Part shown: one piece after another, positions 1 through 64,000 of the stretch | Position numbering within the stretch: position 1 is the stretch's first letter | Layout of the letters: each line of letters begins with the position of its first letter | Source: an uncultured Gammaproteobacteria bacterium | GTDB taxonomy: Bacteria; Patescibacteriota; Microgenomatia; UBA10105; UBA927 | Assembly (NCBI GenBank): GCA_964596355.1 | Contig: CAZQTD010000003.1 | Coordinates: forward strand, 20,500-84,499 | DNA length: 64,000 nucleotides | Direction of reading: 5' to 3' | The notes under the pieces: model-generated | The model's input: the letters and a program-made list of their open reading frames with translations, nothing else | Databases searched by the model: none | What the model was told of the DNA's origin: nothing | Made by a program: the position numbers and the translations under genes

Positions 1-11
1 GGGCAGCATGC

Positions 12-86
12 GGACCCGGCCGGATTCGAACCGGTGATCTCGTCCTTGACAGGGACGCGTGTTAGGCCAGGCTACACCACGGGTCC
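12..86 (-). tRNA. tRNA-Asp (anticodon GUC)
   Basis: Reverse complement reads GGACCCGTGGTGTAGCCTGG...TCCCTGTCAAGGA...GGTTCGAATCCGGCCGGGTCCG. Cloverleaf with 7-bp acceptor stem, anticodon loop CTGTCAA, T-loop GGTTCGAATCC. CCA is not encoded. Confidence 0.8.
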
Positions 87-92
87 AGAAAA

Positions 93-135
93 AATTGTCA
101 ACAATTGCACGTACCCCATAGCATGATAGCATAGG
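93..135. promoter_or_regulatory. tRNA-Asp/polX divergent control region: 14-bp perfect palindrome AATTGTCAACAATT (93-106, containing TTGTCA) and tandem ATAGCAT direct repeats (117-135)
   Basis: Seen directly in the sequence. Function is not established. Confidence 0.25.
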
Positions 136-138
136 AAT

Positions 139-1998
139 TTGAGCTTGGTCAATCGTTTTGTTATGATGGGAACGATGAATAACAGAGAAATTGCGCAATT
201 GCTTCGCAAGGTCGCTGCCGCGTATCTGATTCTTAATGACAACCGTTTTAAAATTATTGCGTATGAACGGGCCGCAGACAGCATTGAGCACGCAACAAGC
301 GAAGTGAAGGATCTGTGGGATGAGGGCAAGTTGGGAGATATTCCCGGAGTGGGAGATCAACTCAAGCGTCACCTCGATGAGCTTTTTCGAACCGGCAGAG
401 TGAAGCATTTTGAAACAGTGGTAAACCGCCTGCCTGCGTCGCTTTACCCGCTTCTTCTGGTTCCCGGCATCGGGCCTAAAAAAGCGTACAAACTCGTCAC
501 GGAACTGAAGTTGCGCAATGAAAAGACAGTGATTGATGATCTGGCGAAGGCGGCAAAAGCTAATAAAATTGCTTCTTTGGAGGGTTTCGGCGATAAATCT
601 CAATTCGATATTTTAGCCAACATTGAATCGTATAAACGCGGGCAGATAAAAGAAAACCGCATGGCGTTACCTGAAGCGGACGCGATCGCTCAAGACGTGA
701 TGAAGTATCTAACAGCGTTGCCTTGCGTTGCGCGTGTAGATGCGCTCGGCAGTCTTCGGAGGCAGGTGTCGACAATCGGCGACATTGATATTTCTGTAGC
801 GACCGACAAGCCGCAAGACGTCATTAAACATTTTGTGAACTACCCGCATCAGAAAGTCATTGAAAACGGTCCGACCGGAGCGTCATTGCTTTTGAAAAAC
901 GGAAGACAGGTGGATGTGCGCGTGCAGCACCCCAAGGCGTACGGCGCGATGCTCCAGTACTTCACTGGCTCCAAGCACCACAACATTAAGCTGCGCGAAT
1001 ATGCGCTTGCCAAGGGTCTGTCGTTAAGTGAACACGGTATTAAACCAATACGAAAAGCTTCCAGAATCACACATCCGGCATTACAGTACAACAGGGAGAA
1101 AAAGCTTTATGAATGTGCTTTGGAAGAGGACGTATATAAAGCCGTAGGTCTTCCGTGGATTTCGCCGGAAATTCGGGAAGACAAAGGAGAAATAGAGGCC
1201 GCGCGTTCGCACACATTGCCTCATCTGATAACCCGTGAGGATATCAAGGGAGATGTGCACGTGCATACAAGTTACAACTTGGAATCCTCACATGATGTGG
1301 GCGAAGATGATGTCATTGCATGTCTGAATCAAGCGGCGACATTGGGATATGAATACATCGGCGTCAGCGACCACAACCCAAGCGTTGGTACCCATACTGA
1401 AAAACAAATTGTAGATATAATGAAGCGACGAAAGGATTTTTATGAACATAAATATTACTCATGGGTACAAAAAGTATCCAATAAACAGAAAATAACGCGC
1501 TTGTTCATTATGTGCGAGGTTGATATTCTTTCTGACGGAACACTGGCATTGCCAAATCCGGCATTCGATTTTGTCGATGCTGTCATTGTTTCTGTTCATT
1601 CCGGCTTCATGCTTGATAAAACGTCAATGACTCGGCGTGTCGTGCGCGCCCTGACGGCACACCCAAAAGTGCGCGTCTTCGGCCATCCGACAGCTCGGCT
1701 TCTGGGTAAGCGCGAGGGCATCGAGCTTGACTGGAGAGAAATTTTTGCGGTATGCAAAGACAGGCACATCGCACTTGAAATCAATGCGTATCCCCAGCGA
1801 CTGGATTTGCCTGATACGATTGTCTTTGACGCGCGTCGGGAGGGTGTCGCGTTTTGCATTAACACAGATTCGCATGCGGTGGAGCAGATGAGGTATATGA
1901 ACTATGGCGTATCTGTCGCCCGTCGCGGTTGGGCTCAAAAAGATGATGTGGTTAACACAATGGAGTATAATAAGTTTAAGAAGTGGCTCGTACAATAA
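139..1998 (+). CDS. polX: DNA polymerase/3'-5' exonuclease PolX (Pol-beta-like nucleotidyltransferase with helix-hairpin-helix motifs, C-terminal PHP phosphoesterase domain)
   Basis: N-terminus MNNREIAQLLRKVAAAYLILNDNRFKIIAYERAA is typical of PolX. GIGPKKAYKLV HhH motif. PHP motifs HVHTSYN...SDHN...HP. The true start may be the internal ATG near 175. Confidence 0.8.
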   Translation: MSLVNRFVMMGTMNNREIAQLLRKVAAAYLILNDNRFKIIAYERAADSIEHATSEVKDLWDEGKLGDIPGVGDQLKRHLDELFRTGRVKHFETVVNRLPASLYPLLLVPGIGPKKAYKLVTELKLRNEKTVIDDLAKAAKANKIASLEGFGDKSQFDILANIESYKRGQIKENRMALPEADAIAQDVMKYLTALPCVARVDALGSLRRQVSTIGDIDISVATDKPQDVIKHFVNYPHQKVIENGPTGASLLLKNGRQVDVRVQHPKAYGAMLQYFTGSKHHNIKLREYALAKGLSLSEHGIKPIRKASRITHPALQYNREKKLYECALEEDVYKAVGLPWISPEIREDKGEIEAARSHTLPHLITREDIKGDVHVHTSYNLESSHDVGEDDVIACLNQAATLGYEYIGVSDHNPSVGTHTEKQIVDIMKRRKDFYEHKYYSWVQKVSNKQKITRLFIMCEVDILSDGTLALPNPAFDFVDAVIVSVHSGFMLDKTSMTRRVVRALTAHPKVRVFGHPTARLLGKREGIELDWREIFAVCKDRHIALEINAYPQRLDLPDTIVFDARREGVAFCINTDSHAVEQMRYMNYGVSVARRGWAQKDDVVNTMEYNKFKKWLVQ

Positions 1999-2013
1999 AC
2001 TGTCTCATTGTCA

Positions 2014-2054
2014 CATTGCTTCATTGTTTTTAGCCATGAAACCATGAAGCAATG
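2014..2054. repeat. 11-bp perfect inverted repeat CATTGCTTCAT (2014-2024) / ATGAAGCAATG (2044-2054) with 19-nt spacer, embedded in a cluster of CATTG pentamers (2006, 2014, 2022)
   Basis: Seen directly. Lies between the polX stop (1998) and the lemA start (2081). Confidence 0.3.
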
Positions 2055-2080
2055 AATCTATTTATTAAAGGAGGAAAATT

Positions 2081-2635
2081 ATGGCACCATTTGGTATAGT
2101 TCTTGGAGCAGTAGCGTTGATAGTGCTATATGTATTGGCTTTGTATAACGGGTTGGTTCGTGAATCAACAGAAATTGATGAGGCGTACGGACAAATCGAC
2201 ATACAGCTGAAACGACGGACCGATCTCATTCCGAACCTCGTTGAAACAGTCAAAGGGTACGCCAAGCACGAAAAGGAAGTGTTTGCCGAGGTAACAAAAG
2301 CAAGAAGCGCGCTTATGAGCGCTCGTTCGCTTCCGGCGAAAGCTAAGGCGGATGATATGCTCACTGGCGCACTCAAAAGCCTTTTTGCAGTAGCAGAAAA
2401 CTATCCGCAGCTTAAAGCGAATGAAACGTTTGTTCAGCTTCAGAAAGAGTTATCCGACACCGAAGACAAAATTGCCTACGCGCGTCAGTACTATAATACG
2501 CAGCTTATGGATTTGAATCTCAAAGTCAAGACATTCCCGAACGTCCTTCTTGCCGGCATGCTGGGATTTAAGGAGCGGGAATTTTTCAAAGCTTCGGAAG
2601 AAGACAGAAAGAGTGTTAAAGTGACATTTTCGTAA
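2081..2635 (+). CDS. lemA: LemA family membrane protein
   Basis: N-terminal transmembrane helix then LYNGLVRESTEIDEAYGQIDIQLKRRTDLIPNLVETVKGYAKHEKEVF, typical of LemA. Strong SD AAAGGAGG precedes the ATG. Confidence 0.85.
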   Translation: MAPFGIVLGAVALIVLYVLALYNGLVRESTEIDEAYGQIDIQLKRRTDLIPNLVETVKGYAKHEKEVFAEVTKARSALMSARSLPAKAKADDMLTGALKSLFAVAENYPQLKANETFVQLQKELSDTEDKIAYARQYYNTQLMDLNLKVKTFPNVLLAGMLGFKEREFFKASEEDRKSVKVTFS

Positions 2636-2712
2636 ACGTCGTCCCGAGATTGTCGAGGGATCTTAAAGCTCAATGCGATTGCTTCAGTTGTTGACTCCCT
2701 CGCAATGACAGT

Positions 2713-3612
2713 ATGAGCATCCATTCTCAAATCCGCTCGAATGTGACGAAAACGTATGTCATCATGGCGGCGTTCGTCGCATTTGTCGTCCTTGCCGCCT
2801 ATGTCATGGGGCAGTCACTTGGATATGGAAACTCTTGGATGTGGATAGCGGTAGTTTTTGCCGTCATTTCCAGCTTTGCCAGCTACTATTGGGGAGATTC
2901 AATCGTTCTTGCCATGTCAGGCGCGCGGCCGGCGGATAGAAGGCGGGATTTTGATTTGTATACCGTCACCGAAAACTTGTGTATTGCGGCAGGGTTGCCA
3001 AAGCCTCGATTGTATGTCATTGACGACACCGCAATGAACGCGTTTGCCACCGGACGTGATCCGAAGCACGCCGTCGTGTGCGCAACCACTGGACTAATAA
3101 GCCGATTGGAGCGAAGGGAACTGGAGGGGGTCATTGCTCACGAGCTTTCGCACATTAAAAATTTCGATACCAGACTTATGGCTGTTGTGGCGGTGCTTGT
3201 AGGAACAGTGGCATTTCTTGCTGACATGTTCATGCGAAGTTTGTGGTGGGGCGGCGCAAGAAACAGAAGAGATAGGGAAGATAGTTTTGGAGGACTTTTG
3301 GTTGTTGTCGGCGTCGTGCTTGCGATTATTTCTCCTTTGATTGCCACGCTTATTCAATTGGCAATCTCGCGCCGCCGCGAATATCTGGCAGATGCGTCGG
3401 CCGCACATCTTACGCGCTATCCGGAAGGACTTGCGCGCGCGCTTGAGAAACTCGGCCGTGACCGCGAGGTTTTGGAAGCGGCGACCAATGCCACTGCACA
3501 TCTTTATATCACCAACCCATTCAAGGACAAAAGCTTCGGCGCGTGGTTTGCCGGACTGTTCGATACCCACCCGCCGCTTCGAGATCGTATAAAAATCCTC
3601 CGCTCGATGTAA
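2713..3612 (+). CDS. htpX: M48-family zinc metalloprotease, HtpX-like
   Basis: HEXXH motif HELSHIKN, multiple transmembrane segments, and the conserved LemA-HtpX gene pairing. Confidence 0.8.
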   Translation: MSIHSQIRSNVTKTYVIMAAFVAFVVLAAYVMGQSLGYGNSWMWIAVVFAVISSFASYYWGDSIVLAMSGARPADRRRDFDLYTVTENLCIAAGLPKPRLYVIDDTAMNAFATGRDPKHAVVCATTGLISRLERRELEGVIAHELSHIKNFDTRLMAVVAVLVGTVAFLADMFMRSLWWGGARNRRDREDSFGGLLVVVGVVLAIISPLIATLIQLAISRRREYLADASAAHLTRYPEGLARALEKLGRDREVLEAATNATAHLYITNPFKDKSFGAWFAGLFDTHPPLRDRIKILRSM

Positions 3613-3626
3613 TATACTACGATCGT

Positions 3627-4958
3627 ATGACTTCAAGCGTGTGGTTTGCCATCATGGCAGGCAAAGTGGTTTCGTGGGTGAGTAAAACGCTTGGTTTGGG
3701 TGCGGGCGCCACATGGCCGGGAGAGATTGCGATCCGATTGTCGCCAAATATCTTGCATACTCTTGCTGGCCAATTTAGCCGGGGAGTCGTTCTCATCGCC
3801 GGAACCAACGGGAAAACGACGACGGCTCACATGCTTGCGGCGATTGCTAGTCACGAAGGACAGATTGTTGTCCATAACAAAAGCGGCGCCAACCTTCTTA
3901 ACGGCATTGTTTCTGCGTGTATCGAACACATGCGCATCGGCGTGAAGTGTGATTGGGGTATTTTTGAAGTGGATGAAAATTCGCTTCACATTGTGCTTCG
4001 GTATGTACGGCCCAAAGTAATAGTGCTTCTAAACCTTTTCCGTGATCAGCTGGACCGGTATGGAGAAATTGACGTTATTGCGGAAAAGTGGGAACGGGCG
4101 ATAGCGAAGCTGGATAAACAAACTACGCTTATCCTCAACTGCGATGATCCGCTTATTGCGCACTTGGGGAAGCGCGCCGGCATCCATGCATGGTACTTTG
4201 GACTGAATGACAATACGCAAAAGCGTGTCCAAGCAGAACATGCGATGGACTCTGCGTTTTGTATGACGTGCGGGTCGAGATTATCATATAAAACCGTGTA
4301 TTTTTCTCACATTGGCGATTGGTTTTGCGCGAAATGCCACACGCAGCGGCCAAAACCGCATTTGGACACGTTTCCTTCGCCACTGCCCGGACTTTATAAC
4401 CGCTATAATACGCTCGCAGCCGTGCTTGCCGCTTACGCGATGGGCGTCGGGGATAAGGAAGTTCGCGAAGCGCTTTCATTGTTTACTCCTGCCTTTGGGA
4501 GACAGGAAGAGTGTGTCGTGGGGAACAAGAAGGTGAAAATCTTTCTGTCGAAAAACCCCGCCGGATTTAACGCGTCGCTTCGGACAGTATTGGAGGACAA
4601 TCCCAAGGCGTTGCTGTTTGTTCTAAACGACCGCATTCCCGACGGCAGAGATGTAAGCTGGATATGGGATGTGGATATTGAGGAGATCGCGGAATCGCCG
4701 CTGATAATAGTTTCCGGCGATCGGGTGTATGACATGGCCCTGCGCATCAAATATGCCAAGAAGCCTCAACTCGCAAGTTCCAAATTTCAGACACATTCGA
4801 AAGTGCAAGCTCAAAACTTGATGGTTTACGAAGATTTAAAAGGGGCCATACACGCAGGTTTGGATGCATTAGCCAATGGTGAAACGCTGAACGTGCTTGC
4901 GACGTATTCAGCGATGCTGGAGGTGAGGAAAATACTCAAAGGCAGGAAAATAGCATAA
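3627..4958 (+). CDS. murT: Lipid II isoglutaminyl synthase subunit MurT (Mur-ligase-like)
   Basis: Mur ligase P-loop LIAGTNGKTTTAHM. Cys4 ribbon CMTCGSRL...CAKCH. DUF1727-like C-terminus with DGRDVSWIWDVD. Start moved to the ATG at 3627 because the track ORF from 3543 overlaps htpX. Confidence 0.8.
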   Translation: MTSSVWFAIMAGKVVSWVSKTLGLGAGATWPGEIAIRLSPNILHTLAGQFSRGVVLIAGTNGKTTTAHMLAAIASHEGQIVVHNKSGANLLNGIVSACIEHMRIGVKCDWGIFEVDENSLHIVLRYVRPKVIVLLNLFRDQLDRYGEIDVIAEKWERAIAKLDKQTTLILNCDDPLIAHLGKRAGIHAWYFGLNDNTQKRVQAEHAMDSAFCMTCGSRLSYKTVYFSHIGDWFCAKCHTQRPKPHLDTFPSPLPGLYNRYNTLAAVLAAYAMGVGDKEVREALSLFTPAFGRQEECVVGNKKVKIFLSKNPAGFNASLRTVLEDNPKALLFVLNDRIPDGRDVSWIWDVDIEEIAESPLIIVSGDRVYDMALRIKYAKKPQLASSKFQTHSKVQAQNLMVYEDLKGAIHAGLDALANGETLNVLATYSAMLEVRKILKGRKIA

Positions 4959-4988
4959 AGAGTACAGTGCTTTGAGCTGAAAACCGCT

Positions 4989-5741
4989 TTGAGAGATATG
5001 AACTACAGATTGAATATTGCGTGGCTTTACCCCGATCTTATGAGTACTTACGGAGACCGCGGGAACGTGATCGTGCTTAAAAACCGCTGCATTTGGCGCG
5101 GGATTGATGCCGCCATCATCCATGTTACGCTTGAGACGTCTTTAAGACTTCTGCGCGCGTGTGACATTATTTTTATGGGTGGAGCGCAGGACCGGCAGCA
5201 GAAGCTTGCAAGCCATGACTTTTTGGGAAACAAAGCGCCGGTTATTAAAGACATGGTGGAAAGAGGTGTGCCCGCTCTTTTTGTCTGCGCCGCGTACCAG
5301 TTTGTTGGACACTTCTATCGACCATATAAAGGGGCTGTAATTCCGGGAGCTGGCATCTTTGATCTGGCTACCCATCACCCCGGAGATCAGGCAAAGCGCT
5401 TAATAGGCAATGTGGTCGCCGAGCTTATTCACCCCGCTGAACTCAAGGGCAAAACCGTCGTTGGGTTTGAAAATCATGGAGGGAGAACGAAATTAGGTCT
5501 AGCGATGCAACCGCTTGCCCGAGTAATTAAAGGGAATGGCAACAATGGACAGGATGGATTTGAAGGCGCGGTGTACAAAAATTCCATCGGCAGTTACTTC
5601 CACGGCCCTCTTCTTCCTAAAAATCCTCATGTAGCAGATTGGCTGATTGCGAAATCATTAGAAGTTAAATACAAAAAAGCGATACAATTAACGCCGCTTG
5701 ACGATGCGTTGGAATGGAAAGCACATAAATCAGTACTATAG
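4989..5741 (+). CDS. gatD: Lipid II isoglutaminyl synthase glutaminase subunit GatD (CobB/CobQ-type glutamine amidotransferase)
   Basis: N-terminus LNIAWLYPDLMSTYGDRGNVIVLK and catalytic Cys context FVCAAYQF. Sits directly downstream of murT. Confidence 0.75.
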   Translation: MRDMNYRLNIAWLYPDLMSTYGDRGNVIVLKNRCIWRGIDAAIIHVTLETSLRLLRACDIIFMGGAQDRQQKLASHDFLGNKAPVIKDMVERGVPALFVCAAYQFVGHFYRPYKGAVIPGAGIFDLATHHPGDQAKRLIGNVVAELIHPAELKGKTVVGFENHGGRTKLGLAMQPLARVIKGNGNNGQDGFEGAVYKNSIGSYFHGPLLPKNPHVADWLIAKSLEVKYKKAIQLTPLDDALEWKAHKSVL

Positions 5742-5792
5742 GAACCTTTAAAGGTCCGACCCTGCAAGGTGTCTATAGGGTATAATGTGAGT

Positions 5793-6503
5793 ATGGCAGA
5801 TGAGGAAGTTCAAGATCTTCGACAAGAACTATCATTTCTGTATCGCGTCGTCCAGAGCGTACATAGCCTTGAACTTGCGGAGGTTCTTAAGCAAATTGTG
5901 GATGTTGCCTACACGGCAACGAAAGCAGATTCGGTACTTGTTTACATAGTAGATCCCAAAAAACAGCAACTAGTGTTGAGAGCGTCAAAGAATCCCCGCG
6001 AGAACTTGTTTCATAAAATAACCATGAAAATGGGAGAAGGAATTACCGGGTGGGTGGCGCGTGAAAAGAAGGCTGTGGCAATTTCAGCTGGGGCCAATAA
6101 GGATCCACGGTTTAAATTTTTCCGGAGTCTCCCCGAGGACACGTTTGAAGCGTTTTTATCCGTCCCGATTATCAATAAACGCGGCGTCGTGGGGGTCATC
6201 AACGTGCAGCACGAAAAACCGCATACACACACGCGAATGGAAGTTAACTTACTTACCGCAATTGGTAAATTGGTGGGCGGTGCGGTGGAAAACGCACTGC
6301 TCATTGAGGAAACGCTCGCACTGAAGGACGCGCTTATTCTGCGCAAACTTATCGAAAAGGCAAAGGGGATTTTGATGAAGCGTCGGGGGCTTACGGAAGA
6401 ACAAGCGTTTTCGATGCTGCAAAAGCAAAGCATGAATTCCGGCAAGTCAATGAAGGATATCGCTGACGCCGTTATCACCGTAGACGCACTGCAGCTTCGC
6501 TGA
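5793..6503 (+). CDS. GAF-domain sensor fused to a C-terminal ANTAR RNA-binding antiterminator domain
   Basis: The C-terminal LILRKLIEKAKGILMKRRGLTEEQAFSMLQKQSMNSGKSMKDIADAVI matches the ANTAR helix pattern. The N-terminal ~150 aa are GAF-like. A TATAAT hexamer (5781-5786) lies 6 nt before the ATG at 5793, so the mRNA is probably leaderless. The track start at 5769 is a GTG. Confidence 0.8.
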   Translation: MADEEVQDLRQELSFLYRVVQSVHSLELAEVLKQIVDVAYTATKADSVLVYIVDPKKQQLVLRASKNPRENLFHKITMKMGEGITGWVAREKKAVAISAGANKDPRFKFFRSLPEDTFEAFLSVPIINKRGVVGVINVQHEKPHTHTRMEVNLLTAIGKLVGGAVENALLIEETLALKDALILRKLIEKAKGILMKRRGLTEEQAFSMLQKQSMNSGKSMKDIADAVITVDALQLR

Positions 6504-6506
6504 TAC

Positions 6507-6540
6507 TATTCTCATATATTAATATATGAGAATAATTTTG
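6507..6540 (+). terminator. AT-rich 28-bp perfect palindrome TATTCTCATATATT|AATATATGAGAATA followed by ATTTTG; possible intrinsic terminator of the GAF-ANTAR gene or an operator upstream of the glnA promoter
   Basis: Seen directly, 4 nt after the stop at 6503. Confidence 0.4.
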
Positions 6541-6544
6541 GGTA

Positions 6545-6574
6545 TTGACAAGTGACAGCGATGTTTTTTATTGT
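6545..6574 (+). promoter_or_regulatory. Sigma70-like promoter TTGACA-18-TATTGT for the glnA leader
   Basis: Hexamer match and spacing. Predicted transcription start near 6581. Confidence 0.4.
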
Positions 6575-6584
6575 AGTACATAAG

Positions 6585-6651
6585 ATCGCAACGAAGCGAT
6601 TGAATAGAGGGTAGACACTGTCGTCCCGCCTGAAAGGCGGGATTTATCGTT
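6585..6651 (+). promoter_or_regulatory. Candidate ANTAR-regulated antitermination switch in the glnA leader
   Basis: Hairpin P1 ATCGC-AACGAA-GCGAT (6585-6600) and hairpin P2 GAC-ACTGTC-GTC (6614-6625) both have hexaloops with A at position 1 and G at position 4. P2 abuts the intrinsic terminator TCCCGCC-TGAAA-GGCGGGA (6624-6642), which is followed by TTTATCGTT. Confidence 0.5.
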
Positions 6652-6784
6652 ATGAAGCCTGGCTCATCTTTCTTCTTGCATTACGTACTATTTGTAGCGC
6701 GGGTCGAAGAGCGATCATCGGCAGGTCTAAGAAGCGCTAAACTCTCGCAAACGCGTTTGTTAAGCGCTTCTAAGAGAGGATTCT

Positions 6785-8131
6785 ATGGCGAAAGATGACG
6801 TCAAAGAAGTGCTTGCACGTGTAAAAAACGATAACGTCACGTTTGTTGATTTGCAGTTTAATGATTTCCTTGGCAATGTAAAAAGTTCAACGATTCCTGC
6901 CTATAATTTGGAAGACGCCCTGACGCACGGCGTATGGATTGACGGGTCGTCCATAGAAGGATTTGCACGCATTCATGAGTCGGACATGTATCTTATGCCG
7001 GATCCAGCCACTTACTCCCTTCTTCCATGGCGAAACAATATAGAAACAGGTAGGGTAGCGCGGCTTATCTGTGACGTGTATACTCCTAATCACGAACCAT
7101 TTGAGGGCGATCCGCGCGTGATTTTGAAGCGGACGCTTCGTGAGGCAAACGCATTGGGGTACGAGTATTATACCGGCCCAGAATGCGAATTTTTTCTGTT
7201 TCCGAAGGATCACGAAGGAAACATCCGGCGCGAGACCCGCGGCAACGGGTATTACTTCACGCTCATTATGGATGAGTCCTATACAGTCAAGCGCTCTATT
7301 ATGGAAGCGCTGGATGCCATGGGTATTGGTACGGAAACGAGCACGCATGAGGTAGCAGATAATCAGCATGAGATTGATATACGGTATGACCAAGCGCTGA
7401 AAACCGCAGACAACACGGCGACGCTTATCACTGCAGTTAAATTTATCGCTTACAAATACAATTATCATGCGACGTTCATGGCAAAGCCGTTTTTTGGCGT
7501 CAACGGCAGCGGGATGCATACACATCAAAGTCTGTGGAAGGGAGAAAAAAATGCGTTTTACGATTGCAAAGATAAATATGGACTTTCTCGTGTAGCCTAT
7601 CACTTTTTGGCAGGGCAACTTGCCTATGCGCGTGAAATTGCAGGCGTATTTGCGCCGACGGTCAATTCCTACAAACGCGTAACTCCCGGCTATGAAGCGC
7701 CTGCGTATGTCTGCTGGGCGCGGATAAACCGCTCTGCCCTCATACGGGTGCCGAAGGTATCCAAGGGGCTTGAGGATAAAGGAACGAGGCTTGAAATTCG
7801 TTGTCCGGATCCGTCGGGGAGTCCCTATCTGTTGTTTGCAGTGCTTCTCAAAGCAGGACTTGAGGGGATAAAAAAGAATATGAAAGCGCCCGATCCGGTT
7901 GAGGAGAATTTGTTTGAGTTTGATGACGCGAAGTTGTCCACATACTACATTACCAAATTGCCGGGAAGTTTGGGCGACGCTATTGATGAGATGAACAATG
8001 GTAGCGTTGTACGCGAAACGTTTGGTGATTATTCGTTCCATCGATATATCGAAGCCAAAACCGAGGAATGGGACAGCTTCCGACGGTGGGTAACAGATTG
8101 GGAGATTGAGCGGTACCTCACGACCATCTAG
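6785..8131 (+). CDS. glnA: Glutamine synthetase, type I
   Basis: N-terminus and catalytic-region motifs are typical of GSI. Length 448 aa. SD AAGAGAGGA. Confidence 0.9.
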   Translation: MAKDDVKEVLARVKNDNVTFVDLQFNDFLGNVKSSTIPAYNLEDALTHGVWIDGSSIEGFARIHESDMYLMPDPATYSLLPWRNNIETGRVARLICDVYTPNHEPFEGDPRVILKRTLREANALGYEYYTGPECEFFLFPKDHEGNIRRETRGNGYYFTLIMDESYTVKRSIMEALDAMGIGTETSTHEVADNQHEIDIRYDQALKTADNTATLITAVKFIAYKYNYHATFMAKPFFGVNGSGMHTHQSLWKGEKNAFYDCKDKYGLSRVAYHFLAGQLAYAREIAGVFAPTVNSYKRVTPGYEAPAYVCWARINRSALIRVPKVSKGLEDKGTRLEIRCPDPSGSPYLLFAVLLKAGLEGIKKNMKAPDPVEENLFEFDDAKLSTYYITKLPGSLGDAIDEMNNGSVVRETFGDYSFHRYIEAKTEEWDSFRRWVTDWEIERYLTTI

Positions 8132-8176
8132 TTTCCTCGTTTGTTAGCTGCGAGTGTTAGAGTATAATGGGAGCGT

Positions 8177-8482
8177 ATGACACTCTCGTTTACAAGAGGC
8201 GACGTCCGTCGGATCGCCGAACTTGCACACGTTCCTATTACCGCAGAAGAAGAGCAACAGCTAGCAGATGCGTTTACAAAAACGATGACAGTGGTTGATG
8301 AGCTAACAAAACTCGATCTGACAGAAGTTGACGAATACAGTCCGATCGGGCTTGTGAACCAATTTCGGCCGGACGAGGTTGATACGTCCCGCATGTTTAC
8401 CCAGGAGCAAGCGCTTTCAAATGCCAAACGAACCCATGATGGATATTTTGTCGTGGGGCAAGTGATTAATCGGGAACCATGA
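8177..8482 (+). CDS. gatC: Asp-tRNA(Asn)/Glu-tRNA(Gln) amidotransferase subunit C
   Basis: About 100 aa with the typical GatC sequence. ATGA overlap with gatA. Confidence 0.85.
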   Translation: MTLSFTRGDVRRIAELAHVPITAEEEQQLADAFTKTMTVVDELTKLDLTEVDEYSPIGLVNQFRPDEVDTSRMFTQEQALSNAKRTHDGYFVVGQVINREP

Positions 8483-9909
8483 AACACCTTCGTACACTCA
8501 CGCTTGTTAAAGCAGTTACGTTACTTAAGGCGAAAGAAATTTCGCATGAGCAATTGTACGATGACATATTTGAAGCAATAGAGAAAGACAACGCATACTT
8601 GAATATCTATTTGTCGCTTAACAAAACCGCGCGCAAAGATGCAGAATTTCAGCTAGATACACCACTCGCCGGTGTCCCTATAGCGGTGAAGGACAATTTT
8701 CTTACTATTGGATTACCAACAACCGCATCTGCCAAACTCCTTGATGGATTTATGCCGCCATACGAATCCACCGTGACGGATCGGGTGAAAAAAAAAGGAG
8801 GCATTATTCTTGGGAAGACCAACATGGATGCATGGGCGCATGGAAGTAGCACGGAAACGAGCGATTTTGGCCCGACGAAAAATCCCCTAAATCCCTCACA
8901 CGTGCCCGGCGGTTCGTCTGGAGGAAGTGCCGCGGCAGTTGCCTCAAATACATGCATTGCAGCGCTCGGGACGGAAACAGCCGGGTCTATTCGCGTTCCC
9001 GCATGTTGGTGTGGTGTGGTAGGATTAAAGCCAACGTACGGTCGGGTTCCGCGCACCGGAATTGTGGCAATGGGATCTTCGCTTGATAGCCCGGGACCGA
9101 TAACAAAAACTGTAGAAGATGCAGCGCTTCTTTTCACTATTATCGCGGGAAAAGACCCGTATGATGCCACGTCAATCGATAGACCTGTTGGCGATTGTGT
9201 CGCGAATCTCAAAAAGGGAGTAAAAGGGTTTCGTATTGGGATTTGTTACATGGATTATCCAAATCTAAAAAATCGGCAGGTTGCTTCATCGGTTGAGCGC
9301 GCGGGCAAAGTGCTTGAATCGCAGGGAGCGATCGTTGACATGATTCCGCTATCCCAAACATTAAAGCCTCATGCGATATTAACTCCTGATTACGCGATCG
9401 GTGTCTATACGGTTATTCAGCGAAGTGAAGTTTCAAGCAACCTCGCTCGGTATGATGGCGTTCGCTACGGTTTCGATAGGTTGCAGTTTGGCGCAGAAGC
9501 CAAAAGGAGAATCATACTTGGGACATTTACACTTTCTAAAGGCTACGCGGATAAATACTATGTGATGGCTCAAAAGGTCCGTAATCTCTATATACAAAAT
9601 TTTCAGCAGCTGTTTTCTACCTATGACATTCTTCTTTCCACACCTACTCCCGGAGTGGCACTCAAGCTTGGTGAAAGCGAAGGCAATCCGATGTTTGGAG
9701 AGCTTATTGATGTTCTCAACGAGCCCAGTTCGCTTGCAGGGATCACAGCCGTCAGCATCCCGTGTGCATGGGATGATACTACGGGCCTACCGCTTGGTCT
9801 TGCATTAATGGGTAATTACTGGCAAGAAGAAAAGGTGTTGCGAACCGCTTATGTCTGTGAACAGAGCTTCAGGGGAAATCCATGGGTATCCGGCTCCTTG
9901 GGAGCATGA
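8479..9909 (+). CDS. gatA: Asp-tRNA(Asn)/Glu-tRNA(Gln) amidotransferase subunit A (amidase)
   Basis: Amidase signature GGSSGGSAAAVA and its position in the gatCAB order. Confidence 0.9.
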   Translation: MKHLRTLTLVKAVTLLKAKEISHEQLYDDIFEAIEKDNAYLNIYLSLNKTARKDAEFQLDTPLAGVPIAVKDNFLTIGLPTTASAKLLDGFMPPYESTVTDRVKKKGGIILGKTNMDAWAHGSSTETSDFGPTKNPLNPSHVPGGSSGGSAAAVASNTCIAALGTETAGSIRVPACWCGVVGLKPTYGRVPRTGIVAMGSSLDSPGPITKTVEDAALLFTIIAGKDPYDATSIDRPVGDCVANLKKGVKGFRIGICYMDYPNLKNRQVASSVERAGKVLESQGAIVDMIPLSQTLKPHAILTPDYAIGVYTVIQRSEVSSNLARYDGVRYGFDRLQFGAEAKRRIILGTFTLSKGYADKYYVMAQKVRNLYIQNFQQLFSTYDILLSTPTPGVALKLGESEGNPMFGELIDVLNEPSSLAGITAVSIPCAWDDTTGLPLGLALMGNYWQEEKVLRTAYVCEQSFRGNPWVSGSLGA

Positions 9910-9917
9910 GGAATATA

Positions 9918-11255
9918 ATGACGTACGAACCGATCATTGGACTTGAAATACACGTTGAATTGAAAACCAAATCAAAGATGTTTTGCGGGTGCAAAAACGA
10001 TCCCTTTTTTGCACCGAAGCCTAACATCTATACGTGCCCTGTTTGTTTAGGGTTGCCAGGCGGTTTGCCAGTGCCAAACAAAAAAGCTGTCGAGTGGACG
10101 ATTATGTTGGGTTTAGCGCTCGGTTGCACCGTTAATCTTGAATCCAAATTTGATCGGAAGCACTATTTTTACCCAGATCTCCCCAAGGGATATCAAATTT
10201 CGCAACATGATATACCTCTTTGTCGAAACGGAGTCATCCATCTTCCCTCACGTGACGTGCGTATCCATCGTGTACACTTGGAAGAGGATACGGGAAAACT
10301 CCTTCATGCCACTATTGATGGCAAAAGGGCGACGTTGGTTGATTTTAATAGAAGCGGTGTCCCGCTACTTGAAATTGTTACCGAACCGGATATTCGAAGC
10401 GCTGACGAAGCAAAAGAGTTTCTTAAGAAACTCCATCACATCATTCGGTGGTTAGATATCTCTGATGCCGATATGGAAAAGGGCAGTATGAGGTTAGAGC
10501 CGAATATATCAGTGAGAAACGTACCAAGCAAAACGCTATTGCCTCCATATAAAGTTGAAGTAAAGAATATTAATTCCTTTCGGTTTGTGAAGAAGGCCAT
10601 AGATTATGAAGTGAATCGACATATCAGATTGCTTGAAGAAGGACAATTGCCCCTTCAGGAAACTCGCGGGTGGGACGAGAAGAAAGGTATAACGTTTAGT
10701 CAACGGCATAAAGAGCACGCTGATGATTATCGCTACTTCCCAGAGCCGGATATCCCACTGATGCGGTTTACTGAAGCAGAAATATCGAACCTCAAATTTT
10801 ACATTCCAGAACTGCCTGACGCGAAAAAAGCGAGATTTGTACAGGAGTATGGATTATCTGACATTGAAGCTGCCCAAATGACAGAAACAGTTGCTCGTGC
10901 GAACTATTTTGAGTCGGCTGTCCGCGCCGCGGAAAACGGCGAATTCACAAAGATACCTGTAACGCCCAAACTGGTTGCCAATTGGATAATAAACAGGAAG
11001 ATCGAAGAATCCATGGAGCCTGCACAATTGATTGCCGAAATAGCCAAATCGCAAGCGGTGGAAGAAGTATCCGATGATGTTGTCCAGACAGCAATAGGTA
11101 CTGTTTTTGCCGCCAATCCAAAGGCCGTTGCTGACTTCAGGGCCGGCAAAGAAAAAGTTAAAATGTTTCTCTTTGGCAATGTTCTGCGGGAACTTAAAGG
11201 GAAAGGGAATAAAAGGAGAATAATGGGGTTGCTTGAGCAGAGGCTTGCTTCTTAG
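9918..11255 (+). CDS. gatB: Asp-tRNA(Asn)/Glu-tRNA(Gln) amidotransferase subunit B
   Basis: N-terminus YEPIIGLEIHVEL. Start set to the ATG at 9918 after the SD. Confidence 0.9.
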   Translation: MTYEPIIGLEIHVELKTKSKMFCGCKNDPFFAPKPNIYTCPVCLGLPGGLPVPNKKAVEWTIMLGLALGCTVNLESKFDRKHYFYPDLPKGYQISQHDIPLCRNGVIHLPSRDVRIHRVHLEEDTGKLLHATIDGKRATLVDFNRSGVPLLEIVTEPDIRSADEAKEFLKKLHHIIRWLDISDADMEKGSMRLEPNISVRNVPSKTLLPPYKVEVKNINSFRFVKKAIDYEVNRHIRLLEEGQLPLQETRGWDEKKGITFSQRHKEHADDYRYFPEPDIPLMRFTEAEISNLKFYIPELPDAKKARFVQEYGLSDIEAAQMTETVARANYFESAVRAAENGEFTKIPVTPKLVANWIINRKIEESMEPAQLIAEIAKSQAVEEVSDDVVQTAIGTVFAANPKAVADFRAGKEKVKMFLFGNVLRELKGKGNKRRIMGLLEQRLAS

Positions 11256-11274
11256 ACAAGATAACGGTCTTGTT
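11255..11274 (+). terminator. Weak hairpin GACAAGA-TAACGG-TCTTGTT overlapping the gatB stop
   Basis: Seen directly. The U-tract is poor. Confidence 0.25.
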
Positions 11275-11297
11275 ACTATGATTTAAAACATAGTAAC
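11272..11297. promoter_or_regulatory. 26-bp palindrome GTTACTATGATTTAAAACATAGTAAC (one mismatch to perfect), 10 nt upstream of the dnaE ATG; candidate operator
   Basis: Near-identical perfect palindrome copy at 46402-46427 upstream of tdk. Confidence 0.5.
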
Positions 11298-11307
11298 GAG
11301 AAATAAT

Positions 11308-14300
11308 ATGGCAGATTTTGTCCATCTTCATACGCACAGCGAGTATTCGCTCCTCGACGGCTTAGGGAAGCTTGATCAGTTGATTGAACGGGCCAAGTCA
11401 TTTGGCATGGATGCGCTTGCCGTTACTGATCACGGCGCGATGTACGGAAGCTTCAAGTTTTACCTCAAAGCCAAAGCCGCGGGAATCAAGCCGATTCTTG
11501 GAGTTGAGACGTATGTTGCAAGGAGAAGCAGGTTTGATAAGGAAGCAAAAATTGATACAGACCCGTATCATTTGCTCCTTCTTGCCAAAAGCGAGACAGG
11601 GTACAAGAACCTCATGAAGCTTGTCACCTATGCGCACTTGGAGGGCTATTATTATAAGCCGCGTATCGACTGGGAACTTCTGACCAAGTATCACGAGGGG
11701 ATTGTTTGCACGAGCGCATGCATTCAAGGCGAGGTGCCGTCTCTTTTGCGGGAGGGTAAAGAGAAAGAGGCAGAAGAAACAGCCAGACGCTATGCCGAGT
11801 TGTTCGGCGTCGATCATTATTATATCGAACTGCAACGTCACCCGAAAATTGCGGAAATAGACCAGATCAACGCCAAACTCGTGAAGCTTTCGCGCAAGCT
11901 CGGTCTGCCGCTTGTGGCAACCAACGACATCCATTACGTGGACCCGCAGGATGCTGAAGCGCAGGAAATTCTGCTCTGCGTACAGACGCAGCGGACAATT
12001 CTTGACAAAGATCGGCCGCTGACGATGATTGACTCGCCGGATTTTTACATGCGTTCTCCCGAGGAGATGAAGGGGTTGTTTATCCAGTATCCCGAGGCGA
12101 TAGAGAATACGGTGAAAATTGCGCGCATGTGTGATGTGACGCTGTCGGTTGGCAAGTGGATTTTGCCGGAGTATCCGCTTGAAGCAGGCGAAACACTCGC
12201 CACGTACTTAAAAAAGCTTATTACTGATCGGGTAAAGGCAAAGTATCCCAATCCGACCAAAGAAATTAACGATCGGATTGCCTACGAACTGGATATTATC
12301 AACAAAAAAGGATATTCAACGTACTTTCTCATTGTATCTGATTTTGTTAACTGGGCGAAAGATCACGGTATTGCTGTTGGCCCCGGCCGCGGGTCAGCGG
12401 CTGGATCTGTAATTTCCTACATTCTTAATATCACGGGAATTGATCCGTTGTTCTTTAATCTGCCGTTTGAACGCTTTCTTAATCCATCGCGTCCAAGTCC
12501 GCCGGACATTGATTTGGATTTTGCAGATGACCGGCGAGACGAGGTGATTAAATACGTTACCGAAAAATACGGTGAAGATAAAGTTGCGCAAATTATCACG
12601 TTTGGCACCATGGAGGCAAAAGGAGCTGTCCGCGACGCGGGCAGAGCGCTCGGTATGCCGTATTCTGGGCCGGACCGGATTAGCAAGATGATTCCGGCAG
12701 GGTTTCAGGGGAGCGCGATGACAATAGACAAGGCGCTGCAGCAGTCGCCGGAGCTTGCTCTTGCGTATCAATCTGAACCCGAAACAAAGCGGCTTTTGGA
12801 TGTCGCGCGAAAACTTGAGGGGGTTGCTCGTCACGCGTCGGTCCATGCCGCAGGCGTTGTCATCGCTGACAAACCGCTTGTGGAATATACACCGCTTCAA
12901 AAAGAGTCAAAGGGTGAACGGATCGTGACACAGTACGACATGTATACGGTTGGAGAAGACGGTGTGGGGCTTCTCAAGATGGATTTTTTGGGACTGCGGA
13001 ACCTCACCATTATTTCTCAAGCATTGCGATTTATTAAGGATGTGACGGGGAAGACGCTTGATCTGCAAGCGATTCCGCTCATTGATAAAAAAACGTATGA
13101 GATGCTCTCGCTGGGCGAAACAACCGGCGTGTTTCAGCTTGAATCTGCGGGAATGCGCAGGTATATCAAAGAGCTTAAGCCCACAAATATTTTTGATCTC
13201 ATGGCGATGGTTGCGCTGTTTCGACCCGGACCCATGCAGGTTATTCCGGAGTTTATCCGAAGGAAGCACAATCCTTCGCTTATAACCTATCCGGATCGGC
13301 GACTGAAAGATGTACTAAAACAGTCGTACGGTATTATCGCATATCAGGATGACGTCCTCTTGACGGCCATTACGCTCGCCGGATATTCGTGGGGCGACGC
13401 AGATAAACTGCGCAAGGCAGTCGGCAAAAAAATTCCATCCGAAATGAAGAAGCAAAAGGAAAAGTTTATTGACGGTTGCGTGGCAAATGGCCTTACGCGT
13501 CAAAAAGCGGAAGTCATTTTTAATCTCATTGAGCCGTTTGCCGGCTACGGATTTAATAAAGCTCATGCCGCGTGCTACGCGATGATTGCATATCAGACTG
13601 CCTACCTTAAAGCTAATTATCCGGTAGAATTTATGACCGCAGTTTTGACTGCAGAATCCCGCGCAAATACAGGACCGGCACGCGACGACAAAATTTCGAT
13701 GATGGTCGCCGAGTGCAGGCGAATGAATATTGCGCTTTTGCCTCCGGATATTAACGCATCGGGAGTAGAATTTACGATCGAAGAGACGCAGCCTGCTGGC
13801 AGGCGCGCGATACGCTTTGGGCTTTCGGCGATCAAAAACGTCGGCGAGGCGGCAATTGAGGCCATCCTTGCGGCCCGCAGGGATAAACCGTTCGTAAGCT
13901 TGGGCGATTTTATGGCGCGCGTAGATCTGTCTAAGGTCAACAGGAAGACTCTTGAAAGCTTGATAAAGGCCGGAGCAATGGATGGGTTTGGAACGCGCGC
14001 GGCAATGCTCCTTTACGTACCGTTGGCCATTGATCTTGCACATAAACACAAGAAGCAGGCAGCAGCCGGACAAGTAGGACTATTTGAAGAAGCAAATGTC
14101 GCACACAGAGCCATGGACGCGCTTCCTCGTGTTGCCGAGTGTCCACAATCAGAGCTATTGGCGTGGGAAAAAGAACTCCTTGGATTTTATCTCACAACCC
14201 ACCCGCTTGAGCCTCATATAAAACTGCTTTCTGGCGTTGGAGCGGTACCTCTTGGGCAAATGACCGTAGAACACGTAGGGCAGCGAGTGACAGTTGCCGG

Positions 14301-14550
14301 GATTGTCGTTAACGTCAAAAAAATAACCACAAAGGCAGGCAACAACGAAATGGCATTCGTCAAAGTGGAAGATATGACAGGAAACGTGGAGCTGGTAGTT
14401 TTTCCAAAAATTTATATACGGACCATGGATATGTGGCGGTCGGATGTTGTAGTCCAGGTGATGGGCAAGGTGGACGAAAAAGATGATCGTTTGACGATTC
14501 TTGTCGATGACGCATCGGTTCTGGTATCCGTTAGAGACAATGGAGGTTGA
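11308..14550 (+). CDS. dnaE: DNA polymerase III alpha subunit
   Basis: N-terminal PHP domain HLHTHSEYSLLDG. 1080 aa. C-terminal OB fold. Confidence 0.9.
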   Translation: MADFVHLHTHSEYSLLDGLGKLDQLIERAKSFGMDALAVTDHGAMYGSFKFYLKAKAAGIKPILGVETYVARRSRFDKEAKIDTDPYHLLLLAKSETGYKNLMKLVTYAHLEGYYYKPRIDWELLTKYHEGIVCTSACIQGEVPSLLREGKEKEAEETARRYAELFGVDHYYIELQRHPKIAEIDQINAKLVKLSRKLGLPLVATNDIHYVDPQDAEAQEILLCVQTQRTILDKDRPLTMIDSPDFYMRSPEEMKGLFIQYPEAIENTVKIARMCDVTLSVGKWILPEYPLEAGETLATYLKKLITDRVKAKYPNPTKEINDRIAYELDIINKKGYSTYFLIVSDFVNWAKDHGIAVGPGRGSAAGSVISYILNITGIDPLFFNLPFERFLNPSRPSPPDIDLDFADDRRDEVIKYVTEKYGEDKVAQIITFGTMEAKGAVRDAGRALGMPYSGPDRISKMIPAGFQGSAMTIDKALQQSPELALAYQSEPETKRLLDVARKLEGVARHASVHAAGVVIADKPLVEYTPLQKESKGERIVTQYDMYTVGEDGVGLLKMDFLGLRNLTIISQALRFIKDVTGKTLDLQAIPLIDKKTYEMLSLGETTGVFQLESAGMRRYIKELKPTNIFDLMAMVALFRPGPMQVIPEFIRRKHNPSLITYPDRRLKDVLKQSYGIIAYQDDVLLTAITLAGYSWGDADKLRKAVGKKIPSEMKKQKEKFIDGCVANGLTRQKAEVIFNLIEPFAGYGFNKAHAACYAMIAYQTAYLKANYPVEFMTAVLTAESRANTGPARDDKISMMVAECRRMNIALLPPDINASGVEFTIEETQPAGRRAIRFGLSAIKNVGEAAIEAILAARRDKPFVSLGDFMARVDLSKVNRKTLESLIKAGAMDGFGTRAAMLLYVPLAIDLAHKHKKQAAAGQVGLFEEANVAHRAMDALPRVAECPQSELLAWEKELLGFYLTTHPLEPHIKLLSGVGAVPLGQMTVEHVGQRVTVAGIVVNVKKITTKAGNNEMAFVKVEDMTGNVELVVFPKIYIRTMDMWRSDVVVQVMGKVDEKDDRLTILVDDASVLVSVRDNGG

Positions 14551-14575
14551 CGAACGCACGAAGGTTTTGTACAAT
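14547..14575 (+). promoter_or_regulatory. ATP synthase operon promoter TTGACG-17-TACAAT, overlapping the dnaE stop
   Basis: Near-consensus hexamers and spacing. Confidence 0.5.
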
Positions 14576-14591
14576 GAGTGCGCTTGATAGC

Positions 14592-14921
14592 ATGATCAAG
14601 TGGCGTAAGACTCACGCTGTCCGTGAGTCGTTTAACGTTAGTATCGATGAGCGGAAGGGGTTGGTAGTTGAAAGGCGCGACAAAAAGAAACGAAAGGTGA
14701 CAGATGGACGCGATACCTGGTTTTATGTAGGGTTTGTGGGAGAAATAGGATTTACAATCGCACTGCCTATCGCTGGTGGAGCGTGTTTGGGATTGTTTCT
14801 TGATCGAACGTGGTCAAGTTATCCCAAGGCGACCATCGCGTTGTTGTTTTTTGGGATAGTGATATCATGTATTGCGTTTGTTGCAACAATTCGTGAAGTG
14901 ATAGGACGAAAGAACTCATAA
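14592..14921 (+). CDS. AtpZ/AtpI-family small membrane protein of F-type ATPase operons
   Basis: Two hydrophobic helices and its position as first gene of the atp operon. Start set to the first ATG after the predicted transcription start. The track start at 14547 is a TTG inside the promoter. Confidence 0.6.
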   Translation: MIKWRKTHAVRESFNVSIDERKGLVVERRDKKKRKVTDGRDTWFYVGFVGEIGFTIALPIAGGACLGLFLDRTWSSYPKATIALLFFGIVISCIAFVATIREVIGRKNS

Positions 14922-14926
14922 CCATA

Positions 14927-15652
14927 ATGCCGCATATATCGCTTGCTGCTGAAAAACTTGGCACAGTTTTTGGGGTGCCCATATCAAATTCACTACTTGC
15001 GACGTGGTTTGCGATGGGGGTTATATTCCTGCTTTCCTTTCTTGCGACACGCACTATGACGCTGGTGCCTGGTTACGGTCAGTCGATTGCCGAACTTCTT
15101 GTCGGCGGTCTATATGACTTTTTTGGAACCGTTGCCGGACATCACATACGACAATTTTTTCCTCTCATTGCGTCGTTTTTCATTTTTATTATTACTGCGA
15201 ACTGGATGGGGCTTCTTCCCGGCGTTGGAACCGTGGGTTTTTTCCACGGCCACGAGTTTACACCGATTCTGCGCGGTGCAACTGCTGATTTAAATACGAC
15301 TCTGGCGCTTGCGATCATTGCCGTTGTTGCAATCCAGTATTTTGGATTTAAGACAGTGGGCAAACATTACAGCACAAGGTTTTTAAACTTTAAAGACCCG
15401 ATCTATTTCGTGTTGGGAATCTTAGAGATTGTTTCGGAAATATCCAGAGTAGTTTCCTTCGCTTTTCGGCTATTTGGCAATATATTCGCAGGAGAAGTGC
15501 TTCTTACAGTCATGGCGTTTCTGATGCCTTTCGTCGTACCTCTTCCCTTTTTGATGCTTGAGTTATTTGTCGGATTTATTCAGGCTCTTGTATTTTCTAT
15601 GCTTACTGCGGTATTTTTAAATGTAGCCGTTTCGCACGGCGAAGATCATTAG
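14927..15652 (+). CDS. atpB: F0F1 ATP synthase subunit a
   Basis: Polytopic membrane protein with the conserved Arg-containing helix, in operon context. Confidence 0.85.
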   Translation: MPHISLAAEKLGTVFGVPISNSLLATWFAMGVIFLLSFLATRTMTLVPGYGQSIAELLVGGLYDFFGTVAGHHIRQFFPLIASFFIFIITANWMGLLPGVGTVGFFHGHEFTPILRGATADLNTTLALAIIAVVAIQYFGFKTVGKHYSTRFLNFKDPIYFVLGILEIVSEISRVVSFAFRLFGNIFAGEVLLTVMAFLMPFVVPLPFLMLELFVGFIQALVFSMLTAVFLNVAVSHGEDH

Positions 15653-15666
15653 GGAGGTGATTGTTT

Positions 15667-15894
15667 ATGGAGGAGGGATCGTTGAAACTTATTATGACCG
15701 GCCTTACAGTCGCGCTGGGGGGGGCCATGCCGGCGTTTGCCATCGGATGGCTTACGAGCAAGGCGCTTGAGGCAATTGGACGCAACCCTGAAGCGGCAGG
15801 AGACATCCGTACCAGCATGATTTTGGGTGTCGCTTTTGCAGAGGCTATCGCCATCTACGCGCTGGTTGCGGGTTTGATCATTAAATTCGTGTGA
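15667..15894 (+). CDS. atpE: F0F1 ATP synthase subunit c
   Basis: Two-helix proteolipid with the conserved carboxylate (FAEAIAIYALV). SD AGGGAGGTGA lies 9 nt upstream of the ATG at 15667. Confidence 0.85.
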   Translation: MEEGSLKLIMTGLTVALGGAMPAFAIGWLTSKALEAIGRNPEAAGDIRTSMILGVAFAEAIAIYALVAGLIIKFV

Positions 15895-15904
15895 CAAGGA
15901 ACAT

Positions 15905-16405
15905 ATGGATAAGTTAGGAATTGAACCAACACTTCTGCTTGCGCAGGGGATAAACTTTTTGATTATCATCGTCGTTTTATCAAAGCTTCTGTATAAGCCG
16001 ATTCTTACTATGCTTGAGAAGCGCAAAAAAGAAATCGAGGAGGGGATTCGATTAACCGAAAAGATGCGCGAAGAAGAGGAGCAGATGGCAATTCGTAAAC
16101 AAAAGATGCTTGAACATGCACGGAAGGAAGGCCAGGAGATTATAGAGGAATCAAGAAAACAAGCCAAGGAAGAAGAAAAAGATATCCTCGCCGAAGCGCA
16201 CCGACAGGCACAGCAAATTATGGATAAAGCGAAGGCTGATATCGCTCGTTTGCGAGAGGAAATGGAAAAGGACGTTCGCGCAAACGCGGTTACGCTGGGG
16301 GTTGCCATGGCAAAAAAATTATTAACGGGGGTAATATCGCAGCAGGACAAGCACAAGCTTATCCAAAAACACCTTAAAGAACTTGAGTCGGTTCGTGTGA
16401 ATTAA
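15905..16405 (+). CDS. atpF: F0F1 ATP synthase subunit b
   Basis: Single N-terminal transmembrane helix then a long charged coiled-coil region. Confidence 0.75.
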   Translation: MDKLGIEPTLLLAQGINFLIIIVVLSKLLYKPILTMLEKRKKEIEEGIRLTEKMREEEEQMAIRKQKMLEHARKEGQEIIEESRKQAKEEEKDILAEAHRQAQQIMDKAKADIARLREEMEKDVRANAVTLGVAMAKKLLTGVISQQDKHKLIQKHLKELESVRVN

Positions 16406-16417
16406 TGCTAGCGGCAT

Positions 16418-16771
16418 ATGGATCAATCGCTTACGAAAGACGCGCGGGAACTGGCAGACGGCGTTGTCATGTATTTGCGTCGTGAGACAAAGGATAAGAG
16501 CGTTGTTCCGAAAGTGGCGGCGCTGTTAACGAAGGTGACCGCGAGGGCACGAAAAGCGAATGTCGCACGCGTTGAGTCAAGCGTACAGCTTTTGCCCGCC
16601 GAGCAGAAGACTCTCGCCCGCGTGCTTGCCAAGCTCATCGGCCATGATGTAGCCATTGAGATGTCGGTCAAACCGGAGCTGATCGCGGGCATGCGTATGA
16701 CTGTTGGCGACTTTATTGTGGACACGTCATTTTCAACGTATCTTGATCAGATGGCAAAGACACTCCTATGA
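16418..16771 (+). CDS. atpH: F0F1 ATP synthase subunit delta (OSCP), unusually short
   Basis: C-terminal region [28 protein letters not shown] matches the delta C-terminus. Only 117 aa against the usual ~175 aa. Confidence 0.65.
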
Positions 16772-18287
16772 CAAACCACGACGTATCAGAGCGTATCGCA
16801 AAAGACTTAGCTCAAAAAATTGAGTCGTTTGAGCCATCGATGCAGGCGCGGCGCGTCGGCAGAATCATGTCTGTTGCAGATGGCGTCGCATTCATCAGCG
16901 GTCTTCCGCACGCACAATACTTGGAAGAACTTGCGTTTCCGATGAATATATTCGGGTTCGCGGTCAATTTAGAAGAAGACAGAATCGGCGCAATTATTCT
17001 GGGCGATTATCTTAAACTCCATGAGGGCGATGAAGTGCGGGGAACCGGCGCGTTGCTGTCGGTTCCTGTTGGAGAAGCGCTTTTGGGCCGCATGGTCAAT
17101 CCGTTGGGAGAGCCGCTTGACGGGAAAGGAGAGATACGTACGAAAACGCGATACCCGCTGGAAAAAATTGCTCCCGGAGTCGTTGAGCGACAACCCGTCA
17201 ATACACCACTTCAGACCGGTATCAAAGCTATTGACACGATGATTCCGATCGGCCGGGGACAGCGAGAGCTTATAATTGGCGACCGCAATACTGGAAAAAC
17301 ATCAATTGCCATCGATACAATCATCAACCAAAAAGAAGGAGACGTTATTTGCATTTATGTTGCTATCGGTCAAAAGACATCCCGAATCGCGCAGGTGACA
17401 GCGGAGCTTACAGAGTATAAAGCACTTGGTCACACGATTGTCGTTGCCGCATCTGCCGCGGATTCTGCGGCCAACCAATACATCGCGCCGTACGCTGGAT
17501 GCGCGATCGCTGAGTACTTTATGGATAAAGGCAAAGATGTCCTCATTGTTTATGACGACTTGAGCAAGCACGCGTGGGCGTATCGGCAAATTTCCCTGAT
17601 TCTGAAACGGCCAAGCGGCCGCGAAGCATATCCTGGAGATGTTTTTTATCTCCACAGCAGATTGCTTGAGCGCGCGTGCAGATTGAGTGACGCGAAAGGA
17701 GGCGGATCGATTACCGCGCTTCCGATTATTGAAACGCAGGCGAACGACGTGTCTGCGTATATTCCGACGAATGTTATTTCTATAACCGACGGGCAGATGT
17801 TTTTGGAATCTGATCTATTTAACGCAGGTCAGCGTCCTGCCATAAACGTCGGCATTTCGGTTTCGCGTGTCGGAGGAGCAGCGCAAAACAAAGCGATGAA
17901 AAAGGTTGCAGGGACGCTGCGATTGGATCTTGCTCAATATCGAGCGCTTGCGGCATTTGCGCAATTTTCAACTGATGTTGATGAAGCAACGAAACAGCAG
18001 ATAGACCGCGGTGCGCGCATGCTGGAGCTTCTCAAGCAGGGGAGATTTTCCCCCATGCCGGTTGAAAGACAAATAGCAAGCGTGTGGGCTGGCAGTAGCG
18101 GCTATTTGGATGATGTGGCGGTTTCTGACGTGAGTCGCTTCGAAAAAGAATTTTTAGAATTTCTCGATCGCTCCGGAAAAAAACTCCTTGCTTCTATTGC
18201 CAAAGAAAAAGTAATAACGAATGATATAGAGACAGGTTTAAAACACGCAGTGGGAGAGTTTAAACGAACATTTACCAAAACACAATA

Positions 18288-18288
<1 letters not shown>
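16768..18288 (+). CDS. atpA: F0F1 ATP synthase subunit alpha
   Basis: Walker A GDRNTGKT and strong alpha-subunit similarity. Confidence 0.9.
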
Positions 18289-20575
<2,287 letters not shown>

Positions 20576-20596
20576 GGTTCCTGTTTTTGCTATCCA

Positions 20597-21019
20597 TTGC
20601 TTATTATGGCATTTCATCTGGATATCATCACACCCCAGCGAAAAGCCTTTTCTGAAGACGTTGAAGCCGTATCCGTGCCAACATCGAGGGGAACAATCGG
20701 AATTCTTGCCCGTCACGAGCCGCTGTTTTCATCACTAACCGACGGAGAAATAAAAATTCAGACCAAAAATAAAGAGTTTTTTCTAGCGATCGGCGGCGGA
20801 TTTATGGAAGTTACGAAAAACGGCGTCCTTATTCTTGTTTCTCGTGCGGTGCACGCGGACGAGTTGAATGAATCAGAAATAAAACGAGCGCAGGAATCCG
20901 CGCGTCAGGTTATTGCAGGAAAGGCAAAGGGTGCAGAATTAGCCGAAGCACAGGCAGTACTACGAAGGAGCTTATTGGAGCTTAAGGTATACAAGCGAAA
21001 GAAGGGGCGTCCTCTTTAA
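20597..21019 (+). CDS. atpC: F0F1 ATP synthase subunit epsilon
   Basis: N-terminus LDIITPQRKAFSEDVEAVSVPTSRGTIGILARHEPL. Confidence 0.8.
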   Translation: MLIMAFHLDIITPQRKAFSEDVEAVSVPTSRGTIGILARHEPLFSSLTDGEIKIQTKNKEFFLAIGGGFMEVTKNGVLILVSRAVHADELNESEIKRAQESARQVIAGKAKGAELAEAQAVLRRSLLELKVYKRKKGRPL

Positions 21020-21024
21020 GCACA

Positions 21025-21053
21025 TTGACACTTCATCATTCCTTCGTTACACT
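21025..21053 (+). promoter_or_regulatory. Promoter TTGACA-17-TACACT for the CBS-domain gene
   Basis: Consensus -35 and good -10. Confidence 0.45.
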
Positions 21054-21068
21054 CGATTGAGGTATTGT

Positions 21069-21542
21069 ATGAAAGTTCACAATGTGATGTCCACAAACAT
21101 TGTTACCGCGTCACCGGATGAGTCTATATGCGAGCTTTGGAAGCACATCATAAAAAGGCGCATCAATGCGGTTCCCGTCATAGATAGACGTCGTCGCCTC
21201 ATTGGTCTTGTGACAAAAGAAGATTTACTCAAAGCGTTATATCCGGATTATCGCGAATATTTGGAGGATGTCACGTCTGCGCACGATTTTGAGCAGATGG
21301 AAGCAAACGTTGGTGATGTGGTGAAATTGAAAGCGAATGACATCATGTGCAAGAAGGTTATCTATACGCTTGGCGACACGCCGCTTATGCGCGCGTTGTC
21401 TCGCATGATTGTGCGGCGCGTCAATCAGTTGCCCGTTATTGATGACGAACATCGCGTCATCGGCATGATAACGAAAAGCGACGTGTTCTCTGCGCTTTTT
21501 CGTTGGCACCTTCGAAAGGCTAAGAAATCGGAGCGCACTTGA
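21069..21542 (+). CDS. CBS domain pair protein
   Basis: Two CBS motifs (VPVIDRRRRLIGLVTKEDLLKAL and LPVIDDEHRVIGMITKSDVFSAL). Confidence 0.75.
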   Translation: MKVHNVMSTNIVTASPDESICELWKHIIKRRINAVPVIDRRRRLIGLVTKEDLLKALYPDYREYLEDVTSAHDFEQMEANVGDVVKLKANDIMCKKVIYTLGDTPLMRALSRMIVRRVNQLPVIDDEHRVIGMITKSDVFSALFRWHLRKAKKSERT

Positions 21543-21567
21543 CAGGAAATTGTCAGATCAGTATACT
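21539..21567 (+). promoter_or_regulatory. Pyrimidine operon promoter TTGACA-17-TATACT
   Basis: Perfect -35 overlapping the CBS gene stop, 17-nt spacer, near-perfect -10. Predicted transcription start near 21574. Confidence 0.55.
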
Positions 21568-21570
21568 AGA

Positions 21571-21608
21571 ATCCCAAGAGTCAGATGAACAGCGGGGATT
21601 TTTTTTAT
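21571..21608 (+). terminator. Hairpin ATCCC-N18-GGGGAT followed by T8; possible terminator for the CBS gene, overlapping the pyr leader
   Basis: Seen directly. Confidence 0.3.
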
Positions 21609-21653
21609 CTATTCAAAAGCATCATTCGCGTATGTGAGCGATGTATGTTCTAA
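21585..21653 (+). CDS. Putative 22-codon pyr leader peptide MNSGDFFYLFKSIIRVCERCMF
   Basis: ATG preceded by AAGAG. The ORF contains a U8 tract and stops at the foot of the attenuator hairpin. Confidence 0.3.
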   Translation: MNSGDFFYLFKSIIRVCERCMF

Positions 21654-21674
21654 GAGCCGATCGGCTCTTTTTTT
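21652..21674 (+). terminator. Candidate attenuator terminator AGAGCC-GATC-GGCTCT + T7, abutting the carA start codon
   Basis: Perfect 16-bp palindrome followed by 7 T residues that end at the carA ATG (21675). Confidence 0.45.
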
Positions 21675-22745
21675 ATGGGTACCAAAGCGTATCTACATTT
21701 TGAAGACGGTGATACGATCGAAGGCGTCAGCTTCGGTTATGAAGGTTCTTGTTCTGGAGAGGTGGTATTTTCGACTGGAATGACCGGGTACTGTGAAAGC
21801 CTGACAGATCCTTCGTTTGCAGGGCAAATTCTTGTATTTACCTATCCACTGATTGGCAACTACGGCGTTGCGCGACCACTTTATCAAGATGCTCACCTGC
21901 TGGCAAATTTTGAGTCGGAAAGAATCTGGGCGTCAGGGGTTATTGTTTCCTCGGTCATCTCAACACCGTCGCATTACCAGCACGAGACATCATTTTCTGA
22001 TTGGCTTACATCGCAAAAGATTCCGGGAATTTCTCATATTGACACACGAGCGCTTACGCAAAAACTTCGCCAGAAGGGCGTCATGCGCGGCAGGATTTTG
22101 ACCACGAAAAATGGCGAATGGGATAACGAGCGTAAAAACCACCTTGTTTCAATGGTAAGTCTGCCCAGAACCATTGTCTATAAACCCCAAAACCCTTGCG
22201 GTATGCGCATCCTTCTCATTGACTGCGGCGTAAAACACGCAATTATTAGAGAGCTTCTTAATAACGGCTATGAAGTTATGCGCATTCCGTGGGATGATGA
22301 TCCTATGAAGTACGCGTCAGCCATTGATGGCGTTGTGTGTTCAAACGGCCCGGGCGACCCAAAAGACTGTCAGATTACGATTGCACATATCCGAAACGTG
22401 ATTAATGCGGGCATTCCCTTTATCGGGGTGTGTTTGGGGCATCAGCTTGCGGCGCTTGCTATTGGCGCGGACACATACAAACTTCCGTACGGTCACCGAG
22501 GATTAAACCAGCCATGTCTCGATGTTTTTTCTCATAAAGCGTATGTCACGAGTCAGAACCACGGCTATGCAGTTAAGCGAGAAACGATCCCGAATGGATA
22601 CAACGAATGGTTTATCAATCTTAATGACAAGACGAATGAGGGGTTGGTAGGTCAGGAACGTAAGGTGTGGAGTACGCAGTTTCATCCGGAAGGGAATCCA
22701 GGCCCATTTGATACAAAATGGATATTTTCGCTGTTCAAAAAATGA
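21675..22745 (+). CDS. carA: Carbamoyl-phosphate synthase small (glutaminase) subunit
   Basis: N-terminus KAYLHFEDGDTIEGVSFGYEGSCSGEVVFSTGMTGYCESLTDPS. GATase Cys GVCLGHQ. Confidence 0.9.
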   Translation: MGTKAYLHFEDGDTIEGVSFGYEGSCSGEVVFSTGMTGYCESLTDPSFAGQILVFTYPLIGNYGVARPLYQDAHLLANFESERIWASGVIVSSVISTPSHYQHETSFSDWLTSQKIPGISHIDTRALTQKLRQKGVMRGRILTTKNGEWDNERKNHLVSMVSLPRTIVYKPQNPCGMRILLIDCGVKHAIIRELLNNGYEVMRIPWDDDPMKYASAIDGVVCSNGPGDPKDCQITIAHIRNVINAGIPFIGVCLGHQLAALAIGADTYKLPYGHRGLNQPCLDVFSHKAYVTSQNHGYAVKRETIPNGYNEWFINLNDKTNEGLVGQERKVWSTQFHPEGNPGPFDTKWIFSLFKK

Positions 22746-25700
22746 AACGCATACAAAAAGTACTCTTATTAGGATCCGGAGCCCTTAAAATCGGTGAAGC
22801 TGGTGAATTTGATTATTCGGGCACACAAGCAATCAAGGCTTTGAAAGAAGAAGGGAAAGAGATCATTTTGATCAATCCGAATATTGCGACCATCCAGACA
22901 TCTGAAGGCCTTGCCGATGAAATATATTTTCTTCCGGTTTCAGCGGATTTCGTTACATCTGTAATTAAAAAAGAACACCCTGATGGCATTCTCCTTGCCT
23001 TTGGAGGACAAACGGCGCTTAACTGCGGAATAGAGCTTTACCGACGCGGCGTTCTGAAGAATTACGAGGTTGCTATTTTGGGCACTCCTATAGAAACGAT
23101 CATAGAGACGGAGGACAGAGAATTATTTTCGAAGCGCTTACACAGTATCGGTTTTAAAACCGCTCGGGGAGCCATTGTCCGAAGTATTCAAGATGGTGTC
23201 GCATTCGCACAAGAACTTGGATTTCCAGTTATGCTTCGGACGGGCTTTGCGCTCGGTGGAACCGGAAGCGGAGTTGCCAAAGATGCAAGAACTCTTAAAA
23301 CGCTGTTAGAAAAAGCATTTGCCACATCGTCTCAAGTTGTGATTGAAGAATGTCTTTACGGATGGAAAGAGATTGAGTATGAAGTTGTACGCGATAAAGA
23401 AGATAACTGCATAACGGTCTGTAATATGGAAAATGTTGACCCCGTAGGCATCCATACTGGTGAATCAATTGTGATTGCGCCGTCTCAAACGCTTACCGAT
23501 GATGAGTATTACGGTCTCCGGCAGATTGCGATTGATGCAATCCGCAAACTTGGAATTATCGGTGAATGCAATATTCAATATGCGCTTGATCCCAAATCAA
23601 ACGACTACAGAATTATTGAAGTAAATGCTCGGCTTTCCAGGTCTTCTGCACTCGCTTCAAAAGCCACGGGATACCCGCTTGCATACATTGCGGCAAAACT
23701 TGCGGTTGGAAGGACACTTCCGGAGTTATCAAATTCTGTAACGAAAAGGACATCAGCGTTTTTTGAGCCGTCGCTTGATTACGTCGTTGTCAAAATTCCG
23801 CGATGGGACTTAGATAAGTATACGCATATTGATCCGAGGATCGGTAGTGAAATGAAAAGCGTCGGTGAAGTGATGAGCATTGCTCGAACATTTAAAGAGG
23901 CTCTGCAGAAAGCGGTGCGTATGCTGAATCAGGGGTATGACGGCGTTGTCGATGAAAAAGAGATGGAGCTCGATATACATTCCATACGGAAACGGCTTAT
24001 CGAGCCGGATGCCAAAAGACTCTTCGTCGTCGCAGCGGCATTCGCAAAGGGCATGACGGTTCAAGACATATACAGCCTAACCGGGATTGATCCGTGGTTT
24101 CTTGCGTCAATTCAACGCATTGTCCAAACATACGCGCGAATTAAAAAAGCAACGGCGGTAACGAGAGAACTCCTGTCTGATGCAAAACGGCAGGGATTTT
24201 CTGATGCTCAAATATCGCGCATTATGAAAATCGATGAGCGTACAATCCGCGCGTCGCGGAAACGTTTTGGTATTGTTCCGGTGGTCAAGCATATCGATAC
24301 GATGGCTGGAGAGTTTCCGGCAAAAACAAATTATCTCTACATGACATACGCCGCTGACTTGAGCGATCACAAACCGTTAGTCAAAGAGAAGAAAGTGATT
24401 GTCCTTGGGAGCGGCCCGTATTCTATCGGAACCTCTGTGGAGTTTGATTGGTGTGCGGTCAATACTGTCAGCAGATTAAAACATCATAGATTTAAAACGG
24501 TCATGATTAACTGTAATCCGGAAACAGTTTCTACAGATTACGATAACACGGATTACTTATATTTTGAGGAATTGACACTAGAGCGGGTACTGGACATTTA
24601 TGATTTGGAGAAATCGCCTTTTATTCTTTCCGTGGGCGGACAGATACCGAACAATCTCGCGCCGAATCTTGATCGTGAGGGAGTGCCGATTCTTGGATCG
24701 GACGCAAAAACCATTCTGAAGGCTGAAGACCGCCAGGTATTCAGCAAACTGTTAGATATGCTGGGTATTCCGCAGCCGGCATGGAGCGAAGCTCATACTG
24801 AAGAACAATCAATCGCGATGGCCAAAACGATCGGTTTTCCCGTTCTTATCCGGCCGTCGTTTGTCCTGTCCGGCAAAGCGATGCTTGTAATTGAAACAGA
24901 AGAGCAGTTGAGACAGTATCTTGCGACGATAGACGTGGACATTAACAAACATGCGCTTGTCATTACCAAATTCCTGCGGGATGCGGTTGAATGTGATTTT
25001 GACGGTGTGGCAAGGCACGGCGACATTGTCGTTTCTGCACTGTCCGAACATGTAGAAAAAGGAGGCGTGCACTCCGGCGACGCGACGCTTGTACTGCCGC
25101 CGCATGGGCTTTCACGCGCCATGAAGCAAACCATCTATGATTACGCGGCGACCATTTCAAAACATCTTGCCATTCACGGGCCGTTTAACATGCAATTTTT
25201 ACTTTCCGACAATCGCGTGTACGTCATTGAGTGCAACCTTCGTGCGTCGCGGAGTATTCCGTTCGTCAGCAAGGCGATGCATACAAACTTCATTACCATG
25301 GCGACAGATATTGCGCTGGGAAAAACTGTCACGAATGTGCGCGGAAAACACCACAATTACGTAGCGGTGAAAGTGCCGCAGTTTTCGTTTCGCAGGCTCC
25401 GCGGCGCTGACCCTGTGCTGCGCGTTGAAATGAGCTCAACCGGTGAGGTAGCGGCGTTTGGAAAAGATATCCATGAAGCATACCTCAAGGCGCTTTTGGC
25501 TACAGGCACCCAGTATCCGAAAAAAAAGGCGGCTTTTTTGAGCTTGGGAGGACAGCGGGCAAAGGAAGAGTTCATTCAATCTGCTGAACGCCTTCGCGAT
25601 ATGGGGTATGTGCTGTATGCGACAAGCGGCACGCATGCTTTTCTCATGGATCATCATATAGAGGTTCTGAAAGTTGAGAAACTTCATGAGGAGGGGCACC

Positions 25701-25954
25701 CGAACTATGCGGATTTGGTAAAGAAGCATATGATTGGGTTTGCAATCGTGTTGCCAGAGCGGTTCTCGGATGCAAGCCGCGCCTCGGTGCAAAAAGGAAT
25801 AACCGACGGGTACCTCATGCGAAGAATGTCGATTGATTTAGGGGTTCCAATTTTTACCAATGCTGAATCTGCTATACTTTACATTGAATCTATTTATCGG
25901 TACAAACAAGAAGATTTAACAATTTTGCCGTGGAGCGAATACAACAGATCGTAG
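22742..25954 (+). CDS. carB: Carbamoyl-phosphate synthase large subunit
   Basis: 1071 aa with duplicated ATP-grasp halves. N-terminus KVLLLGSGALKIGEAGEFDYSGTQA. ATGA overlap with carA. Confidence 0.9.
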   Translation: MKRIQKVLLLGSGALKIGEAGEFDYSGTQAIKALKEEGKEIILINPNIATIQTSEGLADEIYFLPVSADFVTSVIKKEHPDGILLAFGGQTALNCGIELYRRGVLKNYEVAILGTPIETIIETEDRELFSKRLHSIGFKTARGAIVRSIQDGVAFAQELGFPVMLRTGFALGGTGSGVAKDARTLKTLLEKAFATSSQVVIEECLYGWKEIEYEVVRDKEDNCITVCNMENVDPVGIHTGESIVIAPSQTLTDDEYYGLRQIAIDAIRKLGIIGECNIQYALDPKSNDYRIIEVNARLSRSSALASKATGYPLAYIAAKLAVGRTLPELSNSVTKRTSAFFEPSLDYVVVKIPRWDLDKYTHIDPRIGSEMKSVGEVMSIARTFKEALQKAVRMLNQGYDGVVDEKEMELDIHSIRKRLIEPDAKRLFVVAAAFAKGMTVQDIYSLTGIDPWFLASIQRIVQTYARIKKATAVTRELLSDAKRQGFSDAQISRIMKIDERTIRASRKRFGIVPVVKHIDTMAGEFPAKTNYLYMTYAADLSDHKPLVKEKKVIVLGSGPYSIGTSVEFDWCAVNTVSRLKHHRFKTVMINCNPETVSTDYDNTDYLYFEELTLERVLDIYDLEKSPFILSVGGQIPNNLAPNLDREGVPILGSDAKTILKAEDRQVFSKLLDMLGIPQPAWSEAHTEEQSIAMAKTIGFPVLIRPSFVLSGKAMLVIETEEQLRQYLATIDVDINKHALVITKFLRDAVECDFDGVARHGDIVVSALSEHVEKGGVHSGDATLVLPPHGLSRAMKQTIYDYAATISKHLAIHGPFNMQFLLSDNRVYVIECNLRASRSIPFVSKAMHTNFITMATDIALGKTVTNVRGKHHNYVAVKVPQFSFRRLRGADPVLRVEMSSTGEVAAFGKDIHEAYLKALLATGTQYPKKKAAFLSLGGQRAKEEFIQSAERLRDMGYVLYATSGTHAFLMDHHIEVLKVEKLHEEGHPNYADLVKKHMIGFAIVLPERFSDASRASVQKGITDGYLMRRMSIDLGVPIFTNAESAILYIESIYRYKQEDLTILPWSEYNRS

Positions 25955-25970
25955 AAAACGAACGGAGCAC

Positions 25971-26915
25971 ATGAATTACCACACGCTTTACCATCACGAT
26001 ATTTTGACGAGCAGCCAGTTTACGAAAGCTGATGTGGAAGCAATTTTTGCAAAAACGAAACACATGAGGGAATTAGTAAAAACCAAAGGAGGAAACGACA
26101 CGCTCAAAGGCACAATCATGACGGCGTTGTTTTACGAACCGTCAAGCAGAACATTCGGATCATTCGTTGCCGCGATGCAGCGTTTGGGTGGAGGCATCAT
26201 TCCGCTTCAGGGAGTAGTCTATTCGTCGGTCGCCAAGGGGGAGACGCTGGAAGACACGGTAAAGACGTTTGATAATTTTTCTGACGTTATTGTCATCCGC
26301 CATCCGCAGCAGGGGGCCGCAAACATTGCGGCAAACGCTGTCGATGTGCCGGTCATAAATGCAGGCGATGGTCCTGGTGAGCACCCGACGCAGGCTCTTT
26401 TGGATCTTTTTACTATTGCTGACCACTTTCCTTCCATTGACGGACTGACGGTGACGTTTGCCGGAGATTTGCTGTATGGACGAACTGTCCATTCGCTTAC
26501 AACGCTTCTATCCCTTTATGCGCCGGCAGGCATCACCTGCGTATCACCGAGCGAACTACAGATGCCTATTGAATTCGTACAGGCACTTAAGAAAAAGAAT
26601 ATTCCCGTACGGCAAACGGACGAACTGGAGCCAGAGCTTGTCAAAACAGATGTCCTGTATGTTACGCGCGTACAAAGGGAACGATTTCGGGATCTTGATG
26701 TCTATGAAAAATTAAAACACCGCTACATTGTCACGAAAGAGACGATGAACAGGCTTAATAAAAAAGCAATTCTCATGCATCCCTTTCCTAGAGTTGGAGA
26801 AATTGCCACCGATGTGGATAGCGATTCAAGAGCTCTCTACATTAGGGAGCAAATGCGTAATGGATTGTACGTTCGTATGGCGCTTTTATCGTTGGTATTG
26901 CGAAAAGAACCATAG
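25971..26915 (+). CDS. pyrB: Aspartate carbamoyltransferase catalytic subunit
   Basis: Carbamoyl-phosphate binding motif SSRTFGSF and HP..Q region. Confidence 0.85.
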   Translation: MNYHTLYHHDILTSSQFTKADVEAIFAKTKHMRELVKTKGGNDTLKGTIMTALFYEPSSRTFGSFVAAMQRLGGGIIPLQGVVYSSVAKGETLEDTVKTFDNFSDVIVIRHPQQGAANIAANAVDVPVINAGDGPGEHPTQALLDLFTIADHFPSIDGLTVTFAGDLLYGRTVHSLTTLLSLYAPAGITCVSPSELQMPIEFVQALKKKNIPVRQTDELEPELVKTDVLYVTRVQRERFRDLDVYEKLKHRYIVTKETMNRLNKKAILMHPFPRVGEIATDVDSDSRALYIREQMRNGLYVRMALLSLVLRKEP

Positions 26916-26930
26916 AGAATCAGTCGCGAT

Positions 26931-26964
26931 GCTACTACTAATACATCGATGCAATAGTAGTAGC
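26931..26964 (+). repeat. 10-bp inverted repeat GCTACTACTA / TAGTAGTAGC with 14-nt loop in the pyrB-pyrC spacer
   Basis: Seen directly. Flanked by a further GTC/GAC pairing. Confidence 0.3.
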
Positions 26965-26979
26965 GACGGGGGTTGAGTT

Positions 26980-28017
26980 ATGGCGTTAAAGAGATTTCCG
27001 GGGTTTATTGATGTTCATGTTCATTTTCGCGAACCGGGAGCAACGCACAAAGAGGATTTTGCAACAGGCTCGCGGGCGGCAATCACTGGAGGGTTTACGT
27101 ACGTCCTTGATATGCCGAACAATCCTTCAAGACCAACGATTTCCGTTGACCTTCTGGAAGAAAAAGTTGCTTTATCCAAAAGGGCGTTGTGCGATGTGGG
27201 GTTTCATTACGGTACAGATGGAAAAAACGTTGTGTCGTTTCCACGAGCTTGGAAACACCCCCGTGTGTTTGGGGTAAAAGTGTACTGCAGTAATACAACT
27301 GGTGAATTATTGGTGAGCGACCCAATTGTTATAGATCATATTTTTAAAGCTTGGGAATGTTATAAGCCTATCCTTGTTCATGCCGAAGGGGAAAATCTTT
27401 TCCGGTGTTTATCATGTGCCAGCATGTATCAACGTCGCTTGCACGTGTGTCATGTCGCAAAAAGAGAAGATCTCGCGCTTGTCAAACAAGCAAAGGCAAA
27501 AGGGGTTGCCGTGAGCGTAGGAGTAACGCCTCATCACTTATTTCTGACTTCTGACCAAGTGAACAAACTGGGTAACTATGGATTGGTTAAACCAGAAATC
27601 GGAGACATAAACGATCAAGATGCTCTATGGGAAGGATTACAAAGCGGTGTAATAGACATTGTGGAAACAGACCATGCACCTCATACCAAACAAGAGAAAG
27701 AATCGAGGAACCCTCCGTACGGCATGCCGGGACTTGAGACGGCACTTGGGCTCCTTATGAAAGCGTCGCACGAAGGAATGTTGTCTCAAAGCGTTATTAT
27801 CGCCCTTCTTCATGATAATCCAAAAAAGATATTTCATATCCCAGATCAGCTGGGTACTTACATTGAGCTTGATCCAGAAAAGCCGTTTATTATCGGTAAA
27901 GATGGGTATGAGACAAAATGCTGCTGGAGCGTCTTCGAAGGGTGGGAACTTTTCGGGAAAGTTGAGACCGTTGTTATTCGGGGAAGACGACTGGTAAATA
28001 ATTGTACTATGTTATAA
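26980..28017 (+). CDS. pyrC: Dihydroorotase
   Basis: Metal-binding DVHVHFREPG amidohydrolase motif. Position in the pyr operon. Confidence 0.8.
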   Translation: MALKRFPGFIDVHVHFREPGATHKEDFATGSRAAITGGFTYVLDMPNNPSRPTISVDLLEEKVALSKRALCDVGFHYGTDGKNVVSFPRAWKHPRVFGVKVYCSNTTGELLVSDPIVIDHIFKAWECYKPILVHAEGENLFRCLSCASMYQRRLHVCHVAKREDLALVKQAKAKGVAVSVGVTPHHLFLTSDQVNKLGNYGLVKPEIGDINDQDALWEGLQSGVIDIVETDHAPHTKQEKESRNPPYGMPGLETALGLLMKASHEGMLSQSVIIALLHDNPKKIFHIPDQLGTYIELDPEKPFIIGKDGYETKCCWSVFEGWELFGKVETVVIRGRRLVNNCTML

Positions 28018-28028
28018 GAGGAGAAAAT

Positions 28029-28949
28029 ATGGACGATTTGCTTAAGACTTCGTATTGTGGCGTAACATTTCCGAATCCGCTTATTCTCCCTTCAGGTATC
28101 GCGCAGGAGATTCCCAAAGACCACGAGCGGGCGATCGCGGCAGGGGCTGGTGGGATAACGACGAAATCGTTAACCATTGAACCCAGAGAGGGTAGTCCGC
28201 TTCCCCGGGTGGTCAAATATGATCATGGATTCCTCAATTCCGTGGGGCTTCGAGGGCCGGGGTTAGTGAAAGGAAAAGAACTCATCGAAGAATTTCTCAA
28301 ATCGTCGCCGGTGCCGGTTATCGTAAGCGTATTTGCCACAAGTGTGAAGGATTTCGTACGTTTTGCCGAAGAACTCACCCCGCTCAATCCTCCGCTTTTT
28401 GAACTCAACTTGAGTTGCCCCAACGTTGATGATGATATGGGAAAGGCGCTTGGACTTGGCGCAGAATCTTCGGCCGCAGCGGTGAATGCCGTAAAAAAAG
28501 TAGCAGGAAAGGTGCCGGTACTTGCAAAACTCACGCCGAACGTGCCAAACATCGCAGAAGTGGCAAAAGCGTGCGAGCAAGCAGGCGCTGACGGAATTGT
28601 TGCGATCAATACGGCTGGTCCAGGGATGATTATTGATATTGTCAAGCGCAAGCCCGTGCTTGGTAATAAGCGAGGCGGAATATCCGGACCCCCCATTCGT
28701 CCTTTGACGGTTCGCTGTGTGTATGATATTTATGAGGTTGTCAATATCCCCATCATCGGTATGGGCGGAGTTACCACAACGCAGGACGTTATTGAACTGA
28801 TGATGGCAGGAGCGACACTCGTAGGAGTGGGATCTGCAACATACTTGAGGGGCATGAAGGTGTTTGAAGAGATGAAAACCGGCTTGATAGCGTACATGCA
28901 AAAAGAAAGAATCACATCTCTTAAAGAGCTTATTGGTGTGGCGCACTAG
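28029..28949 (+). CDS. pyrD: Dihydroorotate dehydrogenase (class 1 type)
   Basis: N-terminus LKTSYCGVTFPNPLILPSG. SD AGAGGAG. Start set to the ATG at 28029. Confidence 0.85.
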   Translation: MDDLLKTSYCGVTFPNPLILPSGIAQEIPKDHERAIAAGAGGITTKSLTIEPREGSPLPRVVKYDHGFLNSVGLRGPGLVKGKELIEEFLKSSPVPVIVSVFATSVKDFVRFAEELTPLNPPLFELNLSCPNVDDDMGKALGLGAESSAAAVNAVKKVAGKVPVLAKLTPNVPNIAEVAKACEQAGADGIVAINTAGPGMIIDIVKRKPVLGNKRGGISGPPIRPLTVRCVYDIYEVVNIPIIGMGGVTTTQDVIELMMAGATLVGVGSATYLRGMKVFEEMKTGLIAYMQKERITSLKELIGVAH

Positions 28950-29052
28950 TCGCTCGTATTACGTCATTTCCCGGGGTGTGAAGAGTGTGTCGGCTAGCGT
29001 TCGGTATTAGACATATCGAGTTACTTATTGAAAAGATTGTCAGGAGACAGTT

Positions 29053-29895
29053 ATGACGTTTTGCCAGAAGTTGGATGCGATAACCAAAAAGAATGCTTCA
29101 CTTGTGTGCGTGGGTTTAGATAGTGAGTTTAACAAGATCCCCAAGCGCATACGCACCGGTGGTTCGCACCCGCAGGCAACGTTTAACAAGGCGATTATCG
29201 ATGCGACACACGATGTGGTGTGCGCGTATAAACCGAACGCGGCGTTTTATGAAGCGCGCGGGAAAGACGGCATTGAAGATCTTAAAATGACGTGCGACTA
29301 CCTTAAGGTTCATTATCCGGACGTCGTCATCATACTCGATGCCAAACGCGCGGATATCGGTAATACCAATGAAGGTTACGCGGCATTTGCATTTGACTAT
29401 CTGGGTGCCGATGCCATCACTCTCCATCCGTATTTAGGCAAAGAAGCACTCAAACCGTTTTTAGATCGCAAGGACAAAGGCTGCATTATCGTGTGCAGAA
29501 CGTCGAATCTTGGGGCAGAAGAGTTTCAGGACCTAAATGTTCAGGGAGAAAAACCGCTCTACCAGGTGGTTGCAGAAAACGTATCGAAGGAATGGAATTA
29601 CAATGGCAACTGCGGTGTAGCGGTAGGAGCTACCTACCCCACCGAGTTAGAGATTGTGCGACGTATTGTGGGCGAGATGCCGATCCTCATCCCCGGCGTC
29701 GGCGCGCAAGGAGGCGACGTAGAAAAAACCGTTAAAGCCGGTGTTGACAAATCAGGCGCGCGCGCCATCATCAGCTCATCTCGTGGCATCATCTTCGCTT
29801 CTGGCGGAGCCGATTTTGCCCAAAAGGCGCGGGAAGAAACAGAAAAACTTAATAGATACATTAATGAATATAAAATGAAGCGCTATGGCAGATGA
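29053..29895 (+). CDS. pyrF: Orotidine 5'-phosphate decarboxylase (long, type 2)
   Basis: VCVGLDS...ILDAKRADIGNT motifs. 280 aa. Confidence 0.8.
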   Translation: MTFCQKLDAITKKNASLVCVGLDSEFNKIPKRIRTGGSHPQATFNKAIIDATHDVVCAYKPNAAFYEARGKDGIEDLKMTCDYLKVHYPDVVIILDAKRADIGNTNEGYAAFAFDYLGADAITLHPYLGKEALKPFLDRKDKGCIIVCRTSNLGAEEFQDLNVQGEKPLYQVVAENVSKEWNYNGNCGVAVGATYPTELEIVRRIVGEMPILIPGVGAQGGDVEKTVKAGVDKSGARAIISSSRGIIFASGGADFAQKAREETEKLNRYINEYKMKRYGR

Positions 29896-30538
29896 TGTGG
29901 TTTCGATACTAAAAAAGATCGGCGCGGTTTTGACCGATGACCATTTTGTGTATACGTCCGGTAAACACGGGAGCGTCTATATCAACAAGGATTCACTGTA
30001 CCCCCATACAGAGGAAACATCAAACGTCGGCAGAATGTTTGCGGAAAAATTTCAGAATGAAACAATTGATGTGGTTGCAGCTCCAGCCATCGGCGGAACG
30101 ATTCTTTCCCAGTGGACTGCGTATCACCTTTCTAAACTTACGGGGAGAGAAGTACTAAGCGTATATACAGAGAAAGACAAAGGAACACTCGCGTCAGCGG
30201 CAGAAAGCGCGCACATCTTCCGGCGCGGCTACGACAAGCACATTAAGGGAAAACACGTGCTGGTCATCGAGGATCTCACGACGACGGGGATTTCAGTGAA
30301 AAATGTCGTGGCCGCAGTCAGAGCCGCGGGCGGAAAAGTCGTAGCCGTGTGTGTCATGGTCAACCGCGACCCCAAAAACGTCAACAGCGATTCTGTCGGC
30401 GCGCCGTTTTCATCGCTTGGCGTCCTTGAGGCGCAGGCGTTTGATGAGGCCGCGTGCCCGCTTTGCAAAGCCGGCAAGCCGATTAATACCAGCGTCGGCC
30501 ACGGGAAGAAATATCTGGAAGAGAAAGGAAAAGCATGA
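29885..30538 (+). CDS. pyrE: Orotate phosphoribosyltransferase
   Basis: PRTase motif VLVIEDLTTTGIS. Confidence 0.8.
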   Translation: MADDVVSILKKIGAVLTDDHFVYTSGKHGSVYINKDSLYPHTEETSNVGRMFAEKFQNETIDVVAAPAIGGTILSQWTAYHLSKLTGREVLSVYTEKDKGTLASAAESAHIFRRGYDKHIKGKHVLVIEDLTTTGISVKNVVAAVRAAGGKVVAVCVMVNRDPKNVNSDSVGAPFSSLGVLEAQAFDEAACPLCKAGKPINTSVGHGKKYLEEKGKA

Positions 30539-31158
30539 AGTCCGTCACGATTGTCTCTCACCCGCTGGTAGCCCACTCATTAACCGTTCTTCGAGATAAA
30601 ACTACCAAGACGCAGGAATTTCGGCACCACGCCAACATCGTGTCCAAAATTTTGCTTATTGAAGCGACCAAGCATATGGCCATCAAGACGAAATCCATTG
30701 AGACTCCTCTGGCAGCGATGAATGGGGCGCAGCTTAAAGACGACGTCATCGTCGTGCCGGTTCTTCGCGCGGGACTCGCGATGCTTTTTGCTCTTCAGGA
30801 TTTTTTACCGGCAGTTTCTGTGGGATTTATCGGACTTGAGCGTGATGAACAGACGGCGATTGCGCATGAGTACTATAAAAAAATACCGAAGATTTTCACG
30901 ACGCACATCGTCCTTGTCATTGACCCGATGCTCGCTACCGGCGGTTCGCTCGATGACACAATTAAAGCGGTGAAAGAAAAAGGCGCACAACGCATTGTCG
31001 TCGTGTCGATCGTTAGCGCGCCGGAGGGGATCGACCGTTTGGAGCAAAACCATCCAGACGTCCCCATCGTTACCGCGGCAGTCGATGATCACTTGAACGA
31101 CAAAGCCTATATCGTCCCGGGGTTGGGCGACTTCGGCGATCGATATTTTGGCACATAA
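30535..31158 (+). CDS. upp: Uracil phosphoribosyltransferase
   Basis: C-terminal YIVPGLGDFGDRYFGT and central VIDPMLATGGS motifs are diagnostic of Upp rather than PyrR. Confidence 0.85.
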   Translation: MKSVTIVSHPLVAHSLTVLRDKTTKTQEFRHHANIVSKILLIEATKHMAIKTKSIETPLAAMNGAQLKDDVIVVPVLRAGLAMLFALQDFLPAVSVGFIGLERDEQTAIAHEYYKKIPKIFTTHIVLVIDPMLATGGSLDDTIKAVKEKGAQRIVVVSIVSAPEGIDRLEQNHPDVPIVTAAVDDHLNDKAYIVPGLGDFGDRYFGT

Positions 31159-31161
31159 CGC

Positions 31162-32571
31162 ATGCGTTCAACAGACTTTTCATCATACGTTTCTCCGTTT
31201 TCGTGGCGATACGGCAGTAAGGAAATGCGGAGGATTTTTAGCGAGAGGAATAAGTATGCGCTGTGGCGGCGTATCTGGATTGCACTCGCAGAAGCATACC
31301 ACACCGCTGGATTGGTGAAGCTTGACGAGCTCAATGATTTAAAAAAACATGCAGATGACATTGATATAGAAAAAATCCTTGCGCTTGAAAAAGAAACAAA
31401 GCATGATGTGGTAGCGGCAATCCGTGAATTTGCATCAAAAGCGCGTGTGGGCGGCAGAACAATTCACCTTGGCGCTACAAGCGCGGATGTCGTTGACAAC
31501 GCCGATGCGGTGCGCGTAACGCAGGCGCTTGGTCTTATTCAGAATCACCTTGTCCGACTCCTCAAGTCGTTTACAAAACACATTCGAACATACGCCGCCG
31601 TGCCGTGCATGGGGTACACGCATCTACAATTTGCGGAACCCACAACCGTGGGTTACCGTCTGGCGCTGTACGCACAAGATTTGCTGATAGATCTGTCGCT
31701 CCTTGGGTTTGTTACATCGCTTTACAAAGCAAAAGGCATGAAGGGCGCCGTCGGCACACGGGCAAGCTACGCAGAGCTTCTCAAGGGAATATCAATGACG
31801 GCGCAGGAGCTTGATGACGTTGTCGCAAAAAAACTCGATCTTTCGTTTTCACTCATTACAACGCAGGTAGCTCCGCGAAAATTTGACTACCTCGTCATAT
31901 CGCTTCTTGCGAGCATCGCTTCGTCCTTGGCGAAGTTTGCCGGAGACCTGCGGATTCTCCAATCGGCAGGCATTGGCGAATGGAGTGAGCCGTTTGGCGT
32001 TGATCAAGTAGGATCATCAGCCATGCCGTTTAAGAAAAATCCCATTGGCAGTGAAAAGATTTGCTCGCTTGCGCGCTTTGTTGCTGTGCTTCCTCTTGTG
32101 GCGTTGGAGAATGCGTCGATGAGTTATCTGGAGCGGACGCTCGATGACTCGGCAAACAGACGGATTATTATCGCAGAAGCGTGTTTAAGTGTTGACGAGA
32201 TGCTTGGCACTGCCGTAACGATAGTTGAAGGGCTTGTCATTCATGCTGACCGGATCGCGTATAATGTGGCACAATACGCGCCGTTTGCCGCAACAGAAAC
32301 GATACTCATTCACCTGGTGAAACGCGGTGCGCATAGGCAAAAGGCTCACGAGCTTCTTCGACGTATTTCGATGAAGGCGTGGGATGATGTCAAAAAGGGA
32401 AATGCCAATCCAATGGTTCAATTGCTCCGAAAAGACTCGGCAATCCTGAAGTATCTTGCGCCGTCTGAAATTGACAACCTCGTCGATGTAACGCATCACA
32501 TCGGTGACGCACCCATGCGGGCGCGCGCGTTGGGGAAGATAATTGAGCAAAAGATTCGACGGCCCGATTGA
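31162..32571 (+). CDS. purB: Adenylosuccinate lyase
   Basis: N-terminus YVSPFSWRYGSKEMRRIFSE and the fumarate-lyase signature region. 469 aa. Confidence 0.85.
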   Translation: MRSTDFSSYVSPFSWRYGSKEMRRIFSERNKYALWRRIWIALAEAYHTAGLVKLDELNDLKKHADDIDIEKILALEKETKHDVVAAIREFASKARVGGRTIHLGATSADVVDNADAVRVTQALGLIQNHLVRLLKSFTKHIRTYAAVPCMGYTHLQFAEPTTVGYRLALYAQDLLIDLSLLGFVTSLYKAKGMKGAVGTRASYAELLKGISMTAQELDDVVAKKLDLSFSLITTQVAPRKFDYLVISLLASIASSLAKFAGDLRILQSAGIGEWSEPFGVDQVGSSAMPFKKNPIGSEKICSLARFVAVLPLVALENASMSYLERTLDDSANRRIIIAEACLSVDEMLGTAVTIVEGLVIHADRIAYNVAQYAPFAATETILIHLVKRGAHRQKAHELLRRISMKAWDDVKKGNANPMVQLLRKDSAILKYLAPSEIDNLVDVTHHIGDAPMRARALGKIIEQKIRRPD

Positions 32572-32601
32572 CGAACATCGAATAATTTGGTATCTTAGGC
32601 T

Positions 32602-34248
32602 GTGCCACTAAGCAAATATATTTTTGTGTCAGGTGGCGTGATTTCCGGATTGGGAAAGGGCGTCACCACCGCGTCTATTGCGCTTCTCCTCCAGCGTCGA
32701 GGATATACCGTTACCCCGGTTAAGTGTGAAAATTATCTCAACATTGACGCTGGTCTTATAAACCCCATTGAACACGGCGACCCCTTTTTGTGCGAAGATG
32801 GCACAGAAGCAGACATGGATATGGGGACGTATGAGAAGTTTTTGGACAAAAACATGTATCGCCGCAACTTCGTCACGATGGGTCAGATTTACAACGACGT
32901 TATACAGAGGGAACGCAATTTCGGTTACGACGGCGAGGATGTGGAAGCAATTCCTCACGTGACCGATGAAATAATCAAAAAGATCCGCACAGCCGGAGAA
33001 AACGAACAGGCAGACGTGGTTGTCATCGAACTGGGCGGCACGGCTGGTGAATACCAGAACGCGCTCTACTACGAAGCGTCGCGCATCCTTTCTCGAGATA
33101 AAAAAAACCGTGTCGTTCACGTCCACGTGAGCTACCTGCCCATGCCGAGGCACTTGGGCGAACCAAAGACCAAACCAACACAGCTTTCGGTGCGTACGCT
33201 CAATTCGATGGGCATTCAGCCGGATTTCATTGTCACCAGGAGTGAAAAACCCATGGATGAACGGCGGCGCGCCCGATTCGCACTCTTTTGCAATGTGGAA
33301 TCAGATCACGTCATTGACAGTGTTGACGTGCCTAGTCCGTACGAAACGCCCATCCATCTTGCGAAGCAAAAACTCGATGAAAAAATTTTGAATTTACTTG
33401 GTTTGCCGCTTAATAAACCCGACCTATCCGAATGGGTGCAAATGGTTGATACCATTCGTGCGAAGAAAAAGAAACAAAAAACGATTGCTATAGCCGGCAA
33501 ATACTTTGCTACCGGCGAGTATCAACTTCGCGACAGCTATGCTGCGCTCATGGATGCGATTGATCACGCCAGCTGGGCGCAGGGTGTTGATACAGCGGTG
33601 AAATGGATACAGGCGGAACATTTGGAAACAGGCAATGTGGATGACCTTAAAGGTGTTGACGGTATCATCGTGCCGATAGGATGGGGACCTCGGGGCGTGG
33701 AAGGAAAAATTGTCGCAGTAAACTACGCGCGGGAGCGAAAAATTCCGTACTTGGGTCTTTGTTACGGCATGCAGCTTGCAGTTGTGGAGTACGCGCGAAA
33801 CGTGCTTGGATGGACTGACGCCCATACGCTCGAATGCAACCCAAACACAACGCATCCGGTAATTCATATGATTTCCGGTCAAGCAGAAATTTTACAACGC
33901 CGTGCCTACGGCGGCACAATGCGCCTCGGCAGGTGGGAATGCCAAGTGAAGCCCGGCACAATCGCAGATTCGTGTTACATGAAGTACCATGCCTATGACG
34001 ATGAAACAAAGAAAATCGTTGGCGAGCGGCACAGGCATCGCTATGAATTCAATAACACATACGCAGGTGAATTTGAAAAGGCAGGACTTGTGCTTGCCGG
34101 CAGATCGGTGGTTGAACAGTTGGTGGAAATTATCGAATTGCCTACGTCGGTTCACCCGTTTTTCGTTGGCACGCAGTACCATCCGGAGTACAGAAGCAGG
34201 CCGCTTCGACCCCACCCGATATTCCTAAAATTCGTTGCAGCGTTGTAG
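32602..34248 (+). CDS. pyrG: CTP synthase
   Basis: N-terminus KYIFVSGGVISGLGKG. C-terminal GATase domain with GLCYGMQ. Confidence 0.9.
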   Translation: MPLSKYIFVSGGVISGLGKGVTTASIALLLQRRGYTVTPVKCENYLNIDAGLINPIEHGDPFLCEDGTEADMDMGTYEKFLDKNMYRRNFVTMGQIYNDVIQRERNFGYDGEDVEAIPHVTDEIIKKIRTAGENEQADVVVIELGGTAGEYQNALYYEASRILSRDKKNRVVHVHVSYLPMPRHLGEPKTKPTQLSVRTLNSMGIQPDFIVTRSEKPMDERRRARFALFCNVESDHVIDSVDVPSPYETPIHLAKQKLDEKILNLLGLPLNKPDLSEWVQMVDTIRAKKKKQKTIAIAGKYFATGEYQLRDSYAALMDAIDHASWAQGVDTAVKWIQAEHLETGNVDDLKGVDGIIVPIGWGPRGVEGKIVAVNYARERKIPYLGLCYGMQLAVVEYARNVLGWTDAHTLECNPNTTHPVIHMISGQAEILQRRAYGGTMRLGRWECQVKPGTIADSCYMKYHAYDDETKKIVGERHRHRYEFNNTYAGEFEKAGLVLAGRSVVEQLVEIIELPTSVHPFFVGTQYHPEYRSRPLRPHPIFLKFVAAL

Positions 34249-34358
34249 AACGAGTAAAAAAATGGTACAATAATTTTCTCACATGGTTCGGTTTCATGGA
34301 TTCATGGCCGCTTGATTGATGAGATAAATCAATGCACCAATGAAATAATCATCAAAGT

Positions 34359-34784
34359 ATGGCACATTCAATCGTCTGGACATCCCAAGAAGGAGATCAT
34401 AAAAAAACCGTGACGCTTCATGTGGGTGACACCATTCGCGTGCATTACAAACTTATTGAAAAGGAAAAGGTAACCGGCAAAACTAAGCGCGAGGTTCACG
34501 AGGAAACGCGCGAGCGCATTCAGATTTTCTTCGGCATTCTTATTGCAATTAAAGGTTCCGGTTCCAATGCAATGATTACCGTGCGGCATATCGGCGCAGG
34601 CGGCATTGGCGTTGAGCGTATATTCCCGCTTGCGAGCCCGTGGATACGCAGTATTGATGTAAAAAAGCGTGGGGATGTGCGAAGAGCGAAGTTGTATTAT
34701 CTGCGAAATCGAATCGGTAAAGCCGCAACTCGCGTCAATGAAGCCCTTGAGCACAGTCAGGATACCCCAGCGGCAACCGCCTAA
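34359..34784 (+). CDS. rplS: 50S ribosomal protein L19
   Basis: IQIFFGILIAIKGSG...RAKLYYLRNR matches the L19 consensus. Confidence 0.85.
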   Translation: MAHSIVWTSQEGDHKKTVTLHVGDTIRVHYKLIEKEKVTGKTKREVHEETRERIQIFFGILIAIKGSGSNAMITVRHIGAGGIGVERIFPLASPWIRSIDVKKRGDVRRAKLYYLRNRIGKAATRVNEALEHSQDTPAATA

Positions 34785-35151
34785 TACGCCAACGCATAAA
34801 CAGCGTCTTGGCAGGCGCGGCGAGGATTTGGCGATTGACTACCTTTCGTCACACGGCTATCGCATTATTGAGCGCAATTTCAAAGCCCGGTACGGTGAGC
34901 TCGATATCATCGCAGTTAGCCGCGGCGTTCTGGTTTTCATCGAAGTTAAAACACGGATTGGTCATGCGTACGGGAAGCCGGAAGAGTCCGTGACACCATG
35001 GAAACTGCGCGAGATTATCAAGACTGCGCAGTACTATAAACTCCTGCACCCTGAACTTCCCGACGCGATGCGCGCAGACGTCATCGCGATCGAACTTGAT
35101 GCGGACTGGACGCTTATTGACTTTAACCACATCCAGAATGTGACGCTGTAA
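34738..35151 (+). CDS. yraN: YraN/UPF0102 family endonuclease-like protein
   Basis: GRRGEDLAIDYL...NFKARYGELDIIA...FIEVKTR pattern. Start set to the internal ATG at 34738, overlapping the rplS end. Confidence 0.6.
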   Translation: MKPLSTVRIPQRQPPNTPTHKQRLGRRGEDLAIDYLSSHGYRIIERNFKARYGELDIIAVSRGVLVFIEVKTRIGHAYGKPEESVTPWKLREIIKTAQYYKLLHPELPDAMRADVIAIELDADWTLIDFNHIQNVTL

Positions 35152-35179
35152 GCACTTGGTTCGCGGTGTGATAGAGTAA

Positions 35180-36523
35180 TTACTGAAGAACAGCGGGGAA
35201 TCGGTCGTGAATGGTAATAATCATTTCGCCAAAAAGCGAGTTAGCCCAGGCGAACCAGTGGCGGGTGAATTTATTCGGGTCGTCTACGTGGACGCTTTCG
35301 TGGATATAAAACGTGTGCGCGTTCGTCCGCTTGAGGATGGAAAGGCATTGCCGTATTTCATGTTCATCTGTGGACGTCATTGCCTGCATGATCGTTGCCA
35401 TCGGCCAGAATTTATCGCACACGCCCACGTGCGGACTTGTTTCTCCGCACGCCACTTTGCCGTGGGCGTAAAACGAGTTCCACTCGCTTAAGACGAGCCT
35501 TCTGGTGTTTTGATAAATTGGATCATCAAGGGTTGTAAAACCAAGATACGGAAGACTTAGCAAGTTGGGCACGTTGGGGTCATCCATGATACAACTACTG
35601 CCGAAGCCATCCACTTCATAGGCATAGATATCGCCAAATACAGGGTGTTTGATGATGCCCCATGTTTTGATGCCCTCATCAATCTGATTGGCGAGCGTGA
35701 GACTGATTTTGGCAAGTTCAAACGCCGAAACCGCATCCAAGATCGCAGCTATTTTCCTTAAATACGACACTGCCATGGCGTTTGCAGGGATGAGGTACGG
35801 ATAGACGCACTCGTCGTCAGACGGCCGAAAGACGCTTCTGGTTAACCCGCAGTGCTTGCCCGGATAGCCGTAGCCGTGGAGTCGAACCGCGGGGTGCAGG
35901 TGGCCGGACTTGGTGCGGAACTGGTAGAGGAGATTGAGGTTTTCTTTATTGACCGTATTTTGTTCCACAAGCATGACGTTAAGTGCCTTTTGGACAGCGG
36001 CGACCCACTGTTCATCAAACGGTGAAAGGTCATCTGTTGCATTCCAATATCCCCAGCTTAGGCGTAAAAATGAACACAAGCTGTCAAGTTCGTATTTGCG
36101 TTCCCAAATGTCATAATTCCGTTCGAATGCGTTGGCATACGGATCTTTCAATATACAGTTTTTCTGCCGGTTGATTAGCCCGACAAAGAGGCTTACAAGC
36201 TCCGGATCGTCTTTGACATACGGAAGGTAGTGCCACACTTGATTCGTACTGTCCCTTAGCCACATGGCTGGGATGTCGCCGGTTATGATGAATGTATCGT
36301 CGTGGAGACTCCCCGGTTCGTCTTTGTGGAAATAAACCGTGGTGTCAAGTGAATTGGGAAAGCATTGGGTAAACATCCGCCGGATGTCCTCGTCCGCAAT
36401 TGTCTTCCCCACTTGAGCAATCACCAGCTCGACAGCGTCGCTAACAAACATCCGGTCTTGGACAGCAGGCCGTTCGTGGAGATGAGAAAAATCATGAATA
36501 TGACCGAGCTTCCGATGCGGCAT
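35180..36523 (-). CDS. Glycoside hydrolase family 125-like protein (metal-independent exo-alpha-1,6-mannosidase family)
   Basis: Motif [14 protein letters not shown] and the overall alpha/alpha-barrel-type sequence. The track ORF overlaps tRNA-Lys, so the start is set to the ATG at 36523. Confidence 0.6.
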
Positions 36524-36540
36524 AAAGATATAGTACGCTG

Positions 36541-36612
36541 TGAGCCGTGCAGGGCTCGAACCTGCAACCAATAGCTTAAAAGGCTACTGCTCTACCATTG
36601 AGCTAACGGCCC
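36541..36612 (-). tRNA. tRNA-Lys (anticodon UUU)
   Basis: Reverse complement GGGCCGTTAGCTCAATGGTAGAGCAGTAGCCTTTTAAGCTATTGGTTGCAGGTTCGAGCCCTGCACGGCTCA. Anticodon loop CTTTTAA. Confidence 0.8.
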
Positions 36613-36639
36613 GTATAAGCTATTATACCAAATACGCCG

Positions 36640-38574
36640 TTATTTTCCTTTCTTCAGTGCATCGAGAATGGTTTTGATTGGCGTGGTGGCAACGCCAAGG
36701 TATTTGTCCGCGCCGCCGTAGTAAATATAGAGGATGCCGTCGTTAATGACCTGCCCGTTGCTAAATACCGTACCCTCGCGGTAGCCTTCGTTTTCATACC
36801 ACGTGAGCGGCTCAAGAATCGGATTATGGAGACGGGCAAGAATTTTAAGCGGATTGTTAAGATCCAGAAGCGCGGCCCCCATGCGGTACTTCGTGTCATC
36901 TTTCGATACGCCGTGATACAGAAGGAGCCATCCGTCTGCTGTTTTTTCAGGCGGGCCGTTTAAGCCTATTTTCAAATTGTCCCACGAGTTGACACGCGGC
37001 GTCATGACGGGGTGACCGCCGAGCCAGTGGTTGTCTTCAAACGTTAGGTCGTCAACGAAGTCAACCCAGATGCACGGCGGCAGCCGGTGAAACACAACGT
37101 ACTTATTGTCTATTTTTTCGCTTACAATACAGCTGTCTTTGTCATCCATGCCCGGCGCGGAAATAAGGCGCGGCCTGGTCCAATGCCAGCGGTGATTGAC
37201 AAAATCATCCACCGCGATTGTTGAAAGCGCAATTCGAGGCGGATTGATACCGTCATAGGCTGTGTAGCACATGTAGATTGTGTCGCCGATCATCGTCAAT
37301 CTAGGGTCTTCACATCCGGAAAATCCCGGTTGGTATTTGCTTTCAAACGGCTCGCGCGGGACATAAACGGGCGTGTCTAACCGCTCGTCGATATGGAGTC
37401 CGTCAACGCTCGACGCGTAGCCGAATGTTGACGTGTCATCGTCGCCCATGGCGCGGTAGAGGATATGGGTTTTACCGCCCACACGGATAGCGCCTGCGTT
37501 AAAGGTGTATTTGGATTCCCAGGCGTGGTGAGCTATCGGAGAAATGATGGGATTGCCTTCAAACCGCGCCATCATTTCCGGTTGTTTGCGCTGGGGATTA
37601 ACGGACGGATTATGGGTCAGCTCGAGCATGAGATCATTGAGCGTCACGCTTGCGCGGCAAACAGAGGTGTCGCACGCGCTGTAGTAGATAAAAAACTGTC
37701 CTTCTTCCAAAAGTGCGCCGCTTGGGAAAATGACGTTTGGCACCATGCCGTAGAGTTCGTACTGCTCTTCGGGTACTAACAGCGGGTCAACGGTCTGCCC
37801 AATGAGTTTCTGCGGATTGTCAGGATGAAGAAGCGCCGCGTCGATGCGAAACACCCTGCGGCCGCCGCCAAAATAATTTTCAATATAGCAAAACACCAGA
37901 ACCCACCCGTCATCGGTTTTGACCGGCGCGGCTCCCACTTCAAGATGGTCATTGGCTCGGTGTTTGATCGGGATACTGTGATCGTCCAGTTTTTCATACC
38001 AGCGTTGCCAAAACAGTTCATCCCAAAGCTCATGGAAACTGTCAAGTAGCGCGATGCATATTTTTGATGGCGGGCGGTCGGTGTTGGCAGTGAGAACAAC
38101 CGCTATTTTTCCATGAATCCGCTCGTTAAACAGGCTCATGGCTTTGGCGTTAAATGGTGTCACCAGATGTTTTTCATCGATGTGTTCAAAATCTCGTGTG
38201 ATCGCAACCGCGACTTTGATGCTGTCAGCATCAGGCGGCCACGAAGCAAGTGCCGTATAGAAGATGTAATGGGTGCCGTCAAATGTGATTACCCTTGGAT
38301 CCTCGCAGCCGTAGCGATCCCACAGTTCGCTGGGAGTAATCAGTTGACGTCTTTTGCGAAAGTGGACGCCGTCGCCGCTAACTGCAACGCCAATGGTGGA
38401 AAGCTTGAGCCGCCTGCCTTCGTAGAGATGTTCAAGTGAAAGCGCGCGGTAAACCATATAATACGTGGATCCTATTTTTGCAAGAGATCCGTTAAACGCG
38501 GCTTCCGCTTCCCAGCTGTTGTCTTTGTTGGGGCCCATCAGGGGATTATTTTTGGATCGTTTTGTGGTAACCAT
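36640..38574 (-). CDS. Tandem double GH130-like (beta-1,4-mannoside phosphorylase / DUF377 family) five-bladed beta-propeller protein
   Basis: Two repeats each carrying a GCEDPR motif (YGCEDPRVITFDGTHYIFYTA and SGCEDPRLTMIGDTIYMCYTA). 644 aa is about twice the usual GH130 length. Confidence 0.55.
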   Translation of the reverse strand: MVTTKRSKNNPLMGPNKDNSWEAEAAFNGSLAKIGSTYYMVYRALSLEHLYEGRRLKLSTIGVAVSGDGVHFRKRRQLITPSELWDRYGCEDPRVITFDGTHYIFYTALASWPPDADSIKVAVAITRDFEHIDEKHLVTPFNAKAMSLFNERIHGKIAVVLTANTDRPPSKICIALLDSFHELWDELFWQRWYEKLDDHSIPIKHRANDHLEVGAAPVKTDDGWVLVFCYIENYFGGGRRVFRIDAALLHPDNPQKLIGQTVDPLLVPEEQYELYGMVPNVIFPSGALLEEGQFFIYYSACDTSVCRASVTLNDLMLELTHNPSVNPQRKQPEMMARFEGNPIISPIAHHAWESKYTFNAGAIRVGGKTHILYRAMGDDDTSTFGYASSVDGLHIDERLDTPVYVPREPFESKYQPGFSGCEDPRLTMIGDTIYMCYTAYDGINPPRIALSTIAVDDFVNHRWHWTRPRLISAPGMDDKDSCIVSEKIDNKYVVFHRLPPCIWVDFVDDLTFEDNHWLGGHPVMTPRVNSWDNLKIGLNGPPEKTADGWLLLYHGVSKDDTKYRMGAALLDLNNPLKILARLHNPILEPLTWYENEGYREGTVFSNGQVINDGILYIYYGGADKYLGVATTPIKTILDALKKGK

Positions 38575-38624
38575 GGGCAGTATATATCTTTCACCATATC
38601 ATATGAATGGCGGTAGTCAAGAAG

Positions 38625-41183
38625 TCAGCGCGGGTAATATGCGCGGCGCAATATGCGCTTGCGGATTTCAGAAGCAACGATTAATACCAGCGAGACGGCG
38701 ATGGCCTCATCCAAAAGAAGCCACGGCGGCGACGTAATGCTGAACAACTGTTGCGTGAACGGTATATACATCAAAAGGAGCTGTATAAGTATGACGGCGA
38801 TTGGCAGGAAGATCCATTTGTTTTTTCTGGTTCTTGAGTGCGCAATCGAATGATCGCCAGAGGCAACGTCGAGGTAAATGAACTGTTGAGCAAGAACAAT
38901 GATGAAAAACGCAAGCGTCCTTCCAAGGATAACGTTTTCATGTCGCCAGCCCAGGGAAAACGCGAACAGCGTAACGACGGCAGTCAAAAGGCTTACTTCG
39001 ACAAACCAGCGAATGTCGAAGGCAGTAAAAAGCGCAGAATCGGTTCTGGGCTTTCGCTTCATAATGGATTGGTGCTTGGGATTGACCGCAAGCGCGATAG
39101 CCTGCAGGCTGTCGGTTGCCAGATTCATATACAGAATGTGGATAGGCGCAAGAATAAACGGCCATCCGATTATGGCGCCTCCCACGAGTGCGAAAATTTC
39201 TCCGACATTACATCCCAATAAGTATTTAATTGAGTTTTTCATGTTGTCGTATATTGCTCTGCCTTCTTCAATGGCTTTGACAATTGTGGCGTAATTATCG
39301 TCAGTAACAATCATTTCCGCGGCTTCTTTCGCTACATCAGTGCCGGTTATCCCCATTGCGACCCCAACGTCTGCCTGTTTGAGCGCAAGCGCGTCATTGA
39401 CGCCGTCGCCGGTGACAGCGACGACATTCCCCATTTGTTGAAGAAGCTTGATGATGGCAAGCTTCTGTTCCGGCGTCGTGCGGGCAAACACTCGTACTCT
39501 GGACAGTTTTTCTTTGGCTTCCTCGTCGGTGAGCGTGTCAAACTGTGTTCCTGTGATAACTTCCTCGCCGTGGGAAATGAGATTAATGTGCTTGGCTATG
39601 GCGTAGGCAGTCAGCTCATTATCGCCAGTGATCATGATGGTTTTTATTCCCGCCGCTCGGGCGACGGCTATGGCATCTTTGACCTCTTCTCGCGGGGGAT
39701 CGGCTATGCCAACAAATCCTAAAAACGTCAAATTTGCTTCTGCCTCTGCGCGGTCTTGATGACGAAATGCGTCGTTTTTTGCGGCAAACGCTATCAACCG
39801 CAGGCCGTCTTTTGCGAACGATTCGAATGCGGCGGTGATTTGGGCTGTATAACTCCCATCGAGCGCTCGCTCTTTTCCGTCAATGAGTATCCGGGTTGAT
39901 TTTTTAAGGATTGCCTCCGGCGCGCCCTTGGTATAGACATGCGTGCCAGTTGTGTCTTTCCAGACGACGGACATCGTTTTCGTCGTTGCGTCAAACGCGT
40001 ACTCTTCAAGAAGTGTTCCGTCTCGTTTCGTTGCCGCTATATTAGCACCCGCGTCAACGGCAAACAAAAGGAGAGCTCCTTCTGTTCTGTCGCCTACGAT
40101 GTCATACGTGCCGTGATCGCGGATAGGCGCGAGGCTTGCGTTATTACAAATGAAGGAAACGCGCATAAGTTGCGAAAAGACGTTGTTTTGAAGTGTCAGT
40201 TCTTTGCCGTTGTGCCTGTGCGATGCGCCGTTGAACCATAATTTGACGACGCGCATTTCATTTTTTGTGATCGTGCCCGTTTTATCTGTCGCTATGACGG
40301 TAACCCCGCCAACTGCTTCGATAGCGGCAAGCTTGCGCAAGATTGCTTTTTGGCGAGCCATCCGCTGCGTACCGAGAGCAAGCGTAATGGTGATGACCGC
40401 AGGCAAGCCTTCCGGAACCGCAGCAACCGCCAAGCTAATGCTGGTTAACAGCATTTCGATAATCGGAAGCTGCTTGACGATTCCAATCATAAAAATGGCG
40501 ACTGCAGCTGCCGTTGCCAGAATACCGATTTGTTTGGCGACGATGGCAAGCCGTTTTTCAAGGGGCGTTTCTTCTTTTTCAATGCTCGTGAGGCCTTTGG
40601 CGATAGCACCGAAACGCGTATTCATGCCGGTTGCCGTGATTTTAGCCGTTGCTCTGCCTTTGGCGGCGATTGTTCCCATGAACACCGTCCGTTTCTCCGG
40701 ATTGTCAGCATCTTTTTCAATGGGCATGGATTCGCCTGTTAGGGAGGCCTCGTTTGTTTCAAAGTGAAGGCTGCGAATGATGGTTGCATCGGCAGGGATT
40801 TTATCGCCTTCTTCCAGAAGAATGATATCTCCGGGCACTAGCAGTCTGTTGTCAAGTTCAACCGCGACGCCGTCGCGCACGACTTTGGTGGTGGAAACGG
40901 TCATCTTTTTCAGAGCAGCAAGAGCTTTTTCTGCCCGATACTCCTGAACAAAGCCGAGAATCGCGTTAAGAATAACAATGCAAAAAATGAGTATGCTTTC
41001 AAGCACGTCGCCAAGAACGAGAGAGAGGACAGTAGCAAGAAGCAGAATGATCACTAGCGGGCTTTTGAACTGCTCAACGAACATGCCAACGGGCGTAGCG
41101 TGCGGCGTTTCTACAAGCTCATTGGGGCCGTGCATTTGAAGGAGTTGTGCGGCTTCAGAAGACGTGAGGCCGTGTTGCTTCAT
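38625..41183 (-). CDS. Cation-transporting P-type ATPase (P2-type, Ca2+-ATPase-like)
   Basis: DKTGTIT phosphorylation motif, TGDGVNDALALKQADVGVAMG hinge, 10 predicted transmembrane segments. Confidence 0.8.
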   Translation of the reverse strand: MKQHGLTSSEAAQLLQMHGPNELVETPHATPVGMFVEQFKSPLVIILLLATVLSLVLGDVLESILIFCIVILNAILGFVQEYRAEKALAALKKMTVSTTKVVRDGVAVELDNRLLVPGDIILLEEGDKIPADATIIRSLHFETNEASLTGESMPIEKDADNPEKRTVFMGTIAAKGRATAKITATGMNTRFGAIAKGLTSIEKEETPLEKRLAIVAKQIGILATAAAVAIFMIGIVKQLPIIEMLLTSISLAVAAVPEGLPAVITITLALGTQRMARQKAILRKLAAIEAVGGVTVIATDKTGTITKNEMRVVKLWFNGASHRHNGKELTLQNNVFSQLMRVSFICNNASLAPIRDHGTYDIVGDRTEGALLLFAVDAGANIAATKRDGTLLEEYAFDATTKTMSVVWKDTTGTHVYTKGAPEAILKKSTRILIDGKERALDGSYTAQITAAFESFAKDGLRLIAFAAKNDAFRHQDRAEAEANLTFLGFVGIADPPREEVKDAIAVARAAGIKTIMITGDNELTAYAIAKHINLISHGEEVITGTQFDTLTDEEAKEKLSRVRVFARTTPEQKLAIIKLLQQMGNVVAVTGDGVNDALALKQADVGVAMGITGTDVAKEAAEMIVTDDNYATIVKAIEEGRAIYDNMKNSIKYLLGCNVGEIFALVGGAIIGWPFILAPIHILYMNLATDSLQAIALAVNPKHQSIMKRKPRTDSALFTAFDIRWFVEVSLLTAVVTLFAFSLGWRHENVILGRTLAFFIIVLAQQFIYLDVASGDHSIAHSRTRKNKWIFLPIAVILIQLLLMYIPFTQQLFSITSPPWLLLDEAIAVSLVLIVASEIRKRILRRAYYPR

Positions 41184-41187
41184 AGTA

Positions 41188-42003
41188 TCATTGTATGCAA
41201 AAAAAGCTTCCCACGCTAGTGAGCTCTGAAAGTTTGGTTGTTGGGCCGTAAAACGCCGACGCGCTGCCGCCGTCTAAATTCAGCGCATGGAGAACGTTGA
41301 TGTTCGCTTGCGCGGAAAGTTGTGTGATAAGAGACGGAAGCTCGGCAAGAAACGGGCCGTCAAACACAGCGTCTTTGATAAACAAGACGATGAAGTATGC
41401 ATTTCCCGCGTCATCTATTGCCGCAACAACGCGCCGAGCCCGTTCATCGTTTGCAATTGCGAGCGACTGTTTGTCGCCATCGAAAATCAAAAGCGGGCCG
41501 GTTTGGAGAGCAAAAACAGCGGGAACTGTCGGTGGTTCGCGGGAAATTGTCACGCGCTTGTTATATAGCCAGAGGAATCCGTTGATCAAACGATTGTTAA
41601 CCGCTTCACGAATCGTTTGACCGTTTGCTTCCCACAGTCCCAACGGTCTTCCTTCTGTATCATAAAATCCGCCGCTTGCCGCTTGAGTGCAGGCGTACTG
41701 TTGCATAAACGATCGGCTGTCAAGTTTTTCCTCAAAGTTGGGGATAAGAACGATGCCGTCTGGGTCATTGACCGTGATCACGTCGTATGCGTACGTTTCG
41801 TTATTAAGGTGTATAGTTTGGATCGGCGACTGAATCAACGGTGGCGACTGCGTAATCTCTGGAGGGCGCGCTATCATATCCGGCTTTCTCATATACCGAT
41901 ATATGAGAATACCGGCGATGGTTGCAAGAACACAAAAAAACATGATGGACGGCAACACGTTTTTCATGATTAAGCGCCGCCTTTTCGCCATTTGGGCGAA
42001 CAA
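41188..42003 (-). CDS. Phosphodiester glycosidase family protein (DUF2233-like), N-terminal membrane anchor
   Basis: Sequence pattern of the NAGPA-like phosphodiester glycosidase family (…LNLDGGSASAFYGP…). Confidence 0.5.
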   Translation of the reverse strand: MFAQMAKRRRLIMKNVLPSIMFFCVLATIAGILIYRYMRKPDMIARPPEITQSPPLIQSPIQTIHLNNETYAYDVITVNDPDGIVLIPNFEEKLDSRSFMQQYACTQAASGGFYDTEGRPLGLWEANGQTIREAVNNRLINGFLWLYNKRVTISREPPTVPAVFALQTGPLLIFDGDKQSLAIANDERARRVVAAIDDAGNAYFIVLFIKDAVFDGPFLAELPSLITQLSAQANINVLHALNLDGGSASAFYGPTTKLSELTSVGSFFCIQ

Positions 42004-42716
42004 ATGAGGGGCGAAAAAATATCTTCCTCCATGCTGATGGCAAGATTGCTGATTTCTTTTGGCGTGGGCGCGCGAGTTTGAAATGAAACAAACGGCACTT
42101 CATTGATTAGCGCAAGAGGAGTTTGCTCATTGCCCTCGCCCATTGCGACCACTGCAGCCGCGGCAAGGCCATCAAGTACGCTTGCTTTTGTCACGCGGAG
42201 TGGCCGTCCAAAAATGTCGGGCGTCCCGCGATAATCTTTAAGCGCTTTAAATCCGCACCACGAAATGCCTATGCCGGTTGTGCCCCACCGCAGCGGCGTT
42301 GTATGGCTATCGGTGATAAGTACGCCTACGTGCGTCAAGCGGTGGGTTTTTCGTAGGTGATGCCAAATTTCGCTCGCGCGCTGGTGGACGTTTTTTGGCC
42401 ATAAAATATAATAGCCATCTCCATTGCTTTCATCGATGCCGCCGCTTGCAATTACTGTGTTGTCTTTGATGGTTAAGATAATACCGTATTTGGAAAGACA
42501 TTCGTCCTCCAGATACCACTGTGATTCACTGCGGATAAGCGCACGCTTGTCATCGATCGTTCCATGGGCCCGCACATCGCCGTTGCAAATGCTTATGATT
42601 TTTGATGTGACTGCGACGATACACTGTTCTTGCAGCGGCGGCAGAGATGTATCCAGAATATCAAACAGTGACGTTCCAACGCGTATTTTTTTCGTTTTGA
42701 CCGGGGTAATGATCAT
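41970..42716 (-). CDS. CofE-like gamma-glutamyl ligase family protein (F420-0:gamma-glutamyl ligase-like)
   Basis: GIDESNG and DSHTTPLRWGTTGIGI...DYRGTPDIFGRPLRVT...DGLAAAAVVAMGE are the hallmarks of the CofE fold. Confidence 0.6.
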   Translation of the reverse strand: MIITPVKTKKIRVGTSLFDILDTSLPPLQEQCIVAVTSKIISICNGDVRAHGTIDDKRALIRSESQWYLEDECLSKYGIILTIKDNTVIASGGIDESNGDGYYILWPKNVHQRASEIWHHLRKTHRLTHVGVLITDSHTTPLRWGTTGIGISWCGFKALKDYRGTPDIFGRPLRVTKASVLDGLAAAAVVAMGEGNEQTPLALINEVPFVSFQTRAPTPKEISNLAISMEEDIFSPLICSPKWRKGGA

Positions 42717-42952
42717 GAAGGATAGTGTACGCTTTTTTGTTTTTTTACCAAAAGTGCGAGCAGGTGCTGCTTAGGCTCGGTCTTGGCGCTTGCCTTTTTA
42801 CGTCATTGTTAATATGATCCGCGTGTTTGATCATACGATCAAGCTTTTAGATCTATGTCAACTCTTCGTTTTTTTCGTGCATAAGGTTCACAATAATTGC
42901 ACAAGGCGGGGGTAGCGTTGCATAGTCATCAGCATGCAGAGTAAGACAACGA

Positions 42953-43387
42953 TTAATTGAATAGTTCATACAAATATAAGCTTATTTGTACAGTATTTAA
43001 GGCTACCACAGCCCATGAAATAATAGAGCTAATGTTCATTGCTTTTTCAAATGAAAATGCCCACCGGCTATCATTCGTTTTGGTAAGTGCATATATGCCA
43101 ATCATCCACGCAGTTACTGCTGTACGCATAATATACGCCGCATGAATGCCGTACTCCTGTTTTATTGGTGATCCCAAAATACCAATTTCTGCAAAACCCG
43201 CAAGCGATATTCCTATCGATGTGGTAACGATATCAGCAACGCCTGATCCCCAAAATAATGTCATTAAGCGTTTTTCTTTCATTAAAAATAGGCAGCTGAA
43301 TTGATTATATCGGTTTCTATGTATTATATCAACGGCACAGAAGCACACCAACGATGCTGCGAAGCCGATAAAACGCATGATAAACAC
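42953..43387 (-). CDS. Hypothetical integral membrane protein (AT-rich gene)
   Basis: Four predicted hydrophobic helices and no recognisable motif. GC is visibly lower than in neighbouring genes. Confidence 0.4.
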   Translation of the reverse strand: MFIMRFIGFAASLVCFCAVDIIHRNRYNQFSCLFLMKEKRLMTLFWGSGVADIVTTSIGISLAGFAEIGILGSPIKQEYGIHAAYIMRTAVTAWMIGIYALTKTNDSRWAFSFEKAMNISSIISWAVVALNTVQISLYLYELFN

Positions 43388-43483
43388 AAGGGGCCTAACG
43401 CTTTGAGGAGCTATCGGCGGTGTGAAGCTGTATCACCCCAGGGGTGTGCAGTAGCACATCCGGCGACGCAATTCTGCATGCGC

Positions 43484-44011
43484 CTACGATTCATCTTGGA
43501 ACTTTTTGTGTGCTCTTTCTATTCTATGAAGAGCTTCCTCTTTGCCGTGCCAATCTTTTACATGGACTGTTTTATGCTCAAGATGTTTATATTCCTTAAA
43601 GAACTGTTCGATTTCATCGCGATAATGCTTGTCAATATCAGAAACGTTTTGTATAGAAGAGAGCTTAGGATCGGAATCAGCGACAGCCACAATCTTCCAG
43701 TCCGTGCCGGCTTCATCGGACATATCCAGAATACCTACCGGCCGCGCCTGAACTACGCATCCGGGAAATAACGGGTCGGTGATAAGAACAAGCGCATCAA
43801 GGCTGTCGCCGTCATCGGACCGCGTGTTGGGGATGAATCCATAATCCGTTGGGTAAAAAACCGCGGAGTGAAGCACGCGGTCGAGCTTGATTTCGTCCAA
43901 TTTCTCATCGTATTCATATTTATGGTGGGAGCCCCTTGGTATTTCAATGACGACGTTTATATGCTCCGGCGCATCTTTGCCGATAGGAATGTGTGCATAT
44001 GACATATACAA
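43484..44011 (-). CDS. ppa: Inorganic pyrophosphatase (family I)
   Basis: Metal-binding motifs DGDSLDALV...ILDMSDEAG. Confidence 0.9.
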   Translation of the reverse strand: MYMSYAHIPIGKDAPEHINVVIEIPRGSHHKYEYDEKLDEIKLDRVLHSAVFYPTDYGFIPNTRSDDGDSLDALVLITDPLFPGCVVQARPVGILDMSDEAGTDWKIVAVADSDPKLSSIQNVSDIDKHYRDEIEQFFKEYKHLEHKTVHVKDWHGKEEALHRIERAHKKFQDES

Positions 44012-44157
44012 AACTCCTTTCTATTTACCCTAGCACAAACGCCGCATCTCCTGCAACCTCGGCTCATGACGGTATGAGTGAATGTCGTGATATGCGTTGG
44101 CTTTTGTTAAATCGAGGTGAGGGGAATAGCGCCGCGCCGCCAGTTCTGACAGTCAGA

Positions 44158-44685
44158 CTATTCTTCGGGCGGTAGGAATTCCTCACCGGGCGTGAGCCTG
44201 GTTTCGCCCGCCTTGAGCCATTCTACATATGGGCAGCCGGTGGGCTGGCGCGCCGCGCGGTCCCAGCCTGCGGTAGAGCATTTTTTCATGCGTTTGCCTG
44301 CATTGGTCGTAAAAAGCACAAGCGGCTGGCCGCAGTTCGGACACTTTTCATCAAGCGTTTCCGTGGTGCCGTTTATCCATTGCACGTAAGTACAGCCGGT
44401 TGGTTTTTTAGCAACCTTATCCCAGCCTCCTGTTGAACACCGTTTCATCTTTTTGCCAAAGCGCGTCAGTTGCAAAACCAGCGCAGATCCGCAGTTGGGA
44501 CACGCTTCATCAAGCATCTGCGGCTCAACCGGCAGCCACAATACGTAGTTACACCCTTCGGTTTTGCGTGTTTCTTTATTCCAAACGCCTTTGGAGCACC
44601 GTTTGAGCTTGCGCCCCGTCGGCGTTTCTATAACATCTGTTAGTGATGATCCGCATTTGGGACAAACACTGGTATCTGTATTCAT
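44158..44685 (-). CDS. Triple-repeat zinc-ribbon protein (3 x ~56 aa, Cys4 each; GRF/topoisomerase-type zinc-finger-like)
   Basis: Repeats CP(K/N)CG-x13-(G)R/K-x-(L/M)K(R/K)CS-x-G-W-x13-GC-x-YV-x-W occur three times. 12 Cys in 175 aa. Confidence 0.6.
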   Translation of the reverse strand: MNTDTSVCPKCGSSLTDVIETPTGRKLKRCSKGVWNKETRKTEGCNYVLWLPVEPQMLDEACPNCGSALVLQLTRFGKKMKRCSTGGWDKVAKKPTGCTYVQWINGTTETLDEKCPNCGQPLVLFTTNAGKRMKKCSTAGWDRAARQPTGCPYVEWLKAGETRLTPGEEFLPPEE

Positions 44686-44751
44686 AAAACCACAATAGCA
44701 CGATTGACAAGAGTTATGAAGAAGGAAAACACATGCGGTTCGTCAACCGCG

Positions 44752-44780
44752 TCGACACAGGTGGTTCGATTTGATATAAT
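44752..44780 (+). promoter_or_regulatory. tRNA-Glu promoter TCGACA-17-TATAAT, 10 nt upstream of the mature tRNA 5' end
   Basis: Near-consensus hexamers and spacing. Confidence 0.55.
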
Positions 44781-44790
44781 TGTTACTGCC

Positions 44791-44864
44791 GCCCCCATCG
44801 TCTAGCGGCCTAGGACGACTGGTTTTCAGCCAGTAAATCCGCGGTTCGAATCCGCGTGGGGGTA
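44791..44864 (+). tRNA. tRNA-Glu (anticodon UUC)
   Basis: GCCCCCATCGTCTAGCGGCCTAGGACGACTGGTTTTCAGCCAGTAAATCCGCGGTTCGAATCCGCGTGGGGGTA. Anticodon loop TTTTCAG. Confidence 0.8.
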
Positions 44865-44998
44865 CCGAGTTGCCGCGACGGTCTTCCGTGTTTTCGAATT
44901 GTGAGCGATAACACTGATTAACACTATTGATTCATCAAGACGTTTGAGACGTACTCATAATCATCGGGTGACTCCGGTTATGCTATGCTATAGCTACG

Positions 44999-45235
44999 AT
45001 GGTTTCGGATACGCTTATTAGCGGCGCGACGCATCTTTGCAAAACCCACGATGAGGTTTCGTACCCGTTATTTCAACGTGTGCTTATGATTGACGCTGAT
45101 ACTGCCGAAGAGGTATTTGACGAGCTTGTTCGTATTGGTTTGGTTGACATCGTGCGAATCGAAGGCGAAGATGATGATAACGTTGTAATTGGCCAAGTAA
45201 ATAAAGAACGAATACAACAATTAGACGTACATTGA
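44999..45235 (+). CDS. Hypothetical small acidic protein (78 aa)
   Basis: ORF only. A TATGCTATGCTATAGCTA motif ends 3 nt before the ATG, so the mRNA is possibly leaderless. Confidence 0.3.
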   Translation: MVSDTLISGATHLCKTHDEVSYPLFQRVLMIDADTAEEVFDELVRIGLVDIVRIEGEDDDNVVIGQVNKERIQQLDVH

Positions 45236-45239
45236 TCGT

Positions 45240-45719
45240 ATGGCCACATATTATCTTTGGCTTACGTTCCTTGCGATCTGTGTCGCCGGATCATTTGTTA
45301 CCTACTGGTTCCTCACGGGCATGTTGAACCCGTTTATTGAAGCAGTGGTCGGCATCGTTATTACCGGCGTCCTTACGGTTGCGTCTTTTTTTCTTACGCC
45401 GTTCATGCGTTTCGGTCAATTACTCATGCGTGGATTTGGCAGAATTCCGCTATCAATGAAAGCTATTCTGTATTTCTGTATCGGATGCGGAGTTTTTATC
45501 TTCGATCATTACTACAACACCACGATATTCGCCAAAGAGGAAATGACGTTTTACCTGTTAAACATTATGGGAACTGCGTACAGGGTAACAGAGATTGCCT
45601 GCTGGATTGGCGGCTTTTTCCTATTTTTATGCGCACGCATCGTTCTTAAGGGGTTTGGTGCGCTTTTTCATTACACATTTGACCGGACAATACGCATATC
45701 TGTTTTGATATATCGATAA
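45240..45719 (+). CDS. Hypothetical integral membrane protein (159 aa, 4-5 transmembrane helices)
   Basis: Hydrophobicity pattern only. Confidence 0.35.
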   Translation: MATYYLWLTFLAICVAGSFVTYWFLTGMLNPFIEAVVGIVITGVLTVASFFLTPFMRFGQLLMRGFGRIPLSMKAILYFCIGCGVFIFDHYYNTTIFAKEEMTFYLLNIMGTAYRVTEIACWIGGFFLFLCARIVLKGFGALFHYTFDRTIRISVLIYR

Positions 45720-45777
45720 GTCGCGCAGAGATGCGTGATATGTTGCGTCAGTTTGTTGGAGCTGTGAGCACCGTCTG

Positions 45778-46362
45778 TTACTTGGCCCAGCAGTTCCTGC
45801 ACCGCGCCTCGTACGCGTCGGTGCGGCCCACGAGCTCGGGATCGGCTTCAAGTGGGTTAATGCGTGCCGTACTGTTGGTAATACGCTTATGGAAGAGAGC
45901 CTCTTCTCCGCACAGTGTGCAAATTGCAGAAAGCTTGGTGGCTTTATCAGCCAAGGCCAAAAGCGCAGGGACAGGTACAAACGGTTGCCGATCGTATGTC
46001 ATGGCTAATCCCGACACAATCACGTGTTTTCCCGCATCCACAAGTTTCATAACCGCGGAAACAAGCTCCTTGCCAAACCACTGCGCTTCATCTATGGCAA
46101 CGACTTCGGTATCCGGTCGCACACGCGCAAGTATTTGCTTTGCGCTTCGTACAAGTTCTGATTCAAAGCTTATGCCGGCATGGGAAAATATCTTGCGGTC
46201 TTTGCCATAGCGCGTATCGATGGCATGCTTAAAGACTTGTACCCGCTTCTTTGCGATCGTGGCGCGTTTGACTTGACGGATGAGCTCTTCAGTTTTACCG
46301 CAGTACATAGGGCCGGCGATGACTTCCAAATATCCGCGGTTCCGTTTCACAGTTTGCTTCAT
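45778..46362 (-). CDS. tdk: Thymidine kinase
   Basis: P-loop GPMYCGKTEEL and C-terminal zinc ribbon CTLCG...CRNC. Start set at the ATG (MKQTVK). The track start at 46398 is a GTG. Confidence 0.85.
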   Translation of the reverse strand: MKQTVKRNRGYLEVIAGPMYCGKTEELIRQVKRATIAKKRVQVFKHAIDTRYGKDRKIFSHAGISFESELVRSAKQILARVRPDTEVVAIDEAQWFGKELVSAVMKLVDAGKHVIVSGLAMTYDRQPFVPVPALLALADKATKLSAICTLCGEEALFHKRITNSTARINPLEADPELVGRTDAYEARCRNCWAK

Positions 46363-46401
46363 AGCTTTAAGTATATACCGACGACAGTCTGTGTGCACGA
46401 T

Positions 46402-46427
46402 GTTACTATGTTTTAAAACATAGTAAC
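46402..46427. promoter_or_regulatory. Perfect 26-bp palindrome GTTACTATGTTTTAAAACATAGTAAC upstream of tdk; second copy of the dnaE-upstream element
   Basis: Seen directly. Reverse complement is identical. Confidence 0.5.
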
Positions 46428-46466
46428 AGGGGTGATTTTGATATTGTTCGTATTATTTTCGTTATA

Positions 46467-46495
46467 TTGACACTTTTATTCGGGTTTTTTACGAT
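46467..46495 (+). promoter_or_regulatory. Promoter TTGACA-17-TACGAT, 8 nt upstream of the ATG at 46504 (leaderless-type)
   Basis: Hexamers and spacing. Confidence 0.4.
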
Positions 46496-46503
46496 AACTT
46501 CGT

Positions 46504-46758
46504 ATGCCGGAAGTTATTGATGAATCCATTTCCGTTGATCTTCTTAGCAACCACATGAAAGGCACAGCGTACCCGTGGATCATCCATTGGCGGGGGAATC
46601 GGTACATGATAACCAACGTCGGCCTCCATTACACGACGCGTGAAGGTAGGACGCTGATTCACATATTCTCCGTCACCGATGGCAACACGTTCTTTAAGCT
46701 CCGGTTTAATACCGAGAATCTGGGGTGGAAATTGCTGGAAATAGACACAATAAATTAA
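46504..46758 (+). CDS. Hypothetical 84-aa protein upstream of dinB (strand uncertain; an overlapping 97-aa ORF exists on the minus strand at 46489-46782)
   Basis: The plus-strand ORF has a consensus promoter and a more protein-like composition. No motif recognised. Confidence 0.35.
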   Translation: MPEVIDESISVDLLSNHMKGTAYPWIIHWRGNRYMITNVGLHYTTREGRTLIHIFSVTDGNTFFKLRFNTENLGWKLLEIDTIN

Positions 46759-46837
46759 CCCAATTGATCTAATTGACCACATGTTTAAGCAAATTCCAAT
46801 TTCCCAATGTAAGTATTGGCGCTTATTTTAGAATAAT

Positions 46838-48163
46838 ATGGATTTTGCCTCCGAGTTTCCCACCATCATGCACATAGATCTCAATTCGTGCTTTGCCACG
46901 ATTGAACAGCAGGCAAATCCGCTTCTGCGGGGCAAACCTGTGGCTGTAGCGGCATACACGACGAGCCGCGGGTGTATTCTAGCCGCGTCAACGGAAGCCA
47001 AGCGTTTGGGAGTCAAAACCGGCATGCGGGTAATCGACGGCAGGACGCTTGTACCGCGCCTAGTTGTCCTTCCGCCGGATCCGGAGAAATACCGATGGGT
47101 GAATCAAAAACTTCAGATCCTGCTTGGCTCCTATACGCCATATTGTTCGATTGAATCGATTGATGAAATCGTGATGGATGTCAAAATACACCGTCTCATT
47201 GCGCCATTGCTTCATGGTCAAAATAACCATGAAACCATGGAACCATGGAAGAATAATTTCTTGAATAATAGACGCATCATTGATGCCATGACGCGAATCG
47301 CTCAAGAGATTAAGAAGCGGATAAAAGCAGAGATTGGCGAGTGGTTGACTGTCTCCATTGGTATTGCGCCCAACCGGTATCTGGCGAAAGTTGCCTCTGG
47401 CCTCCATAAACCGGATGGGCTGGACGTCATTACCAAAGAAACGATCACGCCGGTTTTTGAACGTTTGACTCTTGAGGATCTCTGCGGCATCAAGCAGGGG
47501 ATAGCCAATCGCCTGCGCGCAAGCGGCATTACGACGCCGGTTGCGATGCTTGCCGCTCCTGCGCAGACACTTGTGCGGGCGCTTAACTCCATAACCGGTT
47601 ACCACTGGTGGCGTCGGCTTCATGGGTACGAAGACGGCGTGGTGTATAAGAAGTTAGACAAAGAGAAAGAGGTCCGGCAAAAGACATTTGGTCAATCGTT
47701 TGCCCTTGGAATAGCGCATATGCCGACACAAGCCGCGACACTGCAAATTCTTTCTCAACTCGTTGCCAAAATGGGAAGACGGCTTCGCAGAAATGGCTTT
47801 ACCGCCCGCGGCGTAGGAGTATCGCTCCTTTTTACCGACGGGAGCCACTGGCATGAGCAAAAAATGGTGCATGGCCATCTTTTTGCCGATGGCGACTTTT
47901 ACTGTCTCGCCGGTGAAATGCTTGCTCACGCCCCAGCGCGTTTGATACGGACGTTAGCGATAACAACCTATAAACTGACGCATGATCTGTATGCGCAGGA
48001 AAGCCTGCTTGCTGAAGAGCAGAGGAAACGGCGCATCACCCAGACTCTTGATGCAGTCCATGATCGCTTTGGCGAGCGAATTGTGATCACCGGCAGAATG
48101 CTTCGGATGGAGCAAAGGGTAGTAGATAGAATTGCCTTTGGCAGGGCAAGGGAACTGGTGTAG
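46838..48163 (+). CDS. dinB: DNA polymerase IV (Y-family translesion polymerase)
   Basis: N-terminus IMHIDLNSCFATIEQQANPLLRGKPVAV and the catalytic-core pattern. Confidence 0.85.
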   Translation: MDFASEFPTIMHIDLNSCFATIEQQANPLLRGKPVAVAAYTTSRGCILAASTEAKRLGVKTGMRVIDGRTLVPRLVVLPPDPEKYRWVNQKLQILLGSYTPYCSIESIDEIVMDVKIHRLIAPLLHGQNNHETMEPWKNNFLNNRRIIDAMTRIAQEIKKRIKAEIGEWLTVSIGIAPNRYLAKVASGLHKPDGLDVITKETITPVFERLTLEDLCGIKQGIANRLRASGITTPVAMLAAPAQTLVRALNSITGYHWWRRLHGYEDGVVYKKLDKEKEVRQKTFGQSFALGIAHMPTQAATLQILSQLVAKMGRRLRRNGFTARGVGVSLLFTDGSHWHEQKMVHGHLFADGDFYCLAGEMLAHAPARLIRTLAITTYKLTHDLYAQESLLAEEQRKRRITQTLDAVHDRFGERIVITGRMLRMEQRVVDRIAFGRARELV

Positions 48164-48175
48164 AATGCGCGTGAT

Positions 48176-49387
48176 ATGACTGACTACCGGCCGCTTGCTG
48201 ACATCCTTAGACCCCAAACGCTGGATGACGTCATAGGGCAGAAGCATCTCGTGGGGAAGAACGGCATAATACGCAGAGTGCTGGCGTCGGGCTTTCTCCC
48301 CTCGATGATTTTCTGGGGTCCTCCCGGCTGCGGAAAAACCACGCTTGCGCATGTGTTAGCCTCTTCAACAGTTGCACATTTTGAGGCGCATTCTGCCGTC
48401 ACGGCGTCTCTGACCGATGTGCGCCGCGTGGTGAAACAGGCCGCTGAACGGCGTAAAACCGGCAAACAAACCGTGTTGTTCATAGATGAAATTCACCGGT
48501 TTAATAAGGCGCAGCAGGACGCGCTTCTACCGCATGTGGAAAAGGGAACCGTGATTTTTATAGGCGCAACCACGGAAAATCCATCGTTTGAGGTCGTTTC
48601 GCCGCTTTTGTCGCGGGTACGCGTATTGGTTCTCAATCCGCTTGACGATCAAGAACTCAATGCTGTTATCGACCGCGGCCTCGCGTATCTTAAGAGAACG
48701 CTTGATATTGAAGCCAGGAAGTTTTTGCTTAGCGCGGCAAACGGCGACGCAAGAAGCGCACTTACTATTCTTGAAATTGCGGCACAATTTAAATCGAGCC
48801 AGATGTCGAAAACAAAAGCGCGTAATCCAAACGCCATATCCGTTCAAGACATTGAAGAAGCTGCGCAGCGAAAAATGCTTCAGTATGATCGTGGCGGAGA
48901 AGAGCATTACAACACAATGAGCGCGTTTATTAAATCCATGCGCGCGGGCGATGTGGACGCGGCGCTTTATTATTTAGCTCGCATGGTAGATGCCGGGGAA
49001 GATCCGCTGTTTATCGCTCGACGAATGGTGGTGTTTGCGTCGGAAGACATTGGGGTTGCTCAACCCACAGCTCTCGTTGTTGCCAACGCGGTATTTGACG
49101 CGTGCCACACAATCGGCTACCCGGAGTGTCAGGAAAATCTTGCGCACGGCGTGGTTTATCTTTGTCTTGCAAAAAAAGATCGGAGTGCCTACGATGCCTA
49201 TATACAAGCTCTTGGTGATGTTAAAAAATACGGAAACCTTCCGATTCCGCTTGTCATCAGAAATGCGCCGACCAAGCTCATGAAGGAGCTACACTACGGC
49301 AAAGGATACAATTACTACCCTATAGAAAGTCTGTTACCTGATAAAATAAAGGGAAAGACGTACTATAAAAGGAGTCAACTCGCGTGA
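48176..49387 (+). CDS. rarA: Replication-associated recombination protein A (AAA+ ATPase RarA/MgsA)
   Basis: Walker A WGPPGCGKTTLAH, Walker B FIDEIHRF, C-terminal MgsA helical domain. Confidence 0.85.
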   Translation: MTDYRPLADILRPQTLDDVIGQKHLVGKNGIIRRVLASGFLPSMIFWGPPGCGKTTLAHVLASSTVAHFEAHSAVTASLTDVRRVVKQAAERRKTGKQTVLFIDEIHRFNKAQQDALLPHVEKGTVIFIGATTENPSFEVVSPLLSRVRVLVLNPLDDQELNAVIDRGLAYLKRTLDIEARKFLLSAANGDARSALTILEIAAQFKSSQMSKTKARNPNAISVQDIEEAAQRKMLQYDRGGEEHYNTMSAFIKSMRAGDVDAALYYLARMVDAGEDPLFIARRMVVFASEDIGVAQPTALVVANAVFDACHTIGYPECQENLAHGVVYLCLAKKDRSAYDAYIQALGDVKKYGNLPIPLVIRNAPTKLMKELHYGKGYNYYPIESLLPDKIKGKTYYKRSQLA

Positions 49388-49465
49388 TGTTGCCGTTCAT
49401 GTTGCAGACAATTTGTCGTGGGATTATAGCGTCAACTGCTTGCGTTTTAAAGGGAGGTGATACCA

Positions 49466-49714
49466 ATGGATGTCCAAATCGGTAAAATAACGCATTATTA
49501 TGACAAAATCGGCGTTGCCGTCGTTGAAGCGATGAATCAGCCGCTTAAAGTAGGCGATAAAGTCAAAATTTCCGGTCACGACAAGGAGTTTATACAGACA
49601 GTGCAATCGCTTCAAGTTGAGCACGAACAGGTTGCGGAATTGAAGCCCAAAGAACGCGGCGGCATGAAAGTGGATGAGCCGGTCAAAGCGGGCGACGTAT
49701 TGTATCTCCTATGA
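49466..49714 (+). CDS. Small EF-Tu domain-2-like beta-barrel protein ('translation elongation factor-like protein' family, ~82 aa)
   Basis: Pattern VQIGKITHYYDKIGVAVVE...LKVGDKVKI.G....F.QTV.SLQ.EH. Strong SD AGGGAGGTGA. Confidence 0.5.
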   Translation: MDVQIGKITHYYDKIGVAVVEAMNQPLKVGDKVKISGHDKEFIQTVQSLQVEHEQVAELKPKERGGMKVDEPVKAGDVLYLL

Positions 49715-50427
49715 TTACCCTTCTGCACGGCGACCATATCGAAGCGTCGCGTCGGGCGCTTGTCGCGATCAAAGAAAACGCGGCAGGGAAGGAGATTCGA
49801 GAACTTGACGGCCGCACGCTTGATGTAACGCTTTTAACAAGCGCGCTTGAGTCACGATCACTGTTTGACAGAAGCATATGTATCGTGATCGAACGATTGC
49901 TTTTTCATGGAGGGAAAAAGCCAAAAAGAACCGACGACCTTATACAACAGCTTGCCAAACACGCGAAGGAGGCCGACATCGTGTTGTGGGAAGAAGGCAA
50001 GGTGAGCGATGCGACTATCAGGGCGCTTGGGCCGGATATTTCGGCACAGCTGTTTGCCGTGCCTGATGTTCTATTTCGGTTTCTTGACAGCCTTCGACCA
50101 GACAACGCTCAGGCGCTTCTGGCGCTTTATGAAAGCCTTAGGCGCAAAGAGAGCGCGGAGTTGGTGTTTTCTATGATGGTCAAACGCATCCGTCAGCTTA
50201 TTCAAATTGGCTCCGGGACAGCTCCTTGCGGTCTTAAAGATTGGCAAATCGCGCGATTGACAACCCAAGCCAAGTCATTTAGCATGAAAAAGCTTGGCTG
50301 GTTGCATCAGACGCTTCGGTTTATTGACTATGCGGTGAAAACCGGAGCGAGCCCGTTTTCGCTTTCCGAGCATATAGAACTGCTGCTTGTCGCTTTATCG
50401 TATGGTGATAGACATTTCTATTTTTAA
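49711..50427 (+). CDS. holA: DNA polymerase III delta subunit (HolA-like, short form)
   Basis: Overall HolA-like pattern (N-terminal LLHG, central ELVFSMMVKRIRQLIQI, C-terminal winged-helix-like region). Confidence 0.55.
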   Translation: MITLLHGDHIEASRRALVAIKENAAGKEIRELDGRTLDVTLLTSALESRSLFDRSICIVIERLLFHGGKKPKRTDDLIQQLAKHAKEADIVLWEEGKVSDATIRALGPDISAQLFAVPDVLFRFLDSLRPDNAQALLALYESLRRKESAELVFSMMVKRIRQLIQIGSGTAPCGLKDWQIARLTTQAKSFSMKKLGWLHQTLRFIDYAVKTGASPFSLSEHIELLLVALSYGDRHFYF

Positions 50428-51763
50428 AGACTACGACATTCGCGGCACATATCCCGATCAATTGAACGGCAAAGCGGCGGCGATGCTTGCCAATGCCATC
50501 GTAAAAATTCTCAAGCCGCGGACGGTAGCAATATGCCGCGACATGAGACTTTCCGGTCCCGAACTTCGCGACGGTATGGTGAGTGAACTGACGAACCTTG
50601 GCGTCAATGTTTTTGATGCGGGTTTGGTGGGGACGGAAATTGCGTATTTTATCGCGGGCACAGAGCCGTACGATGTCGTTATCATGATTTCTGCTTCGCA
50701 TAACCCGCCTGAATACAACGGATTTAAAATCGTTGCCCGCGGACCCGTTGCGATCACCGGCGACAACGGCCTCAACCAGATGAAAGACGTCGTTTATAAA
50801 GCGCCGCTCCCTCCTGCCGCTCAAAAGGGTGCAGTGACTTCGATTGATGTGTTTTCGCAGTGGAAAAAGAAGGTTCTTTCGCTCATTGACACAAAAACGC
50901 TTAAGCCTCTTTCCGTTGTTATCGACGCTGGCAACGGGATGGGAGGTGTTCTTGCGTCGAAAGTATTTGACACCCTTCCGCCGCGCGTTACGCCTTTGTA
51001 CTTTGAGCCAGACGGCCGCTTTCCGCATCACGTGCCCAATCCGCTTGTCGAATCTAATAACGCTGACCTTGTCGCGAAGGTTCGCGAATTGAATGCCGAC
51101 GTTGGCATTGCGTTTGACGGCGATGCAGACCGGCTGTTTCTTATCGATGACAAAGGACGGTTCGTTTCCGGCACAATCATCACCGCACTTCTTTCGCGCT
51201 ACATCCTGAAAAAATACCCGAAAGAGATGATCCTCTATAGCGCTGTGTGCGGCCGCATCGTACCGGAGACAATTACGAAATTCGGCGGCACGTACCGGCG
51301 TGTGCGCGTGGGCCACTCGTTCATGAAGCAGTATATGAAGGAGTATCACGCGATATTTGCAGGCGAACACTCGGGGCATTTTTACCACCGAGATTTTTTT
51401 AACTCCGAAAGCGGCGTTTTGACTGCTTTGATGATCCTTTCGCTTCTCTCATCTGACGGCCGCCGGCTTTCCGCTCTTGTTGATGAGCTTAATACGTATC
51501 CTGCAAGCGGCGAGCTAAATTTTCGCGTTCCAAACATTCCGCTTGTCCTCTCGTGCCTGAAGGATATCTATAAGGACGCCGCGTCTATTGATGAGCTTGA
51601 CGGTGTGAGCATCTGGTATCCAAATTATTGGTTTAATATCCGAGCAAGCAAAACCGAGCCGCTCATCCGCCTGAATGTCGAAGCGGACACCAAGGAACTT
51701 TTAGATCAGAAAACCAGTGAAATTACGGCAAAAATCAAATCATTTGGCGGGAAACCGGCATGA
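50387..51763 (+). CDS. Phosphomannomutase/phosphoglucomutase (alpha-D-phosphohexomutase)
   Basis: Active-site SASHNPPEYNGFK and metal loop FDGDADR. The true start may be the ATG at 50402. Confidence 0.85.
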   Translation: MSLYRMVIDISIFKDYDIRGTYPDQLNGKAAAMLANAIVKILKPRTVAICRDMRLSGPELRDGMVSELTNLGVNVFDAGLVGTEIAYFIAGTEPYDVVIMISASHNPPEYNGFKIVARGPVAITGDNGLNQMKDVVYKAPLPPAAQKGAVTSIDVFSQWKKKVLSLIDTKTLKPLSVVIDAGNGMGGVLASKVFDTLPPRVTPLYFEPDGRFPHHVPNPLVESNNADLVAKVRELNADVGIAFDGDADRLFLIDDKGRFVSGTIITALLSRYILKKYPKEMILYSAVCGRIVPETITKFGGTYRRVRVGHSFMKQYMKEYHAIFAGEHSGHFYHRDFFNSESGVLTALMILSLLSSDGRRLSALVDELNTYPASGELNFRVPNIPLVLSCLKDIYKDAASIDELDGVSIWYPNYWFNIRASKTEPLIRLNVEADTKELLDQKTSEITAKIKSFGGKPA

Positions 51764-52833
51764 ACTCACTTGATGACATAGAAACAATTATAGCGCGCGA
51801 TTCAGCAGGCGTTCTTCAAAGCACCGGACAGTTCTGTGATCAGTGCGAGCAGGCCTGGAGCGAAGCGTCTTCTTGTTTGTTTCCCACGCAATACGCCACG
51901 GTTGATGCTGTTGTCGTTCCGGGCATGGGCGGAAGCGGGTTTATGCCTCGAACGATTAAGGAGTTGTTTGCCGACCGCATCAAAACACCCTATGAAATCA
52001 TTGACGGCTACAGCCTTCCTGCCTACGTTGATCGAAAGACGCTCGTTATTCTTTCGTCGTATTCCGGTTCGACTGAAGAGGTGCTCGCGTGCGCGCAACA
52101 GGCGCTTGCAAAACGCGCAAGCGTCACTGCGGTGACAGCCGGCGGCCGCGTCGCACAGCTCATGAAGGATCATGATATGACGGCTTATATCTTTAATCCG
52201 CGCCATAACCCGTGCGGTCAGCCGCGAATCGGCGGAGGATACCTTTTTATGGGCCACCTGGGGCTGTTGTCCGCTCTCCACCTTATTGATATAAGCGACG
52301 CGGAAGTTCACAACGCCATTGTCCATGCGCGAACGGTGGCAAAAACCTGCGCGCTTGGCGTTCCCGCCGCACAAAATCCGGCCAAGCAGCTTGCCCTTCG
52401 GCTTAAAGATACCCACCCCTTCATAATTGCGAGCGAATTCTTGCGAGGCTTTGCCAACGGGTTTGCCAACCAGATAAACGAGACCGCAAAGATGATTTCT
52501 GATCATCGATCAATTCCGGAGCTTAACCACCACTTGATGGAAGGGTTGGCGCATCCGGATACGCTTGCCACAAACGCGCTGTTTCTTTTTATCGCGTCCG
52601 GCCTTTTTGACCACAGAATACGCAAGCGGTTCATTCTTACAGCGGACGTTGTCTCGAAGCAACAGATTGCGACACACACAATTACCCTAAAGGGAAATAC
52701 AAAGCTTGCGCAGGTTTTGGAGGGATTTGTGTTGAGCGGATTTACAACCTTTTATCTGGCCATGCTCTATGATGCCGACCCTGTTGCCATTCCGTGGGTA
52801 AACTATTTTAAAGATAAGCTTGCAACACAATGA
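51760..52833 (+). CDS. Bifunctional phosphoglucose/phosphomannose isomerase (SIS-domain, archaeal type)
   Basis: SIS-domain pattern and length (~357 aa) typical of the archaeal-type PGI/PMI family. ATGA overlap with the phosphomannomutase gene. Confidence 0.65.
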   Translation: MNSLDDIETIIARDSAGVLQSTGQFCDQCEQAWSEASSCLFPTQYATVDAVVVPGMGGSGFMPRTIKELFADRIKTPYEIIDGYSLPAYVDRKTLVILSSYSGSTEEVLACAQQALAKRASVTAVTAGGRVAQLMKDHDMTAYIFNPRHNPCGQPRIGGGYLFMGHLGLLSALHLIDISDAEVHNAIVHARTVAKTCALGVPAAQNPAKQLALRLKDTHPFIIASEFLRGFANGFANQINETAKMISDHRSIPELNHHLMEGLAHPDTLATNALFLFIASGLFDHRIRKRFILTADVVSKQQIATHTITLKGNTKLAQVLEGFVLSGFTTFYLAMLYDADPVAIPWVNYFKDKLATQ

Positions 52834-52945
52834 AGGATTTTGTCAGCCGTCTGTCAAGCGCGCGCCGCTTAATAATGCCAAAATCTGCCGATGCCATAAA
52901 AACATCCCTCTTGCGAAGAAGAGTGAATTTGTCCATACTAAGTGT

Positions 52946-55204
52946 ATGAAAAAAACCTATGTCATCTGGTTTAAGGATATCGATAAAAGGGATATTGATG
53001 ACGTTGGCGGCAAAGGCGCAAATTTGGGAGAAATGATGCGCGCGGGGCTACCGGTTCCGAACGGATTTGTGGTATCCGTTGAAGCGTACCGCGCGTTTTT
53101 AGACGCTGCCCACATCCGCGTAGGCATAGAGCAGGCGCTTCACGGACTTGACGTCAATGACAGTAAAGCGCTTGAAAAGGCTGCCAGAACGGTTCAAAGC
53201 ATCATCACCAGGTCGCAGTTTCCCAACGATATTGCCAGGGATATTATTAACGCCTATTTTAAGCTCAGCGGAGGAAGCATGAAGCACGCGCTGGTTGCTG
53301 TGCGATCTAGCGCGACAGCAGAAGATTTGCCCGGCGCGTCATTTGCCGGACAACAGGCGACATTTCTCAATGTACAAGGCGAGTCAAACGTTATTGAAAA
53401 AGTTAAAGAAGCGTGGGCGTCGCTTTTTACCGCGCGAGCGATTTTTTACCGTGCGACCAATTCTTTTGACCACTTTAAGGTTGGTATCGCCGTACCTGTC
53501 CAAAAAATGGTGGCGTCGGACAAATCAGGCATCATGTTTACGATTAACCCTGTGACGAACGATAAAAGCAGAGTGACCATCGAGGCGATTTTCGGGCTGG
53601 GAGAAATGATTGTTCAGGGAGCTGTCACTCCCGATCACTACGAAGTAGACAAAAAGACGCTCGACATTGTCGTCAAAGAGGCCCATGTGCAGGAAAAGGT
53701 GATGGTGAAAAAGGGAGGTCAGAATAAAATCCTACCGCTTTCTTCCGCGCGGGGCGGCCAAGTCAAGCTTGCCGATGGCGAAATCGTTGCACTAGCCAAG
53801 CTCGGTTTGAAACTGGAACAGCACTATTACTTTCCGCAGGACATTGAATGGGCCATTGAAGGGAAAAACATATTTATTGTTCAAACGCGACCCGTAACCA
53901 CCGTCGGAAAAGAAGCAACGCAGACAGTTGCCAAGGTGAACGCGGAGGTGATTGCCAAAGGCGACCCTGCAAGTCCGGGCGTCGCAAGCGGTCCGGTTAC
54001 GATGCTTGCAAGCGCCAAGGAGATTCACAAAATTTCTGCCGGGGATATTTTGGTGGCAGAACAAACGAATCCTGACTTCGTGCCCGCGATGCGCAAGGCT
54101 GTTGCTATTATCACCGAGCGCGGCGGCCGGACGAGTCACGCGGCGATTGTGTCGCGCGAGCTGGGCATTCCCGCCGTGGTTGGGACAAAGGATATTCGCG
54201 CGAAAGTCAAAGACGGCATGGTGGTGACAGTTAACGGCACGACGGGAGAAATCTACAACGGAGCTGTCGCTACCCGCGTTGAGCCCAAAAAAACCATTGA
54301 CACAAGCCACATGAAGACAGTTACACGAGTCTATGTCAATCTCGCTGAAGTCAGCCGCGCCAAGGATGTGGCGAAAATGAACTGCGACGGAGTGGGGCTT
54401 CTTCGAGCGGAGTTTATGATTGCCAATATCGGTACGCACCCCAAACGACTCATCGAGCAAAAAAAGCAGAAGGTTTTTGTTGATTCATTAAGCGAGCAGC
54501 TTGAGGTGTTTTGCGCATCGTTTAATCCGCGGCCGGTTGTTTACCGTGCGACAGACTTTAAAACAAATGAATACCGAAACCTCAAGGGCGGCGAGGCCTT
54601 TGAGCCCGAGGAGCCCAACCCGATGTTAGGATTTCGCGGTGCTGCGCGTTATCTTGCCAACTCCGACGTTTTCGAACTGGAACTTCAAGCAATCACGGTG
54701 GTGCGTGAAAAAATGGGATACAAGAACTTATGGTTGATGCTGCCGTTTGTGCGAACGCCCAAAGAGCTCATGGACGTCAAAGCGCTTATTGCTAAGCAGG
54801 GTATTTCCCGAAGCGCATCGTTTAAGCTGTGGCTCATGACGGAGATACCTACAAACGCCATCAGAATTGATGACTTTTTGGATGTTGGTGTTGACGGTGT
54901 ATCGATCGGCAGTAACGATCTAACCATGCTCATTTTGGGAACCGATCGAGACAACAGTGAGGTCGCCCACGACTTTTCCGAAATGGACAGTGCGGTTCTG
55001 TGGGCGTTTGATCGAATTGTTTCCCGATGCGCGGCGCGCGGCGTGACGAGCTCTATGTGCGGACAGGCGCCGTCCGATTACCCGGAGCTTGTTGAGCGTC
55101 TCGTTAAACAGGGCATTACCAGTGTTTCGGTTAATCCCGACGCGATCGACCGCGTGCGAGAGACGATCTATGAATGTGAAAAGACTGTGGCGCGCAAACA
55201 ATGA
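52946..55204 (+). CDS. ppsA: Phosphoenolpyruvate synthase (pyruvate, water dikinase)
   Basis: N-terminus YVIWFKDIDKRDIDDVGGKGANLGEM, phosphohistidine domain, C-terminal PEP-utilising domain. Start set to the ATG at 52946. Confidence 0.85.
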   Translation: MKKTYVIWFKDIDKRDIDDVGGKGANLGEMMRAGLPVPNGFVVSVEAYRAFLDAAHIRVGIEQALHGLDVNDSKALEKAARTVQSIITRSQFPNDIARDIINAYFKLSGGSMKHALVAVRSSATAEDLPGASFAGQQATFLNVQGESNVIEKVKEAWASLFTARAIFYRATNSFDHFKVGIAVPVQKMVASDKSGIMFTINPVTNDKSRVTIEAIFGLGEMIVQGAVTPDHYEVDKKTLDIVVKEAHVQEKVMVKKGGQNKILPLSSARGGQVKLADGEIVALAKLGLKLEQHYYFPQDIEWAIEGKNIFIVQTRPVTTVGKEATQTVAKVNAEVIAKGDPASPGVASGPVTMLASAKEIHKISAGDILVAEQTNPDFVPAMRKAVAIITERGGRTSHAAIVSRELGIPAVVGTKDIRAKVKDGMVVTVNGTTGEIYNGAVATRVEPKKTIDTSHMKTVTRVYVNLAEVSRAKDVAKMNCDGVGLLRAEFMIANIGTHPKRLIEQKKQKVFVDSLSEQLEVFCASFNPRPVVYRATDFKTNEYRNLKGGEAFEPEEPNPMLGFRGAARYLANSDVFELELQAITVVREKMGYKNLWLMLPFVRTPKELMDVKALIAKQGISRSASFKLWLMTEIPTNAIRIDDFLDVGVDGVSIGSNDLTMLILGTDRDNSEVAHDFSEMDSAVLWAFDRIVSRCAARGVTSSMCGQAPSDYPELVERLVKQGITSVSVNPDAIDRVRETIYECEKTVARKQ

Positions 55205-55239
55205 TTCTTCGATTTTTCCGTGGGGGACCGGTGTAGGAC

Positions 55240-56511
55240 ATGGATTCAACCATTTATTCAGTAGCGGCTCGGGAAATTCTTGATTCCCGGGGGAACCCGA
55301 CAATAGAAACGACGGTTATCTTGCAAAGCGGCTACCGCGGCGTTGCGTCAGTTCCGGCCGGAGCGTCGATTGGCAAATACGAAGCAGTCGAACTGCGTGA
55401 TAAAGACGTCAAGCGATACGGCGGATTGGGAGTTCTTTGCGCCGTTCAAAACACCAATACCATCATTGTTGACAAGCTCAAAGGGTTAAACGCTCGCGAT
55501 CAAGCCTCGATAGATGCGCTTCTGATTGCGCTTGACGGAACGCCGAATAAAGCCCGCTTGGGAGCCAACAGCATACTGGGAGCATCGCTTGCCGTGTGCG
55601 CCGCGTACGCAAGTCATCAGCGCATTCCTCTGTATCAATACATTAATCTGCTGTACGGAAATGGAAAGCCGTCAGCAATGACGCGGGTACCCACGCCTAT
55701 TTTTAACGTCATCAACGGCGGCAAGCATGGCGGCGGCAACGTGGATTTTCAGGAATACCAGATTGTGCCTGCAACCAGCAAGCCGTTTCACGAGGCGCTT
55801 CAGATGGGCGTTGAGCTGTATCACGCACTGAAAAAGCTGCTTATCAATCGAGGCGCAGTCCATGCAACCGGCGACGAGGGAGGGTTTGCACCGAATCTTT
55901 CGACAAACTTGGATCCGATGGAACTGATGACCGAGACGATCCGGACGAGCACGTACAGGTTTGGCGTTGATATTTTTTTTGGCCTTGATATTGCCGCTTC
56001 ATCGTTTCGAAGCGAGCGAGGGTATCAGATCAAAGATCGGCCCGTGGCGTACCGCACGGGCGAATTTATCCAATACCTCAAGGATTTTCACAGAATGTAC
56101 CGACTGCTTATTCTCGAGGATCCCTTGGGAGAGGACGATTGGGATGGGTGGTCACAGCTCAACCGTGATGTAGGAAGTGAAATCGCACTCATTGGCGATG
56201 ACCTGTTGACAACAAACCCGGAACGTCTGCTTCACGCGATTGAAAAAAAAGCTTGTTCGGCGATACTCCTTAAGCCTAATCAAATCGGCACACTCACGGA
56301 ATTTCTGCAGGTTGTTACACTCGCAAAAAAACATGATATCCGTTGTGTCGTATCCCACAGGAGCGGCGAAACCAATGATACGTTTATTTCAGACCTCGCT
56401 GTCGCCGTCCAAGCAGACTATGTCAAATTTGGAGCACCCGCTCGCGGGGAACGCGTTGCAAAATATAACAGACTGCTTGCCATTGAGTCAGAACTGTTTC
56501 CTTCATCGTAA
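55240..56511 (+). CDS. eno: Enolase
   Basis: N-terminus IYSVAAREILDSRGNPTIETTVIL and catalytic motifs. Confidence 0.9.
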   Translation: MDSTIYSVAAREILDSRGNPTIETTVILQSGYRGVASVPAGASIGKYEAVELRDKDVKRYGGLGVLCAVQNTNTIIVDKLKGLNARDQASIDALLIALDGTPNKARLGANSILGASLAVCAAYASHQRIPLYQYINLLYGNGKPSAMTRVPTPIFNVINGGKHGGGNVDFQEYQIVPATSKPFHEALQMGVELYHALKKLLINRGAVHATGDEGGFAPNLSTNLDPMELMTETIRTSTYRFGVDIFFGLDIAASSFRSERGYQIKDRPVAYRTGEFIQYLKDFHRMYRLLILEDPLGEDDWDGWSQLNRDVGSEIALIGDDLLTTNPERLLHAIEKKACSAILLKPNQIGTLTEFLQVVTLAKKHDIRCVVSHRSGETNDTFISDLAVAVQADYVKFGAPARGERVAKYNRLLAIESELFPSS

Positions 56512-56557
56512 ATATGGTATTGCATAATTAGTAAAGATCAGCTAACGTGGTAAGTAT

Positions 56558-57661
56558 ATGAAAGTCACCGTATCGGTTATTAAAGCGGATACCGGATCTA
56601 TCGGCGGTCACAACAGGCCAAGCGATGCGATGATCGCAAAAGCAAATGACCGCATGACTCAAGGCATTGCAAGCGGGCTTCTTACTGACGCGCGCGTCAC
56701 ATTCACCGGTGATGATATCGCGCTTACCATGGTGCATACGCGCGGAATTGATAATCCTGATATCCATAAATTCGCGTGGGATACGTTTGTGGAAACTACC
56801 AAGATCGCAAAAAGTCAAGGGTTATATGGAGCAGGTCAGGACCTCCTGAAAGATGCCTTCTCGGGAAATGTTCGCGGCATGGGGCCCGGATCAGCTGAAA
56901 TTGAATTTGAGGAGCGCACCGCGGAGCCGTTTGTGGTATTTGCAGGCGATAAATGCGGTCCGGGGGTATTCAATTACCCGCTGTTTGAGGCGTTTGCCAA
57001 TCCGTATCACAATGCGGGGCTTCTTTTGGCTCCTGAAATGAACGCAGGGTTTACATTTACGATTATGGATGTGAACTTTACAGATGCTGATAAGGTCATT
57101 ACGCTGAAAACGCCCAACGACTATTACGACATTTGCACGCTGCTGCGCGACCCCAATCATTATGTGATAGAAAGTGTGGTGGATAATGCCTCGGGGTTAA
57201 AAGCGGCTGTGGCGTCAACCAGCAGATTGCACAACATCGCGGGCAAATACGTGGGCAAAGATGACCCGGTTGCCATCGTACGCACACAAAAGCAGTTTCC
57301 ATCAACGGGAGAAATTCTTTCTCCGTGGGCGCTTGCGCACTATACGCTCGGTGATAACCGCGGAAGCCACCATGTGGCGGTTATGCCGGTGAAGCAAAAC
57401 GAAATCATTTCGTATTTTGACGGTCCAACCATCATGTCAGCCGCCGGCTACTGCGTCCATGAAGGCAAACTTACGGAAGCCGTGGATTATTTTGATCAGC
57501 CGTTCTGGGATGTCATACGAGAAAAGGCGGCTATAAAAACGCTGGAAATGCGCTCGCAAGGTTTTTACGGACCTTCTATGGCACCGATGGACGAGCTTGA
57601 ATATACCGGCGTAATGCAAAACCTAAAGCGTTTGGAGGCAAGATTTAAAGTCAGAAAATAA
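56558..57661 (+). CDS. fbp: Fructose-1,6-bisphosphate aldolase/phosphatase (class V FBPase, archaeal-type bifunctional)
   Basis: N-terminus MKVTVSVIKADTGSIGGH and strong similarity over the full length (…GQDLLKDAFSGNVRGMGPG…). Confidence 0.85.
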   Translation: MKVTVSVIKADTGSIGGHNRPSDAMIAKANDRMTQGIASGLLTDARVTFTGDDIALTMVHTRGIDNPDIHKFAWDTFVETTKIAKSQGLYGAGQDLLKDAFSGNVRGMGPGSAEIEFEERTAEPFVVFAGDKCGPGVFNYPLFEAFANPYHNAGLLLAPEMNAGFTFTIMDVNFTDADKVITLKTPNDYYDICTLLRDPNHYVIESVVDNASGLKAAVASTSRLHNIAGKYVGKDDPVAIVRTQKQFPSTGEILSPWALAHYTLGDNRGSHHVAVMPVKQNEIISYFDGPTIMSAAGYCVHEGKLTEAVDYFDQPFWDVIREKAAIKTLEMRSQGFYGPSMAPMDELEYTGVMQNLKRLEARFKVRK

Positions 57662-57667
57662 CCAACG

Positions 57668-59404
57668 ATGGATACGTTGCCTGCCGAATTTATTCGAAAA
57701 GATGTTGCCTCGCTTAAGGTAAGGCCTAACCTGGCGAACATTGACGAGGCAGAAAAAACCAACCCCTGGGACGCAATCAACGATGAACTGACGTACTTTG
57801 AGGGCGGTGGTATTAACATAGCCTTTAATGCGATTGATCGGCACATCGGTACACCCATAGAGCATAAAACCGCGTTGCTTTGGGAAGGCGACAATAATGC
57901 GACGTCGTCGTTTACATTTGGAGAAATGGCCCGCTTGTCCAACCAGTATGCAAACTATCTTGCGGCGCATGGTGTCGCAAAAGGCGACCGTGTGTTCATG
58001 TTTCTTCCAAGAATTCCGCCTTTGTACGCCGCTGTATTAGGTACGTTGAAAACCGGAGCTGTCGTGGGTACAATGTTTAGCGCATTTCAGCAGCAAGCGC
58101 TTGTTGACAGACTGGAAAATAGCGGTGCGCGCGTGCTTTTCACGACGCGAGAACTTGGCAAGCGTCTCGACGGCACGAAAGACAAACTTCCTAAGCTAGA
58201 GCACATTGCGTATGTTGACAGCCCTGAATTTCTTGACGCGATTTCCAAACAAAGCGACGCATATTCGTGCGTGAAAACCATGCCGGATGACCACTCTTTC
58301 ATGCTCTACACGTCAGGAACAACCGGCAAGCCGAAAGGGGTTGTCCACGCGCATAAAGGCATTCGCCAGCAATACTTAACGGCCAAGTGGGTGTTAGATC
58401 TTCATCCGGAGGACATCTACTGGTGTACGGCGGATCCGGGATGGGTAACGGGATTAGTGTACGGCATTCTCGCTCCGTGGATGATGGGAATTACCATGGT
58501 TGTGCACGGCGGCAGATTTGATCCGAGCGTCTGGTACGGCATTTTGAAAAAATATAATGTAACTGTTTGGTACACGGCTCCCACCGCCATTCGCATGCTC
58601 ATGGCCAAGGGCATCGAGCTCGTTCAGTCTTTTCAATTGACAAGCCTGCGCCATCTGTGCAGTGTCGGCGAACCTCTCAATCCGGAAGCAATTCGCTGGG
58701 GCGTTCACGCATTTGGATTGCCGTTTCACGACACATGGTGGCAGACAGAAACGGGAGCGATGATGATGGTTAATCTGCCGTGTGCTGATATAAAAATTGG
58801 TTCTATGGGAAAGCCGTTTCCTGGCATCGAAGCGGCAATTGTGGACGATGAAGGGAAACCATTGCCAAATAACACCGAGGGAAACCTCGCGTTCCGCCCC
58901 GGCTGGCCTTCCATGATGGTTGCTATTTGGAACAATGAAGAAAAGTATTCATCTTATTTCGTGAACGGTTGGTACATTTCAGGCGACCGCGCGTGGAAGG
59001 ATGACGATGGATACTACTGGTTTATCGGACGAGCTGATGATGTCATTAAAACGTCGGGTGAGCGCGTGGGGCCGTTTGAAGTAGAGTCCGCGCTTGTGGA
59101 ACATCCGGAAGTGGCAGAAGCAGGCGTTATTGGCAAACCAGACGACGTACGCGGAGAGATCGTGAAGGCATTTGTCGTTTTGAAGGATCCCAAAAAGTAC
59201 GCTGATGCCGCTTCACAAGAAGCGCTAAAGAGCGAGTTGAGCGAACACGTTAAAAAGCACCTCGCCGGCCATGCGTACCCACGAGAAGTGGAATTCATCG
59301 ACAAACTCCCCAAAACCAGAAGCGGCAAAATCATGCGTCGGATTCTTAAAGCAAAGGAAATGGGACTGCCGATCGGCGACACCTCAACGCTTGAGGAGTA
59401 TTAG
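57668..59404 (+). CDS. AMP-forming acyl-CoA synthetase, acetate--CoA ligase-like
   Basis: AMP-binding motif YTSGTTGKPKGV and Acs-like N-terminus ending ...FNAIDRH. Confidence 0.7.
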   Translation: MDTLPAEFIRKDVASLKVRPNLANIDEAEKTNPWDAINDELTYFEGGGINIAFNAIDRHIGTPIEHKTALLWEGDNNATSSFTFGEMARLSNQYANYLAAHGVAKGDRVFMFLPRIPPLYAAVLGTLKTGAVVGTMFSAFQQQALVDRLENSGARVLFTTRELGKRLDGTKDKLPKLEHIAYVDSPEFLDAISKQSDAYSCVKTMPDDHSFMLYTSGTTGKPKGVVHAHKGIRQQYLTAKWVLDLHPEDIYWCTADPGWVTGLVYGILAPWMMGITMVVHGGRFDPSVWYGILKKYNVTVWYTAPTAIRMLMAKGIELVQSFQLTSLRHLCSVGEPLNPEAIRWGVHAFGLPFHDTWWQTETGAMMMVNLPCADIKIGSMGKPFPGIEAAIVDDEGKPLPNNTEGNLAFRPGWPSMMVAIWNNEEKYSSYFVNGWYISGDRAWKDDDGYYWFIGRADDVIKTSGERVGPFEVESALVEHPEVAEAGVIGKPDDVRGEIVKAFVVLKDPKKYADAASQEALKSELSEHVKKHLAGHAYPREVEFIDKLPKTRSGKIMRRILKAKEMGLPIGDTSTLEEY

Positions 59405-59409
59405 GCCGT

Positions 59410-60111
59410 GTGATAGTATCCCCGAATATGGATGCGATGAAGGATGTTGCCGATATCGTTGTTCACCTCGACACACATTTGGCAGCGCTTGTCAATCAGT
59501 ACGGCACTGTCGCGTACGCCATACTTTTTGTTATCATTTTTGCCGAAACCGGATTTGTCGTCACACCATTCCTTCCGGGCGATTCACTGCTTTTTGCGGC
59601 AGGCGCCATTGCGTCACTGGGATCACTTCGCATTGACGTCGTGCTTGCAATTCTTATCTTCGCTGCGATACTTGGGGATACGGTCAATTACTGGGTTGGA
59701 CACTTTTTCGGCAGAACAATCGTTGACAATCCGCGCATTCGGTTTATTAACCAGCAGCATATCGACAAAACAGAACGATTTTACAAAACATACGGAGGAA
59801 AAACGATCTTCCTCGCGCGGTTCATTCCAATTATTCGTACATTCGCGCCGTTTGTTGCTGGCGTTGGGTCGATGACCTATTCCAAATTTATTCTGTTTAA
59901 CGTCATTGGGGGTGTCACGTGGGTGACAGTATTTACCATCATGGGGTACTTGTTCGGCAACATTCCTATTGTCAAGGACAATTTTCATTACGCGGTTGTT
60001 GCCATTATTGGGCTTTCGCTTGTCCCCATCGTGTACGAATACGTTTCGCACAGAATACTACAAAAAAATCCTAACGTTTTGAATAAGGAGGGCAACCGAA
60101 ACAACGCGTAA
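59410..60111 (+). CDS. DedA/SNARE-associated family membrane protein
   Basis: FLPGDSLLFAAGA motif plus transmembrane helices. Confidence 0.8.
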   Translation: MIVSPNMDAMKDVADIVVHLDTHLAALVNQYGTVAYAILFVIIFAETGFVVTPFLPGDSLLFAAGAIASLGSLRIDVVLAILIFAAILGDTVNYWVGHFFGRTIVDNPRIRFINQQHIDKTERFYKTYGGKTIFLARFIPIIRTFAPFVAGVGSMTYSKFILFNVIGGVTWVTVFTIMGYLFGNIPIVKDNFHYAVVAIIGLSLVPIVYEYVSHRILQKNPNVLNKEGNRNNA

Positions 60112-60120
60112 AAGAAACGA

Positions 60121-60744
60121 TTATACAAATTTTCGGATGAGTCCAACGACTTTTCCCTGAATTTTGACGTGCGTGGTAAATATTGGCGACATCGTTGCGT
60201 TGGCAGGGGCGAGTTTAATTCGTTGCTTTTCAAAATAAATGCGCTTAAGCGTGGCAAGTCCGTTTGGCAAAAGCGCAACGACGATATCGCCGTTTTGCGC
60301 GTCTGTTTGATGTTGTACCACGACATAATCTCCATCCAAAATACCGTCCTCAACCATGGATTGACCTTTGACTTGCAACACGTAGCTGGGTTTATTTCCG
60401 GCAATCATGCCCGGAGCAACGGAAATGTAGAAATTCGGATCAGTGTACGGTTCAAGCGGCGCGCCGGCGGCAATGAAGCCCAGGACAGGAAGCTCAACTG
60501 CCGTCGTCCCTGCTCCAGATTTATATTTATCCTCGACGACCTCCAGCCCTCGCGCAGTGCCGTCAAGTTTTTTAATGAATCCTTTTTCCCGAAGTCGCGC
60601 AATGTGCTCATGAACCGTCGCGGCGGAATTCATGCCAAGCGCATCGCCAATTTCCTTAAGCGTCGGCGCATAGCCGAATCGCTGGATAAATTGCGTAATA
60701 AATTCAATGATCTGTCGTTCTTTGGTATACAGTGTGGGCGGCAT
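60121..60744 (-). CDS. lexA: LexA repressor (S24 peptidase)
   Basis: N-terminal wHTH then catalytic GQSM...K dyad region (VKGQSMVEDGILDGDYVVV...LKR). Confidence 0.85.
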   Translation of the reverse strand: MPPTLYTKERQIIEFITQFIQRFGYAPTLKEIGDALGMNSAATVHEHIARLREKGFIKKLDGTARGLEVVEDKYKSGAGTTAVELPVLGFIAAGAPLEPYTDPNFYISVAPGMIAGNKPSYVLQVKGQSMVEDGILDGDYVVVQHQTDAQNGDIVVALLPNGLATLKRIYFEKQRIKLAPANATMSPIFTTHVKIQGKVVGLIRKFV

Positions 60745-60808
60745 ATGCGCTGTGTGACTAAAGCTTCACGGCTTACCACTCAATCAATGGCACGTTCTTT
60801 TTTTAGCC

Positions 60809-60838
60809 GAATATGTGATATGATCATATTGAGTATTC
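60809..60838. promoter_or_regulatory. Dyad-symmetric element GAATAT-gtg-ATATGATCATAT-tga-GTATTC in the lexA/uvrB divergent region; candidate SOS operator
   Basis: 12-bp perfect palindromic core (60818-60829) flanked by matching outer arms. Confidence 0.4.
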
Positions 60839-60853
60839 CAAATAAAAACCGAA

Positions 60854-60881
60854 TTGTCAATACATCGAAACACGGTATAAA
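60854..60881 (+). promoter_or_regulatory. uvrB promoter TTGTCA-16-TATAAA
   Basis: Hexamers and spacing. Confidence 0.4.
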
Positions 60882-60902
60882 TAGATCACTATTAGACAAC
60901 CG

Positions 60903-62912
60903 ATGAAGCGTTTTACCCTTCAGTCACCATTTCAGCCCACAGGCGATCAACCAGAGGCGATCGCAGCGCTTGTACGCAATATACAGTGCGGGATGAAGGA
61001 GCAGGTTCTTTTAGGAGTTACCGGAAGCGGCAAAACATTCACGATCGCCAACGTTATTCAGGCCATACAAAAACCAGTACTTGTTATATCGCATAACAAG
61101 ACGCTTGCGGCTCAATTGTATCAGGAATTCCGTGACTTTTTTCCCGATAATGCGGTATCGTACTTTGTGTCCTACTACGACTACTACCAGCCCGAGGCAT
61201 ATATCCCCCAGACTGATACGTATATAGAAAAGGAAACACAGATTAATGAAGAAATCGATAAGCTCCGGCTTGCCGCAACGGCAAATCTTATGACGCGCCG
61301 CGACACGATTATCGTTGCGTCCGTTTCATGCATCTATACGATCGGGTCGCCCAAAGAGTATAGGCGGGCGGTTCTTGAGTTGAAAAAAGGCATGAGCATC
61401 GTAAGAGAAGGGGTGTTCGACCGTCTCGTGGCTTTGCAGTACGAACGACGCACCGATGGGTTTTATCGTGGAACATTTCGCGTGCGGGGCGACACCATTG
61501 ATATTTTCCCGGCGTACGATGACGCAGGTACGCGCGTTATTATCCGGAACGGTAGCGTTGTGGATTTGATGACCATAGACGCATTGACGGGAAAAACAGT
61601 AAAACAGAGATCATCAACTGTGATTTACCCTGCTAAGCACTACATGACGGATCCGCGCACCTATGAAAGCGTATTCGCTCGTATACAAGAGGATCTGAAC
61701 GTTCAGGTCGGCAAACTTCAGCAATCAGGAAAGATTCTTGAGGCACATCGGTTGCGGCAGCGTGTCAATCATGATCTGGAAATGATTCAGGAGCTCGGGT
61801 ACGTTAATGGCATAGAAAATTACTCGCGGTACTTCGACGGAAGAAAGCCAGGCGAGCCGCCCTATACGCTATTTGATTACTATCAAGAAGCAGTTGGTAA
61901 CGGTTGGCTGCTTGTTATCGATGAGTCTCACATGACGATACCGCAAATCCGCGGCATGTATAACGCAGACCGAAGCAGAAAACAGGTGCTTGTTGATTAC
62001 GGGTTCCGCCTGCCGGCCGCACTTGACAATCGGCCCCTTCGGTTTGAAGAATTTCTGCGCAGAATGCCGCAGACAATATATGTATCAGCGACGCCCGATG
62101 AGTGGGAAACAAGCAGGGTGGCTTCAAGAACCGGGATTGTCGAGCAGTTAATACGGCCAACAAGCCTTGTTGATCCCGAGGTTTCAGTTCGACCCATAAA
62201 TGGTCAAATAGCCGATTTGACCCGCGAAATACATAAGCGGGTTGCCAAGAAGGAGCGCACATTGGTTACCACGCTTACCAAGCAAATGGCAGAGGACCTT
62301 GCGAAGTTTTTGGAGGAAAAAGGCATTAACGTCCATTACCTTCACGCCGACGTTGAGACGCTTGAACGTACGGATATCCTCGCTGATCTTCGAAGCGGCA
62401 GGTATGACGTCATCGTTGGGGTAAACCTTTTGAGAGAAGGACTCGATTTACCCGAAGTATCGCTGGTGGCTGTATTAGACGCAGACAACGAAGGCTTTCT
62501 GCGCAGTAAAACAAGTCTTATTCAAACTATGGGACGCGCAGCGCGACATAGGTCCGGCAGAGTCATCTTGTATGCGGATAGGATGACAGCGTCTATTTCC
62601 CATGCAATAGAGGAGGTCAATCGCCGTCGCGGTGTTCAGCTTGCCTACAATACAACCCATGGGATTACTCCAGCGTCCGTTAAAAAACCGATTCGTGAAC
62701 GCTTGGTTGAGAAAGCAGCCGACAATTCAGAAAAGAGAAAAACGCCGCCTGAACTTTTCGGTGTTGACGCAACGTCAATTGAGTCAATGACCCCGCAGGA
62801 CAAAAAAAAGCTCATCATTCGACTCACACAAGCAATGCGTGACGCAAGCCGCGATCTAGACTTTGAGCTTGCGGCCCGCTTGAGGGATTTCATTGCGACA
62901 CTTTCATCATAA
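60903..62912 (+). CDS. uvrB: Excinuclease ABC subunit B
   Basis: Walker A GVTGSGKT, helicase motifs, C-terminal UvrB/UvrC interaction domain. Confidence 0.9.
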   Translation: MKRFTLQSPFQPTGDQPEAIAALVRNIQCGMKEQVLLGVTGSGKTFTIANVIQAIQKPVLVISHNKTLAAQLYQEFRDFFPDNAVSYFVSYYDYYQPEAYIPQTDTYIEKETQINEEIDKLRLAATANLMTRRDTIIVASVSCIYTIGSPKEYRRAVLELKKGMSIVREGVFDRLVALQYERRTDGFYRGTFRVRGDTIDIFPAYDDAGTRVIIRNGSVVDLMTIDALTGKTVKQRSSTVIYPAKHYMTDPRTYESVFARIQEDLNVQVGKLQQSGKILEAHRLRQRVNHDLEMIQELGYVNGIENYSRYFDGRKPGEPPYTLFDYYQEAVGNGWLLVIDESHMTIPQIRGMYNADRSRKQVLVDYGFRLPAALDNRPLRFEEFLRRMPQTIYVSATPDEWETSRVASRTGIVEQLIRPTSLVDPEVSVRPINGQIADLTREIHKRVAKKERTLVTTLTKQMAEDLAKFLEEKGINVHYLHADVETLERTDILADLRSGRYDVIVGVNLLREGLDLPEVSLVAVLDADNEGFLRSKTSLIQTMGRAARHRSGRVILYADRMTASISHAIEEVNRRRGVQLAYNTTHGITPASVKKPIRERLVEKAADNSEKRKTPPELFGVDATSIESMTPQDKKKLIIRLTQAMRDASRDLDFELAARLRDFIATLSS

Positions 62913-62937
62913 TTGTCATCAGTGTATAATGACGAAG

Positions 62938-62963
62938 CCTCGGAACCAACCGAGGAGATTTTG
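62938..62963 (+). terminator. Hairpin CCTCGG-AACCAA-CCGAGG + AGATTTTG between uvrB and uvrA; its 3' arm contains the uvrA Shine-Dalgarno (GGAG)
   Basis: Seen directly. Confidence 0.35.
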
Positions 62964-62971
62964 CATTGCCT

Positions 62972-64000
62972 ATGGATACAATCATTATCAAAGGTGCGCG
63001 TCAGCACAATTTAAAAAATGTTAATCTAGAGCTCCCGAAGAATACGGTTATTGTCTTTACCGGACTTTCCGGCTCTGGTAAATCGTCGCTTGCGTTTGAC
63101 ACAATTTATGCAGAAGGACAACGGCGGTACGTGGAATCGCTTAGTTCTTACGCGAGACAATTTTTAGGCGTGATGGATAAACCGGACGTTGACGCAATCG
63201 AAGGGCTGTCCCCGTCAATATCAATAGATCAAAAGTCAGCGTCTCATAACCCAAGGTCGACGGTTGGAACCGTGACGGAAATATACGACTATCTTCGTCT
63301 GCTGTTTGCCCGGATCGGCCACCCGCACTGTCCTCGGTGCGGGCGAGAGATCAGTCGGCAGAGCCCCCAACAGATTGTTTCCCAGATAATTAACCTTGCA
63401 AGCGACCGTCTGAAGCATAAATCGAGTAAGCACGTTCGCTTTGCGCTGCTTTCGCCTGTTGTGCGCGACCGAAAGGGAGAATTTACGGGGCTTTTTGACA
63501 ACCTGCGTGCTAAGGGTTACCGTCAAGTGCGCGTTGACGGCCGTTTTTTTGATATTGATGACGATATCGTGCTGATAAAAACAAACAGACACACGATAGA
63601 CGTTGTCATCGATAAAATGAGCCTTGATGTTCGAAGTGTGAAGCTAGTCAACCATAGGGGTGAACACGAAGCTACATCTCGTGACACGGTGGCCGCCAGT
63701 ATGCGAAGACGAGTAGCGGACGCTGTCGAGCAGGCTCTTGCCCTTTCAGACGGTCTTGTCACGGTAGCGGAAATTAAAGATAGCGGATTTGCTATACCTG
63801 ATAAGCCAACTCATGTCGAGGATCACGTCTTTTCTGAAAAGTTTTCCTGCCCTGTCTGTAATATATCGCTGCCGGAGATAGAACCACGGAGTTTTTCATT
63901 TAATTCGCCGCACGGCGCATGTCCAGGCTGCAGTGGTTTGGGAACAATTTTAAGCGTTGACGAACATTTGGTTCTTCGCGAAGAATTATCAATACGCGAG
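62972..64000 (+). CDS. uvrA: Excinuclease ABC subunit A (5' partial; runs off the window)
   Basis: N-terminus [50 protein letters not shown] and zinc finger CPRCG. No stop before the window end. Confidence 0.9.

Follow-up and report, generated by a model that had tools for sequence, protein, structure and literature searches.

A probable GAF-ANTAR antitermination switch at the glutamine synthetase gene of an uncultured patescibacterial lineage

The DNA analysed here, hereafter the window, is a stretch of 64,000 nucleotides (64 kb). In this window, a gene for a protein with a GAF sensor and an ANTAR domain is located just 5' of glnA, which encodes a type I glutamine synthetase, and the two genes are separated by a leader containing a promoter, two small hairpins and an intrinsic terminator (Table 1). 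When the glnA product was compared with the NCBIfam model for type I glutamine synthetase (TIGR00653), it scored 473.6 bits, relative to an equivalog cut-off of 429.15. The gatC-gatA-gatB genes follow and are possibly co-transcribed with glnA. No terminator-like site was found 3' of glnA, and a promoter-like site was detected between glnA and gatC at 8141-8168. Further, gatA comes after glnA in several relatives.

Table 1. Features of the regulator-glnA locus, in coordinates of the window.
Feature	Position	Strand	Details
Regulator gene	5793..6503	+	236 aa, full-length ORF, GAF then ANTAR
A/U-rich palindrome, 12-bp stem	6507..6534	.	dG -13.2 kcal/mol, z -3.3
Sigma70-type promoter, TTGACA-18-TATTGT	6545..6574	+	sequence match
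P1 hairpin, GAUCGC-AACGAA-GCGAUU	6584..6601	+	dG -6.2 kcal/mol, forms in MFE
P1-P2 linker, 12-13 nt	6602..6613	+	read off sequence
P2 mini-hairpin, GAC-ACUGUC-GUC	6614..6625	+	3 bp, -1.7 kcal/mol alone
Intrinsic terminator, stem-loop GUCCCGCCU-GAA-AGGCGGGAU (6623-6643) plus interrupted U-tract UUAUCGUUA	6623..6652	+	
Lineage-specific 3' leader	6653..6784	+	hairpin 6726-6775 adjoining SD GAGAGG 6774-6779
glnA, type I glutamine synthetase	6785..8131	+	Gln-synt_N and Gln-synt_C (Pfam)
gatC-gatA-gatB	8177..11255	+	ORFs; in locus L161, genes called and assigned to Pfam families

The original prediction of a GAF sensor joined to an ANTAR domain was confirmed, as both Pfam domains scored above their cut-offs in the regulator: GAF at aa 28-164 (61 bits) and ANTAR (PF03861) at aa 177-228 (74.2 bits; cut-off 27.3; profile positions 3-54 of 54). 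A Pfam search of the same protein for the receiver domain (Response_reg) gave no match. By this domain content, the regulator belongs to the one-component ANTAR type, in which the sensing domain and ANTAR share one polypeptide without a receiver. In the AF2 model (pLDDT 82), the GAF domain was followed by a long helix and by a bundle of three helices, and the C-terminal helices (148-198, 202-216 and 220-232) were modelled with pLDDT of 90-96. Accordingly, the protein is described as a PtsP-like GAF sensor (aa ~1-147), a long coiled-coil helix (148-198) and a three-helix ANTAR (177-232); in the model, the coiled-coil helix ahead of the ANTAR bundle would presumably support dimerisation. The ANTAR part aligned to NasR, EutV and Rv1626 in phmmer searches, with NasR as its best sequence match (4akk, E 4e-11), and the equivalents of EutV Met172/Asn173 are present as Met214/Asn215. 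We found 6814 homologues of the regulator, and the nearest named ones were from Ca. Gottesmanbacteria. GAF-ANTAR proteins were described as uncharacterised in PMC3369931 and PMC7496416, and we regard the regulator as a new, uncharacterised member with a canonical ANTAR mechanism.

In the leader, the sigma70-like promoter claimed at 6545-6574 was present, and the glnA-leader transcript would start a few nucleotides 5' of P1. The first hairpin had been proposed as ATCGC-AACGAA-GCGAT at 6585-6600; it was found there, and a G.U pair extends it to 6 bp. P2 also lay at its predicted site (6614-6625), as a hairpin of 3 bp with marginal stability. It was absent from the MFE structure of the leader, in which the terminator formed instead, and P2 would act as an antiterminator element that needs bound protein. 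As claimed, A was the first and G the fourth nucleotide of both hexaloops (A1/G4; A6590/G6593 in P1 and A6617/G6620 in P2); positions 2 and 5 of the P2 loop (L2) are unusual. The terminator stem-loop (6623-6643) contained nine pairs, six of them G-C, with a folding energy of -15.2 kcal/mol (z -4.6), and UUUAUCGUU, an interrupted U-tract, comes directly after it. The 5' arm of this stem opens with G6623, which is also where the 3' arm of P2 begins. The proposed overlap of P2 with the terminator was therefore real, but it had been put at 2 nt and amounts to 3 nt when the bottom G.U and U-A pairs are counted. Read from the pairing, P2 and the terminator would be mutually exclusive through this small, 3-nt overlap.

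The palindrome lies between the stop codon of the regulator gene and the -35 element of glnA. It is probably the terminator of the regulator gene and possibly also a protein-binding site. The earlier suggestion that it is simply this terminator is reasonable but leaves unexplained a second copy at 41886-41909, whose 10-nt arms are identical; 0 such copies were expected by chance. This second copy is located inside a NAGPA-domain gene without a nitrogen link. Relatives carry unrelated hairpins at the position of the palindrome. The sole Rfam match on the leader, to CRISPR-DR63, fell on the palindrome and was rejected as spurious. A small ORF at 6652-6798 (48 aa), which is out of frame with glnA and lacks an SD, was also judged spurious.

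The paired hexaloops were compared with chance expectation within the window. Two A..G.. hexaloop hairpins within 25 nt occurred 11 times, compared with 14.6 +/- 3.8 times in shuffled sequences; this bare descriptor was not above chance and was therefore set aside as evidence. When a terminator starting in the 3' arm of P2 was added to the dual hexaloop, one instance was observed in the window and 0.03 were expected. Further, a covariance model built without the window (R2) detected 6583-6630 at 24.1 bits (E 9e-4) as the sole significant match in the 64 kb, the next having an E of 0.43. With filters off, neither R2 nor model R1 revealed further targets in the window. A search of positions 5000-9000 against Rfam 15 (E<=10) yielded nothing relevant and no ANTAR-type family, and neither did loci with strong motif instances, where no Rfam 15 family matched even the strongest of these.

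Synteny of the regulator gene with glnA was found in approximately 30 loci, and every one of their intergenic regions contained the motif. The order of promoter, P1, linker, P2 and terminator was shared by 43 leaders outside the window, from Patescibacteria-like MAGs and others. All 46 model matches with E<0.1 in 160 loci were on the strand of the regulator gene, and the motif instances in the related loci precede glnA, amtB or a CN-hydrolase gene. The motif goes with glnA where glnA is apart from or upstream of the regulator gene (loci L011, L019 and L100). It also precedes amtB in L034, L052 and L101, as expected for a nitrogen regulon, and the CN-hydrolase gene in L133. Among homologues from Acidobacteriota, Nitrospirota and Planctomycetota, glnA was absent within 3 kb and the motif was hardly ever matched. 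Many of these homologues match the GAF part only, and they are therefore uninformative on the switch.

In the 43 non-window instances, 96.6% of cells were paired, compared with 33-55% for slid partners, in an alignment that had been fitted to the covariance model. Compensatory changes were detected at four of the five P1 pairs, and none of 500 shuffles reached the observed covariation score. The GAC/GUC core of P2 was invariant across the relatives; because its three pairs never vary, the pairing of P2 is without covariation support, and the invariant core could equally reflect sequence-specific recognition. A fourth P2 pair (A-U) was present in 26 of the 43 relatives. The closing C-G pair was invariant in P2 and was found in 40 of 43 P1 hairpins. 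Both hairpins carried hexaloops in 42 of the 43 relatives, among which position 1 was A in 40 (L1) and 36 (L2) and position 4 was G in all 42 for either loop; the consensus of L1 was AANGRN. The linker ranged from 1 to 30 nt (median ~7). Of the 44 motif instances, 36 had an equivalent promoter just 5' of P1, at a gap of 3-18 nt (mostly 5-13), and most of these promoters had a perfect TTGACA. The terminator started inside the 3' arm of P2 in at least 27 of 44 instances when scored automatically, and in more by eye. Thus, the conservation anticipated for orthologous leaders was borne out: P1 and P2 were kept, with compensatory changes in P1, and A1/G4 was retained.

The orthologous leaders and the window-free model support the proposal of a GAF-ANTAR protein acting on a dual-hexaloop and terminator leader at glnA. 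We concluded that a one-component ANTAR antitermination switch probably controls the glutamine synthetase gene through the adjacent leader, with a probability of about 0.78. Its layout was found again in dozens of other, related bacteria that are likewise uncultured, and the switch therefore appears real but conventional.

From characterised ANTAR systems, we infer how the regulator would bind the leader RNA and cause read-through. Transcription from 6545-6574 would begin a few nucleotides 5' of P1. By default, the nascent leader would fold the terminator (6623-6643) with its U-tract, and transcription would stop approximately 70 nt in. When competent for RNA binding, the GAF-ANTAR protein, presumably a dimer through its long coiled-coil helix, would bind the P1 hexaloop and then the intrinsically unstable P2. 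With G6623-C6625 held in P2, the terminator would lose its bottom three pairs, those beside the U-tract. RNA polymerase would then read into glnA, and possibly on into gatCAB. Glutamine may turn RNA binding off, in which case glnA would be expressed at low glutamine.

The candidate signal was considered from the similarities of the GAF domain. Its closest phmmer match was the PtsP GAF 3ci6 (E 6e-17), which was also the top Foldseek match of the AF2 model (TM 0.82-0.86). The best partial match of the regulator in NCBIfam was the N-terminal GAF of PtsP (PRK11061, E 2e-21), followed by the NifA GAF. In EI-Ntr, glutamine is bound by the GAF domain, which determines how active the output domain fused to it is (PMC4848567). 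As the regulator GAF is closest, in sequence and fold, to this glutamine-sensing PtsP/EI-Ntr GAF, it could plausibly have a ligand that reports nitrogen status. These matches and the model suggest that the signal may be cellular nitrogen status, that is, glutamine and/or 2-oxoglutarate, a reading that we hold with slightly less than even confidence. The regulator itself was considered as a PtsP and rejected: it matched only positions 7-157 of the 748 in the PtsP profile (75.9 bits; equivalog cut-off 583) and shares the sensor domain only, without the PEP-utilising phosphotransferase domains.

Alternatively, the same RNA switch could be driven by a GAF domain that responds to a protein partner or to a metabolite other than glutamine or 2-oxoglutarate, such as a cyclic nucleotide, and its link with nitrogen status would then be indirect. 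GAF domains bind many ligands, the Foldseek neighbours of the regulator GAF included cAMP-/cGMP-binding GAFs (5w10, PDE5/PDE2), and its identity to the PtsP GAF is only approximately 26%. However, its best matches by sequence, profile and fold are the GAFs of PtsP/EI-Ntr and then NifA, which are nitrogen-status sensors (PMC4848567), and the target genes are glnA and amtB. We consider a ligand of another kind a real but somewhat doubtful possibility.

Another explanation is that the switch of the family is real and the window copy is decaying or rewired, so that a leaky or non-overridable terminator makes the leader largely constitutive. The window copy is a weak instance: its P2 is 3 bp long, its U-tract is broken, and its regulator carries Gly at a position where Arg is conserved in relatives. 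Its model score of 24 bits is in the lowest tier, compared with 30-44 in most relatives, and the U-tracts of relatives are U6-9, unlike UUUAUCGUU in the window. In the regulator, two near-invariant positions are changed: Gly217 replaces the Arg found in 113 of 121 relatives (R217G), and Ile182 replaces the Glu found in 23 of 25 (E182I). Position 217 aligns with EutV Arg175, which contacts the RNA stem (PMC8934654). Further, the leader has an extra, non-conserved 130 nt at its 3' side. Nevertheless, a 3-bp P2 (GAC/GUC) also occurs in 11 of the 43 other leaders, including L081 and a whole Buchananbacteria-like group, and the regulator of L095 has Gly at the equivalent of position 217 yet its target is canonical. 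In the window, A1/G4 and the closing C-G pairs are intact, as are the strong terminator stem and the position of the promoter, and the regulator ORF is full length. Decay or rewiring of the window copy is unlikely.

Control could also be translational, if ribosome access were modulated by the ANTAR protein or by the hairpin at 6726-6775 beside the SD. The original prediction had added such a layer. The 9-bp stem that it described exists (6730-6771, with outer pairs to 6726-6775) and ends at the edge of the SD, and actinobacterial (mycobacterial) ANTAR targets that overlap RBSs are known (PMC8164766; PMC8934654). The translational layer itself found no support: the 3' leader folded no better than shuffled sequences (z -1.8), the SD was unpaired in its MFE structure, and 6652-6784 had no similarity to the leaders of relatives and no repeats elsewhere in the window. 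Moreover, approximately 155 nt separate the hexaloop motif from the start codon downstream of it, and the element that the motif overlaps is the terminator, not the SD. We regard translational control as very improbable. The idea that the hairpins are chance structures, with 6623-6643 an ordinary terminator or attenuator and the ANTAR protein acting elsewhere, draws on the chance-level frequency of bare dual hexaloops and on the 3-bp P2 that is missing from the MFE, but is already contradicted by the comparative data, as the window-free model picked 6583-6630 alone and the 43 other leaders keep the architecture and P1 covariation on the strand of the regulator, upstream of nitrogen genes.

Returning to the antitermination switch, a bolder version of the nitrogen-signal reading is that the family with the PtsP-type GAF senses glutamine (and/or 2-oxoglutarate) directly, as a single protein that runs a nitrogen-assimilation regulon by antitermination. 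We advance this only tentatively. The regulon may include glnA, amtB, a CN-hydrolase-type amidotransferase gene and possibly gatCAB, and the hosts may include Patescibacteria/CPR and several other uncultured lineages. If correct, a ligand would be defined for a GAF-ANTAR protein for the first time, and the protein would do, in minimal form, the work of the PII/NtrBC/GlnR-type circuits in model bacteria.

How Patescibacteria (CPR) regulate their genes has hardly been explored, since they are uncultured. Here a complete circuit, from the sensor and its RNA target to the promoter, the terminator and the genes under control, is legible from sequence and conserved across many lineages. It provides a directly testable hypothesis of how bacteria with such reduced genomes adjust the synthesis of glutamine and the uptake of ammonium to their nitrogen status. 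The GAF-ANTAR architecture is common in databases and has no characterised member, and a protein of 236 aa with an RNA of approximately 50 nt is a tractable representative. The mechanism itself would be expected by specialists, as the association of ANTAR proteins with nitrogen genes dates from 2012; what is valuable is therefore the new pairing of sensor and output, together with a covariance model that can be used for regulon mapping.

The dual hexaloop, A1/G4 and the exclusivity of P2 and terminator are established for EutV, NasR and AmiR (PMC3369931; PMC8934654). Like the window system, EutV and the eutP leader of Enterococcus faecalis combine a coiled coil before ANTAR with two A1/G4 hexaloop mini-hairpins, conserved closing base pairs and a P2 that is exclusive with an intrinsic terminator (PMC3369931; PMC8934654). 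In contrast, EutV is a phosphorylated two-component response regulator that targets eut genes, whereas the window protein has a fused GAF sensor and glnA as its predicted target. P2 is embedded in the terminator in eut, whereas in the window family its overlap with the base of the terminator stem is confined to the 3-4 nt of the 3' arm. The linker of 1-30 nt in the GAF-ANTAR family is a wider range than EutV tolerates (PMC3369931). NasR, acting on the nasF leader of Klebsiella oxytoca, is likewise a one-component antiterminator, in which ANTAR is joined directly to the domain that senses the ligand, and controls a nitrogen-assimilation operon through an A1/G4 hexaloop leader hairpin and a terminator. 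Unlike the window regulator, it has a NIT domain sensing nitrate/nitrite and no GAF, and it acts on nitrate assimilation rather than on glutamine synthetase.

NitR of Clostridium saccharobutylicum ('C. acetobutylicum P262') and GnfR of Geobacter sulfurreducens are also ANTAR-family antiterminators. NitR induces GS/GOGAT genes on nitrogen limitation, and GnfR acts on nif, glnK and amtB leaders (PMC6316151; PMC4676874; PMC2995071). Their physiological logic and kinds of target genes (glnA, amtB) are the same as those proposed here, but they have receiver-type N-terminal domains without GAF, need partner proteins or kinases and belong to other phyla. In a covariance search, Ramesh et al. (2012) predicted dual-hairpin and terminator leaders in many bacteria, upstream of genes for glutamine synthase, ammonium transporters and PII (PMC3369931; PMC3369936). 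Those predictions concern Actinobacteria, Bacteroidetes, Firmicutes and Proteobacteria and are not tied to GAF-ANTAR proteins. Our literature search found no paper linking GAF-ANTAR, glnA and Patescibacteria. Finally, PtsP/enzyme I-Ntr has the GAF domain closest to that of the regulator in sequence, profile and predicted fold (identity ~26%), but its output is a PEP-dependent phosphotransferase, whereas that of the window regulator is the RNA-binding ANTAR domain.

The intergenic region between the gene of the GAF-ANTAR regulator and glnA is 281 nt long. All of the leader elements listed in the original prediction, including the two hexaloop hairpins P1 and P2, were read from the sequence where that prediction had placed them (see the table). 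In the predicted fold of the protein-free leader, P1 and the terminator were formed and P2 was not, which is the state expected from the ANTAR model in the absence of protein. Pairs of adjacent hairpins that both have an A..G.. hexaloop are not unusual: 11 were seen on both strands of the window compared with 14.6 +/- 3.8 in shuffled sequences. When a terminator starting in the 3' arm of P2 was also required, one site was found in the window (0.03 expected). Outside evidence was therefore needed for the switch.

Features of the regulator and the glnA leader (nucleotide numbers are window positions; aa, residues of the regulator)
Feature	Position	Strand	Details
Upstream neighbors of regulator			htpX, murT, gatD
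Regulator ORF	5793-6503	+	236 aa
GAF domain	aa 28-164
ANTAR domain	aa 177-228		74 bits (cut-off 27)
A/U palindrome	6507-6534		12 bp
Promoter-like site	6545-6574		TTGACA-18-TATTGT
P1	6584-6601		GAUCGC-AACGAA-GCGAUU; -6.2 kcal/mol
P1-P2 linker			12-13 nt
P2	6614-6625		GAC-ACUGUC-GUC; -1.7 kcal/mol
Terminator hairpin	6623-6643		-15.2 kcal/mol; then UUUAUCGUU
glnA	6785-8131		type I glutamine synthetase
Downstream neighbors of glnA			gatC, gatA, gatB

The database contained 6814 homologues of the regulator, and the closest named ones (64-73% identity) belonged to Patescibacteria, among them Candidatus Gottesmanbacteria, and to an Anaerolineales MAG. We compared 160 loci from species-representative genomes and metagenomes, in approximately 30 of which glnA was directly downstream of the regulator gene on the same strand. 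With a simple descriptor, the P1-linker-P2-terminator arrangement was detected in 26 non-redundant intergenic regions, and most of the remaining regions contained variants of it, as judged by visual inspection or from model matches. In this arrangement, P1 possesses a variable stem and an AANGRN loop, the linker is 1-23 nt long, P2 is a conserved (A)GAC-NNNGNN-GUC(U), and the 5' arm of the terminator begins in the 3' arm of P2 and is followed by a U-run. The closest leader, at locus L081 (regulator identity 67%), likewise has a P2 of 3 bp, and its terminator is CCCGCC...GGCGGG.

A covariance model of P1, linker and P2 gave 46 matches with E < 0.1 in approximately 840 kb, all of them on the strand of the regulator. 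Among the 43 non-window matches, 96.6% of the cells were paired, compared with 33-55% when the partners were slid (pair counts were drawn from the alignment fitted to the model), and the observed covariation score was reached by none of 500 shuffles. Conservation of the hairpins, with compensatory changes and retained loop positions 1 and 4, had been predicted and was borne out: compensatory changes were present in four of the five P1 pairs, G4 was invariant in both loops, and A1 was found in 40/42 sequences in the loop of P1 and in 36/42 in that of P2. Further, the closing pair was C-G in 40/43 (P1) and 43/43 (P2). Because the GAC/GUC core of P2 never varies across relatives, covariation speaks neither for nor against its pairing. 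A second covariance model, built only from the 43 non-window sequences, detected window positions 6583-6630 at 24.1 bits (E ~9e-4), and its next match in the 64 kb had an E of 0.43. Comparison of sequences thus provides strong evidence for the putative switch.

In 36 of the 44 instances, a sigma70-type promoter, most often one whose TTGACA was perfect, ended 3-18 nt (mostly 5-13 nt) before P1, suggesting that the leader transcript starts just upstream of P1. A terminator starting within the 3' arm of P2 was found automatically in 27/44 instances and by eye in several more. In L002, L003, L011, L024, L081, L083-L085, and L136, the -10 element accompanying the perfect TTGACA was TAGGAT (or TAAGAT), not TATAAT, about 8-12 nt upstream of P1, and in short intergenic regions the -35 element fell within the 3'-terminal part of the regulator ORF. 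Some leaders carried three consecutive hexaloop hairpins (L127 5476-5543, L135 about 974-1040, L071 about 3650-3725; for example TCTTC-AACGAC-GAAGA, AAGAC-AAAGAA-GTCTT, and AAGAC-AAAGGC-GTCTT), which suggests tandem or alternative binding sites.

The motif followed nitrogen genes and not the regulator. It was located just before glnA in L011 and L100, in which other DNA parts the regulator from glnA, and again in L019, in which glnA is upstream of the regulator. Further, it preceded ammonium-transporter genes (amtB) in L034, L052 (3684-3730), and L101 (2734-2778) and a carbon-nitrogen hydrolase gene in L133 (3604-3657). L034 has two copies (4286-4324 and 4920-4962), one before amtB and the other before a sigma/LuxR-like gene. 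These genes are the set expected of a nitrogen-assimilation regulon and match ANTAR-target predictions in other phyla (PMC3369931; PMC3369936). In L007 (2638-2679) and L096 (1900-1942), the motif preceded small ORFs that have no annotation and lie immediately before the regulator gene, raising the possibility of autoregulation.

The gene order murT-gatD-GAF/ANTAR-glnA-gatCAB (window 3543-11255) was conserved in a Gottesmanbacteria-like group (L002, L005, L084-L086, L089-L091, L095, L136), so that glutamine-dependent amidotransferases, MurT/GatD (lipid II amidation) and GatCAB (tRNA amidation), flank glnA and the regulator. As no terminator was found after glnA in the window, gatCAB may be co-transcribed with glnA; a promoter-like site is present between them. 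The longest murT ORF (GTG 3543) shares 70 nt with the end of htpX, which stops at 3612, and the true start codon of murT is probably located downstream of this GTG. A perfect TATAAT (5781-5786) with a poor -35 lies 6 nt before the regulator ATG (5793), with no Shine-Dalgarno sequence between them; the regulator may be translated from a leaderless mRNA or co-transcribed with gatD (stop 5741).

The predicted hairpin next to the glnA Shine-Dalgarno sequence (6730-6773) exists, but a translational role was unsupported: the 3' leader is unconserved, its fold is no better than those of shuffles, and the Shine-Dalgarno sequence is free. A 48-codon ORF (6652-6798; MKPGSSFFLHYV...) begins immediately downstream of the terminator and overlaps the first 14 nt of glnA in a different frame; without a Shine-Dalgarno sequence and unconserved, it is probably not a gene. 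The palindrome TTCTCATATA-N4-TATATGAGAA occurs with identical 10-nt arms at 6509-6532 and 41886-41909, and no copy is expected by chance even with three mismatches allowed. The second copy is inside a minus-strand NAGPA-domain gene, in which it encodes ..GILIYRYMRK.. after the membrane anchor. A plain terminator role of the first copy does not explain the second, and the palindrome may function as an operator or as a site of recombination.

In the AlphaFold model of the regulator (pLDDT 82), residues 1-147 form a GAF fold and are followed by a helix of 50 residues (148-198) and two more helices, a predicted coiled-coil plus three-helix ANTAR arrangement. The ANTAR part was alignable to NasR, EutV, and Rv1626, and the equivalents of EutV Met172 and Asn173 were retained. 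Arg175 of EutV contacts the RNA stem (PMC8934654); its equivalent is Arg in 113/121 relatives and Gly217 in the window regulator, which is atypical in this respect. One other lineage, L095, shares this Gly and has a canonical target, indicating that Gly is tolerated at least once. Further, Ile182 occupies a site that is Glu in 23/25 relatives.

The closest match to the GAF domain of the regulator was the GAF at the N terminus of PtsP/enzyme I-Ntr: phmmer gave 3ci6 (E 6e-17), NCBIfam gave PRK11061 (E 2e-21, positions 7-157), and the fold comparison gave a TM of 0.82-0.86; the second in NCBIfam was the NifA GAF (1e-11). The GAF domain of NifA binds 2-oxoglutarate. That of EI-Ntr binds glutamine and thereby controls the output domain (PMC4848567). 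Given these closest relatives, a nitrogen-status ligand is our best guess, and glutamine/2-oxoglutarate as the actual signal is a tentative assignment at slightly below even odds.

We estimate a probability of approximately 0.8 that the regulator and the glnA leader constitute a canonical ANTAR antitermination switch, a reading of the original prediction that is supported by the conserved layout, the covariation of P1, and the match of the window-free model. By analogy with EutV, NasR, and AmiR (PMC3369931; PMC8934654), the active regulator would bind P1 and then P2. Formation of P2 would keep G6623-C6625 from the terminator, the three pairs nearest the U-tract would be lost, and polymerase would then read into glnA. 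Intrinsic termination requires the bottom of the stem to form close to the U-tract, and a 3-nt overlap between P2 and the terminator can therefore suffice. Physiology and EI-Ntr suggest that glutamine would turn the switch off and low glutamine would turn it on. The window copy is among the poorest instances of its family: its model score is low, its P2 has 3 bp and an unusual loop, its U-tract is interrupted, and its regulator carries Gly217.

Since 2012, ANTAR antitermination has been known, along with its dual-hexaloop target and the connection to nitrogen genes, that of glutamine synthetase among them (PMC3369931; PMC3369936). Among described ANTAR proteins, NitR induces GS/GOGAT and GnfR acts on amtB, glnK, and nif leaders (PMC6316151; PMC2995071). 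The one-component ANTAR regulators given as characterized in the 2020 NasR paper are NasR and PAL alone (PMC7496416), and GAF-ANTAR is mentioned only as an architecture there and in a 2025 review (PMC12591593). In the literature searched, we found nothing tying GAF-ANTAR to glnA or Patescibacteria, and no Rfam family covers the dual-hexaloop motif. The linker of the GAF-ANTAR family (1-30 nt) spans a wider range than EutV tolerates, which hints at a different binding geometry. The GAF domain is shared with PtsP/enzyme I-Ntr, whereas the output domain here is ANTAR. Thus, the mechanism is ordinary, and what is new is the pairing of a GAF sensor with an ANTAR output and the lineage in which it occurs.

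Follow-up and report, generated by a model that had tools for sequence, protein, structure and literature searches.

The systems closest to the one described here appear to be the repressor-operator pairs of HisR and TrpR. YerC, now recognised as the histidine repressor HisR, is a small all-helical helix-turn-helix (HTH) protein of Firmicutes and other phyla with a palindromic operator in front of its own gene, and the operators of both HisR and TrpR are 20-bp palindromes (PMC9413887). The TrpR half-site is GNACT, with a spacing of 8 bp (PMC9413887). For the candidate phyla radiation (CPR)/Patescibacteria, very little is known of how transcription is controlled, and the only regulon analysed in the searchable literature is that of LexA (Sanchez-Osuna, Barbe and Erill 2017, Environ Microbiol 19:3465, as cited in PMC8565304 and PMC7739468). 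According to PMC7739468, which cites this study and two others on the point, LexA has evolved to recognise direct-repeat motifs; as far as the citing text goes, the LexA motif of Patescibacteria is therefore probably a direct repeat and not the palindrome considered below. The searchable literature yielded no description of this palindrome or of a TrpR-family regulator or regulon in the CPR, and the arm sequences co-occurred only in papers unrelated to bacteria.

The window, by which we mean the whole 64-kb stretch of DNA analysed, contains two copies of a 26-bp palindrome (Table 1). An earlier note on this DNA had described a 26-bp inverted repeat with one central mismatch 10 nt before dnaE and a perfect second copy upstream of tdk, and the sequences and coordinates of both were confirmed. 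Copy 1 lies within the 52-nt gatB-dnaE spacer, 16 nt 3' of the gatB stop and 10 nt 5' of the dnaE ATG, inside a co-directional plus-strand array (glnA-gatCAB-dnaE-ATP-synthase cluster). Copy 2 is located 38 nt upstream of the likeliest tdk ATG (minus strand) and 76 nt upstream of a conserved 84-aa ORF (plus strand). When GTTACTATG-N8-CATAGTAAC was searched for with a tolerance of three mismatches in the 18 arm positions, no site other than these two turned up in the window, and no match arose in 100 dinucleotide-preserving shuffles, so that no copy is expected by chance. Relaxed searches of the window revealed no degenerate copies or half-sites above chance. The sequences on either side of copy 1 are unrelated to those around copy 2, and the repeated unit is therefore the 26 bp alone. 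Each half of copy 1 contains a pair of GNTWC units at an 8-bp interval (GTTAC at positions 1–5 and GATTT/GTTTY at positions 9–13).

Table 1. Positions of the palindrome copies and of the relevant genes in the 64-kb window
Feature	Coordinates	Strand	Remarks
Palindrome copy 1	11272..11297	.	GTTACTATGATTTAAAACATAGTAAC; one central pair mismatched (A10/A17)
Palindrome copy 2	46402..46427	.	GTTACTATGTTTTAAAACATAGTAAC; perfect palindrome
gatB	9882..11255	+	Last of the gatCAB run; precedes copy 1
dnaE, replicative DnaE1 type (putative target)	11308..14550	+	Directly downstream of copy 1; NF005298
tdk, thymidine kinase (putative target)	45778..46363	-	Nearest gene to copy 2; PF00265, NF003296
84-aa ORF/Y-family polymerase/rarA (mgsA) operon	46504..49387	+	Context of copy 2 only
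lexA	60121..60744	-	LexA_DNA_bind + Peptidase_S24; divergent from uvrB
uvrB	60903..62912	+	Divergent from lexA; 158-nt spacer between

The gene identities on which the earlier note had relied, a replicative dnaE and tdk, are correct. The 1080-aa DnaE scored 1353 bits against the NCBIfam replicative model (cut-off 1260), and its assignment as an error-prone DnaE2/ImuC was rejected, the corresponding model remaining below its cut-off; the tdk product matched both models given in Table 1. The tdk start at 46363 is the most plausible one, judging by where the TK domain lies and by comparison with two relatives (L002 and L108). The divergent operon facing copy 2 (84-aa ORF, Y-family polymerase and rarA) had not been mentioned in the earlier note. 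It has a promoter-like site of its own (TTGACA-17-TACGAT at 46467–46495), plus other conserved elements, and the palindrome lies 40 nt upstream of its -35 box, which makes control of the 84-aa ORF operon by the palindrome improbable. The names carried by homologues of the 84-aa protein assign the window to Candidatus Gottesmanbacteria (CPR/Patescibacteria).

An exact-arm scan with the same pattern of one genome per GTDB species and of metagenomes yielded 26 and 63 loci, respectively, or 80 unique sites after deduplication, most of them on CPR contigs; genes at these loci were called with a longest-ORF heuristic, metagenomic contigs that are related do not count as independent, and taxa are named as in the records. 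Eleven of the genome loci belonged to named CPR (three Gottesmanbacteria MAGs, Paceibacterota, Woesebacteria, Curtissbacteria and 'Patescibacteria group'), and five further loci were on MAG contigs labelled as uncultured Gammaproteobacteria or Pseudomonadales, with the same extended sequence and centre; the CPR-type regulator gene described below was present at one of these five. The remaining 10 matches (Clostridium, Treponema, Ruminococcus and others) had unrelated centres, amounted to about the number expected by chance and in some cases resembled terminators or other sites, and they were taken as chance or unrelated. The same 26-mer was found in several CPR classes, with two to four exact copies per MAG in the genome scan.

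The central 8 bp, left free in the scan, were TTTCGAAA in 24 and TTTTAAAA in 21 of the 80 sites, the others being mostly one-step variants. The consensus was GTTACTATGTTTYRAAACATAGTAAC, frequently A/T-extended on both sides, and a relaxed search of the fetched loci recovered, among others, the variants GTTACCATG...CATGGTAAC, GATACCATG...CATGGTATC and GTTATCATG...CATGATAAC. In each half, positions 2, 6 and 10 varied and G1, T3, A4, T8, G9 and T11 were almost fixed, partly by construction, since most sites were ascertained by their exact arms. This pattern defines a half-site GNTAC-N3-GNTTY and a whole site of four GNTWC units at 8-bp phase. In 77 of the 84 sites, the central base pair was symmetric, and CA/TG intermediates linking the CG form to the TA form were few. 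Arm variants were often altered symmetrically in both arms (as in the second variant above), and the occurrence of the sites was nearly all-or-none, with little gradation. The symmetric arm changes and the central symmetry exceed what independent evolution of the half-sites would predict.

The sole strongly recurrent neighbour of the sites was a gene for a protein of ~143–172 aa matching the Pfam family Trp_repressor (PF01371; 46–51 bits, gathering score 27). These TrpR-like proteins scored 31.5–34.6 bits against the NCBIfam YerC/YecD model (TIGR02531, cut-off 42.2) and 19–25 bits against the TrpR model (TIGR01321, cut-off 67.25). As both curated cut-offs were missed, the CPR protein corresponds to a distinct subfamily. 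It has 98 detectable homologues of ~147 aa, the named ones from Gottesmanbacteria, Microgenomates or Patescibacteria, and in Pfam searches it was an HTH regulator with no nuclease, transposase or HUH domain. Sequence profile comparison with the PDB retrieved the YerC/HisR-like structures 3FRW (4e-12), 3KOR (6e-11) and 3G1C (2e-9). The AF2 model (pLDDT 80) has eight helices, and its best structural matches by Foldseek were again 3KOR, 3FRW and 3G1C, followed by E. coli TrpR, including the tandem-binding complex 1TRR (probability 1.00 in all cases).

An HMM search of all fetched loci found 28 occurrences of the TrpR-like gene in 16 distinct contexts, 14 of which had a palindrome on both sides of the gene; in one of the other two the contig ended directly after the gene, and the last had no site. 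In 15 of the 16 contexts a site was located 2–28 nt upstream of the start codon (up to 56 nt in divergent members). An unbiased test, with five TrpR-like loci picked by protein homology alone (42–61% identity), gave a similar picture: four had a palindrome 9–12 nt before the ATG and a second one 5–36 nt after the stop, and the fifth had a single copy 563 nt downstream, beyond the next gene. The neighbourhood of the TrpR-like gene was conserved in several genomes (FtsK...YtxH upstream and alaS-sortase-PYNP-YceG downstream), so this gene is not obviously mobile. A tblastn search of the window found no TrpR-like gene within the 64 kb.

This near-constant bracketing of the gene marks the palindrome as the putative binding site of the TrpR-like protein. 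The sequence comparisons make it most likely that the CPR TrpR-like protein binds at the 26-bp palindrome and that the latter is not an SOS or replication operator. We consider it probable that the protein binds the palindrome. With somewhat less confidence, we favour the whole reading, namely that of a recognition site of a CPR Trp-repressor-family protein that is used for autoregulation and, at lineage-variable positions, lowers adjacent transcription. The suggestion in the earlier note of a dyad site for a dimeric DNA-binding protein gains support from the non-chance occurrence of the element and from its conservation, and the TrpR-like protein can now be named as the candidate.

The regulator would be the ~147-aa PF01371 protein, on the YerC/HisR-like branch and with an extra C-terminal helical extension, encoded outside the window. 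The site has four head-to-head units (GTTAC-N3-GTTTY per half), and the 8-bp phase of the half-sites, taken together with the tandem dimer binding of E. coli TrpR, suggests occupancy by two dimers over 26–30 bp. The TrpR-like protein would bind the flanks of its own gene, and autoregulation is suggested by the position of the site in front of this gene. Further targets would form a small, lineage-variable intergenic set, comprising here the gatB-dnaE spacer and the region upstream of tdk. Bound protein would lower transcription into the adjacent gene, by occlusion of a promoter or start overlapping the palindrome or as a roadblock inside a polycistronic unit. Its binding would respond to a small-molecule effector.

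Apart from the regulator gene, the neighbours of the sites were heterogeneous: rdgB, Ser_hydrolase, EamA, greA, alaS, tgt, an NrnA-like DHH phosphoesterase, RNase Y, GNATs, cupin, an AAA_33 kinase, nucleotidyltransferase, PrsW, FTCD_C, tRNA genes, tRNA synthetases, dnaE and tdk. In three genomes rdgB/Ham1 followed by serS lay beside a site (59–68% protein identity), Ser_hydrolase (PF06821) had a site in at least two lineages, and the EamA transporter had one in one species. At least one variant copy lay inside a YfhO gene. Nucleotide-handling genes were represented by tdk, rdgB and DHH, with NUDIX and DHFR genes nearby. The wider motif search with tabulation of downstream genes that the earlier note had called for found none of the genes expected there (nrd, dnaA, dnaN and tmk) among the site neighbours, nor were trp or his genes found next to the sites. 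Upstream of tdk, a variant palindrome, GCTACTATGTTCCGTTACATGATAGC, occupied the same position in the relative L108, the surrounding spacer having diverged, and no palindrome was present in the relatives L002 and L109. The only other gatB-dnaE junction examined, in a Woesebacteria-like contig (L074), had no site.

The sites were in tandem, divergent and convergent contexts in 32, 9 and 8 cases, versus 247, 84 and 66 for the background (crude ORF calls), proportions equal to those of all intergenic regions in the same loci. Three convergent cases were verified with Pfam (rpoD/MFS in L048, RmuC/AAA_33 in L030 and TrpR-like/GNAT in L102), and at such sites there is no promoter to repress. Many spacers barely exceed the palindrome (e.g., 6+26+6 nt) and could not accommodate a separate promoter; sites ended 2–26 nt before many start codons and 4–20 nt after many stops. 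The replication/dNTP-supply regulon that the earlier note had read from dnaE and tdk is therefore not supported, given the heterogeneous neighbours and the background-like share of convergent sites. The same note had held that lack of conservation in relatives, or scatter independent of promoters, would speak against a regulatory site; placement is indeed promoter-independent and background-like, whereas the site is conserved far beyond this genome.

A -10 box within the palindrome (TATGWT, positions 6–11) with a -35 box 16–18 nt upstream was also considered. Copy 1 can be read in this way as TAGACA-18-TATGAT, but the mean number of -35 matches, 2.73 for 40 orientations facing a gene start versus 2.47 for 47 facing a gene end, did not differ significantly (p = 0.10); this arrangement was not adopted. 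Features that count against a simple operator are the orientation-blind placement, the lack of a significantly enriched -35, the tight spacers, the symmetric change of both arms, the lack of a clear common theme among the neighbours and a length of 26 bp rather than 20.

The orientation-independent intergenic distribution, the sites between verified convergent genes and the bracketing of the regulator gene even where the next gene is convergent (L102) would also be expected if the palindrome, bound by protein or folded as a hairpin, acted as a bidirectional terminator, roadblock or insulator at gene boundaries, or if it were a copying palindrome of the REP type. We regard this explanation as possible but unlikely. 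Under it, dnaE and tdk would not be specifically regulated, and the TrpR-like gene would be an associated gene flanked by its own element. Successive genes are split by palindromes in L030/L043 and L102, as such an explanation would have it, and sites are either present or missing altogether: L002 has none upstream of tdk, and its spacer there is 20 nt shorter than that of the window (120 versus 140 nt). The concerted change of both arms, with few intermediates between the CG and TA forms, fits a copy-and-paste spread. However, REPs occur in tens to hundreds of copies, many more than the number per MAG given above, the sequence is shared by different CPR classes and is not species-specific, and the associated protein is an HTH regulator devoid of nuclease or transposase domains, encoded in a conserved chromosomal neighbourhood. 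Furthermore, there is no U-tract 3' of the stem, and the site is kept upstream of the same genes (rdgB, tdk and Ser_hydrolase) in different genomes. Likewise doubtful, in our view, is a hitherto undescribed punctuation system of CPR genomes, in which a self-bracketed gene would encode a DNA-binding protein and the copies, possibly spread by copying, would mark the borders of genes in very compact genomes, serving there as protein-dependent bidirectional roadblocks or insulators, independently of promoters, and not as classical operators.

An element acting at the RNA level is less probable still. A hairpin close to starts and stops might tune translation initiation, mRNA stability or processing with no DNA binding, and the location of the sites relative to start and stop codons, the inclusion of copy 1 in a co-directional gene array and the predicted hairpin energies (-14.5 to -17.1 kcal/mol, z-scores of -4.9 to -7.6) are compatible with this. 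Nevertheless, any palindrome folds in such a manner, and the would-be loop (the central 4–8 nt) equals the stem in conservation and symmetry. The symmetric central pair would be unable to pair in a hairpin loop, which speaks for a site read in duplex DNA more than for an RNA stem-loop. Asymmetric variants gave C-A mismatches about as frequently as G-U wobbles on the coding strand, and the primary sequence is conserved across classes with no stem-preserving turnover. Nor would an RNA element account for the specific association with the TrpR-like gene. A search of the palindrome regions against Rfam gave no match to a known RNA family, and neither a terminator-like site nor a U-tract was found at copies 1 and 2.

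In Bacillus subtilis, dnaE is under LexA control. A LexA operator controlling dnaE and the Y-family polymerase locus, as considered because copy 2 shares its intergenic region with the Y-family polymerase/rarA operon, is nevertheless extremely improbable: the window encodes lexA and the 158-nt lexA-uvrB spacer has no copy even at three mismatches, so the palindrome is not a LexA box (by eye, the earlier note had already found it unlike known ones), the Y-polymerase operons of three Gottesmanbacteria relatives (L002, L004 and L109) are also free of it, another element (TTCGG-N6-TTYGG) is common to the Y-polymerase promoter and the lexA-uvrB spacer, and recA, lexA and uvrA account for none of the 49 genes neighbouring the CPR sites. 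The sites at dnaE and tdk should therefore not be annotated as part of an SOS or dNTP regulon.

The association of a near-invariant 26-bp site with a specific family of small regulators provides a testable protein-DNA pair for organisms that are mostly uncultured. The bracketing of the regulator gene and the orientation-blind sites may point to roadblock-type control or punctuation in compact genomes. If the protein binds as proposed, the TrpR/HisR family would gain an operator layout with four half-sites in 26 bp, and its reach would include genes that have nothing to do with amino-acid biosynthesis.

The likeness to the known systems is uneven. The LexA regulon of Patescibacteria, as described in the citing papers, is a transcription factor regulon of the same superphylum that includes DNA-repair genes, but LexA belongs to another protein family and its promoter in the window has no palindrome. 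REP/RAYT systems also consist of short extragenic palindromes dispersed between genes with no regard to orientation, often just after stops, with a single gene flanked by two copies. The CPR element differs from them in its few copies, in its conservation across classes and in the flanked gene, which encodes an HTH regulator instead of an HUH/Y1 transposase.

The resemblance to HisR is in the protein type, the palindromic site before its own gene and the solved structures and relatives closest to the CPR protein (3G1C, 3KOR and 3FRW), which are of the HisR type. However, the CPR protein is ~45 aa longer at the C-terminus and falls below the YerC/YecD cut-off (34.6 versus 42.2 bits), the 26-bp consensus given above contrasts with the 20-bp cacTTTA-N6-TAAAgtg of HisR, his genes are not found beside the CPR sites, and the CPR regulator gene has a site on either side. 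E. coli TrpR has the same fold as the CPR protein (TM-score normalised to the target of 0.62–0.77) and regulates its own gene, as the position of the site suggests for the CPR protein. In its operator, TGTACTnGTnnACnAGTACA, GNACT recurs at 8-bp phase and is bound by tandem dimers (PDB 1TRR), compared with GNTWC at 8-bp phase in the CPR, and a free second position in the unit and the core TACT are common to both sites. Sequence similarity between the two proteins is marginal (E about 0.1–0.3; TIGR01321 24.7 versus 67 bits), the spacing of the outer ACT/AGT cores is 14 bp in the CPR site versus 8 bp in that of TrpR, and, unlike for TrpR, no aromatic amino-acid genes are among the neighbours. The layout of the CPR site is palindromic, with four GNTWC units at 8-bp phase, over 26 bp as against the 20 bp of the family. 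Judged from these sequence features, the CPR TrpR-like protein and its site appear to be a variant of the TrpR/HisR repressor-operator systems, its unusual traits being a 26-bp four-unit operator, a C-terminal extension, a self-bracketed gene and orientation-blind placement.

The palindrome has a sub-family that retains the conserved arms around an asymmetric centre (GCA-CCTA-TGC), and two such copies, in opposite orientation, bracketed a divergent TrpR-like gene encoding 172 aa. This arrangement suggests that the TrpR-like protein (Trp_repressor family, CPR bacteria) and its site co-evolved. Another variant, with the centre TTCCGTTA, was identified in two of the loci fetched from public genomes and metagenomes (L106 and L108). 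Two rumen Treponema sp. MAGs shared the arms with a further centre, GTTACTATGTATAGATACATAGTAAC, and these sites may correspond to an unrelated binding site sharing the arms by chance. The only clear intragenic copy, with the centre ATTTGAAT, lay within the gene for a YfhO-family membrane protein in Curtissbacteria. In two loci (L092 and L086), as judged from the sequence by eye, the palindrome was situated about 75–90 nt upstream of an opposite-strand tRNA gene, so tRNA genes may be among its neighbours.

The CPR-type palindrome was also present in MAGs labelled as uncultured Gammaproteobacteria/Pseudomonadales (L017, L021, L024, L026 and L034; records CAYGFS01, CAYILS01, CAYHQC01 and CAYHEJ01), and L034 additionally carried a TrpR-like gene with 59% identity to that of Gottesmanbacteria. 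Mislabelling of the taxa, or contamination of the bins, is the probable explanation.

Upstream of the Y-polymerase operon, a conserved block, ATTTCGTATTATTTTCG(W)TATATTGAC, terminating in the -35 of the operon promoter, was found at four Gottesmanbacteria loci, with two copies in L002; the L004 group had a repeated ATTGTAAAG in its place. The promoter region in the window, L002 and L004 also contained a direct-repeat-like element, TTCGG-N6-TTYGG, which recurred in the window within the spacer between the divergent genes lexA and uvrB, together with a perfect 12-bp palindrome, ATATGATCATAT. The lexA gene is canonical, and was masked in a naive longest-ORF map by a spurious ORF. We consider TTCGG-N6-TTYGG to be a candidate LexA box of Gottesmanbacteria. 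The 84-aa protein encoded by the first gene of the operon had no match in Pfam or NCBIfam; its 104 homologues were apparently confined to Gottesmanbacteria and their relatives, and its gene was always immediately 5' of the Y-family polymerase gene. Its role may be that of an accessory factor for a polymerase. Elsewhere, the start of the window encodes a PolX-type polymerase that carries a PHP domain, and a GAF-ANTAR regulator is encoded directly upstream of glnA.

Positions of the variant sites, promoter elements and genes
Feature	Locus	Position	Strand	Remark
GCA-CCTA-TGC centre	L063	7839-7864; 8400-8425
GCA-CCTA-TGC centre	L056, L086
GTTACTATGTATAGATACATAGTAAC centre	L015	7588-7613		Treponema
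GTTACTATGTATAGATACATAGTAAC centre	L025	307-332		Treponema
ATTTGAAT centre	L028 = L044 = L067	7251-7276 (L028); 1143-1168 (L044)		Curtissbacteria
Palindrome near tRNA gene	L092	~5560-5640
Palindrome near tRNA gene	L086	~190-260
ATTTCGTATTATTTTCG(W)TATATTGAC	window	46444-46472
ATTTCGTATTATTTTCG(W)TATATTGAC	L002	~9919-9946; 9950-9963
ATTTCGTATTATTTTCG(W)TATATTGAC	L108	~9953-9980
ATTTCGTATTATTTTCG(W)TATATTGAC	L109
TTCGG-N6-TTYGG	window	46479-46494	+	Y-polymerase promoter region
TTCGG-N6-TTYGG	window	60838-60853	-	lexA-uvrB spacer
TTCGG-N6-TTYGG	L002, L004	9972-9988 (both)
ATATGATCATAT	window	60818-60829
84-aa protein gene	window	46504-46758	+
lexA	window	60121-60744	-	LexA_DNA_bind, Peptidase_S24
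Spurious ORF	window	60169-60906	+
uvrB	window	60903-62912	+
PolX-type polymerase	window	139-1998	+
GAF-ANTAR regulator	window	5769-6503	+
Short TrpR-family paralogue	L040	7831-8079	+

L040 carries a second TrpR-family paralogue, which is shorter and matched the CPR profile with an E value of 3.5e-14. No palindrome was found near this gene, the product of which could be a conventional HisR/YerC-like protein.

Follow-up and report, generated by a model that had tools for sequence, protein, structure and literature searches.

The window, by which the whole 64-kb stretch of DNA that was analysed is meant, carries on its forward strand a pyrimidine operon of the order carA-carB-pyrBCDFE-upp-purB, in which CarA was identified by its match to TIGR01368 (402 bits). 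Downstream of this operon pyrG is found at 32602, which possesses its own promoter-like site at 32568-32596. Each of the ten genes that run from carA to pyrG could be assigned in the operon and window region examined, and none of them is a PyrR gene. Upp is a genuine Upp, a phosphoribosyltransferase of 207 amino acids that matches TIGR01091 with 250 bits at a cut-off of 208. Both the absence of pyrR and the identity of Upp had been part of the original prediction and are confirmed. In front of carA a promoter, a short open reading frame (ORF) and a hairpin followed by a T-run are located (Table 1).

Table 1. Features of the carA leader region and of the operon that follows it (positions in the window).
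Feature	Position	Strand	Description
Sigma-70-type promoter	21539..21567	+	TTGACA (21539-21544), 17-nt spacer, TATACT (21562-21567)
Dyad TGACA-N6-TGTCA, candidate operator	21540..21555		Overlaps -35 box and spacer
Upstream hairpin AGAAUCCC/GGGAUUUU	21568..21602	+	19-nt loop holds the leader AUG
Leader ORF, 22 codons, MNSGDFFYLFKSIIRVCERCMF + TAA (21651-21653)	21585..21653	+	Read from the sequence
U8 run, candidate UTP-sensitive pause site	21599..21606	+	Codons 5-8 of the leader ORF
Predicted intrinsic terminator (putative attenuator)	21652..21674	+	Stem AAGAGCC/GGCUCUU, loop GAUC, U tail to carA ATG
carA, carB, pyrB, pyrC, pyrD, pyrF, pyrE, upp, purB (predicted to be controlled)	21675..32571	+	NCBIfam assignments

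The promoter matches the consensus at 11 of 12 positions and is the top promoter-like site of the 18 kb scanned. The TGA stop codon of the upstream CBS-domain gene (21540-21542) lies inside its -35 hexamer, and a Shine-Dalgarno-like AAGAG is present at 21576-21580; promoter, gene overlap and AAGAG had all been described before and were recovered. Transcription is predicted to start near 21574-21576. In E. coli, UTP-sensitive reiterative transcription operates at carAB P1, pyrBI, upp and codBA. A T-run that would support it (at least three Ts at +2 to +4 or beyond) is absent from the predicted initial transcript of the window, CCAAGAG. Start-region T-runs of the reiterative type are present in the loci L087 (TAGACTagaTTTTTaatg) and L050 (TACTATtgTTTTTTagg).

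The perfect 16-bp palindrome AGAGCCGATCGGCTCT at 21653-21668 was found as predicted, with one small correction: the T7 run (21668-21674) shares its first base with the end of the palindrome, so that six Ts remain after the palindrome and five unpaired ones after the 7-bp stem. As RNA, the segment folds into AAGAGCC-GAUC-GGCUCUU (21652-21669) with 7 bp, -10.1 kcal/mol and a z-score of -3.5, and none of 200 shuffled sequences folded as well. A simple terminator scan alone proves nothing, because its 20 sites match the 19.7 expected in shuffled sequence; in a stricter scan (perfect stem, at least six Ts) the hairpin is the only strong intergenic match in the 64-kb window. It follows the promoter, precedes the first structural gene and ends at the carA ATG (21675). 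No space is left for a promoter between terminator and ATG, so carA must be reached by read-through. A promoter for a leaderless carA transcript inside the leader was considered and rejected, since no -10-like hexamer precedes 21675.

The order of promoter, AUG, terminator, T-run and ATG is kept in four lineages, i.e., the window, its closest relative L004, and the loci L087 and L005 (CarA 71-79% identical). The terminator is conserved in all three relatives, and in each of the four lineages a run of six to seven Ts follows the stem, on one side only, while the loops vary, even in length. The L005 stem AAGGCCC/GGGCCUU differs from that of the window by two compensatory pair changes, which were read directly from the sequences with a 1-nt gap required in the L005 loop. 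There the terminator cannot serve an upstream gene, because the upstream neighbours are divergent.

The 22-codon leader ORF was confirmed together with the U8 run inside it, and its TAA stop codon shares two bases with the beginning of the terminator stem. Its start, ATGA, is invariant in the four lineages, 17-19 nt after the -10 box. In L004 an ORF of 22 codons (MNTGDFFYRIRNNCIICLCRIF) is found as well, with frame and length unchanged; the peptides agree in the first eight residues only, and those of L087 and L005 are unrelated. The ORF is placed for a ribosome to cover the 5' arm of the terminator in the window and in L004, where the stop overlaps the stem, and in L005, where the ORF crosses the terminator. 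In L087 the 5'-proximal ORF ends 12 nt before the stem, which is crossed only by another ORF whose start lies at the foot. Taken alone, the leader ORF argues for little, because an ATG-ORF reaching the terminator arises by chance in 33-55% of shuffled leaders. Among distant carA loci (45-52% identity), a short ORF stops at the stem foot in L030/32, L049 and L077; such a stop is found in 4 of 11 independent distant loci compared to 0.6 expected (P ~0.002, for a criterion chosen post hoc). Phe, Ile, Tyr and Cys are frequent in the leader peptides because the RNA is U-rich, and a leader sensing amino acids was rejected, as no regulatory codon run is shared among the peptides. From its position and frame the leader ORF is predicted to be translated.

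The comparison with L004 divides the leader into blocks. From the -35 box to the AUC after the U8 run, 66 of 71 nucleotides are identical (93%), and the block of stop codon, terminator and ATG shows 25 identical nucleotides of 27 (93%). The 41 nt between these conserved blocks are identical at 19 positions (46%), contain no indel and keep the frame open; the third codon positions of carA (153/357 identical) are at the same level as this spacer. Purifying selection acts on promoter, AUG and terminator, and the spacer keeps its length and frame while its sequence drifts. The loci L091-93, L094, L095 and L096 are leaderless though equally close; in L091-93 the same promoter lies directly before carA, with a spacer of 11 nt. 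For one relative the locus covered just 38 nt upstream. A CarA search of genome contigs matched only Bacteriovoracaceae at 33-36% identity, exact look-ups of the CarA of the window and of an identical protein yielded no contig, and a metagenome search with the clade alignment gave, among the matches listed, identities of 45-58% and no close relatives, which allowed a distant comparison.

It had further been proposed that carA initiation is translationally coupled to termination at the leader peptide, as carA has no Shine-Dalgarno sequence of its own. This argument fails, because most genes of the window lack one (about 10 of 54 ORF starts have a Shine-Dalgarno-like 4-mer, and many genes look leaderless) and because terminator and carA ATG are further apart in relatives. 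An inverted-repeat element of ~150 nt lies between the two in L004 and L097, and in L087 the ATG is found 12 nt further downstream. A search for literature on Shine-Dalgarno and leaderless usage in Patescibacteria returned nothing relevant.

On balance, we lean towards reading the 5' leader in front of carA-carB-pyrBCDFE-upp-purB as a ribosome-gated attenuator of transcription, with UTP as the likeliest signal. RNA polymerase would start near 21574, synthesize a leader of ~100 nt and meet the terminator, whose hairpin would form by default and end most transcripts there. In this leader the start codon would come 11 nt after the 5' end, followed by a frame of 22 codons whose UAA overlaps the hairpin foot. 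A ribosome following closely behind the polymerase would reach this stop codon and cover the 5' arm, the hairpin would be blocked and transcription would enter carA. The gate would be the ribosome and not an alternative RNA fold. No antiterminator was predicted in the leaders of the window, L004, L087 and L005, in which the 5' arm is predicted to be unpaired before the 3' arm is synthesized. A long-range antiterminator formed by AAGAGYC (21576-82) and the 3' arm of the terminator was rejected, as it has no equivalent in L087 and L005 and is not competitive with the tetraloop hairpin, though a U-to-C exchange in L004 improves the pairing.

Regarding the signal, scarce UTP would cause the polymerase to linger in the U8 run, by which the ribosome would gain time to load and to stay coupled. 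On the + strand of the 64 kb there are two runs of at least eight Ts, U8 among them. The T content of the leader is only moderately high in the window (33%, 88th percentile); it is 41% in L004 and 28% in L087, which has no U-rich stretch between AUG and terminator. As the U8 run begins 15 nt after the AUG, with 45 nt left to the stem, a polymerase paused there has barely exposed the start codon, unlike in pyrBI, where the pause site comes well past it. Conservation upstream of carA, which had been suggested as a check, was found for promoter, AUG and terminator; the U8 run is identical in L004 only and absent in L087 and L005. Of the predicted UTP-sensitive attenuator of the pyrE/pyrBI type the architecture stands. 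UTP sensing by the carA leader appears plausible, if weakly suggested.

It is unlikely, though worth weighing, that a DNA-binding repressor at the TGACA-N6-TGTCA dyad is the main control. In that case the terminator would act as a constitutive damper or insulator, lowering the output and blocking read-through from the strongly expressed atp/CBS genes, and the leader ORF would be incidental. The promoter pattern CTTGACAG..A..TGTCAG.T..GTA.ACTA, and with it the dyad, is invariant in the four lineages, and the dyad is partly kept in the leaderless L091-93. TGACA-N6-TGTCA has one exact occurrence in the 64-kb window, and among 97 loci TTGACAG-N5-TGTC is found only upstream of carA, in L004, L005, L087 and L091-93. 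It would further fit a repressor that the leader ORF is statistically undistinctive and that relatives manage without a leader. However, an insulator is expected upstream of the promoter and not downstream of it, and in L005, with its divergent neighbours, there is nothing to insulate. The conserved position of the AUG and the conserved length and frame of the spacer are left unexplained by a repressor, and no candidate regulator gene was seen adjoining the operon. Repressor and attenuation are not mutually exclusive; the conserved dyad over the -35 box suggests an additional, putative DNA-binding repressor.

The conserved 5' leader (21568-21609) could instead be bound by an RNA-binding protein, PyrR-like or other, or act as a small-molecule riboswitch that controls the terminator, which we regard as improbable. 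PyrR-type attenuation is the usual solution in many Gram-positive bacteria, and such a reading would account for a 5' leader that is 93% identical to L004 next to 41 nt that are neutral. A hairpin with the AUG in its loop can also be drawn (-8.9 kcal/mol, z = -2.0), and the same fold is found in L004 (-7.1 kcal/mol). However, most of its 5' arm lies upstream of the predicted start site, and by this prediction it would form only in read-through transcripts from the atp/CBS genes. The 5' leader sequence is not common to L087 or L005, the sequence from AUG to terminator lacks the conservation expected of a riboswitch aptamer, and no pair of antiterminator and anti-antiterminator was predicted. 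Rfam gave no family match, even with permissive thresholds (the best-scoring family was rimP, 21 bits, for which the gathering score is 47); the PyrR site RF00515 was not found at E<=10 in 21400-21800, nor at gathering score in the window. The missing pyrR gene in the operon and window region examined likewise speaks against PyrR.

It is very unlikely that promoter, ORF and terminator, self-contained as they are as a unit, constitute an independent small gene, encoding the 22-residue peptide or a small RNA of ~100 nt, with carA expressed by leak-through. For Pseudomonas syringae it was proposed that the carA 5' UTR gives rise to a small RNA (PMC4997734). Here, the peptide is unconserved beyond its first residues, the unit is always attached to carA, and carA has no other promoter. 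That the 16-bp palindrome, a perfect dyad, serves as a protein operator on DNA and not as an RNA terminator, an alternative raised with the original prediction, is highly improbable, because the relatives keep its base-pairing and not its sequence, its centre changes freely and the T-run follows on one side only, by which it reads as a terminator hairpin and not as half-sites of an operator.

To our knowledge, gene regulation in Patescibacteria (Candidate Phyla Radiation) is almost uncharted. These bacteria are uncultured, and few regulators can be recognised in them. Control of a complete pyrimidine operon by a leader-ORF attenuator would show that they sense their own nucleotide supply and that their ribosomes trail RNA polymerase closely enough to gate termination. 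Tentatively, leader ORFs with the stop in the stem foot before carA may constitute a recurrent, possibly independently evolved pyrimidine control in small-genome, Patescibacteria-like bacteria poor in Shine-Dalgarno sites and intrinsic terminators, which in this clade would be combined with a dedicated repressor site, TGACA-N6-TGTCA; this broader view is doubtful and, if true, would be the first evidence in the phylum of transcription-translation coupling used for regulation. With its compact 140 nt, the element lends itself to tests in heterologous or cell-free systems. For pyrimidine control at large it would be a third case of the pyrE/pyrBI logic, phylogenetically distant from the others, which would suggest that this solution evolves easily wherever PyrR is absent.

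In the E. coli rph-pyrE and pyrBI attenuators the ribosome itself is the gate. PyrR attenuation in Bacillus and relatives shares with the window the promoter-proximal terminator before a long pyr operon with carA/carB (pyrAA/AB); in contrast to it, the window has no PyrR-binding motif, no pyrR in the operon and no antiterminator/anti-antiterminator pair. For Pseudomonas aeruginosa carAB, an operon that likewise begins with carA, attenuation by pyrimidines and a leader peptide are reported, as cited in PMC4997734. This operon differs in being also controlled by arginine via ArgR and in lacking pyr genes. The pyrBI leader resembles that of the window in its dedicated promoter, its short leader ORF, its terminator just before the first structural gene and a leader that is U-rich, if only moderately so in the window, and the ORF of L005 crosses the terminator as pyrL does. 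However, the 44-codon pyrL reads across the terminator and its end lies 3 nt ahead of the pyrB ATG, whereas the ORF of the window already stops at the foot of the stem. Furthermore, pyrBI possesses a pause hairpin and a U-rich tract ~20 nt before the terminator, while the U8 run of the window lies 45 nt before the stem, and pyrBI shows reiterative transcription at an AATTTG start site, whereas the start site of the window has no T-run. The anatomy of the window matches best the rph-pyrE type of E. coli and Salmonella, in which an ORF, translated in E. coli, has its stop codon at the 5' foot of the intrinsic terminator preceding a pyrimidine gene. Both lack an antiterminator helix and have a hairpin of ~7-8 bp followed by a long U run. 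In E. coli MG1655 the wild-type rph TGA is followed by 5 nt, the stem AAGGCGAC-UGAUGA-GUCGCCUU and U8, whereas the TAA of the window overlaps the stem by 2 nt. The rph-pyrE ORF is a full gene (rph), whereas that of the window is a dedicated leader of 22 codons that has a promoter to itself. Between terminator and pyrE there are ~40 nt, and pyrE has a Shine-Dalgarno sequence, whereas the carA ATG follows 5 nt after the stem without one; the sets of genes under control and the phyla differ as well. UTP dependence is proven for rph-pyrE and predicted for the window. Given its pyrE/pyrBI-like layout, the carA leader is therefore probably another case of this known control.

In the carA leader a promoter-like site is followed by a short ORF, a terminator hairpin and the carA ATG, and on re-reading of the sequence all four were found at the positions of the original prediction (table below). 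The promoter-like site ranks best in a promoter scan covering 18 kb, and its −35 hexamer contains the TGA stop codon of the upstream gene for a CBS-domain protein (21057-21542). Assuming the usual spacing from the −10 box, transcription would start near 21574. The leader TAA shares two nucleotides with the 5' end of the hairpin stem, and the U7 tail described for the hairpin is present as a run of seven T, of which the first base belongs to the palindrome itself.

Features of the carA promoter and leader, with window coordinates unless a carA locus fetched from a relative (L numbers) is named
Feature	Position	Strand	Description
Promoter-like site	TTGACA 21539-44, 17-nt spacer, TATACT 21562-67	+	11/12 positions matched
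Leader ORF	ATG 21585, TAA 21651-53	+	22 codons, MNSGDFFYLFKSIIRVCERCMF
U8 run	21599-21606, codons 5-8 of leader ORF	+	one of two runs of at least eight T on the same strand in 64 kb
Terminator hairpin	21652-69	+	AAGAGCC-GAUC-GGCUCUU; fold -10.1 kcal/mol, z = -3.5
T-run	21668-74	+	abuts carA ATG at 21675
Dyad TGACA-N6-TGTCA	window 21540-21555; L004 2221-2236; L005 2370-2385; L087 1355-1370; L091 1461-1476		sequence

The genes 3' of the putative attenuator are, in order, carA, carB, pyrB, pyrC, pyrD, pyrF, pyrE, upp, purB and pyrG. All ten could be assigned; as had been predicted, pyrR is not among them and the phosphoribosyltransferase encoded next after pyrE is genuinely Upp. The dihydroorotase ORF (26980-28017) has 345 aa, its profile alignment begins at about position 45-53 and it scores 243 against a TIGR00857 cut-off of 279 bits; the enzyme is likewise short in relatives (323 aa in L088), and the ORF may represent an N-terminally reduced PyrC form of the clade or carry a mis-set start. 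The 5' neighbours are ATP synthase genes and the stand-alone protein of about 160 aa with two CBS domains, which most relatives (L086, L087, L091, L096, L006) also keep between atpC and carA and which has a promoter-like site of its own (TTGACA-17-TACACT, 21025-21053), 3 nt 5' of the listed TTG start. Since adenosyl compounds or nucleotides are the ligands of CBS pairs, this protein might be linked to the sensing of nucleotides or energy.

While a simple terminator scan was uninformative, with 20 sites against 19.7 expected, a strict scan of both strands of the whole window (perfect stem, at least three GC pairs, at least six T in the tail) returned the carA-leader hairpin as the sole strong intergenic match. 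Evidently, the genome is not strewn with terminators of this type and the best one is placed in a 5' leader. The presence of the ORF by itself proves little, because an ATG-ORF of at least five codons reaching the terminator is found in 33-55% of shuffled leaders. Of the 11 independent loci in which a terminator lies at most 40 nt from carA, four (window, L030/L032, L049, L077) have the stop of such an ORF at −3 to 0 relative to the stem foot, against 0.6 expected (P ~0.002), which is a lead rather than a test as the criterion was picked after the data were seen. Upstream genes are oriented divergently at both L049 and L050, and a clear promoter is present at the latter locus. Short ORFs with a stop in or just 5' of the terminator foot were noted at L030 1395-1470 (identical to L032), L049 1419-1480, L077 1427-1475 and L050 551-600, loci with CarA 45-52% identical, a GC content of about 35% and the terminator 13-19 nt 5' of carA; L030 has the same stem as the window, AAGAGCC/GGCUCUU, and an additional hairpin with U8 further upstream.

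Comparison of the DNA of about a dozen relatives' loci revealed the promoter-leader-terminator unit in four lineages: the window, L004, L087 and L005. The original prediction had proposed conservation as a check, and promoter, leader AUG and terminator are indeed kept in all three relatives, the U8 run only in L004. In L004 (CarA 79% identical) promoter, leader start and U8 are as in the window, the terminator loop differs and the leader ORF has the identical length of 22 codons (MNTGDFFYRIRNNCIICLCRIF). L087 (CarA 71%) and L005 (CarA 73%) have the promoter in common with the window, an ATG 17-19 nt past the −10 box, and the terminator followed by T6-7 and an ATG. The L005 stem, AAGGCCC/GGGCCUU, differs from that of the window in two pairs altered on both sides, with one additional base in the loop; since its upstream neighbours are divergent, the terminator does not serve there to end an upstream gene. 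Window and L004 are identical at 66/71 positions from −35 to U8-AUC and at 25/27 across stop, terminator and ATG, both mismatches being in the loop. The intervening 41 nt after U8-AUC match at 19/41 positions, without indel and with the leader frame open in both, which equals the identity of carA third codon positions (153/357) and makes this spacer effectively neutral. Read from this pattern, selection is on the promoter, the part of the leader where translation would start (U8 included), the terminator, and the distance or frame between these elements, with the peptide sequence exempt, as would be expected of a leader ORF that solely delivers a ribosome to the hairpin. L091-93 keep the carA promoter, 11 nt before carA, and are without the leader; in L094 and L096 carA is fused to the upstream gene, and L086 and L095 are arranged differently again, also without leader. 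As other relatives of about 70% identity lack it, the element is clade-restricted and dispensable.

As there is no space for a promoter between terminator and carA, carA expression depends on read-through. No antiterminator helix sequestering the 5' arm was found when each leader was folded up to the loop, and searches against Rfam, the PyrR site included, gave no match for the leader, leaving steric blocking by a ribosome as the remaining way to prevent termination: a leader ribosome arriving at the hairpin would sterically prevent termination and allow read-through into carA. UTP would be the signal, as suggested by the pyrimidine role of the operon and the U8 run kept in L004. UTP sensing is the weakest link of this proposed mechanism: the U8 run is not kept beyond L004, L087 is without a U-rich stretch between AUG and stem, T enrichment in the leaders is modest overall, and the distance from AUG to U8 is so short that the start codon would barely have emerged from a polymerase paused there. 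L087 (1381-1395, TAGACTagaTTTTTaatg) and L050 (~538-552, TACTATtgTTTTTTagg) carry a T5-T6 run at the predicted transcript start, which is absent from the window leader. In E. coli, the promoters of pyrBI, carAB (P1), upp and codBA use this arrangement for reiterative transcription that is sensitive to UTP.

A DNA-binding repressor acting at the candidate operator dyad would probably add a further layer of control, and it could be the main control of the carA operon. The dyad overlaps the −35 box, is kept by lineages whose CarA is about 70% identical, is restricted to carA promoters among the 97 fetched loci and persists in the leaderless L091-93. A protein or ligand acting on a conserved 5' leader is less likely, as there is no family match, neither L087 nor L005 has the leader sequence in common, and most of the candidate hairpin at 21568-21602 lies 5' of the predicted transcript start. 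The compensatory stem changes, the free loop and the T-run on one side only contradict the original alternative, in which the 16-bp palindrome would be an operator on the DNA. The hairpin at 21568-21602 (AGAAUCCC/GGGAUUUU, -8.9 kcal/mol), followed by the remainder of U8 (to 21606), is possible only in transcripts arriving from the atp/CBS genes and may act as a weak terminator of that unit, overlapping carA promoter and leader start.

The coupling of carA initiation to leader-peptide termination, originally deduced from the missing Shine-Dalgarno sequence, did not hold up. Only about 10/54 ORF starts in the window are preceded by an SD-like 4-mer, an element of about 150 nt parts the terminator from the carA ATG in L004 and L097, and in L087 the carA ATG lies 12 nt past the conserved U7-AUG. 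Several window genes look leaderless, their ATG being preceded at 6-8 nt by a −10-like hexamer (e.g., TACAATgatactATG, TACACTatccttcATG; starts at 41183(-), 42716(-), 38574(-)), which suggests that leaderless or SD-independent initiation is widespread in the host. As a hairpin 5 nt from the carA AUG would hinder fresh initiation, assistance by the leader ribosome is conceivable, without support from conservation. The L004 element (2357-2500) has 20-bp terminal inverted repeats (CCAGGTAGTAGAATTTCGAC ... GTCGAAATTTCACTACCTGG), TATG at both ends, a fold of -46.6 kcal/mol (z = -5.8) and no Rfam match; its 3' end recurs in L097 (1-38; CarA 77% identical to that of L004), which makes the element either old or mobile (MITE-like).

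By CarA, the nearest named relatives belong to the Patescibacteria (Gottesmanbacteria, Beckwithbacteria and "Patescibacteria group"), an assignment from one protein only; the contigs of relatives, 0.8-1.2 Mb long, are of a size typical for these bacteria. To our knowledge, no regulation of the pyrE/pyrBI type has been described in this phylum; the element will not surprise specialists, yet it is clean and testable in a group with almost no known regulation. Of the structural features of such attenuators, the terminator between promoter and first gene, the suitably placed ORF and the lack of an antiterminator helix are found in the window leader, which probably works like them, with putative translation of the ORF and a putative response to UTP. 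For Pseudomonas aeruginosa carAB a leader-peptide attenuator was reported upstream (cited in PMC4997734). In E. coli rph-pyrE, by our own reading of the sequence, the wild-type TGA is separated by 5 nt from an 8-bp hairpin downstream, after which U8 comes next, whereas in pyrBI the 44-codon pyrL frame continues through the hairpin; the leaders of the window and L004 resemble the pyrE type and that of L005 the pyrBI type.

Follow-up and report, generated by a model that had tools for sequence, protein, structure and literature searches.

Introduction

The characterised members of the TrpR family, TrpR and HisR, are ligand-dependent repressors, and TrpR of Escherichia coli represses the trp promoter from a site that overlaps the -10 element. 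To our knowledge, the control of transcription in Patescibacteria (CPR bacteria), with their tiny genomes and few regulators, is almost unexplored, and our search of the literature found no paper on a TrpR-like regulator, or on a palindrome of the kind described here, in CPR bacteria. TrpR and HisR both bind 20-bp palindromes and autoregulate (PMC9413887). The operator consensus of E. coli TrpR is TGTAcTnGTnnACnAgTACA, and Arg69 of this protein is a DNA contact (PMC9413887).

Here, we analysed a perfect 26-bp palindrome, GTTACTATGTTTTAAAACATAGTAAC, at positions 46402–46427 of a 64-kb stretch of DNA (hereafter the window, meaning the whole 64,000 nucleotides). Based on its sequence and on its recurrence beside Trp_repressor-family genes elsewhere, we propose that this element, which has no strand, is probably the operator of a TrpR/YerC-like regulator. 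The proposed system resembles that of TrpR in the protein family and fold of its regulator, in a dyad-symmetric operator that would lie over the -10, and in a regulator gene that is predicted to be autoregulated. Moreover, the arms of the Gottesmanbacteria-type sites (GTTACTATG and CATAGTAAC) resemble GTACTAG and CTAGTAC of TrpR, and two Treponema metagenome-assembled genomes (MAGs) carry the same arms before a TrpB-like gene, with a TrpR gene nearby in one of them. However, the site is 26–28 bp rather than 18–20 bp long, its ACT/AGT triplets are separated by 6 bp more, the protein ends in an additional helix of about 45 aa and falls far short of the TrpR equivalog cut-off, tryptophan genes are absent from its neighbours, and two putative operators bracket the regulator gene.

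HisR (YerC) of Firmicutes and other bacteria is the closest relative in both sequence and structure (TIGR02531; 3G1C, 3KOR and 3FRW). Its operators are likewise palindromic with a lineage-specific consensus, and autoregulation is frequent (PMC9413887); in addition, a common CPR variant of the site studied here, GCTTTA...TAAAGC, recalls the HisR arms cacTTTA-N6-TAAAgtg. In contrast to HisR, most members of the present family fall below the YerC/YecD cut-off (31–35 vs. 42.2 bits, with one at 43.4), the arms are spaced by 14 nt instead of 6 nt, the sites have no histidine genes beside them, and the C-terminal extension and two-sided bracketing found here are not described for HisR. What is new, as far as sequence can tell, is a predicted operator of the TrpR/HisR type with a longer site, a C-terminally extended protein, a bracketed regulator gene and neighbours outside amino acid metabolism.

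Results

A 28-bp palindrome with one near-identical twin in the window

Direct comparison of the 26-mer at 46402–46427 with its reverse complement bore out the perfect symmetry claimed in the preliminary description of this DNA, and the symmetry reached one base beyond on either side (T46401 and A46428), giving a palindrome of 28 bp at 46401–46428. Its conserved core, ATGTTTTAAAACAT, occupies 46408–46421. The sole further match in the window at up to 3 mismatches was found at 11272–11297 and differed at one position (T10 to A; 25/26 identical), so that the element is indeed the twin of a dnaE-proximal palindrome, as had been noted. No other window position lay within 7 mismatches of the 26-mer, the next best having 8, and weaker copies in the 64 kb were at the level expected by chance (5 matches to the core motif with 2 mismatches found vs. 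5.0 expected). None of 100 dinucleotide shuffles of the window contained any match to the palindrome. When the window was shuffled 200 times by mononucleotide, the longest perfect palindrome was mostly 14–18 bp, reaching 26 bp in one shuffle and 28 bp in none. A perfect palindrome of such length is therefore rare, but not impossible by chance, and because length alone could have arisen in this way, the argument rests on the second copy and on recurrence in other genomes.

A second perfect 28-bp palindrome, TATTCTCATATATTAATATATGAGAATA, which is unrelated to the first, was found at window positions 6507–6534. It begins 3 nt past the stop codon of an ORF at 5769–6503, ends 11 nt upstream of a TTGACA (6546–6551) and precedes the long leader of a 448-aa ORF (6785–8131). 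In syntenic relatives, glutamine synthetase stands in place of this ORF, preceded in locus L119 by a GAF/ANTAR gene. No copy of TATTCTCATATATTAATATATGAGAATA was present in any fetched locus.

Position of the two copies relative to genes and promoters

The palindrome at 46402 lies between two candidate regulated transcription units. On the minus strand, tdk (45778–46362; Pfam TK, E 2e-46) encodes a thymidine kinase of 194 aa when read from the ATG at 46362, which we used here, vs. the GTG at 46398 chosen by gene callers; Tdk homologues are 187–197 aa long. On the plus strand, a divergent operon (46504–49387) comprises a conserved small ORF of 84 aa (46504–46758) with no Pfam or NCBIfam match, dinB (46838–48163; IMS family) and rarA/mgsA (48176–49387). 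The small ORF is a genuine conserved gene that comes first in the dinB-rarA operon of relatives, where it is 67–81% identical (L111, L112 and L114) and thus more conserved than DinB (54–56% identity).

The two best-scoring promoter-like sites of the tdk-dinB intergenic region were TGCACA-16-TATACT (46370–46397, minus strand), the -10 of which ends 7 nt before the tdk ATG, and TTGACA-17-TACGAT (46467–46495, plus strand; 10/12), which ends 8 nt before the ATG of the small ORF. In the orthologous locus L114, the tdk promoter is TTGACA...TACAAT, again 8 nt before the ATG. Since the -10 lies just 7–8 nt before the start codon in all of these, the mRNAs of tdk and the small ORF may be leaderless. 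Relative to these landmarks, the palindrome was placed much as the preliminary description had it: its centre (46414.5) was computed to be 52.5 nt upstream of the tdk ATG, close to the earlier figure of about 55 nt, and its near end is 4 nt upstream of TGCACA-16-TATACT, in agreement with a location just upstream of the tdk -35/-10. On the other side, the palindrome ends 39 nt upstream of the -35 of the dinB-operon promoter, and its position between the two units would allow an effect on both directions, as had also been suggested.

The 46402 copy thus sits upstream of both best-scoring promoters and is overlapped by embedded TGTTACTAT strings alone, which are weak. One of these, in the left arm (46401–46409, plus strand), looks like an extended -10 (TGnTAnnnT) from its sequence and by analogy with the copies upstream of the regulator; an ACGACA (46381–46386) lies 17 nt upstream of it, and it is a weak candidate for a rightward promoter of the small ORF-dinB-rarA operon. 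The mirror string (46420–46428, minus strand) is extended -10-like by sequence and includes the flanking T/A that is conserved in the family; it could, again weakly, act as a leftward extended -10 for tdk, and no -35-like hexamer was found at the proper distance from it. At the tdk/dinB copy, a bound protein might repress the embedded promoters, hinder or assist the adjacent ones, or influence one side alone; it is analogy with the rest of the family that would favour repression.

The twin palindrome, GTTACTATGATTTAAAACATAGTAAC (11272–11297, no strand), carries the single mismatch and lies in the 52-nt spacer between gatB and dnaE. A gap of 10 nt separates it from the dnaE ATG (11308), and the -10 of the promoter-like TAGACA-18-TATGAT before dnaE falls partly within it.

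The palindrome recurs in Patescibacteria-type genomes

We scanned the pattern GTTACTATG-N8-CATAGTAAC, with its centre left free, over 185,579 species represented by one genome each, for which we calculated a chance expectation of ~9 matches (18 fixed bases in 596 Gb; our own arithmetic). A total of 28 sites in 26 loci were recovered, with 2–3 exact-arm copies per genome. Of these sites, 18 were in Patescibacteria-type contigs (Gottesmanbacteria, Woesebacteria, Curtissbacteria, Paceibacterota and 'Patescibacteria group', together with a few MAG contigs that share these features and carry a gamma-proteobacterial label), and all 18 had the centre TTTYRAAA, that is TTTTAAAA, TTTCGAAA or a one- or two-base variant, though the pattern left these bases unconstrained. 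The remaining 10 were mostly Firmicutes hairpins with unrelated centres and were about as numerous as expected by chance. In four loci (L018, L021, L025 and L022), the palindrome directly abutted a gene for a protein of ~145 aa, and did so on both sides of the gene in L018 and L021. The gene of one such protein, HY950_02225 of Gottesmanbacteria, is flanked by a 26-mer identical to that at 46402–46427. A 'homologue' of this gene in L002 was rejected as a spurious N-terminal match to a GNAT-like ORF.

Two loci from Treponema MAGs (L006 7588–7613 and L016 307–332) carried GTTACTATGTAT-AG-ATACATAGTAAC, overlapping the -10 of TTGACA-17-TACTAT. The N-terminus encoded by the gene downstream of these sites matches TrpB-like PLP enzymes (E 1e-26), and in L006 a 107-aa TrpR-type gene, with TIGR01321 as its best model (55.8 bits), lies 450 bp off. 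The Treponema sites are probably a genuine TrpR operator in spirochaetes, and their arms before a TrpB-like gene, with a TrpR gene nearby, indicate that the same arm sequence occurs in a classical TrpR setting.

The adjacent gene encodes a TrpR/YerC-like protein

The ~145-aa product matched Pfam Trp_repressor above threshold (E 1e-12 to 1e-17; L018, L021, L025 and L022). Its closest NCBIfam model was YerC/YecD (TIGR02531), with scores of 31.5, 34.6 and 43.4 bits (cut-off 42.2), and the TrpR equivalog gave 19–28 bits (cut-off 67); the nearest PDB sequences were 3FRW and 3KOR, which are YerC-like structures. An AlphaFold model (pLDDT 83.6) matched TrpR-like structures alone, with 3G1C (TM 0.85), 3KOR and 3FRW at the top and 3G1C the best, and had an extra long C-terminal helix (~45 aa) that is absent from the matched structures. 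The protein consists of a helix-turn-helix (HTH) fold plus this C-terminal helix, with no nuclease or transposase domain. By these comparisons, the predicted regulators form a clade that is related to, but distinct from, the YerC/YecD (HisR) equivalog. The long YerC-like form was found in at least 172 clusters at 50% identity (E up to 1e-30).

Searching the 64-kb window by tblastn with three homologues as queries returned no TrpR-like gene. The evidence favours, as regulator of the window palindromes, a TrpR/YerC-like protein whose gene would lie in another part of the genome.

Most contigs with the TrpR-like gene were 1–6 kb, and assembly may stop at the repeated palindromes on either side of it. 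Two TrpR-like paralogues, A2875_03705 and A2875_04390, were found together on a Gottesmanbacteria contig of 66.8 kb.

The palindrome is linked to the TrpR-like gene and brackets it

An alignment of the TrpR-like proteins was used to find 307 relatives in metagenomes, from which 80 loci with 66 distinct proteins were fetched and examined for linkage to a 26-bp palindrome with an ATG...CAT core. The palindrome ended 2–24 nt before the start codon of the TrpR-like gene in 50 of 65 distinct homologues and began within about 120 nt after its stop codon in 44 of 62. It was present on at least one side of the gene in 53 of 61 cases and on both sides in 38 of 61. The other 416 kb of the same loci held just 7 palindrome candidates, the convincing ones being within about 1 kb of the gene. 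This recurrence beside TrpR-like genes supports the earlier prediction of a sequence-specific protein-binding element, and bracketing of the regulator gene by two palindromes would imply autoregulation.

Across lineages, the core ATGWTTYRAAWCAT was constant. The outer six bases varied by lineage and stayed self-complementary (GTTACT/AGTAAC, GCTACC/GGTAGC, GCTTTA/TAAAGC, ACTTCG/CGAAGT, ATACCA/TGGTAT and TTCTCA/TGAGAA). A flanking T...A was conserved in about 70–78% of family sites, which indicates that the unit is really 28 bp. Family sites were nearly always intergenic and near a start codon, and the genes beside them were mixed: dnaE, tdk, rdgB/Ham1 (twice), DHFR, topoisomerase IB, TatD, GreA, a kinase-like P-loop protein, RluA-type pseudouridine synthases, Clp_N, glycosyltransferases and LTD proteins. 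By simple inspection, nucleotide and DNA functions seemed frequent among these neighbours, and no histidine-metabolism gene was among them.

Promoter overlap, duplex symmetry and covariation with the protein

Of the 49 copies upstream of the regulator, 14 had a TTGACA (at least 5/6; 11 perfect) 17–19 nt before palindrome position 3, compared to 3% of random positions at the same spacing, and a -35 was found at none of 44 copies downstream of the regulator gene. With this spacing, positions 3–8 (TAAAAT, TACTAT, TTTAAT and others) would serve as the -10, which would put the transcription start within the palindrome itself. One large clade has an upstream copy that breaks the symmetry (GCTTTA to ACTAAA) in the direction that improves the -10. 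The predicted overlap with the -10/start at the regulator's own gene, at dnaE and at the Treponema trpB-like genes is repressor geometry. We found no support for the activator site that had been suggested for the 46402 palindrome: nothing pointed to an activator, and the best-resolved copies overlap the -10/start in the manner of a repressor.

Among 140 family sites, the pair at positions 12/15 was Watson-Crick in 137 and the pair at 13/14 in 121, and the centre variants TTAA, TCGA, CTAG, ATAT and ACGT are self-complementary. Mismatched pairs comprised 32 G-T, 40 C-A and 98 others, with no excess of G-T. A centre that is unable to pair in a hairpin and is nonetheless self-complementary points to a two-fold symmetric protein on duplex DNA and not to an RNA loop.

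The HTH residue preceding a conserved Arg, which we aligned by eye with Gln68-Arg69 of E. coli TrpR (first HTH helix), was Gln where the operator had T10 (10–11 cases) and Tyr where it had A10 (35–37 cases), so that about 46 of 49 regulator-site pairs fitted this rule and 2–3 were exceptions. The Gln/Tyr split largely follows phylogeny, and the covariation is therefore supportive and not decisive.

Shuffling raised the arm mismatches of sites picked by their core alone from 1.32 to 3.22. For sites within one locus, left arms had 1.85 mismatches to their own right arm and 2.82 to that of the neighbour (39 vs. 16 pairs). The symmetry of the arms within a site would thus exceed what a dimer needs, and either template-switch correction or birth as perfect copies would explain it.

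The sites are not conserved at orthologous loci of relatives

Relatives with a Tdk 72–77% identical to that in the window keep the arrangement of tdk divergent from small ORF-dinB-rarA; L111 has a glycosyltransferase gene ahead of tdk. Between tdk and the dinB operon, L111 and L114–116 have no palindrome, and that of L112 has decayed to GCTATCATGTAACGGAACATAGTAGC. Likewise, no site precedes the dnaE orthologues of L118–L120 (78–81% identical), nor does one occur elsewhere in the roughly 20 kb of each locus. The two window 26-mers, being 25/26 identical, are far richer in information than a genome of 1 Mb requires. Elsewhere in L111 (2498–3154), a Y1_Tnp (IS200/IS605-type) transposase gene is inserted in an otherwise syntenic block of glycolysis genes.

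A conserved direct-repeat block near the dinB-operon promoter

An 11-bp tandem direct repeat, TTCGTATTATT followed by TTCGTTATATT, lies at 46447–46472 and continues into the TTGACA that forms the -35 of the promoter for small-ORF-dinB-rarA. Unlike the palindrome, the block CGAAAATAATACGAA-ATAGATCA was conserved in L111, L112 and L114–116. The lexA promoter (about 60835–60865, minus strand; TTGACA-17-AATACT) contains the similar TTCGATGTATTGACA, and ATTCGG(G)TTTTT, within its spacer, is likewise shared. We regard the direct-repeat block at 46447–46472 as a candidate LexA operator. Directly downstream of the -10-like AATACT of lexA is a perfect 12-bp palindrome, ATATGATCATAT (60818–60829), followed by CACATAT, which may take part in lexA autoregulation.

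Discussion

We consider it likely, with a probability of roughly two in three, that the palindrome at 46402–46427 is the operator of an autoregulated TrpR-family, YerC/YecD-like repressor that acts on tdk/small-ORF-dinB-rarA and dnaE. The dyad-symmetric site would be bound by a homodimeric (possibly higher-order) factor of ~145 aa, of a kind typical of Microgenomates-type Patescibacteria, which would bracket its own gene with two copies of the palindrome and so control its own expression. A few further copies would serve the 5' regions of other genes, here the tdk/small-ORF-dinB-rarA region and dnaE. If TrpR and HisR are a guide, binding probably requires a small-molecule co-repressor. The bound factor would occlude a -10/start region inside or abutting the palindrome, whereby the genes would be repressed, and copies downstream of the regulator gene might provide a second operator for looping or a roadblock before the next gene. 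The sequences show the element and its family, the physical link to the regulator gene, promoter overlap at many copies and covariation between protein and site, and from these we infer binding, repression at the 46402 copy, the presence of the regulator in the source genome and its ligand. Several observations count against the operator reading: the sites are not conserved at orthologous loci, the 46402 copy is upstream of both promoters, the window has no TrpR-like gene, the arms are more symmetric within a site than a dimer needs, the two window copies hold an excess of information, copies downstream of the regulator gene lack a -35, the neighbouring genes are functionally mixed, and 26–28 bp is longer than the 18–20 bp of known TrpR/HisR operators.

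Some features of the family recall REP elements and their RAYT genes, including the short palindrome flanking a gene on both sides, the solo intergenic copies and the lineage-specific variants. The palindrome could on this logic be a dispersed copy-paste module tied to the TrpR-like gene, with a duplicative or hairpin-templated process placing solo copies in intergenic DNA and with regulation as a by-product or later co-option, which would be compatible with operator function. Several results fit such a module: the TrpR-like gene has the element on both sides, the copies in the window agree at 25 of 26 positions but are missing at orthologous loci of relatives, sites are more symmetric than their lineage consensus (arm mismatches of 1.85 vs. 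2.82), the neighbouring genes are heterogeneous, and the gene-bearing contigs are mostly short, as if assemblies break there. We nevertheless judge it unlikely. Copies are very few (two in 64 kb, 2–3 with exact arms per genome and almost none more than 1 kb from the gene in 416 kb), a handful per genome compared to tens to hundreds for REP; they sit in promoters; the protein has an HTH repressor fold rather than a Y1/HUH transposase and lacks nuclease and transposase domains; there are no target-site duplications and no shared flanks past 28–30 bp; and the promoter embedding and residue-base covariation point to regulatory use. Given two copies in 64 kb, few per genome and a gene of HTH repressor fold, we did not class the element with REP/RAYT. 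If the DNA palindrome were a mere template, the active element could instead be an RNA hairpin in 5' UTRs (and in the regulator's 3' UTR) that controls translation or mRNA stability. A transcript would fold into a stem of 11–13 bp (-10.9 kcal/mol, z = -5), sites lie 2–60 nt before start codons, the outer arms show compensatory changes, and the dnaE stem could extend over Shine-Dalgarno-like GAGA bases. This explanation is improbable, however, given that the unpairable centre is also self-complementary (13/14 in 121/140; 12/15 in 137/140), that mismatches show no G-T excess (32 G-T, 40 C-A and 98 other), and that a -10 in the left arm puts the start inside the palindrome, so that the mRNA would lack part of the hairpin. 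In addition, the palindrome had no Rfam match (in the window, three tRNAs alone reached the gathering score), and TrpR-family proteins bind duplex DNA.

The preliminary description put no name to a regulator. The gene neighbourhood is SOS-like, with dinB, rarA, dnaE and lexA-uvrB in the window, where a canonical LexA (LexA_DNA_bind plus Peptidase_S24) is encoded at 60121–60744, divergent from uvrB; a palindromic site before dinB-type and replication/repair genes is what a LexA operator would look like. However, the lexA-uvrB intergenic region, and with it the lexA promoter, has neither the palindrome nor a relative of it nor its core, the element is elsewhere linked to the TrpR-like gene and not to lexA or recA, and the separate conserved direct-repeat block by the dinB-operon promoter is a better candidate for a LexA site. 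A paper by the group behind the definition of the Patescibacteria SOS network counts this clade among those in which LexA recognises a direct repeat and not a palindrome (PMC7739468). With no related site at the lexA promoter and a direct repeat reported as the motif of the clade, we rejected an SOS box and hold a LexA operator to be very improbable. Least probable of all is that the palindrome is an intrinsic terminator of the upstream gene or has no function and arose by chance. The dnaE copy does lie just after gatB, and other copies just after the regulator gene, and one of 200 shuffles produced a 26-bp palindrome. Against this, the stem is AT-rich, a terminator scanner made no call, and all 26 positions are conserved across many genomes in linkage to one gene family; the terminator reading was rejected because neither side has a T-run.

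The pairing of a specific protein family with a specific site of 26–28 bp, if the prediction of a TrpR-family operator is right, would provide a testable regulator-operator pair in hard-to-culture organisms, in which variation of the site follows that of the protein and the promoters that hold copies include those of dnaE, tdk and a dinB operon. At the same time, the two-operator bracketing and the fast turnover of near-perfect sites raise the question of where sites come from. One speculative answer, to which we give little credence, is that the 28-bp palindrome is a portable promoter-plus-operator module, with TGnTAnnAT on each strand around the constant core, that is copied already perfect by a hairpin-templated process from the pair bracketing the TrpR-like gene. 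Were this true, targets would be gained and lost by the insertion and decay of ready-made sites and not by point mutation, which would be a new way of rewiring regulons in minimal genomes.
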